Source: Trichoplax adhaerens
Lineage: Eukaryota; Animalia; Placozoa
NCBI RefSeq assembly: GCF_000150275.1
Contig: NW_002060944.1
Coordinates: 7,950,735-8,014,734 of the forward strand
Direction of reading: 5' to 3'
Length of the DNA: 64,000 nt
Part shown: positions 1 to 64,000 of the stretch, in pieces
Layout: the number at the start of each line of letters is the position of its first letter
Numbering within the stretch: the stretch's first letter is position 1
The notes under the pieces: generated by a model
Told to the model about the DNA's origin: nothing
The model's input: only the letters and a program-made list of their open reading frames with translations
The model's database searches: none
Position numbers and translations under genes: made by a program

Positions 1-1750
1 TTAGACATTCGTCATAATTAAATTGGTCTTCCTCTGCGCGATATTTAAAACGAAGAATGGCACTAGCAGATTCACTAGCTTCAGTCCACTCATTTTGTAT
101 TGGGTTATACGTATGACAATGACGACGTCTACACGAATTCCAAATATAATTTAAACATCCGTCGTAAACTGTTAATACATGAGAGTCAGGAAATTCTGAA
201 AATGGTATGCTCCAATTTAATAATTCCCACGTATCAGTGCTAGGGTTATATCTTTCAAAGCTCCTAACTTTCCATTTATTATTCTGGCCTCCGCCTACAT
301 AAATTAAATTATCTAAAACAGCAACCACGCTATCATTTCTGGCAACATTCATCGGAGAAACATAAACCCAGTGATCACTACCACTCTCCAGATAGGCTAC
401 CTCATTAGTCGCAGTTGATGAATTTTCGTGGCTACCGCCAATAATATATAAGCGATTATCACATAGACAAGGCGATAACAGTGCAATGGGTTTAGGAAGT
501 GGCGCCAAATCCGCGTTACTCCATCGAACTTTGCAAGTATCGAAGGCTATGATACTACGCAATATATCTACATTATCTAGAAATAGAGTAATTCATTTTA
601 TTTTCTCTAAAGACATAAAATTGATAATCATGTTATGTCAACGTAACATTAATATTTCAAAATAACGATTAATAGACGGTAAGTATTGCCCTTAAGCGAG
701 AGAATAGCAGTTTAAAAATATGAATAGTTCCTGCATTTTATTTACCTTTAGTAATTCCACCAAACACAAGGATTTTATGACCTATTGCTAAGGCGCCATA
801 ACTACTTCTATTTGGTGATTCTACGTTGAAATGAGTCTTTTTGTAATCAAATGAGTTATTTTGGGTTTTTAATTTAATATCTATAATGCAATCCTTTCCT
901 GAACTAAACCTGGATATCCATACAGATTCTCCGTCTTTGGTATAGTTTCGAAATTGGCAACGACTAGAAAAATGTCTTTCAGGTGACGATAGAAATGATT
1001 TGGCTTCAAGCAGGAGCTGAAGACAGCGTGAAGAGTTAAATATTNNNNNNNNNNNNNNNNNNNNNNNNNNNNNNNNNNNNNNNNNNNNNNNNNNAATATT
1101 TTCCATAAGTCACGAAGTGTGTCTTCTCCACAAATGGATTCGTTACAATTATACCAAGTGTCTAGTATGTGCAACAATTCTATTTCGTGGCTAATTCTTA
1201 TATCATCTGATTGTAGGCATCTCTTTAATACTGAGATTGGAATATGCCCAATGTCACTTTGCTTTATTCTGCCAAAGTTGAGTAACAAAAATTGAAAAAT
1301 TTTTTCGCTCAAGTTCGTAAAAAGATACGTATCAGCAAAGATAGATAAGTTTACAACATTTTTGGTATTAATACTCTCGGATAAAAATGAGTAACATTTG
1401 TCAACGACATCCATAATATTAAGCATGGATGCAGTTATTGCCAATATCTGAACATTTTTCTCAGTGATCTTCAAATCTACTCCATAAAAATAGTGAATAA
1501 TGTCAGCGAAAACATCCTCGTTCAGTTCTTTTAACTCGATGATATTTTGCTGAGATTCTGCCATTTCATTTACGAACATTGCTTGAAAGTAAGAGCTAAA
1601 CGATGCTAGCACGAAGCGATGGCAATGAAATTGAGCGTCATTGATCTTGATAATAACATCGGAAAAAATTTTATCTTGAAATAATTGAAAACTCGACTGG
1701 GGTAATCTTCCTTTGATAGTTAATTCCGGCATGATTGATGTAGAGCTCAT
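1..1750 (-). CDS. Kelch-like BTB-BACK-Kelch protein (paralog 1), 3'-partial; exons 1750-746 and 576-<1
   Basis: BTB (FSDVIIKIN...HCHRFVLASFSSYFQAMF), BACK, then kelch repeats (GHKILVFGG, DNRLYIIGG, DNLIYVGGG...ERYNPSTDTW). Phase-1 GT-AG intron 745-577. The frame stays open to base 1. N gap at 1045-1094 and an apparent 1-nt frameshift at ~1105. Confidence 0.88.
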
Positions 1751-3289
1751 GTAATAATTATGATTATTATTTACTACTTTTGTTCGTCAGCTATGCCTAA
1801 CGTACCTGGACCTAGCGATAGAACGAGAGAAATCCTTCTACCCGATGGTGATGCACCTTATATGAAAGTCCAGAAAGAACAGCACGGAATAGTATAAGCT
1901 AATTAGTAAAATATTTATCTTGAGTGTATCTGCTAGTACATTAGTGATACTTCCATAGTAATTCTTAGCAATAATACAGTTCTTGACTGATTAATAACAA
2001 CCTGTCTCAACTGTATTATTAATAGGAGTTGCTAAAGGCAAAGTTAATCGTTTTGACCGGACGGATAGAAGTCGTTCTATTAAAGGTTATATGGCATCGG
2101 CATTCGTTAGTGTAAGTGTACGAATATATGTATTGTCTTAATGCATTAATTATATCTTAAGATTGATAAATGGATCAAATAAGCCAAAGTGCCATATCGG
2201 ACTAATCGTGAATTACTTATGCTACTTTCCACCTAAGTCAATTAAAATTCAACCATGACCGGTTATTATCCATAATAAATCTCAAGTACCAAAGATCAAG
2301 CTAAATACTGTTTAATAAAGTAATATTAGCAGCATGGATATATTCTTCTTGGAAATCAACTGCATTACAGTAAAAATCAGCGTTTAATAACAAAATAAAT
2401 TTAATAACAAAATAAATTGACTACAATATTAGAGTAATTTATATTGTATTACGGTAGTTTTGTATATCTAAATCCGTTAATTAATTATCTTTCAATCATC
2501 GTCTGTAGAATGCTAGCATGATAACAACAGTTCGAAATATCAACCCATGCGAAAATATAGTCTCAAGAACAAATAAGCTTTACTAAACTGTAGCTAATTT
2601 AAGGTGTAATGTACCATAAAGTATCATTAATTATCAGTAATATTTCGTATATTTATTGTGGACATAATATTAAAATCGGTTAATAAGAAGTGTGTGTGTT
2701 TAAGGAAATATCTTGACCTTATTTCGGCACGTTTGGACCTAAGCGACCCAAGACTGCATAAAAAAATGCCATAACTATTTACATCGTTCGAATAAACTGA
2801 TCTTCTAGTGCTTTTAATTATTTCGTAATGAACTGTAGAAAACAAATAATTACGCTAATAGAAGCTGTTCTAATTAATGTTGAAACCAACAATTCTTTTT
2901 GCGGGTGCTTGTAAATCAAAGTAGCTTACTTCTTTATTCATGATGCGTTCAATTGATTATTACGTAATGAGCTGTAGAAAATAATTAATTAGAAAAAAGG
3001 CAGAAATTACAACATTCGAAATACATGCACATTGTCATAAATTTCACTCCAGAAATCATTTACCCTTCCTCTTCTGTAATATTGTATTTAGATAGATTTT
3101 ATCATTTTCTGAGGTTATGATTTTATTCTTTTACTCATGTATTTCATCCATGATCATTTCTCCATGGTTTTGATCTCAGTTCAATCAACAGGAATAAACA
3201 ACGCCGAAATTTTATCAATGCAATTCGGTAATATTATTTAATGCAATGATAAATATCTTTTGAATATCAATGTAGTGTATAAGCGATTT

Positions 3290-3850
3290 ATGATATCAAC
3301 GTTTATCGATTGATTTTTACACTGACTACCATGGGTACTGCATACAGATTTATCTTGATTCTTAAAATATCAGTAATCTATTATCGTGCGAGAGTAATTG
3401 TCTCAAGGATGAATAGAACATCGTTTAAGAAGAACCTAATTTAAAGTTTAACGTAATAATATCTGCCTTTAAAATTAAATGAACTTAAAATAGGTACAAT
3501 ATACGCTACAGAGTTTATCATAAGTTTACTTTAAATTCATTGGTTTAATTTCGAAAACGACAACGACTAGAAAATGCTTTTCAGGTAATGAAGCAAAAGA
3601 TATAGCTTCTTGCACGTACTGAGCACAAGGAGAAATATTAAAAAGTTTAGTCTTAGACTTATGTGCAGTTAGTTCCAGCACTGGCATAATAGACAAACGA
3701 ATATTTTTCAGCAGATCTTCAACTGTGTCATCTGTGCAAGTGGATTCATTATAATTATACCAAATATCTAGTATATGCAACGATTCTATTTCGTGATTAA
3801 TGTTTAAATCATCTGATTGTAGACATTTCTTTAGTACTGAAAATGGAATT
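3290..3850 (-). pseudogene. Kelch-like pseudogene fragment (BACK domain remnant)
   Basis: IPFSVLKKCLQSDDLNINHEIESLHILDIWYNYNES...LPEKHF closely matches paralog 1. It is preceded by an in-frame TGA with no BTB. There is a 1-nt deletion after CAT TTT and a TAT>TAA change. Weak homology resumes at ~3360 after a ~180-bp insert. Confidence 0.8.
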
Positions 3851-4840
3851 CACTGCACTGAATACAAGAATGTTAAACGAGGTGTATAAATTGATGTTTG
3901 TAATCATAGCTCGATCAATAATGTCTAATGTCATTGTTTCAGGACTTGATCTTTGAAGTTGCAATTGATATAAACCGAAAATTAGCAAGTTTATTCATAA
4001 TAATTATAATAAAATTTAACAAGACCTATGTAACATTACACGAGAGCGATCATGGTATTGCCTGATCATTGTAGTCATCTCTAAAATGGAACTTTTAGGC
4101 AGAAATAAATAATTCCTTTCTAATCGATATAATTGAAATACTACAGTAGTATGTGATTTTGAAATTACTTTGATGATAGTACGACTGTATCATGCTGTTC
4201 ATTTATGTAGAGTAAAAAGCATCAACTAAACTGTCATTATAAAAAACTATTAAAACAGTATACAGTATTTCAGTCTACTGTACTGCTATTATGAGAAAGT
4301 GCTATAGAACGATGAGAAATTGTTCAGTATATGAACAGTAGGTATAGATATCGATAGCTCAATGATGCACAGTGGTCGACCTATACACATATAGTAGGAT
4401 TAACTAAATACCGTAGTATGAAAGTGTAATAATTTAGCTTTATTTTGCTAAGATACACTAAGGTTGGTGACACTTTGAACCAAGATAGAGTTAGGTTCTA
4501 ATTGTTGATTATATCTGTTTTAGGGTACCATTATGCCACTAATCGTCGACATTATACAGTCTCAATTAAGGCATAGTCATAAATATGTCAAATCGTTCTT
4601 ATTATTAAAGTATTATGAAGTACATATCCCAATTGGCATCATCAGTATCGAAAGAAGATAAAATAATAAAGGTTCATATACATAAGGCTTTAAAATTATT
4701 ATCCACAGACGCTACAGCTAAAACTAGTAAAGGATTATTTTAGCAATCTACAATAAGTAAACTATGGTCCAATATTTTGTACTCCTACATTGCTATCTTT
4801 ATAACGCAATTTAAAACTTGTTAAAGAAAATATGCAGCTA

Positions 4841-5471
4841 TGTCACAAAACAGCTTTGCAACAAGATAACGCAATATACGATCAATAAGTCAATTCCTTG
4901 AACCACGTATCAAGGAACGATATCTGCACTATCACAAACACTTTTGCTCTACTAGCAGACTACACAAAGACTTAAACGCCTCGTATTTTACGTTAAACAC
5001 TAAGTTGGACAATTCTTCTTTATTTCACGATATACTGCATTTATATACTATTCCTCAATAGTTCATGAGTCATAGTTAATACAATTAACATTAGAATCAT
5101 TTACTGAATTAGATATTAATTTTAGCTACTGCTCCCTTAATGCAGACAACAGAATTTATGAACATAGACATATAATGACTAATACAGAATAGTCAGATTA
5201 CGATATGTCCTATCACGGAACATTTCCATGATAATTTACAGTCTACCATAAGTAAATTACAATCACAATGATTCGAACTGTAAGCAGATGATTTGCATTC
5301 CCTATTATAACTATTAATTTCAGTATGTGTATAAGTGTCACTGTCATAAAAAGTCAGTGCTATATTAAAATACAGTATATCCAAATTAGAAGTTAACTAA
5401 ATAAGGATAGTCTAACAGAATTATCCTAACATAGTTATTTCTACTGTAATACAGTATTTAACACTGTAACA
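4841..5471. mobile_element. Solo LTR (631 bp) with 5-bp target-site duplication
   Basis: Begins TGTCACA and ends TGTAACA (TG...CA, 6/7 terminal inverted match). Flanked by AGCTA at 4836-4840 and 5472-5476. Its last 199 bp recur at 56733-56931 and homology stops exactly at the CA end. Confidence 0.8.
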
Positions 5472-6650
5472 AGCTAATACTAAAGATTAGTGCCTAAATT
5501 TTGAATTGCAAATCTAGGTGGACCATTCTCGTATTTCATTACTATTATATGGATTGGTTTTAGAGATCGTAGATATGAAGATTAGCTTCATGCAAATATT
5601 ACTCGTATCTTTACAAATATCTTTATTAAGTAAAATAAAATCGGTCTTGCATGGTAGAATATCTTTGGTGGATCTTAAGTAGAGACTCTGCTAATACATC
5701 AATTACAAGACACTAGCGCTCTAAGATAGAATATATATTTGTTATTAGAGTATGATTATTATTACTGAGCAAGGACCTGAAGTCACACCGTATGCAATCA
5801 AATACAAAGACTGGCAGAATATTATGTACAGTTATTAATAATAACAGTTTAAAGTTGTGAATGAATTACTAAGTTGTAGTTGACTCATGTTTAATAATGT
5901 AGTATGCCATCGTTTTCTTCAAGATATTATGAAACGACGGCGAATTTTTTAAAGCATTTCGGTTATATATCTTCGGATAGATATAACATGCGACGTATTT
6001 ACGTCCGTTATAATATACCACTTCATTTTTGTTCAATGCTAAAGAAATTGGTATCGATTACGTAATATAGAATATGTATTATTTTTGCTTAAATAAGTAA
6101 TAGAAGTTTAATTGCTTAAATCTATGATATATAGCTCTTAAAGTAAATTAGCATCAAGAAAATAAAAATATATTAATAATGTTGATAAAATACTACAATC
6201 AATAAACCTATAGAGGATGATTTTTACCATGATACGAGTTCTATTATGCAGTGATAAAATATAAATTATCTTAATGGAAAGCGCTAAGGATGCTAAGACT
6301 GTAATAACAAAGCTCAGTAGCATGATTGTAGAATAATGGAGCTGATTATGCTATGGTTAAAATAAATACAGCTTTTATATGTTCTATTTTAGTTTATCTT
6401 CTGACGTTACGTTATTTTTAATGCTTCTGCTAATGATCCTAAAAATGATTTCTCCTTGTATTAACCTTTAGAATATTCTTCCATATTCCTTCCTACGTTA
6501 TAGCATCTTCCAGAGTTATTTTGCCACTTAATGCAATTTTGTGATCTCTCTTGTCCTATTTATAGCTATCTGCAGCTAATAGATAGAGTGATATTATCAC
6601 GAAGACCTATAGCTTCCTCTATAGCGATAGCTAATCCAGTAACTGATATT

Positions 6651-8448
6651 TCAACATGGTGGTAACTGAAATGTCCTAACATCATCATTAGTGGAGCGTA
6701 TGCAACCGCCCGAAACCCAACAATCGAACAAATTGCCGGTAAATGTTAAGTCAAATCGAACCTTCTCCCATGTATCTTCATCAGCGTTGTAGCGCTCACA
6801 GCAATTACCACGCTCATTATATCCGTACAAATAGATATACCCCTTGAAGATAATTAATCGATTTGTCTGATAATATTCGTTTGTATTAGCAACTGATGTC
6901 CACTCGTCATTTCTTGGATCATACCTCTCAGCGGTTTTTAGCTTAATACCAGATTGATCTTTACCTCTAAAATTACCCAAGGCAATCATTTCGCAATGGC
7001 ATCTTGATGTTATCATGGGTGCTGCAGATAACCACTGATTGGATTTGCAATACCAATATGCAACCTGATTTGTAGCTGCCTTGCCTCCGTTTTCGGTGCT
7101 AATTTCGCCACCGGCAATGTACAATCTGTCATCATATTGGCAAATACTTAACGCTGCAATTGGCTGTGGAAGATCAGGTATATTTGATTTGCTCCAACAT
7201 TTCTTATAGCAATCGAAACAAATTGTACTGGACAAGGCTTCCCGGGTAAAACCTAATGAAGATAAAGGGTAAGGTATATGATCAGAAAGATACCAGTGAC
7301 ATGGTAAGGCAAAGACTATGCCAATAGTTATGAATTTTTGCTAATGTAATCCCAACTTATAAATTGGATATCTTAGTTAAAATTGTTTTTTAAGCTAATG
7401 TGATCCCTATTAGTAAATTGGATTTCTTTGTCAAAATTACATTTTAAGCTAGTGAATTTGAAATCTTACTTGATCCATAACCTCCGACCGCATAGATCTT
7501 ATGGCCTATCGCGATAGCTGCATAACTACTACGACGGGAAGCTTGAATTGCACCTCCAGCATCATGATTATAATAACTATCTAACTTAACCGAGATGGCT
7601 CTTGTTCCTCCACCACCAATGGCAGCACAAATATTGCTATCCGCACATTGGCGTACTTTGGTTCGTGATGAGAAAAATCGCTCGGGTAAATAATGGAAAT
7701 TTTTCGCTTCCAGAAGCATTTGAAAACAGGGTAGGCTTTCTTTTAACAATGTTTCTTTCTCTTCGAAATCAATTAATTGCTCGACTGGGATCATTGCTAG
7801 GCGTACATGGCTAAGCAAACCAACCAGATGATCTTTCCTAATGGATGGATCCAGTTCGACCCATTTCTTCAATGTATTCAGCACTGTCAGTTCATTTTTA
7901 ACAGCTAATCGTTCTGAAGGTAAAATTTTATTAAGCAAAGGGTAAGGTATCTCATAAAAGGTATCATAGCCGGTGCATTTCTCAAAATAGTCCAAAATGT
8001 AATTATTTGCAATTTGGGTTAATGGATGAAAGTTATATAGCTCAGCAAAGATTAATATTTGCACGCAATTGGTGTAGCTTAAACTATCGGCCAGGAATGT
8101 ACAGCAGTAATCGACGATTTCGGATACGTTGAACATAGATGATGTGATGGCGATATTTTGTACGTTTTCACTGGTAATTTTTAGACTTCCACCGTAGAAA
8201 TAATCGATAATGCTAGTCATGGTTTTACCATCAACATGTCTTAGCTCAATCTTGCGTTGTTGTGATTCTGCCATGCCATTTGTAAACATAGCACGAAAGT
8301 AATCGCTAAAAGCAGCCAGGATGAATCGATGGCAATGCAATACGGTATCATTAGTGTGGATTGTAACATCAGAGAAGGTGCCTTCTGCGTATAATTCCAA
8401 AAAGGCTGAAGGAATTTTAGCTTGAATGATTACTTCACCGTCTTCCAT
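6651..8448 (-). CDS. Kelch-like BTB-BACK-Kelch protein (paralog 2), ~526 aa; exons 8448-7470 and 7252-6651
   Basis: BTB (FSDVTIH...HCHRFILAAFSDYFRAMFTNGMAES), BACK, kelch repeats (KIYAVGG, RLYIAGG, ERYDPRNDEW). Phase-1 GT-AG intron at the same position as in paralog 1. Confidence 0.92.
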
Positions 8449-11400
8449 GGCGTCAGAATTGGTTCCAATTTGGATGAGAGTAATCGATTCTCGATGTACA
8501 GTATATCGACGACTTCCAGACTATATCTATTTGCAAACAAAATTGAATGCATAATTATTGATTTTATTAGATGGAAAGCGAAATGATGAGATAATACTAG
8601 GGGTAATTAGTTTAATAAATGATCGAGAAGCAAAATCATTCCGGTAAACGAGCTCGTATTATATTGGTACCTTGCTCGCATAAATATCTCTACTTACAGT
8701 CTTTCTCGCATGTCTATATTAGCTATTCTGTTCAATAATGTATCCTATCGTTGTCAACCCAGCTTTTAAGGTAAAATTAAAGTTATCTATCTTATATTGA
8801 ACTTATCCTCTTCAATATTTACAGCACCCCGAGTTACCTGAAAGCCATAATCACAGGATTACAGTACACAATGAAATCTAAACCCAGCAAATACTAAGTT
8901 ACCAGCATGTTTTCCATCGAAAGCAGGGAACTTTCGTATAAAATGTCACTTGTGACAGTTATTTAATATCTTTATCATTTACAATCATTTATTTTAAGTA
9001 TTAGGTTTATACCATACTATACTACTTTCTATAAGCGTACTCTTCAATTCTAATTCATTTTAACAAGTGCAAATACAGTAATAGTATTTTATTTTGTATT
9101 TTAATTGCTGCTATTAGTATTATGTGCCCAAATTGTCTTTACGATATTATGTAATGCTTATACTCGTATCAAGATATCCGGCTGTCTGGCAGAATAAATC
9201 AAAGTTAAGAGACTTGCGAAAATTATTTAATAATAGTGTGTTTTGTAGATACTATTTATGTTGATAACTAAGATTACGCCCAAATTTAATATCTTGTATT
9301 TTCGTAACGTAGACGAAAATAGCAGAAAAGATTAATCTAATACCTACTAACCACAATTATTTACTGACAAATTGCGTTATCAAAGGGTCGAGCGTATGAC
9401 TCATTTAAATCTAGCACTCTAGACTTGTTTCTAAGGAGACATACCACCACATCGTTAAACCTATGGCGTAATATAGCTAGCGATTTATAGAAGAGAGGAT
9501 ATAACGGACCATTACAGTTATTGAAAATATGAGCGGTATCTGAAAGCTATTTCATGATATAAGAATATGAAGTTTTAAGGTTTGTAATACATAAATCAAT
9601 CATAGAAGCGTTCAGATTACAAAAGCGATTGATAAATGTCTATTTTCTGCGTAGCATTGTAGAATCAGGCTGTGTTGAAGATGCTGTAACTAAAATTTAG
9701 TTTACCCAGCTTGGTAAATTTTGTACGATTAATAGCTTGTGATAAGTATCTCTGTCGCTATATCGAATATTTTGCTTTAGATAGACCAGATAATGAAGTG
9801 ATTTTATACTTGTCTACGGTTTGATAGCGTAAACCCTTAATGAAACCTTAAATGCAGCACAAACTGTTTAATCGTAGCTGACTGCTTTAAGTCATGTGAA
9901 TGTTACAATGTGACATTACAATTAAATAAAGAATTTAAAGTATTTTTTCTGGTTTAAACCGTCTGTTTGACTCTTAAGATATTAGTAATACTAGGGCAAA
10001 AAAATATTAGAATTAGCAACGATAAATTGTCCATAATAAAGCAAAAGGGCCTTTTTAAAAGATATCGTTCATATAAACTTTAAATCGTAGCCTGTTGGTA
10101 ATTACATTCAAGGTGTGGATTAATAGCAACATTAAACCTAAGTTTTAAGAATGTTACGATGCCAGCAATTTGATTACGTTCTAAGAATAAAGCTAGGGAG
10201 CAAGTCTAAATTAAATTTATAATACACTAGACTATCTTGATGATCATGGGACGGCAACAAAATGTATATTATCCCCAAGGATATATATAACATAAGGTAT
10301 AATTATTCTAAGATTTTGTTCGTCGTCGCTATTGTAATCAGACTACAAAATTCTTACTTTGTTGTGTCCCAACGTAATATTAAATTTATTCGACAACAGA
10401 TATTTGTAAATCTAACCTCTTACTTGCATCTAATTACATTTTACTTTAATATTTAATTTAATAGATGTCACAACGTTATAAATTAATTAGTAAAAGTTTG
10501 CTATCGTTATGATTATAATAATTTAGAAGGATAAGAACAGATATACTATTAGACATACCTTGGACGAAACGGAGATAAAATTGTAAGCTATGATGATATT
10601 TGAGATCGACGAATTTGAATACTGAGTTGTTGACTATTTAATAATTACGATTTATACTCTATCCTAGCTACGAATGATGTAAAAAATAAAAATTAATCTC
10701 TAATGATTAAACAACAAGAAAAGCTTACTGATTATGATTCGTAATCTAATGTAACAATAAAATCAATACAATAGTTACTGCAGCATTTATTGGCTACTAT
10801 TTCTGAATGAAGGAATTGTTTCCATCAATTTTAATTGATCGTTATTATTCTCTTTTTCTTATTCATTGTTTTCATCATTTATTAATTAGATTGCTTTGAA
10901 AGCAATTCTGATTTTGCTTTATTTTATCATCATTATTTTACAATACTATATAATATATAATGTTTCTATCAATAGTGAGCGTAGATAGATTGCAAGTTTT
11001 ACCAATCCAATTTAGCACTGCCCTGTCTGTCTTTGATAGCAGTATAATATAGCAGTGTTAGACTAGTTTCACTCATAAATATGATTTTTATCTTTTATGA
11101 TGATATCTAATATCGATAATTTAGATGTTACATACTTATAATTTTAGGTGTATTTTTATTTTAACTTTATGTAATTATTATGATTTTATTCATATCTTTC
11201 TATTTATAAGATTGATCATGCTTGTATCAAATTAAAGTAGTAAAGTGGATAGAATAGAAAGACCTGCATCATTAATCGTCAATAAGAACTTTCTAAACAA
11301 GAATTGAAAGAGTGGAATGTCTACGTGGAACAGGCAGTTAAAAATGAAGCCACTTTATTGATAAACATATTTGTCGTTATTCTACTTAAGTATGTGATTT

Positions 11401-13515
11401 CACAGGCTATAACAGTAATAACAAGATTTTGTCTCTAAGGCACTTATTGAATCATGAATGTCTAAAAACAAGTTATCACCTTCATCTGAACAAAGAATTT
11501 GAAATATCGAACGTGACTTATTGTAGTGAATGATCGATTACTAAATAGTATTTGACTGTAATTAATCATTTTTTTTATGTACGAGTATATTTTTTCTCTA
11601 GTATTCTGTCAAATTTACAATAACATGACTACAAGTACATTCAGATATTAAAAAGGAAATAAGTGTGTATTAAGAGGATCAATGAAATATGATTAAGTGA
11701 TCGAAATATAACATAAAATTCCCTTAAAATTTTGCGATTCCATGAAATTCTTTCATCAGAAGTTGGTTTATTTATATTCAATTTGTGAAGACTGAAATTA
11801 GTGCAACATTACTGCTATTCCACAAAGAATTTACTAACAGTTATAAAGTTGATCATACTGAGACTATTTCATTTCAATTAATGCTGAATACAGTTAAAAT
11901 CATATATACCAGTAGTACATGCTATTATTCCATAAAAATTTAATATCGAATATTATTTATTAATTCGAATAATATTGTTATCAAATCACGCTATGAGTTA
12001 TAGTGAAATAGTCCTAACTATGTAATATATGCAAACATATTTAATATATTTAATGTACAGCGGGGTATGCGGATTCGGCAGGTTAATACTTAAAAATGTC
12101 GCCGCAAGACAATAACCGTGATAGACTTGAAGTATTTCATAACTAAAGTGGTATCGTACATAAAATGAAATGAATTTTAATGAGATATCCGAAAATTAAA
12201 TCTTAAGTCTGTACCAATATAAAACGCCAGCAGAAGTTTCTTTCAATGACAGATGCTATGTGCAAGTTGCTAGTAAGACAGCGACACAACCCTGTACTCA
12301 CCTTTAGCTGTAGCGAATCCATTTAACCAGTTAATTCCTACTTATCTATTATAAATGAATAGCCTAAACCGTTTCCTGTATTGCAACATATACAAATCTA
12401 TCTAAGACGGTATCATTTTTATTAAAGTATTATTTATTTCGCAAGCATAAGTTCACATATCATCAAAGCCTACTTACACACTAAAATGCCATATCGTACA
12501 TAACAAACTGGATTGCTATAAAATCACCAAAGAATTTGCAACTTCTCTTTACAAAGTTATTACAACTAATATAGTTGCAGTAACAAAGACTATGAGCAGC
12601 GCTAAAACAAAGTGTCAGTACGAATTATAGAGGTTACTACAAATTTTACTTTTATGGATATGATCAGCCAATAATTTAATTTATACTTTTACGATTATAA
12701 TTTCAGATTTCAGACGGCAGTCTTGACATTTTAATCTCTAAATAGTAATTATTATTACAATCTTATGGCTTGTTTATACTATAATAAAACGATCTAATTA
12801 CGAACTATTGCAACTTCAGAGTTATTAAGAGTTTCCTCGTGCAAACGATGTAGTTTATTAGATACAATCAAGATTCCTTGGCTAAATAATAATAGTAGAA
12901 TCAACTTTAATGTGCCAACGGCCACTTAAGTATACAAGATAACAGTAAAATGTGGACATAATATTTATTTTGAATGTGTATTTTAATAAATGCTGTTGAC
13001 TTTAAAAATTTATTTGTCTTACGCATATTTTAAGTTATTCGAGATACTCAAAAGTTTTCTGGAAAAAAATACTTGTTGCAGTGGAGATAATAAGGTGTTA
13101 CCCCAAATATCAATTCATATCAGATATACGAATATTTTCAAGATTAGCACAGTTGGTAGCATAACTCAACCGCAATGTGCTATAATAAACCATCATAGGT
13201 TGATAATAAAGTAACGCACAATTGGTGAAAGCAGAGTGTCTGAAATCCCTTAGTATTGATTCATATCAAAAGCTGTGTAAAGTTCGTAATGATTCTAGTA
13301 TATGCATAAGATATACTTTGTTCACGATCTATAAGAAAGTAAATTTATATACAGTACTGGTATGATTTCAATGTTTAAAATCTCAGGAAATTAGAGGACT
13401 AGCAGTAATATCACAATTCACTTTGGATTAGTACAAAGTCTTTAATTATAATCAGAGCAATCGCTCACAATCCAAACGGCAATCAACATTATCACGTCCC
13501 AATTATAGTTTGCAT

Positions 13516-16221
13516 TTATTCCATTACATCTTCGCTAACATCGTCATTATGTTCCCCTGAGATATTTTCACTACAGGCTGATGTATTCATCGAGCTATTA
13601 ATAGGCAGTGAGGATGAATTTTGGATTGTATCTTCCAATATAGTGCCTATATGAAATGAATGAAGACTAGAAATTTAGGTTCAAATTAAAATTATAGGTA
13701 ATGTACAATAATTATTTAGCCCATCTTTGACTGTCCATTAAGTTAAAATGGTAGCACTTACATTGAGTGGTATTCATCGATTCGTTAGCAAAATCTGACG
13801 CATTTTCGGTGGATTCTTTCACTTCCAAATTTTTCGATTTTGCATTTAATAAAGCATCTTGTAATTCTTTCAATTGATAGTCTTGATCAGCAGTTAACTC
13901 ACTAGTGCCACCATTTTTTATTTGTGCTTGCCTCTTTTGATGTATACTTTCGCTGATGGCTTCTAAATTTCGAAGAACTTTAGTGTATGAAAGCTTCAAT
14001 CCATGCAATGCATCTTGAATTTCATTACATGATCGCTTCTTGTGCTTCATAGAGAGAAGTGTTAACAATAATTCATATCAGCGAAGAAATTGTAATATGT
14101 ACGTATTAAAGCATTATGAGCTATGTTGCATCATCGATGATATATGCTATTAGAATACATCTAAATAGCTATGAATTCGTAACAAGGTAAACTTTACCGA
14201 ATTGAAATTTTTCTAATATTTAGAATTGTAAGATAATAACGTTATAAAATTGACTTGTCTAGTAGATTTATAAGTAATAAAATAGATGTAAACCTTTAAT
14301 TCGGCATCCATTCTGTACTTTTCTTCATAGTATAACCTATATGTGTTAAGTTTATAATTGGCTTTCAACAATTTTACTTAATTTTTCTAATATTATGATT
14401 CAGTTAAATTACCGTGATTTTGTTAAAGGTTTGTACAATTCGTAAAATAATTGCTCTAGAGTCTCCTCTGCATCTCGCTGTGCCTCTAATAGTAAATTAT
14501 ATCGATCTTCGCAGTCTTTTACTTCCGTATTAGTAACCATAACCTAGAATGTAAATTATTTAAATTATTCATGCTATTAAATAGTAGTATATGAACTTTT
14601 AGCGATGTATGTAGAAATAACCTTGTTATTAGCATGGTTGACCATATCTTGCCAGGCTCCATCAAAGCTAGACTCTGACCTATTAAGTAAGTTTTCTTCA
14701 GCTACTGCAATCATCTCGCGAGCTGCTTCATGTACGGTTGATGCCGTTTCATAGGCTAGTGATGCTTTTTCGAATTCATGCTGTAGCTGAGAACGAAATA
14801 ATTATTTTGATGAGGTATTGAATCACTTTTTTATCTAATTAAAATGATTAAATTTTTTGGCAAATACCGCATTTGCTCTTTCTGCTGTTTCATAATAGGG
14901 CCTTGATTTTGCAATGCAGCTACCTAATTCTTGTGCTAGTTCAGTTAACTTCTTCGTACCTTCTTTAAGGGATTTTTCGAAATCACTTCTTGCATTCTAT
15001 TGCAATAAACAAATTGTCTTCGTAACGTAAATGGCATTTGATATATTTAATGATCAAAAAGATGTAAACATTAGTCTCACATCCAATATTTTCTCATGTC
15101 GATTTATCTCCGAAGCTAAAGCATTCAGCTTTTCTAGTTCTTGCTAAAGAATCGAGTAATGAATTAAAAATTATATTGATGTTATAACACTTGAAAATGA
15201 GACTTTTCTGCTTATATTGTACTCCATTTTACCGTTATATAATAAATAAAAAATACAATATTTTATCCGAGATAGCTGAAGTAGAATTCCTGACGATAAA
15301 AGCGCCGGTAGCTATCCTACGTTTACAAATTACGCTATAGATGGTATGAATCAATGTATACATATGGTATCTTGCATAAATAGAACAGATGTACACGATA
15401 GCGTTTTGAAGATTGTACAATAAAATGCTCCATAATAGGATACTGAAACCAGGAAAAGAATACAAGAACTCTCCAGGATCACATTCACTAGCATACATTT
15501 GCAAATATCAGTTTATGTAGTAAAGATAACATCTTAGCAGTATTTAATAATAATAGTTTAATTTCCTTCTTCCAGGGCGATATTGGATGCCTATACTCCG
15601 ATATGACAGTGATTATGATCACTAGTGTCTTCGATCTTATATTTATCCGGCCGTTAACAAGACAAAATAGGAGTATATGAATAATAGGATGATTTAAAAA
15701 AGCTAATTTTTATTTAGCCAAAATAGGTTGCTAAACAAAATATCATTCCGTAGAAATCTCAATTGCCTCGCTAGGCTTGGAGACTTTTAGTACTACCTGA
15801 CGCAATCTAGAATGAGTGCGATACATCCTACTTTAAAATCATCCTTTTAAGTACTGTTTTAGGTTTAAAACTTTTTAGTTCTTTAACAATTATCTCGATT
15901 ATTATTGCCTCGTTGAACTTGCGGACTTTTAGTAATACCTAACGTAGTCTAGAATGAATGAGATCCATCCCATTTTAAGACATTCTTATAAAGTATAGTA
16001 ATAGGTTTTAAAAATATTTAGTTCTTTAACAATTATCTTAATCTTTATCAGATAATACGTATATTAGTGTATACTTATACTTATAGATAAAACAAAGATA
16101 TTTGAAATTAGTTTTTCAGACTGGTTTACAGCTACTTAGATGAGTTCCAATGTACTCAGATAGTAGTTACCGTAATTCTAGGATCTAATTCTTCATTAAG
16201 CTCTTCATCCAAATCCATCAT
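13516..16221 (-). CDS. SH3BP5: SH3 domain-binding protein 5 family (Sab/parcas, Rab11 GEF) homolog, ~331 aa; exons 16221-16171, 15143-15081, 14996-14868, 14786-14622, 14543-14413, 14336-14294, 14044-13762, 13646-13516
   Basis: Manual splicing gives ELDPRIT-QELEKLN, LGSCIAKSRPYYE, FDGAWQDMVNHANNKV and LRNLEAISESIHQKR, all characteristic of the SH3BP5 family. All introns are GT-AG with consistent phases. Confidence 0.92.
15762..16043. repeat. Diverged tandem duplication (~142-bp unit x2) in SH3BP5 intron 1
   Basis: attgcctcg...gacttttagta.tacct.acg...tctagaatga.tg...tagttctttaacaattatct occurs twice, at ~15762 and ~15904. Confidence 0.85.
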
Positions 16222-18146
16222 TCATGAAGGCCATGGAAGAATAATGACCAATTTGTATAGTGAGAAAAACTTTATCTGAACATATGGGCCGAAAAAATGT
16301 AAATTTTATGATTCATCATTTTAATAAAATTATTATGATGAAAATACCCCTAACTATCCTATAGAGTAGACTGAATAAAGAATACAGTATACAATACCGT
16401 CGAAATAGAGTATGTAAATAAATGAATTGGCCATTATAATGGATACTATAGGAGATTTTCGATGGGCTGAAGGATTGGAATGCGCAGGTACTCATTCGAT
16501 CAGAGAAAGATACTGCCTTAAGCCTAGGGCACAGAGTAATGCTCATCACCATGAGACAATATGGTGGCAAACTATTGACTGAGATATAAACTATTTACGA
16601 GTGTTTGGTAGTACTGCTACATTAGTCATATATAAGCGTGAGATTGCACGATTTCTTAATTTTTTTCAAGATATGTCAATATATGTCTAATGCATCAGTA
16701 GGACAGCTTAACCGAAGTGTATAAAATAAATAATTTATGCAAAATAGTTAGGGCTAATGTACATTAGAGACCCTCTATGAAGCGGATGTTAGAATCCCGG
16801 TTATCCCTCTTTTCCTATTCTGAATAAATATACTCTTCTTTCTTTATAATTTGCGTGCTACACTATCGATGGACTCACAACTACCACCTCCATCCATGAA
16901 GGTACCTACTGAAGTGAATGCCGATATGTCAGAGCTAATAACCTCGACGGCGACAACATCACAGTACACTGTACACTGTATAGAATTTTTTTTTCAGATC
17001 AGTGTATATTTTTATGGTTTATTTTATTATAAAACCCGTAAAAGTTGATATGGGTTTGATCAAGTTTTGATCATATTATTTGTTTTTTTTTTAAACTGGA
17101 TTGAATATCTACACCCTGTATATATATTATTTGTAGTTAAACTATTGATTATATTGATTATTTGTATATGGCATATACATTTTTTAATTATAATTAACAC
17201 TTACCAGGGCAATCATCACTGCGCATGCACAAACACTATGACAGCATATCTACTACAGTACTTGACTATGAAGTATCGATGTTTTCTTGGAGTAACCTTT
17301 TAATGTCAAGACTTTGGCAGTTCTAACATCGAAGAGGACTTTCAAATGGAGAGTTACACATATAATAGCAAATCTTTGGTTGTAATCCTTTTCAGTTTTG
17401 ATTCTATAGCAGCCCAAGTCTTCCCATGCCGTCCTGAGGTTTGCATGAATTGCTACACAATTGTGCTGTTGTGGCAACTGCGCATGATCGTTAACCTCAG
17501 CTCGACATGTAACAACATGTACCCATGCTGAGACTACAGTGTACAGTACATTGCAGCGTGCACGAGGGACTGTAAGAGTACAATAGTACTGTATCAATGT
17601 GCAATAGTCGACCATCAGAATATTTCAGCTATACACGACTGAATATAGGATAAATTGCGCTGTCTAGTACATCATACAGCAATTCGCTACAGTACATTGG
17701 CTACTGGATGACGCTAATGCTGTATCCAAGGCATCCTAGCAATGAACTGCACGTCATTTGATTAGCCCCGGCAAAATCAATATTAAAATAGCGCTGCAAA
17801 ACTTTAAATCGTAGCAAAGTAGACGACTAACGCTTTGGAACTGCATGCAATAGCATTGATTGTATCTGAATTGCACTGGCCAGTGGAAATCGTGGAAAGG
17901 AACGCTACTTCTAGAGTCATTATTGGCTAAGAGCTGATTTTAACGTCGCATACTTTTAGAGATCCAGGTCTTGCAGTTCATTCATTTACTGACAACGGAT
18001 GGTGAAAATAAATTAAGTTGAACTGGCGATCGTTGTGAAAGAAGAATATAATTGGATGAATGCTTCATTTTAGGTGAATTAAATATTGTCAAATCCTATT
18101 GATATAAAGATAGACGACTCTAGGCTCGGTAGAATTGTTGAGCGAA
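16222..18146. promoter_or_regulatory. Divergent intergenic/promoter region of SH3BP5-like and SHPRH
   Basis: Head-to-head genes. YY1-like AATATGGTGGC at ~16558, NRF1-like TGCGCATG at ~17220 and ~17479, CACGTCA at ~17750, CCAAT boxes (ATTGG) at ~17696 and ~17923. Confidence 0.45.
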
Positions 18147-21100
18147 ATGAAACGAAAAAATTCAACCGTACGTAAAATTTTACCTGAGCAACAACAGCAA
18201 TTATCTTGGAACATGGCCAGCCTTGCCAATGGTGTTGCTGATGATGATGACATGGATGATCTACCGCATAATTCGGATAGTTCAGCCACAACGGCAAAGA
18301 AACAAAAGGTGGTATCGGATGATAATTCTAACGATGAGATCGATCAATTCTCTATCCATTTGCATGTAAATATTTCTAAGGTAGAGACTGTTGCACGTAC
18401 TTTCGAAATTGGCCAGTTTAAAGCTCAGATTACATTAGATAGTACTTTCGACCTCCAAGCTATTGACGCTATGATCTTATCATTTGGCCAATGCAATGAT
18501 AATGGCTTGGCAACTATCCAACTCAATGATAATTATGAAAGAAAGCTACTATGTTCTATCCATCTACCTACACATGTACTCAATGCTATGGATATCCTAG
18601 TCAATAAATACCGAAATAAAAATGGCAATGCTGCTTCGTTATACTTGCACGCCATGGAAACAGACAAACAATTTGTTAACCTTACTCTATCCCTATTTCT
18701 GGAAAGTCCAGCGTTCGCTAGACTCCCAGGGCCAAGTGCATCCATTGCCAATACTGGTGCTAGTCATCTTATACAAAATGTACCCGTTATCATACGACAT
18801 TTCTTGGGCGGTCAGTTGAATAGTGAAGACTTTGAAGGTAACAGTAACTCATACTGAACATATTGATTACGTACAAATAACTATAACTGTGGATATACTG
18901 GTTGATTTCCTTTTAACATTACGTCCTGCTGGTTACTGTATACGTATAAAATAAATGGAATATCTATCCAACAACATTTTATGGCAACTAGTAGAGTATT
19001 ATGCACATGATACTTCGCGTGAATGTGTTGTAATGACAGTGAATTTTAAATTTCTAGAGAGGGATAAATGCCGTAATAAGCAATGCTTTAAGGATTGATA
19101 CGACTAGATTAGCTTGGGTAAAAATGAAATTGACTTATTTTATTATCAATAGTTTCCCGAATACCAGGTACAGCTGCAGATGCAGATGAAATCTACCGTA
19201 AAATTAAATCATCTCCATATGCTATGAAATCGGATATCGATGATCGAACCCATTTGCAGCATCAAAATTTACTGCCAACTTTGAGACCGTATCAGGCTAG
19301 AGCTGTTCAGTGGATGTTAAATAGAGAAAGATCATCAACATCGGCACAAGATCGATCGATAATCCACTCATTGTGGAGGGAATTAAAATCAATTGATGGA
19401 AAACAATTTTATTTTAATCCGTATTCTTCTCGGTAAAGCTCTAATTACTGTTGATAGGACTGCTTATACCCTTTTGCAGTTTTACATATTATCAAGTTAT
19501 CTATTATAACCAGACTTAATAATATTATTAACCTTTCATCAATTTCTTAAGAATAACTATATCCAGATTTAATATTGCCCCTTTACCACCTGGTGGGATT
19601 TTAGCTGATGAAATGGGCCTAGGAAAAACGGTAGAAGTTTTGGCTTGCGTACTATTGAATGAAAGACCAACTAATATACTAGAGAACTCGACATCGACAG
19701 ATGTTAGTGGTAATAATTTAGCTGCAAAGAGTTGCGATGATGTATGTGAGCGATCAGATGTAGCCTATCAGTATGACTGCAGTGACTCGAAAGATGCGGA
19801 TAAAGTTGATGAAGGAAAAAATACTTCTACGCTACGTAAACGAATACACAGTCAACTGAAAGATAGTATAACTAGACCAAGTAATGGTAATTCATGCAAA
19901 CTTACTTGTATTTGTGGTGGCTTAAATGAAGATGAAGACAGTGAGCAGCCGAAAACCGCGCAATGTCAAATTTGTTCGATATGGCAACATCCAAAGTGTG
20001 TTAGACCCGACTTTGATTATTGTTCAGAATATATTTGCCCGCATTGTATTGTTAGAAAGGTACAATAATGCCACATTTCTGCCATAATTAAATATAATTT
20101 AATCTAGCGGCAATCCATTTATCAGGCGCTAGCTCAATTCTTGCTCAAGTGAAAATTTTATTTAAAAATTTGTTAATAATATTATTAGCCTACTATCGCA
20201 TCCGGAGCTACGTTGATAATATCTCCATCATCGATTGCTTACCAATGGAAAGAAGAAATAATGAGACATATCGATAAAGCTGGCTTTAAAGCAATGGTAA
20301 ATATGGGTATATATCCTCATTCAATCGTATAGTTTACTGATATTGAAGATAATTAGTTACAAGTACTAAACCGAAATGAATTATTTTCTTCTTACAGATA
20401 TATAAAGGTGTTGCCAAGGAAGGATTTATTAATCCTTCTGTTTTAGCAAACTATGATATTATCATAACTACATATGAAACTCTCCAGCAAGATATCTATC
20501 ATATTGCCGACAACCACGGTTATTATTGCATACATTACACAAAGCTTAATTATCTCCCGTAGGTAATGAAATTATGTCATATACTAACCCTTATATTTAT
20601 TAATAGGCAATGTTCAAAAACAACTGCGTTTCACTAGGCGATATTTAGCCTTGCCTAGCCCTCTACCATGCATAAATTGGTGGCGGATATGTTTGGACGA
20701 AGCCCAAATGGTAGAAAATGTAACCGCAAGGGTGAGTCCTTATGCATTCGAATAGGATTTTTCAAGCGTCTTGCATTTTTTTGAGTGTTTCTTTAAAAAA
20801 TTGAAATTTTATTGTTTAATAGGCTGCAGAAATGGTTCTTAAATTGCAGTGTATCCATCGCTGGTGTGTGACGGGCACACCGGTTCAGAGGGGAATTGAA
20901 GGTAACCATATGCAATCTTATTTGATACACAGTATAATTAAATGAAATTATTATTAGGATTTTAAAGTATTATACGAAATCCGTATCAAGATGAATGCCA
21001 AACTGATGTGTTAATATTTAAAAAATTATTCATTTTTATAGATTTGTATGGCCTTGCACTTTTTCTTGGGTTGGATCCAATTCACGAAAGGGTATGGTGG

Positions 21101-24100
21101 CGAAAGGTTATATATGAAAATTATATTTATGGAAACTTGCAGCCATTAGTTGATGCATTTGCTTCAATTTTTTGGAGATCTGTAAAATCTGAAATCGTAG
21201 ACGAGGTTAACGATTTTTGAATTGATATTTCAGTAAAAGATTAAAATTCTACATCTAGTAGTAATACCGAATGTTTCATAGATCCAGCTCCCGGAACAGT
21301 CCAGTTCAATGAATTGGCTGAAGTTATCACCAATTGAATCGCATTTTTACCAGAGACAACACGAAGAATGTTCGACCGATGCCCTTAAGGTAGGTGTTTC
21401 TCTGAGTAGTGAATTTCGCACTGTACGAAGTACATTTTAAGCTTTCGTACGTCATAAATGTTTTCATATATTTTATGTTATTGGAAAACCTCAAATTTCT
21501 TCAACTCTGGATATTAGGTTATGAATCGAATTGAACAAAAGTCTGAAATATCAATTAGTAGCCTGGATAAAGTTACATTTCAAAAAGTATATTCGATATA
21601 AATTTAGAATAAGAAAGAAATGGCGTTGTTAAATCAAATTTTGTACTGCATCACCTAATTTCCCTTTCAAAAATTAGATGCTGAACCCTCTGCTACGACT
21701 ACGCCAAGCTTGTTGCCACCCACAAGCTGTTACTAGTAGTGGGATATCTCTAAATCGAGGGTAAAGTGTTAGCATTTGTTTGTTCATTTACAATTGCATA
21801 GTGTTAAGATCAATTCACTTTCAACAGACGTTTAACGATGGATCAGATTCTGGAAAGTATGATTAAAAAGTCAAAGACTGAATGCGAAGAAGCCCAAAGA
21901 CAAATCATTTTCGCGCTTAATGGTATTACAAATATTCTTAAAAATACCGATTCTGTCGTTTGTTACGGCTTCGTCTGTAATGCTATTTATATTCATGTTT
22001 TAGGTCTGGCAGGTGTTCATGTTATGAAGGAAGAAGTCAGTGCATTTTCGGAGTTTTGTTTTCTTCTTTCAGTTTTTTAAGTATATTATGCTAACATACT
22101 TTAAGTACCCTATGTTTTATATTATGATAGTTAGTAGAGGCAGTGGATCGGTATAGGGAAGCCATTGCTGCATGGGAAGAATATAAAGATAGGCTCCATA
22201 CAGACAGCATACAGGTATTCTCATTTGTTCATATATAAAAAGTTTTGAAAGCTGTAAAATCTTTCGTACTACCATCCTTGTTATGGAAACGTTAAGATCT
22301 ACTTTAATGATTACATTTTAGAAAATTCACACTCTGCATAATCTGAATGATATCTTGAAGAATCATCCTGAGATAGCACAAGATTGTGGTAGGACGATAC
22401 GAGAGAGCCGTCTAGACCATGAGGTACGCTATACTGATAGGTCATGCTATTTATTATTCTAATATATAAGCATAATTCTGCTATGTGAAATATAATTCTT
22501 TAAATTGCCTTCTTGCCTTTCTTGGACTGACATGTAACGGAAAATTACAAAGGTGGAACAACTAAAGCTTTCATATTTAATTAAATTTAAAACTGCTACT
22601 GTTAACTCTCGTGAAATTCTTCAACAAAGTAAACAAGCAATATCGGAATTAAAGGTAAAAATTTTATACTGTTGTTATCAAAGGAAAATTTGATCCAAAT
22701 ATGATTTATTTTAACGATATAGTCTCAGCTGGATGAAATTTGGTACCTTCAACTACTGGAAAAATTTGAAGTACTTGGTCTTGAAAATCAATTAATAACC
22801 AGACTACAGCAACGTTTATCGACTCAATTAACGCAAATGTATCTTAATTCTACTGAAATGGCTGGAAGGTTGTCAATCTGTACGCTTTTATAATTAGTAA
22901 TAAGACGAACTTTAATGAATAAATATCATCTTACTATCTAAATTTTAGCTTTACAAATATTACTGGGCTGAAATATGTTGCGACTATGCAACTGGATGCA
23001 ATAACAGAATCTCGTGAAGCACTATTAAAATTGATATATTCCATTGATCAAGAGAATTTTCAACTTTTGGTATCTTCGGCGGCAGATTGTCACTTAAGAC
23101 CCTCGAAACTTCAAAGGCGTAAAAAGTACTTAGAGGATCTATTATATACCTATCAATTTAAAGTTACTATAGGTTTTAATGGAGTGTTTTGAATTTTACT
23201 ATAGGTGTAAGATATGTGAAGCCAATCGCTATTTTGAAGAATATGAATCTCACCTATTTTTATTACAAAGGCGTAGTAAAGAGAAGTACGGCTCCAATAA
23301 GTTATTGTAGCTTTTCACTTTCTATGTATAAAATGATTTAATAAATTGTAATTGTACATTATTATACTGTTTATAGATCCTCCAATTTACAGGAAAATTT
23401 GAATCGGATGATGACGACGAAGCAATTGGTTTCAAGAGCCGATAGTGAAATAGAAAGGACTCTGAAAGCTATTGTAGCTTTTGCAAAATCTTATGGTTGG
23501 GAATTTTTAAAATTATAGAAAAAAGTTGCTGAGTATGAATTTGTTTATATACCTGCCATTCATGCCTTAATAAATAGTGAATTATAAAGATGATGATGAT
23601 GATGATGATGGCGGATTGAATGCAAGCCAATCAGAAATGCATACGGAAAGGTTTGAGGGAATATCTGATGACGAACACCAAATTCGTGAGATGATTAGAT
23701 CTGGTCGTCATTTTCTGTCATTGCTGGACACCTACAAGAAAGAATTTAATGTAAGATTTGAAAATTTTATCAGTAACATTAGAATTTAGGTTCTTAGTTG
23801 GTAGTTTATGCTGAAGGGCTATACGCATACAATCTGTAAATGATATTTACCATTTCCTGTAGCATATTAGAGCATTATGGATGTCTATAGATGATCATAT
23901 CGCTGCGTTAGACGAACTTGAAATGGCAAAAACTCGGCTCCGTAAGCAATGCCCAGGTGAAGAAGTCCCGGATTCTGCTCAAACTTATATTATTCCTCCT
24001 GGCCTAGTAAGTCACAATCTGCAATGTACTGATATTGTGGTATCTGTAACTTGAGGTATTGGCATTGATTTGCTTTTCAATAATCATGATTTCCAAGGTT

Positions 24101-25703
24101 GAACAAACTAGATTTCGATTTTTATCGGATTTATCACTTGGAAAGATAGAATTAAAGAAAAAACTAGGCCAGCTATCTTATTTAGAGAATTTATCTAAGG
24201 TTATACTTGATTCCTGCAATAAAATAGATAAATGATTTGACCTGCTTTCTCACTTTTAATATTCTGTATGCCCTACCTTCTAAATTAGGCGCGCAACTTC
24301 AGCAGTCATGAAAATGAAGATTCATGTCCAATTTGTGTACGAAAGCTTGGAAAAGAGGTTAGTATTCGTTTGATCTCTTTTTAATATACTTGTTTGTTTG
24401 TTACTCTTTGTAAATAAATGTCTAATTTAACTGATATAATCTTGTAAATATTAGTGGACAGTATTGGGCTGTGGTCATTGTTATTGCTACGATTGTACCG
24501 ATGTCATGATAAAAAAGTGTGCACAAAATGATATGAGACAACAAAGTGTAAAGTGCCCGTTATGCCGCATAAAAACTGCAGTTCCTGAAATATCCTATGC
24601 TAGTTTGGATGATGCAGCATCTACTTCGGAGGCTTCAGATATTAAAGTTGAAGTAAGATCCCTTATCTCTTATGATATAACTTGTTTATAGTTACCAAAA
24701 CTTATAATGTAAATTTTTACTGCTGTTAGCCTGTATTTGAAGTGTTTGCATTGACTTTCAGGGGAGTCATTCTACAAAAATCGAAGCTGTGGCTAGGAAG
24801 TTATTATCTTTTCTAAGAAAAGATGACCAGACCAAGTTTCTAATCTTTTCTAGTGTAATTTATTTGATAATTTTGCTACTGTATACTGTAATATTATGAC
24901 ATTCATTTGTTTAAGATTGCTACCATAGAAGTGCTAGTATGACTACTAACTTTTTACTATCACATTCCTGTTACTATGCATATAGTGGACGGTGGTCCTA
25001 AATTTAATTTCTCAAGCTTTGACTGACAATAAAATTAATCACATTAACGCTAAAAGTGGGCAAAATTTTCAAGTGAGTAGGATCGTTCTTGTAATTATGC
25101 ATATACTTCCTGAGCCTTAAATGTTGACCAGGGTTACTATTTTCATCAGGACTCTATTACGAAATTTAAATATGATACCAGCATACCAGTATTATTATTA
25201 CCATTAAAATCGGGAGCTAATGGATTGAATTTAATTGAAGCAACTCACGTTATTTTGATTGAACCGGTTTTAAATCCTGCCCAAGAACTACAAGCAATAG
25301 GAAGAGTTCATAGAATTGGTCAAACTAAGTAAGTTGTGTATTTGGCCGATATGGTGCTACAGTAAAGCTCCTGCCTTACAGTGTAAAAAATTCATTCATT
25401 TTTGGGATATATAGATAATCAATTGTTTATCTCTACAGATCAACTGAGGTACATCGATTTATAATAAAAGGTACTGTGGAGGAAAGAATTATGGATATGA
25501 GCCAGTCAAAGAAAGTGAAGAAATCGTCTCGGTAATACATAACTGTTTAACTAATGAGACGAAACAGTATTTTATAAAAATGTAATCTGGCTAATGCATA
25601 CACTTACGTTATTTTTTAAAATAGGAAAAGAGGCAAGGACGAAGTCCCGATAACAATCGATGAATATAAATCGTTATTTTTAAAGAGCGATGAGTTGCTA
25701 TAA
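18147..25703 (+). CDS. SHPRH: SHPRH: SNF2 helicase-PHD-RING E3 ubiquitin ligase, about 30 exons
   Basis: N-terminal [33 protein letters not shown] (motif I), PHD (CICG...CQIC...WQHPKC...CPHC), [10 protein letters not shown] (motif II), [24 protein letters not shown] (CPIC...CGHCYCYDC...CPLC), HELICc ([13 protein letters not shown]...[12 protein letters not shown]). GT-AG exons traced in frame to TAA at 25701-25703. Confidence 0.96.
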
Positions 25704-27835
25704 TTTGTTTAAACTATTGGAAAGCTCTCTAGTTTCATATATCGAATTTTCTCTAAGCGACAAAGATAAAGTCTCATATTTGGTAGGACCCGTTTTAGTT
25801 CACAATACTTTAAAAAGTAATTTGTATTAAGGAATTGTTGGGACAGTTGGAATAACTTTTGTATATAATAAGACGGTAAAAAGTTTTAATATCGTAGTTT
25901 ACCAATGCTTTATTACCTGAAAATTTCAGAATTTGGTCTGTCTACCAATTTTATTTTCGTTTGATTCTAATTACAATAAGGTACAAATTAAAAAAAATAT
26001 GAAATACTTCGTTTGTTGTAATATGAAATGTTCCTTATTATATGGCAGACGGTGTCTTCTATTCTAAGCTACCAAGGACGCGAGTGGGTAATCTTTAGTA
26101 TACATTGGGTTAGGACTTGAACATTTTATGATTTTTCATTCATCGTTATAATTATAAACGAAATTACCACACGGTTATCGGGAGGGGTAGCATAACATGC
26201 TACAACTATCTGCATTACAGTGGTAATACTCACTGTTTTTAATAGACTTGATTACTGAGATACGCTGAAACTTGTACCCATAAAATCAATCAATAATCGT
26301 GAATGATAATAACTGTTTGATGTTCATCTACAGTAGATTCTACACGTTACCCGCCCTATAACTGTAAACCCAAGTTACTGGGCCAATAGCGCAATTAGCA
26401 TATCGTATAGTATCAAATAGTCACTACAACTTGAAAATACAGCATCATTTTTCCTCACCTAATAGTGAGAACGCTTGTCACTTTAATAAGAATCAATAGT
26501 AACGATAAAACCGTAATAAAATTATATGCTTAGGACTGTCTCGTAGATATGGAATGGTATATCGGATTTGTAGTGTACATTTGTCGTAATATTTTATACA
26601 ATGACTTACTTAACAACAGTGTGAATTTTTACGCTTAAATCGCATTGCTGTAACTTACAAAGGTATGCTGAGAAGTTACATTTAATGAGCGCCAATTTAG
26701 ATAAATTGTATTCTAACTTCTAAATAAATATTAATCCTCTTTAATTAGCTACTAGGAATTGAGCTGCGGATAAAGATACTGTAATGTTATCGCGCTAAAT
26801 AGTCAGGGACTTGAGGATAAAAATGACTTTCCAAAATGAAAAAAATTGATTTAAAGGAATCAATTTTTATTCATTTTTGAAGACGATTTCTATCGAAAAG
26901 TCCCTGCAATAGTGTAGATTGAACAAACACCTTTATCATATTGTTACATTTACTCATATATTTTCATCACAGGAAATGCTCATCGTTTTGAAAGTGTTTC
27001 ATTCACTTCCTTTTGATATCAAGCCTTGCCTGTATTTGTTTAGTAATAGATACTACTTCAATTAAGCGTATGTATGTTTGGACTATTTCCTGAATATGAA
27101 TCTTTACGTTACTAGAATAGATTACAACTTATCAGAGTATGTTTAATTCAAAAGGAAACGTAGTTACATATACCAGTAGCAATATTATTCTAGTAACCAA
27201 ATTGATTCCTCAGTATGTATAGTTTAGATTTCAACTTGGATAATTCCATCTCAACCCTTTTACTGTTATAACAAAAATCTTAAATAATTATAAATAATAA
27301 TTAAATTATTATTATTATTACATCTTTGTCGACTCTTGGTTGATATTGTTTACCCGGTCCAATTAGTAACCTGTAAACATCCTTAAGTAAAACAGGTAGT
27401 ATGGATATAAAAAGATTGTATAAATACTGCAACTTTTTCACTGGTGATGAGTAAGTAGGTCAATTACTAGTTCAATAAAGGCAATAATACATCAATGATA
27501 AAATTATTATACAGTACGAGTTAATGTACATGAGCAGTTACAGACAATATGGATCTGATTTAATCTGCATTCTTTCAAAAATTTTTATCGTCGTAATATG
27601 GCTATATACAAAGTTACAGATGTAGTATGTATATTCTATCGCGCTGAATATATCATACAGATAATATGTGGAAGGATTCAATGCTAAAGAGACGATATAC
27701 CGTACGTCCTAAGGCTTCACACATCGACTTTCATAATCAGCTGTTAGAAAATTGTACGAACGTCTGCCATTTGGCTACCATCATTATCTTTTTTAAATAA
27801 GGTAGGGATGAAAATTGTGCCAGTAAAATGCAACA

Positions 27836-29215
27836 TTATGAAACATTGACTCTTCCACTGGTGCCAGCTAACGTTACCATGATTACGACCGTGACAGCAA
27901 GAAGGAAAATTACAGCTTTGCCGCTGAAGTGTTCCATGTTGTAGAAGAAAACAATCCACATAAAAGCGATAAATAGCACAAGTAGAGGAATAAACAATTT
28001 ACTTAGATCCAATTCTTGCGATTCCTCTTGTGGTTGGCTTTGTTCCTGGCTTGCTGATTGTTGTTGCCCTTGGCGAAAACCTCGAACAGCATGGATATTG
28101 GAATGATTAGTAATATGATAAGCAGCAAGTGTCCTAATACTGTCGCGTAATTCATATCCACGGTAAATTAAGCGTACAGACGCACCAGCAGCAAGATCTT
28201 GCGGGAAAGCTATCCTATATGGAAGAAAGGGTAATTGTTGATTATGATATTCTAGGATAGTGTATGTAATTTTCTAGTTAGAAGGATTTCTGAGCCTTAA
28301 AAAGTACTGTAATCAATGCAGTTGGACACATTCCAACTACTCAGTACAAGGGTCCATGCAGCTAATTTCTCATATTTTATTGAGCACAGCCTAGCTAAGT
28401 ATAGTTACGTACTAGTACATGCAATTTGAAGTTATCAATTCCATCCGATAATATTTTTAAGAGACAAGGCTAGGTTGAAAGATAGCTAGCTTTTTGGAGT
28501 TATCAACTGTTTTTTTTTCTTTTGATGAATTAGACTGAAAGTAATGCAAGTACTGATGGCAAAGACTATGAATGAGAAGGTTACAGAGAAATAGCTAGGT
28601 TCATTCATAGCATCCTTGTCCAACTATTCAAATTAATACTCACTCTTTCAACTCGCCAACAGTTGCCATTGGATTAGCAGACACTACTTTCCTGCTCTGG
28701 TCTAACATGACAATGGTTAAAGTCCAAGTTTGATTGGGATCATTTTGTTGTGTCTGATTATTATTAGAACGACTTCTGAGCGATGTATCAGGCTGCGTTG
28801 AATAGCTAGCAGCAGGCGTTGTTGTACTCGTATTGGGAGTTTGATGAATTTGTGATGGATGAGTTTGTGTATCACGATTGTTGAACAAGTTGGTATGATA
28901 GGTATCACCAGTAGAAGGAGTAGATGGTTGATCATGGAGATTAGATTGCATAGGATGATCTGTAGACTGAGTATTTTGCTGCCTTTGCGAATGATTCGCA
29001 GGGATACGGATTAAATCATCCGTGGATTGATTTGGGTCCACTTCATCGCTATTCCATTGGCTATTTTGACCAGTCATTGTAGCTTGAGGAATTGGCAGTG
29101 TAATGCGATGATTATTGGATGATTTGACAGCCCACAAAATGACCGCAGCGCAGAACAAGGCGACAGTGCCTATGGATAACAGGACTTCATCATCAATGCC
29201 TTCGATGACCGCCAT
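27836..29215 (-). CDS. TMUB: Transmembrane and ubiquitin-like domain-containing protein (TMUB1/2 family), ~316 aa; exons 29215-28644 and 28214-27836
   Basis: N-terminus MAVIEGIDDEV plus a TM helix (compare TMUB1 MTLIEGVGDEV). Ubiquitin-like domain (TVGELKEIAF...VRLIYRGYELRD...TLAAYHI...IHAV) and two C-terminal TM helices. Confidence 0.9.
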
Positions 29216-29259
29216 ATTGGAGAAGTTGCTAAAGAATCTGCAGTCAGTCAATGACGTCA
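29208..29259. promoter_or_regulatory. Perfect CRE (TGACGTCA) upstream of the TMUB start, plus a YY1-type motif overlapping the ATG
   Basis: TGACGTCA at 29252-29259. The minus strand reads CAATATGGCGG across the start codon. Confidence 0.5.
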
Positions 29260-29369
29260 CCGTGCAGGGTGTCGAAGCTTACCGGTGGCTCATGGATCGC
29301 TAGATGCCCTGTGGTGAGACGATAACAGTGTACTGTACAGTACTGTACAGCAGCTTTACTTCATTTTTG

Positions 29370-29765
29370 TACTGTAGAATACAGTATAACATGTTCAAGA
29401 TGGTGCCGAGTCAACTACGGAATACATGTAGAACGGAAAGCGGATGCGCACTTGAGCTCCTCGCGGATTGCACCTGCGTATTTCTTTCATGCCGCAACAG
29501 TGGGCTAACTATGGAACATGATACTGTACTGTACATACACTCAGTGTACACTGTACAGTAGCTTTGCTTCATGCTTGTACAGTACTGTACAGTAGAATGT
29601 AAAGTCAAGATGGTGCCGACTGCCGAGTCAGCTACGGAATGGAATGGAACGCGGATGCGCACTTGAGCTCCTCGCCGACTGCACCTGCGTATTTCTTTTC
29701 ATTCAGCCAAAGTGGGCAAACTATGGAGCATGATACAATACTGTACACAGTGTACAGTACAGTAC
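29370..29765. repeat. Tandem duplication (~210-bp unit x2), GC-rich relative to flanks
   Basis: tcaagatggtgccga...gcggatgcgcacttgagctcctcgc...tgcacctgcgtatttcttt...agtgggc.aactatgga.catgatac repeated at ~29395 and ~29606. Confidence 0.9.
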
Positions 29766-30073
29766 ATTACAGTATTCAAGGTGGCTGTACAGTACTGTAT
29801 TAAGAGTATGCTCGTTGCTGCTCATTCTACGCTTGACCAAGTTGTTCATCTCCATTTTTCGTCCAGCTTTGGAAAGAGTCTATTGGCTATCATCAAGACG
29901 GTGATGCCCACTGAAATACTGTGATAGCTCTACTGTGTCCCCAAAATCGCTTAAGGAGTTGTTATGAAAGGAAAAGAACCTGAGAAAAATGTGTCCAACC
30001 TTTCCTAGCTCGAATAGGGTACACAGTACTGTACAGTATGATACACTTTATTACGCCAAGGGGCACAGTATAC

Positions 30074-30428
30074 AGTAGGCTGTTGACGAGTTGGGCAACC
30101 ATGGGTTGATACACGGACTATAATAGTACTGTACCGTACCGTGCCAATTGCTCAGGACCAGTACAGTGCCCCACTTGCTCATGCTCATAATTGATATACG
30201 GACCGTAATAGTACTGTACCGTACCGTGCCAACAGCCCAGGACCAGTACAGTGCCCCATTTGCTCATGCTCATAAGGACATTTTTAAAAGGCATACTGTA
30301 GGCTGTTGACGAGTTGGGCTACCATAGGTTGATATACGGACCGTAATAGTACTGTACCGTACCGTGCCAATAGCTCACGACCAGTACAGTGCCCCATTTG
30401 CTCATGCTCATTAGGACATTTTAAAAGG
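30074..30428. repeat. Three-copy tandem repeat (85-135-bp units)
   Basis: Core ttgata.acggac..taatagtactgtaccgtaccgtgccaa...gaccagtacagtgcccca.ttgctcatgctcat occurs three times. Copies 1 and 3 also carry gtaggctgttgacgagttgggc. Confidence 0.92.
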
Positions 30429-31087
30429 GAAAGGACTGGAGAAGAAAGAAAGCCGCGGATGCCATGACGATAATGGCGAATGGAGTCAATAGGCATTTGT
30501 TTAAGCCCAGTACAAGCAGTATGGAATGGGAAAAATAAAAAAGTCCTGCAGGCATTTTGTATTGAAACTGTCATTATCGAGTATTATACCCTTGTGTATC
30601 CATCTAATCAACGTTCATAATAGGACATTGATTTTCTCTTGATTGGATTGCCTATTCAGCCAGGACAACGATCTGACGGAGTTAGCAAATCGATTCCATT
30701 CCATTTCTATCTTGGGCCATCGTAGCGACGAGGAGACCAGTGGCAGTCGTTCAAGCCATTCTTCAAGAGTCAATTGCTACCTTCAAGGCTTTACTTGACC
30801 GACAATTTAATTTAATTTGTTATCCTATCGTATTAAGTCAACCCTTCTACTTGAAAAGTGAAAAGAAATCGATTCAGCCAGAAAATTTCAATTCATACGT
30901 TGGCGTCGTTGAATGTCCAATATTTGGATATCTCTCCTATATCCCCCCCCCCCCGTCTTTCGTCATTAGGATTGCATTTTTCCACGCTTTGCTGACATCT
31001 TTATCCACAACTCTATTTTAGACACTTTAACCATTCCATAAACTACCTCCATTGTTGGCCTTATAAGCGACATTCTACAGTTCCAGC

Positions 31088-34000
31088 ATGTTATCGGTAA
31101 GAACGAAACTACCATTTCCACTTGCTCGTGCCATTGACTGTCGATGCATAAATAGGAATAGTTGATGGGAAAATTTTTTATTTTCCTGTTATTTTAATGA
31201 CGGGGGCGATATCGTCAATGGACTGTAACTAAATTCGATACCAATGACTCTGTAGATGGGAGAAAATGAGAGATTGATTGATTGATGATATTGATAGTAT
31301 AGTTATTATTATATTTCAATGATATTCAAAATGCGACTCTACTTGCCCTTGAGAATTCCATTCTCACTAGCAGCAATGACAGTAACATGATGGTAGTTGC
31401 AATATCTTTTTATCCTGATGAAGGTTTTGCCTTTTATTCGATATGAAAAGTATAAATACCAGAGAGTGATGGTACGACTGTCATGGATTGATTATAAATG
31501 TAAGAAAAAAGAATATTTCAACCTTTACTAAATCATTATAATTCGTACAACTTTGACTTTGCTCCTCAATAACAGTTTGAGTGCAATAAATAAGAACAAT
31601 CCAGCTTGACCATGGTATGAATCAATAGACACCAACTACAGTATATTGCTAACTTTGATTTATAATTATCACAACTTAGACGCTGTGTTATAGTCATGAC
31701 CGATTGAAAACTTCAAGTTGTCCGAAAAATTATCGTCATCATCTTTCCATAGCTTTTATACTCTTTTGAAGAGAATCGCAGCTTGACTAGTCCGATTGCA
31801 ATATACTGTGTGCTGTAAATACTCTACTTTTTCATCGACGAGAAATTGAATTTCCTTTTTCTCACGTTTTCACTTTTTTTTGATTTTTATTTACTATCCG
31901 TTGAGTAGCTACCATCAGTATAGGATGTAATCTCCCATCAGTAATGTACAATAAATTAAATCGTTGCTACTATTTACTTTTACTGCGCATACTAGCTATC
32001 GATCCAAAACAACATTCCTTCTGAACTCATTAATTTCTCTTTCCTCTATTTTGGGGGCACTTTTCTCTTTTTATTCACTTCTTATCACAAATACTGTACT
32101 CTAGAAGAACTATTATGGCCTTTCAGCATTAGCAATTTTCTGTAATAATGACAGGCTTGCAAGAAATGAAATTGAAGTCAATATCCTCCTAGCGAACATA
32201 TTGTACTGTACAGAGTCTATCGTTGTAGGTGATGTAGTCATTACGCAAATATCCGTTTACAATGTCGTAAATAAAATGCTGCGATATCATTCTCTGTTAT
32301 ATTTTCTGTAACCCTTGCAGTTGGTATATTGTCAAGTAAGAAATCAAACGGTAATGATGAAAAGATTAACACTAAGCTCCCATCAATTACGAATCATACA
32401 ATCTTTTCAATAATATTGAAATTGACCACGGTATTTCGCTCACTCAAAGTAGACTCTTTCTATGCAAAAGTTGATCAAAAAATAAAATTATCTCTAATTT
32501 CACGATTCTTTACAGCTATATTGACATAACTGCGTATTACAGTACAATATACAAGCCTGCACAATATCAGGAGCTATCTTGAACATTGACTTTTTGTTGA
32601 TTTTCGATTAATTTATAATTGAATTCGTGAGCAAATATTGTGTAAGTGCAGTCAACCACAAGTGATTACTTTATATTAGCAGACTGTAAATCAGATGGAA
32701 AAACCCATAGATTGCTGTCTATGATACATTCTTAATCCACAGTTTAACCAATATCTTTCTATGAATGATTCAATCATGTAAATCCTTCGTTATTTTATTC
32801 GAGTTGTAAAATGGAATTCATTTGATCAAGTGTGTCTATCTAACATTTAAAATATCAATCAACCAGGATGATCACAACAATAGCGTAAATTTTCAATACT
32901 TTAGATCATTTCTACCTACTGTAAAGCATATTATGGACTACATTTACTTCTATTTTTTTTTAGTATTTGAGCTCACTAAAGTAAGTAATAGCCAAAGTTT
33001 AGTTATTATTACAACCGCCCATAAAATAGAGAAATTTTTTCTACTCGTGTTTTCCTTTGTATATGTTCATATATATAATCACAATCTTAAGTTTGACGAT
33101 TATCATTTTTATTTTTGGATATCTATATATACAGTACAGTACGTCAGGGTCAGTACACGTAGGCTACATATTTTCATCATTTATTACCCTTATCGCTACT
33201 TGTTTTTATTATACGAAATTATTGCTCAGTATATAGCGATAGCTGTACATTATTTAGCTTTCCTATCTGCGGAAATCTGTTGTTATCACATTGTTGATGA
33301 GCTTGTTATGCGTATGTAAATATCTTAGTACAGAAGCAAAAATAGAACTAGATACAACATAGCAATCACTGACTAAAAGGTCAAGTAGTTCTTGAGGCAA
33401 TTATGGCAATGACTTGATTCACGATGGGGGATAAAATCGATTTTCGTGAAACGGTCTTTATAGCTCTGAACGCGATAATATTGTTACAAGACGATTGCCA
33501 AGGCATTCAATTCCAACGTTAAAATGATCTTTGTCCATCACGATGGCAATACAATAGGATTTTTCCTATCACAAAACAGGATATCTAGTCTACTTCAAGG
33601 AGGGTTAATTTAATAGATTGATATAATGATGACACGGTATCATTGGAGGCTAAAAAAATTGTTGTATCTATGTTGTATCTTATAAACGGCCATCGTTACG
33701 TTTTCTTGAACGTACTGCCTTGTTTTAATATATTGCCCTAACTTCATGATGATGTTTACGTATACTGGCTCACGATTCAATCTGTTAATAGAATCAAGAA
33801 AGGTAAGCAGCACAGTATACAGTACCACAGTAGTATGAAAAGTCCATAATAGTATAATGATAACGTAATTTCATCCTGTTTTTCATAAAAAATGTAATGT
33901 CGATATCGTCTCTCTATTGATTGATGTACCTGATGCCTAGTATGATTAAAGCATACTTCACCGCGTATGATGTACCTTTAATGTAGTAGGAACTTTTCAT

Positions 34001-37000
34001 TCTTTTTCTTGTAATTGCGCCAGATTTTACCTACGTGGACTTTCCTGCATATTTAATGTTGGATACCTTACATTATATAGCCCATTATGCAGTATGTACA
34101 GTACTACATTTAGGAAAGCGTCGTCTTCATACAATACTACTGATGCTTATTGTTATTAAAGTGAGCAAATATAGCACATGAGTGCCTTAATCCACAATGA
34201 AATTGGATTGCAATGGTATCGAATTCGTATTGGCAAGATTTTGCTCAAATTTTGTACTCTAGGCACAAATATTACTGTAGTTACATCATCGACCAACTTT
34301 ATGTCATTGCATGCACGGCATATACTGTGCTTTTGCAGATTAGCTTATACTGTGCCTGTAGGTGATAGAATGATCTCTTCTCCTCAAAATATCTCCTCTG
34401 ATTAGTCGTTAATTAATTGATGTTTTACTTTAGATCCGACCTCTAAAGTAAGAGGATTTGTAAGGTCATCCTATTCTTTCGGATATTCTATAGTGTGTCT
34501 GTCCTAAGCCTATTTTTCGACAATAGTAATTAGGCATTTGGCCATCAAGAATAGCTAGAAGGTTGATTGTCCTGGTACTGTGACTGCAACTAAAATGTTA
34601 ACCTCCCTATATACTGTACGTATGTAGCAATGTTTCCAGACCTCACTACAAAAGTTTTTATTTTTCAATGCCTACTTGACGTACTGTATATCAGAAGGTA
34701 TAAGTGATGTAAGATACTGTGCCGTACTGTTACTACTGTCGATTGTAAATTGCTACTCAAGCAGTTAATCAGCAGTAAATTCCAGCTCTTTTTTTAATTG
34801 ATCATGGCCAGTATTTTTAGATCAAAATGTTGAACGTTCTTTACCTATTGTCTGGAAATAGCGATATTCTATTGTTTGCCTTTTTCTATTACAATCTTAT
34901 CTTATCATATATGATTGGTTATTCTCTAATACTGTTATACTCTCTTTACATCAATGGAAGAAAAACACTTTTTACTGTTGCTTTTGTCCATCTGATTTTC
35001 GTTTATTCGTTTTATTTATTTACTTCTTTAATTTATTGCCTACCAACGACGCAATTTTTGGTGAGAATTTGTATATCCCTTCTCAATGTCACCATGTCTA
35101 TACAATGCATATGCGATCAATCCGTTACTGTACCGGTCCAAAATTGATAAATTGTTCAATTTATAGTTATTGAATACGCGGCAAAATACGATCAGGAATC
35201 AGTCATCTCATACAGACTCTTGACAAACCTTAGGGCAAGATTAAAAGTATGCTGCTGATTAATGTAACTATCGAAGATTTTACTTTAATACAGCTACCTC
35301 ACTTGATCAACTCGAAATACTAACGTAAATGACTTGCTAATCGCAAACCACGTTTAGTTGTACGAGATTATTCCTGCTTTCGATGATATCAAGTAAAATG
35401 TAATGCTGTAACTTACTGACGTTTTCTGCTAAATGCTAAGATGATATTGTATGGGTATTAGTGATTTATGATGACTACGCTATGAAATTAACATTGAGTT
35501 AAAAACAAATAGTAGTATTGCCGCCATCTGATCATAGAGTACCACCAATAACAAACTGTTAAATAAATATATTTCCTTAATTAATCACTCTTATGCCGAA
35601 TTACTCTTTGCAAAATGAAACTTGTGTTGACATTGAGGTTGATCAAATAGTGATACAACTACAAAAATGAAATTATTTTACTGATGCATGCTTAGCCGCT
35701 AATTTATCGATTCTCTTCCTTTGAAATAGCAAATCTTTTTTGTTGTAATAGGTTATAATTTTCAATTTCTGTATACGATAGGACAGTTGGTCCATGATAA
35801 AATTTTATATGAGAATACTGCATATTAAAGAGTTCTCATACTGTACAGTACACGTAGTAGTTTCATTTTTATCGCGATAAAATTAACCCGTGATCATATT
35901 CCATTTTCTATGTTTATCACTAAGGAAAAGTTAGTTAACGTATACTGTATACTTGCAGCTATGTATCTTTCCTTCAATTAGAAGACAATAACCGATTGTA
36001 TTTTTTATCCTCGATCCTCATAGGAGGAGTTAGAAAAGTCAATGAAAATTTTTATTGGTGGATTAAGTTTTGATACCACGGATGAGACACTTCGAAATTA
36101 CTTTGCTAAATATGGAGATATTGCTGACAGTGTAGTGATATGCGAGTCTGGTTCAAGGAAACCGAGAGGTTTTGGATTTGTTACCTATAAAGATGTAACT
36201 AGTGTTAAGAATTGCTTAGCTGGTATACCTCACCAGATTGATGGTAAAACTGTTGAAGTCAAGCATGCAGTACCAAGAGAAAGTAATGAATTAGCAGCAC
36301 CTCATGAACGACGCTCTAAAAAGATTTTTATTGGTAGGTCAATAGTCTATTTCCATTATTAGTACTAGCCGTAATTATGAATTGTAACTGGTGCCCTGTT
36401 CTTGTTAAAATATGTCCGCATATAAATTCCTACTATTGACTTCCAGTCTCCTATCATCTACATACATATTAATTACTAATAATTCATTAATATACTAGGC
36501 ATTTATAACAACATTTGTCGCATTAATTAGACATTAAAGTTTTTAAGGAGTAGATTCACGAATTTTTAAAAATTCTATAAACTTCTGCAAGAATATCATA
36601 TTAACCATTTTTTAACTTATCATACGCGTAGATTATTCTTAGCGGTACAATAACAGAATATGCTATTTTCATTCTTTTTTTCTTCCAATACCCCATCAAG
36701 GTGGACTTGGAGCATCAACTACTGAAACTGAAATTCGCCAGTATTTTAATCAATTTGGTAAAATATTGAATATCGATCTGAAAAAAGATCGTGACACCAA
36801 TGTTTTAAGAGGTTTTGGATTTGTAGTATTTGAAGCCGAAGACTCTGTAGATAAGGTCTTAACTGCTAGGTGAGATGATGAAAGTAATTTTTTCTCTAAT
36901 TTTATCTTGAATCTGTTGGAATTGTACTGTAGCAGCAATGATTAGGCGCAGTTTTGAACATACACATATTTTAAAAAACAAAAGTGCACGGTAATATTCA

Positions 37001-37958
37001 AATTCAATATCGTAAGTATATTAACATTCATACTACAGTGATATCTACAGTATACTGTATCTAAATCAATTGTCATAGATACTTCTATGTGGGTACTGTA
37101 ATTGCTTATTGGATTAATGATGATCATATGTTAAATTACTCTATTTAACATGTTAGATACCATGATGTCGGTGGTCGCAAAGTTGAAGTTAAGAAAGCTG
37201 AGCCACGTAGTGCATTAAGTACCAGTAACAATAACGGTATAGGGCGATTTCCAAGAATGGACACCAATGATACCTACCCATCAGATGGCTACTTCAAATG
37301 GGATGGAAGAGTACGTGAAAAGATTTCCGGCTATTTGGATCGACATGGACCTTTAATTGCTAATGCACAAAGTGATAACAACCTATCATTTGTAAACGGA
37401 TATGATGATCATCGTTTCTCACCGAATCATATCGATAGTGATGAACTACTGCACAAAGGCGGAGCAATATATCGTCGTCAACCTGAAAGACCTTCTCGCG
37501 TTGATTGTGATGTTCCATACAATTCTGACTTAGTTTTCGATGCAAACTTCTCTAATTATCCCGTAAATAGTATACAGTACGACCAAGTACGAGATCTTTA
37601 TGATCTAGATGCCAATAACTATAATGTCAATCCGCTACCAAGAGACTATCATCGTTCTTTACCATTGTATAGTAAACAACCCAGCGGAAGGCCTGATGGT
37701 AACCATAATAATGTTATCGCGCGTCAAGCTGGTGGCTGCCAGCGGCATTTGTCAAGACTCCATTACGACTTTGATAGAATGCCAGAACACGATGGAAAAG
37801 AAGCCATGGTAGGAAAGATTTCTTCTGAACGATTACCTTATGACTTTCAGCCAAATCTATCGCGTCGTCATAACTCTAATAGGAGGCAATCAAGGTTAGA
37901 TCATCCCCAAGCAAGCGGTGCTACCTACAAAGGTATTCGTAGGGCCTACCCATACTAG
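31088..37958 (+). CDS. Two-RRM RNA-binding protein (hnRNP A/B/D-DAZAP1-Musashi class), ~429 aa; coding exons 31088-31096, 36024-36333, 36701-36869, 37157-37958
   Basis: RRM1 (KIFIGGL...RGFGFVTY...HQIDGKTVEVKHAVPR) and RRM2 (KIFIGGL...RGFGFVVF...HDVGGRKVEVKKAEPR). C-terminal RRAYPY fits a PY-NLS. The first coding micro-exon (ATG TTA TCG|GTAAGA) is inferred; an alternative start is ATG 36042. Confidence 0.88.
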
Positions 37959-40900
37959 AGCTAATCATTGCTTGATATCCAATTTACTTCTTACAAAAAA
38001 ATTTTGACTGAGAGATTAAATTCAATTACAACCTTCAAGAAACCTTCTTAACATCTGACTTGGATAAATTTTCCTTATGAATCAGTCAGTTAATTATTTC
38101 TGATATTGACTATTAGACACTTACTAAATTGCAACGCTATTGGTAGTAGTACGGTACACCTATCGCATATTTAGATATTTAGCGTAATCAACTTAACGTA
38201 GCATTGCTTCCTATATCGAATGCAATAGACTGCATCAAATATCTGTTTTACTCGTTAGAGGTCAAAATTATTTAGCATGACAATGTATTGAAAGAAATAG
38301 ATAAATTCATTACTGATATTGATGTTGACTAATAATGCAACTTCAACAAGTATACTCGTATCAAAAAATTTTTACTATAAAAAATGTTGTTAAAATTTGA
38401 CATGAAATGAAAATTATTATTTATTCCTGATTACTGTGTAACTAGTTCTGTTATTATTACGACAAAGTGTCGACCATTATGATTCAAAAATTTTTATCTA
38501 TCGTTTATTACCTAAATTAATTCCGCTATCATGTTTGTTTTTAATATCAGATATAATACAAGTTTATTACTAGTCGCTATCTTAAAATCTACTTTTACGC
38601 CTAACAAAGATCTATTGCAATAATGATTGTTGATTCATGCTAATTGCGTATCAGGCTTAACCTTTTGTTACTGTGGAAAGAAAAAGCTTAATTTATTTCA
38701 CTTACATTACTTATCAAAATTTTACATATCCTGTAAACATAAAATCTTCCTTTGACCTTGTTAACATGTGATATAGCCTAAACGCACAACTGAAAGCATA
38801 GCTAAACGTCATATAGACCATTAAAAGTTTATATTTAAGTCACTGTGGTAAGCCTATAATTGCAGATGGATTGTCATCCCCCACAGCTTCGTTATCTTTA
38901 TGATAAATATCTATGGTCTAAATTTTACGATAGTATACTGTAATGTCCTTATTCTGATCTAACAGCACAATTTGAAATTGAATTGTAGTGATTCTTAAGT
39001 ATTAGCTTAAGCTAGCACTCGTATCTACACGCATATAAATGATCATGAAAGTTTTGTATCATGATAAAAAATTACCTTTATATTGTTATTTAATAAATTG
39101 CAGCCTTAAAGAATGAAACAAATCCAGATTTAATTGCGTAATATATGTGAAAAATTTGCTTTCGTTGAACTATCTAAACGGATCAATGTTTAGTATATAT
39201 TATAAGATATCGTAGGAATAATTACAACTACGAATCTTTAAGGAAGGATAAATTTCTTGATCTCTGTATCATTCCATGACATGAAATTAAATATTAGCAA
39301 AAGTAAGCATTTAATACATTTAAAAGAAATGTATACAAAGCATTTGATACGTATGATTTGCAACTAAGCTAGATAGAAAGTCTAATTCAATTAACACGAC
39401 GTATTTGTCATTTTACAAATAAATATACGGGACCTATCATCTCGACAAAATTATAGATAAGAAATTCTACCTGCCTCTATTCGTGTATTTTAGTCTAGAT
39501 TACCTTCATAATTATGCTAATAACTGTTATTACCATTATCAATGCTGTAGCAACATTATCTATCATGCCAAGATCTTTAAGTTACCGTATGTACTGAAAA
39601 AGCTGATATTACAGGTGCTTTCAGGATGCACTTAAGCTTTTGAACCCATGTTACAAATTCCTTCCAAGATAGAGACATGAACATTACGTTACAATATAAC
39701 AATATCTACTAATCTCGAGAGAGTGTGTGCTCGAATATTTACTACTTTCTACAAGTTCAAGAAACATTCGAACAGTAATATCTTAAAGCTAGAAGGTTCG
39801 TCATCAAATCAAATATAAATCCCTTTTCCATCAGATAGATTCCTAAGTAGCTCTCGTAGCCGTGTCTCGGTAAATTATAGCTATTGCTTGCTGTATGATA
39901 TAAATAACGATAGAAAGGAGCTAACTAACTGTCATAAACATGCAAACTGATACATATTTGAATGGATTGCAACGAAACTGACTTATAACGTGCAATTTGA
40001 TTTTAGTTTGTTAATATTGTTACTTTATTAACACTGCTGGTAATTATTTCTTCGAATTCGCTTTATTTCCTCTTTTCTTTCTTAATCATTTCAATACTTA
40101 GGGTTCATAAATGGTCGAAAATTATACCATGCCCATACTGTAGTTTAAGACTACAAAAGATTTTCACTATTGCGACCGTTATACGGTATTTGAAATTAAT
40201 TCTAGATACCACACGCTTATATTTTTAAAGAAAAAAATAGCATATTCCAGTAACCATTAATGTCAATCCCATTATCATTTATGAGTTTGTATACTGTACG
40301 TCTGTACCTTAATGTTATGACCATATGATCGTAAGATCTTAATAAAACATTAAATTAATCAGATCTATATTGGAAACTCTTGTCTTAATCCCAACCATCC
40401 ACCCTAGAAATGAGCAGCGCGGGGGTATTTATACTACTGTTAAATGACTTTGATTATGGGTTCATTTTAATAGGTCAGTATAAGATTCTTACAGTACTTT
40501 TAACCTAAAGATTTCTTCATGTAAAACGAATAGCTCTAAGGTAGTCATTTCTGCAGAGTACTAATTATTAAAATAGTATTCGTTATATCGCTAAGGGTGG
40601 CCACTGGGCCTTTAAATTTTGATTTCATGTAATATTCTGATGAAAATTGAATAAACATAGAATCTTTATAGAGTTCTCTACACAGCCATTTTGATTGTTA
40701 CATTTTCTTATAACGGTTGTTATCGACAGAGCAAGCTTTGCTTGCATACGACAGCGATCCTTAGACACATTATAATGATTGGTATAGAATTGACCACAGT
40801 ACTAAGGACATTCTACCGCACTGTAGATATCTTACAGTACCTGCTAATCTTAACTTGGTATGTCCATCACCATATATTAGTTATCATAATGTGCTCTGGA

Positions 40901-41049
40901 CCATTAACTAATCTTAATATAGCATAGTATATTACTATTACTGGGATATATATAATATCGAATGATAATACTATCTGTTAATTTTATGAACAAATTGACC
41001 ATAAACGTATATTTGACAGTTTTGCTTACCAACCTTATCATAGCATTAA

Positions 41050-41505
41050 TACCGTATATAGTAACCATCCTTATTCAGTAAACATACTAATACGAAAGTT
41101 ACTTAACGAAATTTGAATTGGTATAGAAATGAATGATCTCTAGGATTTATGTAAATATTATTGAGAAGGTAGAAGTGATTGATACACATCAGTAGGTACT
41201 ATTAGTTCTATTGCTCTCTTGCAATTCGTAGTGTTATCCTACTGTAGTTCCCCTGTCCTGATTACTTTTGATTGCTATACTGTATATAGTAACCATCATT
41301 ATTCGGTAAACATACTAATACGAAAGTTACTTAACGAAATTTGAATTGGTATAGAAATGAATGATCTCTAGGGTTTATGTAAATATTATTGAGAAGGTAT
41401 AAGTGATTGATACACATCAGTAGGTACTATTAGTTCTATTGCTCTCTTGCAATTCGTAGTGTTACCCTACTATAGTTCCCCTGTCCCGGTTATTTTTGAT
41501 TGCTA
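41050..41505. repeat. Near-identical tandem duplication (228-bp unit x2)
   Basis: 41050-41277 is repeated at 41278-41505 with only a handful of substitutions. Confidence 0.93.
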
Positions 41506-44500
41506 TATATCATATAACAAAAAGTATTTCTAACAGGATAATGTCAGTTAGTCAGCGATCTGATAGGCGAAAGCGAAGTAAACAACGTGGAAATGTACAG
41601 TATGAATGAGTGGGTAAAAGTGTTCCACATAGCTAAAAATGGAGAGTTACTGTAAGATTAGAGAAATGCGGTATGTACAGTATATCAGTATATGTCATAC
41701 ACTCTACTACTACATAGTACACGGTATAAAGTTACTGAACCTCTGACAGGTCTACGACAAATGGTAATACTATCTGTTAAATGAGCACATTATCGTAAAC
41801 CGTCAGCAAAGTGACGGGAGTTTGCACTAGTGTTTATAATTCATAGGCATTTGATTCATTTCTACGATACAGTATAGCCTTATAAAGATTTCTTAACACA
41901 AAAATTTCGTCCGTCATTTAACTGTAAACCTTAAGAGTTCGTTCTTACACATTTATAGGTGTAAAATATAATTAGCGAAAAGCACCGAGGGGAATGTCAT
42001 CAATCGTAGCATAAATATAATTTTGACTAAGTAATTCTTGCTGTTGATAAACTTAGTTAATGCAAATCCAGAAAGAGTATACTTAAATTATTTTAATGAA
42101 AATAAATAACTCTGCGTCATCGTATACTTTAGGACCAGTCATTTATTTACCAAGCATTGAGGTAATTCAAATACATTAATTGATCTAACTCCGGAAACAC
42201 ACTCAAACGGTAAAAATCACCTACTCCAGCATACGTATAATTTCGATTAAGTTATTCGTGCAATAGATACAGTACTGTAAATTTTATTCAATACAGAACA
42301 GATAAAGTATACGTACTCGTAGGTAACTTTAGATTTGAACAAATGGCTTTATTTCATTATCAGCTATAAGGCCTATCATTCATATTTTCAAGCATTTGGA
42401 TATTTTTACAAGAGTGTAGCAAGAAGTTCGTTTTAGTATTGAGAAGTAGAGTACGTTTGCCGCTAAATTTAATGGTTAATTTAGCTCTAATATTTCATGC
42501 ACTATGGTACTTTCGATCACCAAAAATATATTATTCCTGTCTAACATATAAACTTATTTATTTCCGTAATCGCCTACAAACAAAAAGAAGTACATTTTTT
42601 ACTGGCTATAAATATTGAGAAATCTTTGCGTCGCTTATCATTAATAAAATGAAACAATTGCAGCAAAATTTAAAATGACGCTTTGAGTTGAATATCCTGC
42701 TACTTGGAGTAATACTTTTGAATTATATAGTACAATAGAGTTGCATATTACACTTCCGTTATTTTCTTTGCTAATAGAAAGTAACTGTGTGATTTTCTTA
42801 ATAATAGAATATGGCGATCTAGACCATAGAAGTATAAAAATGTCTTGACTATTTCTTTGTTTGTCCTTGATATAAATATCCGTAAATTAATATTATCGAA
42901 ATCAAAAATCTTGGTCGTAAAAATCTTCGATGATATTACTTTCTACTCCGACTGCTAGCCTTTGCTTGGCTATTAATTCCCGCAATTAAATTGCTAGCTG
43001 TGAACTGATACATTATTAATGATTAAATTTTAATTTAGCATGGTACCTAAGGAATTTTTACTCTATTATTCACTGGCAACACTCATTCGTATAATATCAA
43101 AGTAAGCCTATATCTCCGTTAAATATATTTATATTCTGACCAGACAAAATAGGTTAAAAATATTAACCTATTGGTTTCATTATCACATCGACGCCAATGC
43201 ATTCAATGCAACATTCTAATGGTATCTTTGTGATTTCATTTCTGATGGTGTTCATAAACAATTCAAAATGAAATTTTATAGATTATTAATTTACATTCTA
43301 CAAATAACTTGAAAATTAGTGCGATTTTTGCAGTCAAAAGACTGAATAAATAGTTATTGTCTTCTATACATTAACATGATATTAAAAAAGAAGCATGCTT
43401 TAACGATCGAACCGTATGATGTATTTTAAGAAATCGAATTCACATTTTGGTATTTACTTGTCATCCTAAACATCATAAGTGAAACGGAGCTGGCGAAAGT
43501 TGCAATCTCTTTATGGATTATAAATTTTTACCTAAATAATGCATCAAGTAAAGGATGCAATATTAATTAGGTATTTATGTTTTGCCTTCATTCTCAGCTC
43601 AATAACATATTCATTGTCTGTTGGGGATAATTAAGTATTTGATTAATTAAAGGATGTTTTCGAGTATTTATTATATTTAACTATCGCTTATTTATTCTAT
43701 TCATGATCTTAGGCCAAGAGAAAACAATAGTGTTGACATATGGTATTTCTGAATTATTATTATATAAAATGTGCGATTTAAAATAATTCTAGAGTTACAA
43801 TAGTGGAGGATTTATTCATATACAGTAAATATTTACTGTAAGACGAACACATTATACGATATAGTAATCATTTTTCATTTCGTCATAATCATATTAAAAG
43901 TAATTATCAGGTGTATGCGAAACGAAATCGTACTTCTCATCTATGTGATATGTTGTTTCGATCTTGACATCATATGACATATATTCGGCATCCTGTAAAG
44001 ACAGATGTACGTAAGTTACGATTTTGTTATAGCATTTAAATAATACCAAACTATAACATAATAAATCAAATTTTTATATTTTGAATCGTAAAATTTGATA
44101 TTCAATCCGGTAAAATTATATTTCTATACTTTACATTATTATATTTGAATATGCGAACGTGTGAGCAAGAGGTATAATAAATATATCCTATGAAGATGGA
44201 TATAATCTATCTTTGGTACCACGTTTGAATTAATATCAAATTCGGATAAATAAGAGACAACAATGAATGCCTTGTTTTCGTATTTGAAACATCGCTGAAT
44301 CCAAGTTTTCTTGAGATTTTTTATTCGATATACCATTGTATAATATTGCAACTTGCAAAATGAATGCATAGTACATTAGAGAAAGATACCTGACAATAAA
44401 ATTTTATCTCGGCAGCTCATTCTTTTAATGGGCATATTTGCTAATTACTAAATATACTTTTATCTACTTAAATTGGCAATTTAATGTACAAAGGATAGAT

Positions 44501-46369
44501 CAGAAAAATAGTACCACATGTTACAAAATATCTGGTAAATATTTTTGTTACTAAGGTTCCGAGGAAAACAATATTTTCGAATTAATTTATTTTCTTAGCT
44601 GCATACTACATACAGCTTATTTGTCAAATCGATTTTAACCTTAACTACGGCTAATTTTTTGTCTATTGCTTACTATCATAACATAGTTGTAAATGTTTTA
44701 TCTAGTGTGTTGAAGAAAATAAAGAAATTATAATGAACTTTCTTCTTTCAACTATGCTATTCCTTATAGGATGTGCTTCATTCCTTTATTATCATTATTA
44801 TCTTAAAAATATTTACTAAGGTTAACTTACTATACTTTCTGTATATTTATGGTTAGTATTTTGATCTCAATTTCTTTTAATTCGCATTGATTAAATAGCA
44901 GATGATGATCTCATTAGGTATCGTCATGTTATTTTATTCCATTTTATTATCCATTATAACATAAGCATATAGCCAGAGAATCCTGTATTTCATATTTACC
45001 AACTATATATTATATAGTAGCACAATGACCGATTAATAATGAAAAATAAAAGAAAGTACGGTAATATATCAGAGAATAAATTAGGTGGACACCGGCATAT
45101 TCAATAAGAAATAATTATTAAGATGGTAATAACGTATTCTGATAAAGCAATAACGTTTCACTCATGTATTGTTAAATCTATCCAATAACATTTGTATGGT
45201 TGGTACTTATAAATAGATTAAACTTGTTTCTAAGAATTTGAAAAGCTAATAGTTTAATAGAAATATACAGTAGAACAAGTGCGCTTTAAATATTAAATTT
45301 TTTTTCAAGATTACATGAAACCTGTTAAGACGCATAACTGAATTCATTTAATTAAGAAACTATATTCCTGCGATCAGGCATCTTATACTAAATACCTATA
45401 CTTTGCTGCTGTTTATTATACTCATATTATAGTTTATGCTACAACAATTGCAAATAGGTAGATTCTGTTATCCTTGGACAATTTTCATATTCATTGACAA
45501 TAGTTGATACATTTGACAAAAATATGAAGGCACGGTTTTACCAAGCTCACTATTCAAAACTCCTATGACTATTTTCGACATTCGCGTAAATAGTACACTC
45601 TTGGATGATTTTAATTGCTTCAAATAGTTTTAGGATTCTATAATAATAATTTATGGTGCGGCCTTATTTAGGTTTCGCATGAGCTACTCTCTTGATCATA
45701 AAAAATAATAAAATATAAATGATATTCTTCCGTGTTTATTCCATTTAATAATAATAGTTTGTACATTTTAGATGATATACATCACATTAATGCGATTATT
45801 TCCACACTCACTGATCGTTTTATCGATATGTATAGGAAAATCTCAGTGTAACTCTATGAAAAATAGATTATACACTTTATGACAGTATACAGCACAGCAT
45901 TATTAAATCTCTCAATTTAATTCTCAGAATGTAACAAAGCAAGTGCAAAAATATTGCAATATCCTTTCTTGGCGATTACAGCTTTTCGAAAAGCGGCGTA
46001 TTGTATGCTAATAGTTTACAGTATAGCATGACTAAACCTTGTAATTCAACGCTTTAATTAATGATTATGATTTCAAAAAGATAGCTAGTATCCTCCTTTA
46101 GCAATTTATTATCTTATAAAAAAGGCGTATGCAACTATTATGATCATTTACAGCAAAATATTATCAACAGTTTACGTTGTGATTCAGTTATGCGTATTTT
46201 GATGATCGAAGTATCGAGAACAAAACAATATCTTATTTTGGCTAATTAAGTTTCATAAAAGTAGCTTAAGTATTCTATAATACAAGTTTTGCTATGGACT
46301 TTACTGGACTTAATCAATTATAGTTTTAATTCAGCATCCGCGTCATTACAATATCAAACATGCACACAA

Positions 46370-46900
46370 TGTCCTCCTTCGGTTATTTTCTTTCCACGAT
46401 ACGTGACGCATTCCTTGATGGTATGCAGCATCGTATTTTAGTACTATCAACTCAGCATTTTCCTGACCATATATCAAATATGTAAAATATCCTCCCACAG
46501 AACAACGTTGGCTCTACTGACAGTTATCCATTTTATTGTCATTTGCAGCACTGTGAATTAAGCCTTTGATTCAGTGCTCCAGCAGCCATCATATCAAGTA
46601 TGCAAACAGTATCCTTCTACAGCTACCATAGTTGCATAGAAAATAGTTCATGTTCATTTTGATGATTTACAACAAAATATTATTAAAGCTTATATAATTA
46701 ATTTTTCATTCTTGTGATGATAGTTAAAAATATGTAAACAATATTCTCACTTAACTGCTCAAGTTATAGACAGCTGATTTATTCGTTTTCTGATAATTGC
46801 AGTATAACTCTTATAAAGATTAGCCTGCAGTAAAGGCAGCACTTCCATATCATAATATCAAGGGCGTAATCAGACTTCACTGTGGTTATTTTTAGCTCTG
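46370..46900 (-). mobile_element. Degenerate DNA-transposon protein relic (AcademX-like XPG/PIN region)
   Basis: Colinear fragments across frameshifts and stops: KITTVKSDYAL..RLIFI, QKTNKSAVYNL, DTVCILDMMA, C*VD, TIKEC. They resemble the KxDxxLFxRL / RKxxKSxL / IIDGMA / RVDIVFD / SIK motifs of that family, recalled from memory. Confidence 0.35.
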
Positions 46901-49900
46901 CATAAATTCGTTGTTTGCATATTTTACTGACAGATTTGTAGTATAAAATTTTTATGAAGGCCTATAAAGATGATTCAAGTGCTTCAAGCTCCATATGATC
47001 GTAGCATGAATATCAAATACTGCACATATGGTACATCACGTATTTCTCCTTGGTCTTGCTGCTGCATAGAATTATTTTATATTTTTAATAAATTGCAGAA
47101 TGCACTTTAAGGTAAATTTCAACGTAAAACTATTAAATTTCTCAAATTTACGCATCAATTTATTAGTGACGGATAGTTCTAAAATGTAGCCTTTAATTAT
47201 AGTACAGTAAAAATATTTGTAATAGGAAAGTTTATTTATTTTTTAATTGTAAGAATAAATGTTATGATAGGAAAATGAAAGCAGCAGTCAGATGCTAATC
47301 AAGTTTTTCTATTATTTATTTCTAGTTTACAAGTGATCAGCCTTCCTGGAACTTGACAGTGGTCGAAAGAGAAAAATATTTGTTTGTCTTTGCTTGTATT
47401 TCCTAATGATGGATTACTATAGCATCAATAAAATATACGATAGTCTACCAGCTAGTCATATAGATAAATTTATAGATATTTTAATTATAAAGTAATACCC
47501 TTTCTATGTCCGTGTCGATATGAATGATGTCAAAGTATTTCTTCCGTTAATAATAACAATACCAATACGTAGCATCATTATATTTAGTCATTGAATTATT
47601 AACATTAGTATTTATAGCCAATAATGTTTTTAATATAGTATTTAATCAATCTTTCTTTCTCCAATGCTAGGTTTGGGATTCTAACTACTTTCTATCGGAC
47701 TACTTTACAATGAACTCTCTTAACATATCCGATCCTTGTTACTCTCTCAAACCCCAATCTAGCACAATGACGTACTATTTATCATAATATTACTTATCCA
47801 TAACTTCCGTAACAATATTTTGATGAAGAATAAATATTTATCATTCGCGAAATCACTCGACATGAGCATTTATGATTTCATTTGTAATATGTTACTTGTT
47901 TTCAAGTCCTATATGACTTTTCACTTTCTAAATCAGTTGGTGTAAAGAACAAAGAAATAACGTGCTTTAGCGAGTACTTGGAATACGATTAACTACCGAT
48001 CGTTACGGGAAAGGGCATCCATTTGTTTCTATCTAGTAGGATAGGATATCAAATCAACAATTTATCTCTATGGGATTAATTCTACTATCATAGAAAGCAA
48101 TGTTTTAACGCTATTGATGGCTTTGATAGCAAAATATATGAGAGATTTTCAAAAACTTTTGCTTGCATACAGGATCAATCTTACATTTAGCAACCCTTCA
48201 ACTGCAATCTTATAATGAAATATTTGCAACTTACAACATCTGTTTCTATACACCTCTGTTCTACAATTATCTTATACGTGAAAAAAATTACGTAACTATA
48301 AAACCTTATTCTATCATCGTTTCTCAAATCGTAAACACTGTCAAACTACTGGAGATAAAGAGACATTTCGACTATTCGCCAATTTTATGATCCTTTGCTA
48401 ATAAATGATATTGAAAAGAATAGGTTTGACGATTTAAGGACGCATCCACAGCAACATGATGTTAATAGTTTGCTAAAAAGCAAAGCAAGTCTCTGAATTA
48501 TTACTAGAACCATTTTCGATTGATACATTATCATTATTTTAAGCCAATTATATTCCTCAACTCGATGATTACAATTTTATAAGTTTCGAAATATTTACTA
48601 GATGAATCAGCGAGTTTACATGGCGAAACGTCAATTTAGAAACGATTCTTGCCTTTGCAGTTTATAAATGGCAGAATGCATGGGTCTCAGTACATAAACT
48701 GACCTGATGACACGCCAACTTATAATTAGTTAACGGTGCCTTTACAGCTTCTAAACGACAGACTGTATTGGCAGCGGATGAGTTATATCTTGACTAGACA
48801 GTAAATAAGCAGATTGGCTGAATAGTCTGTAAGTAAAAAATGCACTTAATGTCATAGTGAAGTTAGTTTAATTTGATATACTCGCAGATCTGATAGAGTC
48901 GAAGCTTTTAGGACAGCTTAGGATATACGCGCGATTGCTTGTTCAGCTTAATATTGTAAAGGCAAAATAGTTTAGGAAAAATAAGTCCACTAAAGTAAAT
49001 ATCAAGCGAAAAGACATACAACACAGCTAGATTGTATCTAAAATATTGTTTTTTTTCTTATAGTTTAACTACAGTAATTTCTGCATTTAAATTTTAGAAT
49101 ATAATTTCCGAATATTAATCTGGATTGAATAAGCTTTTAATTATAAAACATCCTGGAGTACCTATACGATCAGCAGGCATATATATGTATAAAATAATAA
49201 TGATGAATTATAATTAAGGCAACAGTCTAGAACTGGGTAAATTAAAAATCTATCATACGCGTATTTATTACGTATTTCTACATGCTTATACGAGTATTCG
49301 GTGTGCAAATATGCAATCATAGCATATTTTCTGCTAATAATCGCTGCGCCAAATTATTGTAGTACTCGAGTTTTACGTCCCCTTAAGTTCGCAATCGTCT
49401 AACTCAAAACCTGAGTTATTAAAATTGAGCAAATCTCTAATGTGACACAATATCAGGTAAACATCGCGTTTAACCTTAAAAGCATCGTTTATTAATAGAA
49501 AGCTCGATAAGGGAAGAATCCACTTTTCTTCGCTCATAATAACAGTCGAAAGCGGCTTAGATAAACCGGATAATCAACCTAGTCTCCACGATGACAATTC
49601 CATGTTATCTAACAGTTATGTTAAGACATTACACATCATGTCACTTTATATAGCTACCTACTGCGGCCTTATACGCACATAGTAAGCATAGTATAAGTAC
49701 ACCGTTTCATCATCAGCAATTATGAAATCACCTTATAAACATAATAGACTATTCTACTTCTTAAAGCTACCGCACTTCAATTACTACTGTAATTAATGAA
49801 ACTACTATAAATACATATCCTACTAATAGCCAAATCATATTAAATTTTTAGATACTATATCCAGATAGCATCCTCATGTAATCAGATCTAAATATTAAAG

Positions 49901-52900
49901 AATTGATGATTAGTTTTCGATATTCTGTTGTATGTTGCAAAGGAATCGATTTGCCTTTTCTGTCCATAAATGGGAAAAAACGCAGAAAAAACATTATGAA
50001 AGTTTGTTTGCGCCAATCTGCCTTCATATGGATCGTACTATGGTAGGCAATAATTTCATCGCCTGTAATTATTCTGATTAGAATATTATCATCCACATAA
50101 GGCTCATTAGATTATGCTTTCTAATTATATCTTTCGCAATTTGGTAAGAATTAGGTACAGTGATTAACTGCAAACTTATAAAACGTCGCTATGTTTAAAT
50201 CGTAACAACACAAAATGTAATAAAACAATACGATGGAAACATACTATTTATCAAGCTAGAAGCATAATTTATATCATTTCTGTCTCCAAATTTGCTCAAT
50301 TTTACCAAAAGTTAAAGTATAACAATTGAAGAGTCATATGCATCTAATACGATATTATTCCATAATTAAGGGTCTTTCTTAAATCTGTCGCTCGTAGCTC
50401 AACCATCTTCAGGTTACAGGATTTCCATTGCTAACTAATGGATATGGTAATCCAAAGCATTTATTTTACAGCTCAAATTTTAGCTTTAATCTTATCGTAA
50501 TACTGTACACTTTAAAAAAATGTAATGGCAAACTATACTTTTATAATCAAATGACTGCATACATCCTATAGCCATTTCGAAGCTGACTTAATTATTTGAC
50601 TGCTGGTCTGATTTCTGTAGTTAAAAAAGCAAATTTAATTGTTTGCAATCTTTATTTTCATTTCTCACCAGTTTCTTTTCAATCGATGATCCTTTCATCG
50701 TTATAAATCGTGATCTATCATTTTTCTATCATTTGTTCTCCTTGTACTCTGAAATTTCTCACGATTATTTTTAAATTATTGTTTCAGGTCATCTGATGCC
50801 TTGCACCTTGTATTATTAATACCTACATCTAGACAACTTCAGTCATTCTATTTTTACTAAATATTCCTCTAGTTAGGTGTAATCTCATACTATTAATAAT
50901 ACAGAAATCATATATATCATATAATTTTAATTCTTTTCTTATTGTCGATATTTTACTTCTAGTAAAATGAATTTATCTAATCAGAAACTTAAATCCAGAC
51001 ATTTCGAATTGTATCTTAGAATATCTACATAATATCGTCGTGGAATTTGATCCTTATAATGTATTGTCTTATTAACCAAACTATTGTGGCTTATGAATAT
51101 CTATGCTTTTAAATCTAAAGACTCATGAGGTAATATTGTTAAATAAATTTCATATGGTTTACCAGGGTATACGTCTAATATAACCTTTGCTTGCTACCGT
51201 AATAGATTCATTAGATCTTCCTAACTTTATTTCTTCCTCCTAGACGACAATATCGATGGCAAATTTTGATATCTTAGCAATCTTTCGTGATTTTATGTTA
51301 TAAGTAATTTTCCCATCATCAACTTTGACTGTGATCAATATTTATTTATTTTTCGTTTGAGACAATGTATATCCAGTTATTGTCTGTAGAATTAATAGCG
51401 CTTTCTTTAGTTCTTCAAATACCAGCCTAAAGAATTATATTCTCACATATCCAAAAAATTTATTTTGACCTTTCTTGATGTCTGGTTGTAATAAGATAGG
51501 TTTATTTTTGCTATGCTAGACTATTGTGTGGAATAGAAATTTACTGTACTGAATGATTTAATTAACTTTCATAAATTTCAGGAAATCAATATTAAGAGTT
51601 TATTAATTTAAAAGTATGATTATTTTAAGAATACAAATATGGCAAGCTTGGATGAACATAATGTTGACGATGATTATTATTACAATTATTAAAGTAAAGA
51701 ACGTCAATACACTAAATACACAAATAATATACTGATGTTGGTAACCAGTTAAATAGCTCACAGCTAATTATAAAAGACAGGGAATAGAAAACGTCTATTA
51801 TAACAAAATCTCAGACAATTAATTCCAAATGAGCAAGTGTTATTTGTTTTTATAGCGAGGATTTTAATTAGTTCTTCCAAAATGGATTTCATACCCTTTT
51901 CGTTTGAATTCTTAAAAGACTTTAGGTTTATCTTCCCATAAATATACTGTCTTTAGCGGATTAAATCTTCGTTCCGTTTCTCAAAATTTATGCATATTGT
52001 AGTTTAGTCATATGAAATAATGATTTTCTTTTAAACTATAATTAAAAATAGTTCACAAACTGTTCAATGCTGGACAGACGAAAAGTTGCATCGCGAATAT
52101 ACGATGAGAAATGAAAGTAATTGAAATTTTGATCGATAATAAACTGATTGCCCAGTCTCATTTAATAAAATTAGATTCGATTTGATATAAATTATATGAA
52201 GAAAGCTCGTAAGCACGCACCAAGAACTAGTTTTCTGTATGAATAACATGATAGAGGTCAGAAAGCGATACATTGAAGTTGACCCCAGATTTTATAATAT
52301 AGCGATGAAATGCAACAATATAATTTGTAACATATCAATATCCATCTTTAATATTGACGATCATGAAAGTAATTATAAATGGATTTACTTCTGCTTTCAT
52401 TTTAATTTAAAGTAAACCCAATTTATCAATATCATAAGGTTTTTATTCAAGTGCGATAAGCAAAAATTTATTATCAATCCAGAGATGTCTACTCACTGTT
52501 CAAAAATCAATATTTTATCAAAAGTATTACATAGTAATAAATTGCAACACATAAAGTAAAAGTTTTAATGTCAATACATGTTTGCACAATATAAAGCTAC
52601 CTCGTATTGAGTTATACGAAAGAAACTCATTAAAAGAATTCTGAAATTACTAAATTTATTTAGCTGAATATAATCTAACTTGAAACAGGATGCGAAAATC
52701 GATGTAACGATTTGATTCGTACAAGATGTTGTAATGTAATCGATGAACTACAATATTTTAATGAATTAGCAAACAGAAAGACAATTTATGGCATTTATAC
52801 TCTGCCTTTAATAGAAAAGGTTTAAAATATTGCAGATATTGATGATAAACTTGAAGAAATCACACAATCTCATTAATTAGAACTAGTACGTCATAACTGT

Positions 52901-55900
52901 CAGATGGACGTAGATGCCAAATATTTTTGATGGATTAATTAAATAGTTTGCGATACCATTCAAGAGATAGCAATGTAAGTTATTATAATAAATAAATAGG
53001 TTATGACTGCTGGTGACTTAAAACTAGCTGTATTTCATAAACTATTAGACACAGTATAATTCAATTTTGCTGATACCAAATAAAGTTTTGGTACTGGGAG
53101 ATTTTCATTAGACCTGATATGGATGGGTAGCTAAATTGAATCTCTATTTAAAATAATCTGAAATATATTTTTACGGAATGAATAGAATAACTAGGAATAG
53201 AAATTATGCTTATGTAATAAATACTATGAACCAGTGGGTTAAAAATTAGTTTCAAAATGGCCCATTAAGTTCTAGATTCGCCAATTGCAATTCATAATTT
53301 AGGATTTATGATATGCAATAACTCGACTTGATGACCTATACTATAAACCGTAAGACTTACTAACAGTACAAAGACATATTTAATACAGATTAAATTATAA
53401 AGCCACGTTGCTACATTTTCTAATTCTTTGCCATATTTATAGAATTTTAGATCACTCGTATAATATATCTATAGAATCTTATATTATATTTGGTTTCCGG
53501 TGATAGCAGAGGGTTTTAATTTCTGCAAATATGATATATTAGGTTTCTAATGTTGACAGAATATTTTTCTACCTTGTGTTAATGGTGTAATATACAGTGA
53601 AAATGATCTTTAAAGCAAGTGATATAGATAGAGTCCCTTGCTTTACATTTAAAGGTAAAAATATTATGCCTACAATACTCCAAGCTACTTTTACTTATTG
53701 GATCTCCTAGCTTAAATAACTGGTAAAATAATAAGAGATGACGTGATAATGCTTAGATTAATTGGCTCCGGTAGTATCAGAAAATTGCCAACTCGGTTTC
53801 GTAATAAGGGTCATAAAATAAATACGAGTCTTTAAAATTTCTGGGATCTGCTATCCCTTAACTCTTCATAGGAATTTGGACGCCTTTACCTTTACGTTAT
53901 AAGACTACAAAATTAATTTTATTTAACAATCTGTCGAGCTTATACAGTCTTCATCAGCTAACTTTGACGAATCATCTTAACTATCTAACGGTAGATTCTT
54001 ACCTATTAATCCTATTTATATAACAATATTTATGGTATGGATATCTATCGTGCACGTAGTGGCTTAGTAACTGGACTAGAGTATGTTCATTCATAGAATC
54101 ATTCATAGAATAACGTATAATCTGCTATCAATCAGGATTATAATCGCTTGATATCAGTGCCAATCTATCGTCTATCTTGTACTTTTAGGCATGTCGATTA
54201 GGCTTTTCGCGAATTGACTGGATTTCGTATTTGGACGGTAACAATAAGAGAACTGCAATATATCCAGTCAGGTGATCTAATTTATTTTTAACCAACCAGT
54301 AGCCGAAAGACTACAAACATAATTGTGCACATCGTGGAATCAGTCATTTAAGGATTCTAGTGTCAAGAGATGCACTCTAAGTAGCGAAATTAATGAGATA
54401 TTTATTGTGGAGAATATTAGTGATATACAACCTCTTATATTGCTAAGAGTAATTCTAATTCTATTTGGATAGAAGTTAATAAACGCAACTTGTAAAGATT
54501 GTTTAAGTATTACTTCATCCCTGAGTTTTTTTCGGAGTACCTCGACGCAAAGTCATATATATGTTATACATATATTCATCAAGGGCCACAATTACAACAA
54601 CTAGAATATTTTTAATGTCTACATCGACAATATATGCGTAATAATAATCATCCGCTCATGAAACTTATGAAAAAGGCAGAACATGAATTAATGTGCTTTA
54701 GCTGAAAATGTATTACCGCAACAATCTCTAACTGATCTACCGGCATTCTTCTAAAACGCTTATATCTAGTGCATACTTTGAAAAATATATTAAATTAATT
54801 ACGGCCAACTATTCTTGTAAAGAACTGATATGTTTGGATGTTGCTTAATCAGATTTAAAAATCCGATACCAATTTTAGCACACAGATAATTTAATTGCAT
54901 TCTTTACTCATCTGTTAGATATATAAAACGTGATATATTTTCTTTATTTATAAATCTAACATGATACATTGAGTGTAAAATGTAATGTACCGAACTATTG
55001 AATTATTATAGCTAGCATTAGCAAGCAACGTAATGAAGGCCTTAATTACACTAGGTGTTTCGATTTTTACCAGAATATTAAATCAAAATTATTAACAAAT
55101 TAAAATCTTGGCTCTATGCATTCATGGAAAATTGCCAATACGTGAGAATATATTCGGCCTAAGAAGGTATACTCAATACGATTGAAGGCATTCGGTAGTT
55201 TATAAATATCTATGCAAATCATCCAGCTGGTCTGATCATATAAACAACAATAGAAGTTGCTCAGTATGTACATGCACATAGGCAACATAATTTTAAGAGC
55301 AATTATATCTACAAATATGGAAAAATACCAGAAGACTTATAAACTTTGTAAAGACAGGCAATGAAAATTTGTAATAGAAATGGGCATAGAGAAATAGCGG
55401 CAAAACTGGAAGGTGAAATGACGTTGCACGTAATAGAATTGTCAAATCAAAAATATTTATTCAAAAAATGAAAATGGATCTGTTAATTTATTCAGCATTT
55501 GTGCATGGTTAAGAACAGTAGCAAAATTTTAATGATATATACAGCTGATTTAGCTGTATTTCTCTTTGTTGATATTGATTCTCTGCATTCACTGAAAGTT
55601 TTATTTTACTTCTACGTATACATAGCTTGACTACCGATTTAATAAATCTTGATTCATTTGAAAGTTTAATTTTATAGGTTAGAGTTACGTATCTTGATTA
55701 CCCAACCAGTAATTCTTAATTTATTTAAGACGTAAATTAAAATCAGCCGATGACAATGATGCTGTTGCCAAAGAGTGAGGCATAAAATTGCCTTTCATTA
55801 TTTTCTCTCCTATTTTAATAATTAATTTACCCATTCTTATCCAGGTATTAAAATTTTTAAGAGATTGGATAAATAATACAATCCACATCGATAGACAATA

Positions 55901-56502
55901 ACAAAGTTGAAGAATAAACTTCTAATTTCTACGGAAATAGTACAAGATTATTGAGCACATATTTCTATACAATTAAAGTCATAGCTGCGTTATTTCAATT
56001 ATGTATCCTCTATGCTTCATTTAATGTAAGGGAAATTAAGAAGACATCTCTAGGTTCGTGCAGTATTCTAAATTATTACAATTATCCATAACATCGATTA
56101 TATTATAGAGTCAAATGTAATTTTAATCTTATATGATAATGGAAAAAGCTATTTCCAATGTGTACTTTAGGTTGCTATCGCTTATTGACATGAATAGTAG
56201 CCTTGAAATTCCATCCATTTCAATTGTTCAAAGAGCATGAATAATTTAATAAGTGTATCTCCACTTGAAAAATATAAACTTACTCATGGAAATATTATCG
56301 CATTTTAGAAGCTATCGTTGGTTTAATAGATACTAGAAGAATTAGATTTTGATATGTGTGCAATAGCCAATGTGTGCTAAGTACTTAGGCAACTAAAATA
56401 TCATCTACTAGCTTGAGATCAATGTATCGATTCGAGCATTATTGGAATAGAAGTTTTAGTAGAAGCTTACTAATTGCTTCAATTAAGGTCTAATAAATTC
56501 GA

Positions 56503-57111
56503 TAGACGTATTCATTTCGGCTCATAAACTCAGGATTAATATTATTATATCTAATTTCAAGTTCTATCTATCCTTTATGCACATGAAATTATTTTATTAC
56601 AACTATCAAAGTCTATCAAGTATTCATTTCAGAGTTATAAATAGGATTGACAGCTTGCATGGTTTAAGAGATGATATCATCANNNNNNNNNNNNNNNNNN
56701 NNNNNNNNNNNNNNNNNNNNNNNNNNNNNNNNTCGAACTGTAAGCAGATGATTTGCATTCCCTATTATAACTATTAATTTCAGTATGTGTATAAGTGTCA
56801 CTGTCATAAAAAGTCAGTGCTATATTAAAATACAGTATATCCAAATTAGAAGTTAACTAAATAAGGATAGTCTAATAGAATTATCCTAACATTGATATTT
56901 CTACTGTAATACAGTGTATAACACTGTAACATAGACGTATTCATTTCGGCTCATAAACTCAGGATTAATATTATTATATCTAATTTCAAGTTCTATCTAT
57001 CCTTTATGCACATGAAATTATTTTATTACAACTATCAAAGTCTATCAAGTATTCATTTCAGAGTTATAAATAGGATTGACAGCTTGCATGGTTTAAGAGA
57101 TGATATCATCA
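56503..57111. repeat. 180-bp direct duplication across an N gap (56503-56682 = 56932-57111), probably two haplotypes
   Basis: Identical copies flank a 50-N gap plus the LTR end. Confidence 0.85.
56733..56931. mobile_element. Partial second copy of the LTR at 4841-5471 (terminal 199 bp, truncated by the gap)
   Basis: Matches 5273-5471 with 5 mismatches counted by eye. Ends ...ACACTGTAACA and is followed by TAGAC. Confidence 0.85.
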
Positions 57112-58056
57112 AAGGGGAGGAGAATATTATAATAGCTATAACAATCTTCAAATAACTATTAAAGCATGAAATTTATATTACCTAATTATCCTCATTAACT
57201 GATATGGTTGATATGGGAAACAAAATGATAGAGTACAGATTAATAATATTCTTCAGCATAACATTCTACATTAAATTCTTTTTTTGAGGGATTGGGAATT
57301 TTAATGGGGAAAGGAAGTTAAAATATTATTTGAGGATCGAATTCACATAAAGGTCACTTCAATGATAATGATTGTTTTCGATATCATTTAATACCGTTAC
57401 TCGGTAAATTTAGTTTAGCTTCGCTAAACTAGCACAGGAAAGTGATATTGCTTAGATAGTCTTAGTTTAATATAGGCGAAAATTTTTCAATACAATTACT
57501 TATCTATCAGAGTAAATTATTAGCTTGAATAAAGGAGGCTATTACGATTTTAATTGACAGCTAAATTACATCAAAAGATTCTACTAAAACTGTTGCTTAG
57601 GAAGGAAATTTCCTACTTTATTTTAAATGAGTTCTTCCACCTCCTATTTAATATTGTAGCTCCAGGTCAACATCAACCGTAGCTAAATATTATTTTTTAG
57701 CGTATTGAAGTAAATAGATAAAGGGAATAAATAACGATTAGTAACTTCCAAAATAATCAAAGTTTAGCAGAGCAACTTTCTTATATCCATCACTGTTTGC
57801 AATTAGTAAATTCCAGCCATTTCATAAATTGAAATTATAGAGATAGTAAACAGCACTTGGTGTAATTTAGATAATAGTTTTGTTGAAAAGCGATAAACTG
57901 CAATAACAGCAATTATTTGACGGTAGTCATTATACCATGAAAAGAATAGTTGATTTGCTTTTTACATCATAGTATTACCGGTTGCTGATGCTTACAGCGG
58001 CTTGATTACACTTGAAAAGAGAATTGGATTAGAAAAACCAAGGAAAAGAATACTCA

Positions 58057-58082
58057 ATACAGACAATAGCTATTGTCTGTAT
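58057..58082. repeat. Perfect 26-bp palindrome ATACAGACAATAGCTATTGTCTGTAT
   Basis: Exact self-reverse-complement. Confidence 0.9.
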
Positions 58083-60434
58083 GTAGAATATCACGACTTT
58101 AATTCACTTTCTATATACCCATACAATAGCCAGCCGATGAAAGCAAGAATTTTTGGAAAGATCCATTACTATGTATGAGCTAATTTCTCAGAAGCATTGA
58201 AGATGTGTTGATCAGCTTGATAAAATTTGGAATGATTCATTGGGAAAACAGAGTTAGAATCAATTTTAGAAAAATAAGTGAATGTTCTAATGTTTTCCAA
58301 GCTAAATAAACAGCATTTAACTGAAGCAGAAATCCTATAATGCTCTTTTCTCCATCCTAAAAAAGATTATTATCCTTGCTAATGCTGTCACCACTGAATA
58401 ATGTCTACTCCATTTAATAATAAGGATCGAACAGATCTAGTGCCATCAAAATTCCTATCCATAACCATCATTTCGTTTTGGATAGAAGTGAAAAGTCTAA
58501 TGGATAGATTACCCTTACATCTCCTAAATCTCTTCTAAAAATCTTGCTCAATAGCAATACTGCATAAGCATGCTATCGAGTGATAAACTTTTAAATTAAC
58601 TCTTGGGGAAGAAATATTATCCACGTTAAAGCTACCACATCTGAATAACTTCTACCGGTGCCATATCAATATCGAAGAATGATCAATCTACTAAATCCAA
58701 AGGTAGTCAAGTTTCAATGTATGGCCATTATTTGTTTTGCATAGAAAATGAAAATACACTAATAGATAGGCTACCTTTTCTGTCTCAGTATACCTTCTCG
58801 CTTAATAGTAATAATGTATATATACGTTATATACTATGGGTAATCAGCCTTTTAAATCGATTTATTAATAATGCTACCTTTGGATGGCAGCTATATTGTT
58901 AAAATCGAATTCGCTGAATGAATTTGAAAATCATGCAGTCATAGCGGATACAAAAAGTCGATTTGAGACTATTTTTATTTTAATTAGACCATCAATGTAG
59001 ACTTGCTGCGTTTATTATATACTGATCCATTAATTTTCCTTTACTTCCGATACTGATCAAAGCTACATACATGTAGCTCATGTGGATGCGAACTATGTCA
59101 TTCTTGTAGATACGCCTAATTAATAGTTTGTTAATACCACCGATAAACGAGAGAATGGCTATCAAATTGCCCTATTAACATTAGAATATGAGCTAGAAAT
59201 TGCTAGTTATAAATGAAGAATGTATTATGGTTATTAAAAATAACTAAAACAAAAATTTAATAGGAATTTTAGCTGCTTATGATCCTCGCATTTTCTATAT
59301 TACGTATATGTAAGTAATCTAAGGCAGTATCAATTTGCAATAGCCTAATATAGTCAAATTGCGACGATAAAAATGTTTGATGATTGTAATCTTAACATTA
59401 GACGCAATGGCATCGGCTCAAAAATGATGAAATTTAAGTCACCCGACAAATGCTGTTATTGAATATAACGATCATGATGGTAATGTAGGAATTGTACACA
59501 TCACCATCAATTTAATTCAGCTATAATTAACTCTACTTCCTATCGAGCTATCATCTTAAATAATGGTAGAGATGCATTTTAATCAGCTATTCAAGCTGTC
59601 ATAAATGAATGAATGATTTGATCAATACCATTTTAGCTACAACCCTGAGATCATTTGACAAATGATGTAACCGACGTTGAAAGTTTTTATATACAGTAGA
59701 CAGTCAAGTTTACCTCCAAAGATCGATTCTAGTATCATTAATGGGATCTATCTTAAAATAGACATAACGTTCTTTCAATGAATTTATTGCCTTAGTTATA
59801 ACGATAAAGGTTGTTACCCAAGTTTTATTGTTATCAAGTAGGAGTATAATATAATAATAATAAAGTTGATATTATCTTCTAGATGACTAAATTTTTTCTA
59901 GAATCCATTTTAACATGGACAGCATACATAAATGGTAGAAAGAATATTACAAGATAGGAAGATCTCTTAGCTCCAAATGTTGAATCAAGATTTCTATTTG
60001 GAAAATACGATGTAACAAATCATAATGAACGCTTAAAATAATCAAAAGTCGCATGTTTATCTTGTTAATGATTGATAGAATTTATATTTAATGATTTTTA
60101 GTGGAATAACGTAAGTAACGTCAGTTAATCTTGGTAGATTTGACTGAAAATTAGCATAAGTAGATTTACACTGATGAAATCCTTTAATAATTCTACAATT
60201 TGCTGAAANNNNNNNNNNNNNNNNNNNNNNNNNNNNNNNNNNNNNNNNNNNNNNNNNNNNNNNNNNNNNNNNNNNNNNNNNNNNNNNNNNNNNNNNNNAT
60301 TATCAATCTAATAGTAAGGAGATAGTTGACTGTACTAATTATTATCTTTATTTCTACGACGATAATACTAGATATTGAGTTGAAGAGTGTCAATATGAAA
60401 GATATAATTAAAATTGATATGTTTCTATCCTTAT

Positions 60435-60713
60435 TTAACTTGGAGTAGTCGGATCAACTAGCTGTGAGTTAAGATCAATTTTTAAATCAGGTAATTCTTC
60501 AAGCCTGTATAAGCCAAATTCGAAAATTAAATCGATTATAGTTTGATCATCGATGCTATCGGCTAGTAATTGAAAGTCTTCAAACCAACAACCATCTCGT
60601 TCGTAAAATGATTGATGAAGATGGTGATGGAGCAATAGATGATTATTATTCCTGTTCATTGAGTTCTTTCCATGACAGCTTTCATCTTCATTGGTTACAG
60701 TAAATTGAACCAT
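60435..60713 (-). CDS. CITED-like small protein (92 aa) with a CR2/CBP-p300-interacting domain
   Basis: aa 52-82 DSIDDQTIIDLIFEFGLYRLEELPDLKIDLN aligns ungapped with human CITED2 [31 protein letters not shown] (13/31 identical, recalled from memory). It has an LPDL motif, an upstream His-rich tract and an ATG start (GAAAATGG). Confidence 0.75.
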   Translation of the reverse strand: MVQFTVTNEDESCHGKNSMNRNNNHLLLHHHLHQSFYERDGCWFEDFQLLADSIDDQTIIDLIFEFGLYRLEELPDLKIDLNSQLVDPTTPS

Positions 60714-63700
60714 TTTCTCTCAAAGTTTGAAATATTGATATAATATTGAGGATAAAAAGTTTTCAATTTTTTGTGGTACACTTATTTGCTTTGTCAAGTA
60801 GGAAGCTTGAAAAGGTTTTATAACAACTTATTAATCAACTTTTAACCTATTTTTCGATCTTTTCCTTTCTCTTCTTGGCTTCACTAGCTTGCGATTTTGA
60901 TATGTCAATATCGATGATGCTCAATAGGATCAATTCTTATCACCGAGTAGAAATAGAATGGATGGGAAATATTACCAAATATAATCTTGTAATAGTATCC
61001 TTAATTTTTTTATGCCTATATATAAGGAAATTATCGAGAAATCAACTTATTAATAATATAATCTAGTAATCGATGGTAACACTGAGTAAATTTAAATTAT
61101 TATTTCAAGTAGAAGAAGTCAGCTGGACTGGAATATTAATATTTAGTCATTGTAGTTTAAGTCAAATCTAGTTCATTCCATTACTTATTGAGCTGGAGTG
61201 CAAGTGAAAATAATTTACACGGTCACGAGTTATTTATATTGTTTCCATGTGATAGAAATAAAGCAAGATTAAATAGAATAGACAAGCAAGATAGGATGTC
61301 TATATTAATCAATATTATTTCAATAATTTGAACCAATGAGAATGAGTAATAACCTAAAGTCATTTTATTTAATGTCTTTATTGGGGAGTATTATTTTATT
61401 ACGCTTCTATGTGAAAAGAATAGCTTTAGGTGTCGATTTCGATCCTAGTCGATACGCAAATGGAAATAAATTGAGCACGAGGTTGGTAATAAAATTAGGA
61501 ATCAATAAAGATTTCAATTAAATAGTCAGACAAGAATAAAATTTGATTTTGTTGTCTTGTCAAGCATTTTATAATCAAAAAAATACATAAGGATATCGGA
61601 AAGGAAGGAATGGAAAGGAAAATAGTACCGTAGTTAAAAGAGTAAAAAATCATCTTTTAGCTCTTTCTTCCTCCTTTCTTGGTATAAATTTTGTCAAAAT
61701 ATATTGCTATATTTAGCTCTTAATCCTTGGTAACAATTATACCTACGTTAGGCATGCATTGATTAACATTATCTTACCCATGGCCGTAGCCTATTTTACT
61801 TCTTTTTTCTTAATTACTTGATCATCGTCTATAACAGCATGGCGCTCTAACTATGTAATTTATTCTATTAAATCCTATTATTGACTAGCTTTATTCAAAT
61901 AGATTACAGTTGAAATTCTTCATCATCAACAATAGAATAGTATGACTGCTCTACACCCCCTGCTTGGAATAAAAGGATAATATCAATCATAGAAGGTAAC
62001 CATTTATTAATTGTTTGACTAAAATGATGATTTATCAAAGGGAATTATAAATATAGCGGCGTCGAATTGAATGCACTAAACTCAAAATGAAGGTGTAAAT
62101 AAAATTTCCCAAATTTAGATATGGATCATATCCTACATATCCCTAAAAAATTGACGTATACTCGTAGTGCAGAGAGCGAGAGAGAAAATCTATTGACATC
62201 CATACTGCGATCATAATGATAGCAGATTATATTTTGAAATCATCGAAAATGTCAAAATAAATGATTACAATATTACATCCGTATAATGAGCATCTTTTTA
62301 TCTCGTTATTCTATTCAGTTATAATTTCCAATCTTAGTAATAGTTATAGAAAATCAAGTATTAAAATAAGGTAATCATAGAAACTATATTATCTGCAAGT
62401 AAATTTAATGCATTTATCTTCGCTTAAGGGAGTTGAGCTTCAAAATTTAGAAATATTTTCAATTTTGATCAGAATGGATAGAGATGAAGAAGAAAAAAGT
62501 AGAAAATAATATTCTATAGCGCAATTGATAAGGAAATTGCTGATTATGTTGGAAAGATATTGAACTATAATGATGACATTGAAATGCTTAATGGAATGGA
62601 ATAAATACTTGGCACCATCTTTTATTATTAACTTGCATTTTATATTTGATAGCACGTTTTGGACTAATCTATCGAGTAAATAATATATTATTCTCGTCAA
62701 CAGCAGTCTATATTATATATTGTATAACGATATAGTTCATTCGATAGAAATAGATGGGATGGACATAACTTTAGTATCCATAACGATATTTTTTATAATA
62801 TATGCCTTAATAAACTGTTTAATTAGTAGATGAAATAACGTTGATAAAATGAGATGCAATCTTTGATGCAGATCTTACATGGAAAATAAAATTATACTGC
62901 TGCCTACTTAAGGTCCAATTATATATGCAAAGACATATAAGCTATAATTATCTTAATTGCAATATTATAACGACGAGGTCATGATTTATTAAGATATGAA
63001 TTTTTTATACCATCATAATGAATAGATATGAATGTCAAGGATGAATAGACATCTCAATTCATTTTCACTAGTTATTTGTAGAATTTAAAGAACAACATTA
63101 TAAGAAATAAAATATAACCAAGTTATGCCGCAAAATGATGACGTAAATCAACTTAGGAAAATAGAAAAGAAGGCGACATAGGAGGTTAATTAAAGCATCT
63201 CGTCAGCTAATAAAATCAACTTGGTCAATTAGGTTAATAATGCCTCAACTCGATGATAATGTTGAAGGAAGAAAGCCCAATGACTAGGAATATTTAAGAT
63301 ATCAAAATGTGATGATTAAAAAAACTACGCATAGATTAATCTTTGACTGTGACTGTATATATATTTAAAGTATGTACTTGTGGTAATTGAAGCTATCATT
63401 TCTCTGTTGCTATGGCTAAGCAAATAGTTTTGATCAATATAGCTATTATTATTTAAAATAGAGGACTATATCTTTCTATGTTTATATATTTCTGAAGTAT
63501 TGCATTACTAAAATCGTCATTATAATCAAGAAACGATTATAATTATCGTTACCTTAGCCTATTCTTACGACTATTGTCATGACGATAGCTAAGAGGGTAA
63601 TTTATGCCCCCAGACGAAAAAGATAATTTCAACGGCATTTAAAACAAGAGAAGCTATGATGACAATTGGATATAGCTAGGATGAATTAGAATCATGAACA

Positions 63701-64000
63701 ATAGTAAATAAAATACAAATAAATACTGTTAAACATGTCAATATCAAAAGTTAAATTAAGCTTTCCGAGACGTTGAGATTGCATGTTAACCTTATTGCTG
63801 TACTTTATATTTTATCGAGTCTAATAGAAATCAGTTGGTCGTTAATTTAATACCCATTCCTCTCTCATCTATATCTTACAATTTTATTCAGTCTTTTCAT
63901 CATCAATGATGGAGAAATAAATTAGTTAATAATGAAAAGAATAATTCATTCCCATAAACGTTCAAGCTAGTTTCCCATCTTTTAGTAACGCTATGATTTC

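Follow-up and report, generated by a model that had tools for sequence, protein, structure and literature searches.

The gene and its product

The window analysed here is a stretch of 64,000 nucleotides from contig NW_002060944.1 of Trichoplax adhaerens. On its minus strand, at 60435-60713, the list of open reading frames contains a complete coding sequence of 92 codons plus a TAA stop, beginning with an ATG in the context A(-3)/G(+4), as read from the sequence and from a DNA alignment of start regions. An in-frame TGA at 60720-60722, three codons 5' of the ATG, makes an upstream extension of the reading frame impossible. Six histidine and six asparagine residues occur among the N-terminal 42 residues of the product, and 12 acidic residues (D/E) against two basic ones (K/R) among the C-terminal 50, which have a pI of 4.05. 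The intact 92-residue frame with an Asn/His-rich N-terminus and an acidic C-terminus that the first-pass annotation had described is therefore present, judging by both the list and the composition.

The encoded protein is predicted to be small, acidic and largely disordered. AlphaFold2, given a three-sequence alignment, places helices at residues 43-53, 56-65 and 71-85 and assigns a pLDDT below 50 to residues 6-38; the N-terminal half is modeled as disordered. Three segments stand out. The N-terminal octapeptide M-V-Q-F-T-V-T-N (60690-60713, minus strand) is invariant in the alignment of three orthologues (A1). The acidic-hydrophobic segment W-F-E-D-F-Q-(L/M)-L-A (residues 43-51; 60561-60587, minus strand), with eight of nine columns invariant in A1, lies inside the predicted helix 43-53. 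It adjoins, on the N-terminal side, a core of residues 51-82 (60468-60563, minus strand) that resembles conserved region 2 (CR2) of the CITED proteins by Pfam, PDB and AlphaFold2 comparison. This core comprises an amphipathic helix (approximately residues 56-65), an LPDL motif (residues 74-77; 60483-60494, minus strand) and a conserved Asn. Searches against all of Pfam at E values up to 10 found no DNA-binding domain, nor any domain other than CITED, in the 92-residue protein.

Elsewhere in the window, fragments of BTB-BACK(-Kelch) genes lie at 881-1750 and 6651-8448, both on the minus strand; they probably belong to tandem KLHL-like genes.

Transcript structure

Read contigs of several sequencing runs were placed on 58600-62600. 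Run X6 contributes a single contig of 1486 nt at a depth of 90, which lies on 59804-61015 only, with essentially nothing else across 58600-62600. This is a transcriptome-like pattern, whereas run X1 covers the whole of 58600-62600 evenly, in a DNA-like manner. The same exon is contained in X11 and X13, two documented RNA-Seq runs from a closer relative (organism B).

At 61015 the X6 contig departs from the window sequence and continues for 152 letters, the first 30 of which have one exact match in the genome, at G000:C1413:8026201, the equivalent of window position 75467. The contig thus reveals a non-coding exon 1 of at least 152 nt outside the window (G000:C1413:8026201-8026352, corresponding to L009:1501-1652 on the minus strand), with the donor GATATC/GTAAGT. 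The acceptor AG, placed by the departure of the contig and by the sequence, lies at 61016-61017 on the minus strand, after a pyrimidine-rich tract (tttccttatatatAG/G). Donor and acceptor delimit a canonical minus-strand GT-AG intron, from which it follows that the X6 contig derives from RNA and that the transcript belongs to this strand. This 5'UTR intron is about 14.4-14.45 kb long; its 3' part occupies 61016-64000 (minus strand), and it extends past the window to window-equivalent position 75466. Exons 1 and 2 were treated as separate sequences. The reading frame had been described as intronless, which is wrong for the gene and correct for the coding sequence, which is uninterrupted.

Within the coding exon, the X6 contig end and the sequence define a 5'UTR portion of 302 nt (60714-61015, minus strand) that contains no ATG. 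The 3'UTR (59790-60434, minus strand), delimited by contigs and sequence, includes an assembly gap at 60209-60298. AATAAA hexamers are found at 59824-59829 and 59783-59788, and the RNA contigs stop at about 59790-59824. The spliced mRNA is about 1.5 kb long. Expression and splicing are established by the X6 contig, which crosses the GTAAGT...AG intron; X11 and X13 add to the evidence of expression.

Several further features of the transcription unit deserve mention in their own right. The assembly gap in the 3'UTR is written as 90 N and is really 198 nt long; DNA and RNA contigs of three runs cross it. An 85-bp block of the 3'UTR (60002-60085) shares 81% identity with L004:3040-3124, from a related placozoan, and may have a conserved post-transcriptional role. 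A longer, non-coding block at 61172-61581 lies in the 5'UTR intron, on the upstream side of the acceptor at a distance of 160-570 bp. Over 417 bp it shares 79% identity with L004:145-559, with identical runs of 20-45 bases and with indels that are not multiples of three. It is better conserved than the coding sequence (79% against 72.6%), although synonymous sites in the latter are near saturation. Contigs of X11 and X13, which are random-primed RNA runs, lie on 61090-62133, and the X6 transcriptome has none there. Possible identities of the block are an enhancer, an alternative promoter and a non-polyadenylated RNA. Run X11 of organism B carries a 23-nt deletion in it, at 61261; X13 bears the organism B label too but lacks the deletion. 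In the same long intron, a C/D-box snoRNA model, snoZ102_R77, matches 62825-62908 on the minus strand over its full length (28.2 bits against a gathering threshold of 40, E 0.27); introns are a usual location of snoRNAs. Beyond this sub-threshold match, Rfam found nothing in 59500-64000.

Orthologues, selection and annotation status

A full HMMER search of 1.84 billion representative proteins yielded one relative, P0001 (84 aa, E 2.7e-21), whose cluster contains a second form, P0002 (84 aa). They represent two other presumed placozoan lineages and are 57-64% identical to the T. adhaerens protein; their DNA comes from four assemblies (L002-L005), two of them ENA metagenomes and two from Logan, among which L004 is syntenic with the window. 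Nei-Gojobori dN/dS values for the three orthologue pairs are 0.095, 0.157 and 0.108; in the comparisons with the window, synonymous sites approach saturation (pS 0.63-0.73). All three lineages retain the start, the stop and the frame, and the sole indel is 24 nt long. Invariant columns are more frequent in the C-terminal part (33 of 50) than in the N-terminal part (13 of 42), which is variable beyond its first eight residues in A1; dN/dS in the C-terminal half is not higher than in the rest and is lower in two of the three pairs. The 5'UTR is essentially unalignable across species, and the splice acceptor is not traceable in L004. At closer range, all five differences between the coding sequences of organism B and the window are synonymous, each at a third codon position.

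The open reading frame is a real gene, spliced, expressed and under purifying selection, since transcription with splicing, conservation of the protein, and close-range variation that is exclusively synonymous are three independent grounds for this conclusion. It is single-copy: an A1 search of the animal's own genome found no paralogues. The exact 92-residue sequence is absent from a collection of 15 billion proteins that does include NCBI's Trichoplax models, and the gene appears to be unannotated in that collection. The remark of the first-pass annotation that such a frame is easily missed by annotation fits this case, and the frame is conserved, with dN/dS of 0.10-0.16, in two other presumed placozoan lineages.

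Connections to the chordate CITED proteins were sought at larger scale. Word-indexed searches for homologues, whether started from the single protein or from a three-sequence profile, returned the placozoan orthologue cluster only. A scan of JGI metagenomes with A1 gave 139 pattern matches, none of which was confirmed. Altogether, no sequences bridging placozoans and chordate CITEDs were found among 1.84 billion representatives, 5.8 billion clusters and the JGI metagenomes. As vertebrate CITED matches of about 20 bits are invisible at a database size of 1.84 billion, the HMMER result is no argument against homology.

Resemblance to CITED CR2

When the protein was compared with the whole Pfam library at E values up to 10, CITED (PF04487) was the sole match, at 18.1 bits and E 0.003. 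The match covers residues 51-80 and profile positions 160-189, i.e. 30 of 210, and lies below the gathering cut-off of 27 bits. Each of the three orthologues matches CITED and no other family, all of them below the cut-off. When the CITED profile was run against all six frames of the complete 105.6-Mb genome (1414 contigs), this same match came out best, with E 0.35. The score alone is therefore not significant. The best match does, on the other hand, fall in frame on the conserved C-terminal segment of an independently verified gene.

Structural databases point in the same direction. At E <0.5, the only PDB matches are four CITED2 activation-domain chains (1p4q, 1r8u and 7lvs among them), with E 0.005-0.02; a three-orthologue profile improves the best E to 0.0025, with CITED2 alignments that are gap-free over 29-32 residues. 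HMMER aligns residues 51-82 with CITED2 residues 13-44 of 1p4q_A without a gap, with 13 of 32 residues identical and about 22 of 32 similar, and all hydrophobic positions are retained as hydrophobic. This alignment reproduces the gap-free pattern D-x-I-D...L-x-x-E-x-G-L-x-R-x-x-E-L-P-x-L-x-x-x-x-N that had been noticed by eye, with the acidic D-x-I-D, the amphipathic helix, G-L-x-R, LP(E/D)L and an Asn four residues on in the same order as in CITED2. The second AlphaFold2 helix (56-65) occupies the place of the CITED2 alpha-A helix on TAZ1, and LP(D/E)L follows it after a spacer of seven residues, the spacing between alpha-A and LPEL in CITED2. The tetrapeptide is LPDL in T. adhaerens and LPEL in P0001 and P0002. 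Like CR2 in the CITED proteins, the module sits at an acidic C-terminus.

The resemblance is a partial one. The match comprises about 32 of the 48-55 residues of a full CR2, and no part of the protein aligns in Pfam with the CITED profile outside positions 160-189, where CR1 and CR3 would be found. In CITED2, LPEL is followed by an aromatic E-F-D-F motif. T. adhaerens has S-Q-L-V-D at this point, with aliphatic residues only, and the orthologues end in S-F-P-F further downstream. CITED2 is also much longer (approximately 270 residues against 92) and has a Ser-Gly-rich junction, which, like CR1 and CR3, is missing here. Of the four vertebrate CITED paralogues, three have CR1 and three have CR3. 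The shorter ones, CITED4 and CITED1 (PF04487), are about twice as long as the placozoan protein and retain CR1 or CR3, neither of which was detected in it; it amounts to a version with CR2 alone. What the placozoan protein shares with CITED2 beyond the core is a chain that is predicted to be largely disordered and has no DNA-binding domain, an acidic C-terminal module and, according to a weak prediction described below, the seat on TAZ1.

The ESM Atlas, searched with the whole protein and with residues 41-92, did not indicate CITED; it ranked bacterial ankyrin-repeat clusters first, with a score of 0.85 that falls short of the lead threshold of 0.9 and with few shared features. Pfam gives no ankyrin match at E values as high as 10, and the Atlas matches were regarded as uninformative.

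CITED-like was the identity originally proposed for this protein. CITED is indeed the one family that it resembles, in Pfam as in the PDB; membership is not established, with 18.1 bits against the required 27. Family membership is plausible from the sequence comparisons and fails the curated threshold.

The TAZ1 domain and a predicted complex

The animal's own genome contains one CBP/p300 locus, on contig C1396, with TAZ2 encoded in one exon and TAZ1 across two. The TAZ1 exon is 100% identical to TRIADDRAFT_31777, partial [Trichoplax adhaerens] (P0003), which confirms the earlier supposition that the host is a placozoan. Residues 1-90 of P0003 align gap-free with human p300/CBP TAZ1 (E ~1e-37), and the best matches include chains solved with CITED2 and with HIF-1alpha. 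As annotated, P0003 is a partial CBP/p300 fragment of 124 residues (G000:C1396:407181-407878; L006/L008), and the CBP/p300 gene appears to be split into fragments in the annotation. The last ~30 residues of P0003 coincide with an open frame that runs past the second TAZ1 exon, and are probably an intron read-through.

For complex prediction, the TAZ1 chain was taken from this public gene model, which spans both TAZ1 exons. Residues 1-94 of P0003 were combined with three Zn ions and residues 41-92 of the small protein. The ipSAE was 0.47 in three runs and 0.00 in three controls, in which the partner (two controls) or TAZ1 (one control) was replaced. The partner had a pLDDT of at least 64, and the runs shared at least 81% of their contacts. 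In the calibration of the tool, 51 of 78 solved complexes and two of 108 mismatched pairs attained the mark; at scores up to 0.60, wrong predictions outnumber right ones except for pairings that were likely a priori. The score may also reflect the model's memory of solved CITED2-TAZ1 complexes. The predicted complex passes its controls, if weakly, and gives weak support for binding of residues 41-92 to TAZ1. It is consistent with the CITED-like reading and is not independent proof of it.

Discussion

Our data suggest a model in which T. adhaerens possesses a minimal, CR2-only, CITED-like ligand of the TAZ1 domain of CBP/p300, a reading that we regard as moderately probable. Like the CITED2 activation domain, the CR2-like module would fold upon binding TAZ1 (CH1), a zinc-finger domain of the one CBP/p300 that the animal has. 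In this way the protein would serve as a co-regulator that does not itself bind DNA, either by recruiting CBP/p300 to transcription factors with which it pairs or by competing at the TAZ1 surface with the activation domains of other proteins.

The CR2 likeness could instead have come about by chance, from a low-complexity segment of acidic and hydrophobic residues in a small acidic protein that is specific to placozoans and has an unrelated function. The genome-wide E of 0.35, the fact that the frame was picked after the pattern had been seen, the ESM Atlas result, and a complex score in the range that is more often wrong than right for pairings not likely beforehand, all speak for this possibility. 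However, a random top match would have had to fall, in frame, on the conserved C-terminal part of one of about eleven thousand genes, which we estimate, rather than compute, to make up well below 1% of six-frame space; a chance resemblance is unlikely for this reason. Moreover, all three orthologues match CITED and nothing else, the other two are nearer to the CITED consensus, with LPEL, and the three complex controls all scored 0.00. Overall we consider a fortuitous likeness rather unlikely.

Short acidic-hydrophobic TAZ1-binding motifs can emerge convergently, and an LPxL-plus-helix element that works like that of CITED might have arisen independently in placozoans, with no descent from CITED. 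The match extends over about 30 residues only and stays below the Pfam cut-off, no intermediate sequences were found in any of the large collections, and published work places CITED2 in chordates only. In addition, the C-terminal activation domain (CTAD) of HIF-1alpha (PF08778), likewise a disordered TAZ1 ligand, carries an LPQL that occupies the site on TAZ1 to which the LPEL of CITED2 binds, showing that this type of motif is not unique to CITED. Yet the elements of the HIF-1alpha CTAD come in a different order, and it has no sequence match to the placozoan protein, the Pfam scan at E up to 10 having returned CITED alone; among PDB chains at E <0.5, too, there were CITED2 chains and neither HIF nor any other TAZ1 ligand. 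The similarity also goes beyond a four-residue motif, since helix, spacer, LPxL and Asn follow each other in the same order and at the same spacing over 32 gap-free residues, with the hydrophobic positions kept. Independent origin strikes us as rather improbable.

The first-pass annotation had gone further and proposed a CITED/p300 competition module acting on HIF, with negative feedback on hypoxia signalling already present in placozoans. Both a CR2-like module and a conserved TAZ1 are available for such a switch, and the HIF/PHD/VHL axis of T. adhaerens works (PMC6488082). The species has, however, neither FIH nor the HIF-alpha CTAD, the element that CITED2 displaces (PMC6488082; 10.1101/2025.06.06.658374). 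A search of the genome with Pfam HIF-1a_CTAD also gave no match, but its controls were silent as well, so that this search, lacking a positive control, provides no evidence. The HIF-binding consensus RCGTG is absent from 1.2 kb around exon 1, where 1.5 occurrences are expected; this weak test lends no support to control by HIF. The proposed module is thus unsupported. Because placozoan HIF-alpha is devoid of the CTAD, displacement of HIF from TAZ1 is an unlikely role for the protein, and the switch as a whole very improbable. That the transcript is non-coding and its reading frame fortuitous, as the short frame in a mostly untranslated mRNA of about 1.5 kb and its absence from all annotated proteins might suggest, is effectively refuted by dN/dS of 0.10-0.16 at nearly saturated synonymous sites, by the start, stop and frame kept in three lineages with a sole 24-nt indel, by five out of five synonymous close-range differences, and by the ATG-free 302 nt ahead of the start.

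Returning to the minimal CR2-only ligand, its evolutionary placement bears on published conclusions. CITED2 has been dated to Chordata (PMC1868935), and invertebrates, with placozoans mentioned by name, have been stated to lack it (10.1101/2025.06.06.658374). Its absence from invertebrates has served as an argument for the co-evolution of HIF-alpha, CITED2 and TAZ1 into a hypoxic switch of vertebrates. In the searchable literature we found nothing further on CITED in placozoans, cnidarians or other invertebrates. A conserved, expressed gene with a CR2-like module, in an animal that has TAZ1 but not the HIF CTAD, contradicts the explicit recent statement about placozoans, although the homology signal is weak. 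The surprise would be smaller if InterPro or NCBI annotations already extend CITED into non-chordate invertebrates.

More tentatively, and without going quite so far as to call it probable, we propose that the interaction between CR2 and TAZ1 predates the split of placozoans from cnidarians and bilaterians, and hence the HIF-alpha CTAD and FIH. In its original form CITED would have been a minimal protein with a general task at the TAZ1 surface of CBP/p300, as gatekeeper or as adaptor, and only later would chordates have turned it into an off-switch for hypoxia. If the interaction is that old, the published absence of CITED from placozoans would be an annotation gap. The locus also illustrates how a single-exon coding sequence of fewer than 100 codons can slip past the gene models of a reference genome. 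The finding suggests that the handle by which such proteins grip CBP/p300 is far older than the chordates. If the model is true, the TAZ1-binding module is ancient, and its role in displacing HIF is secondary.
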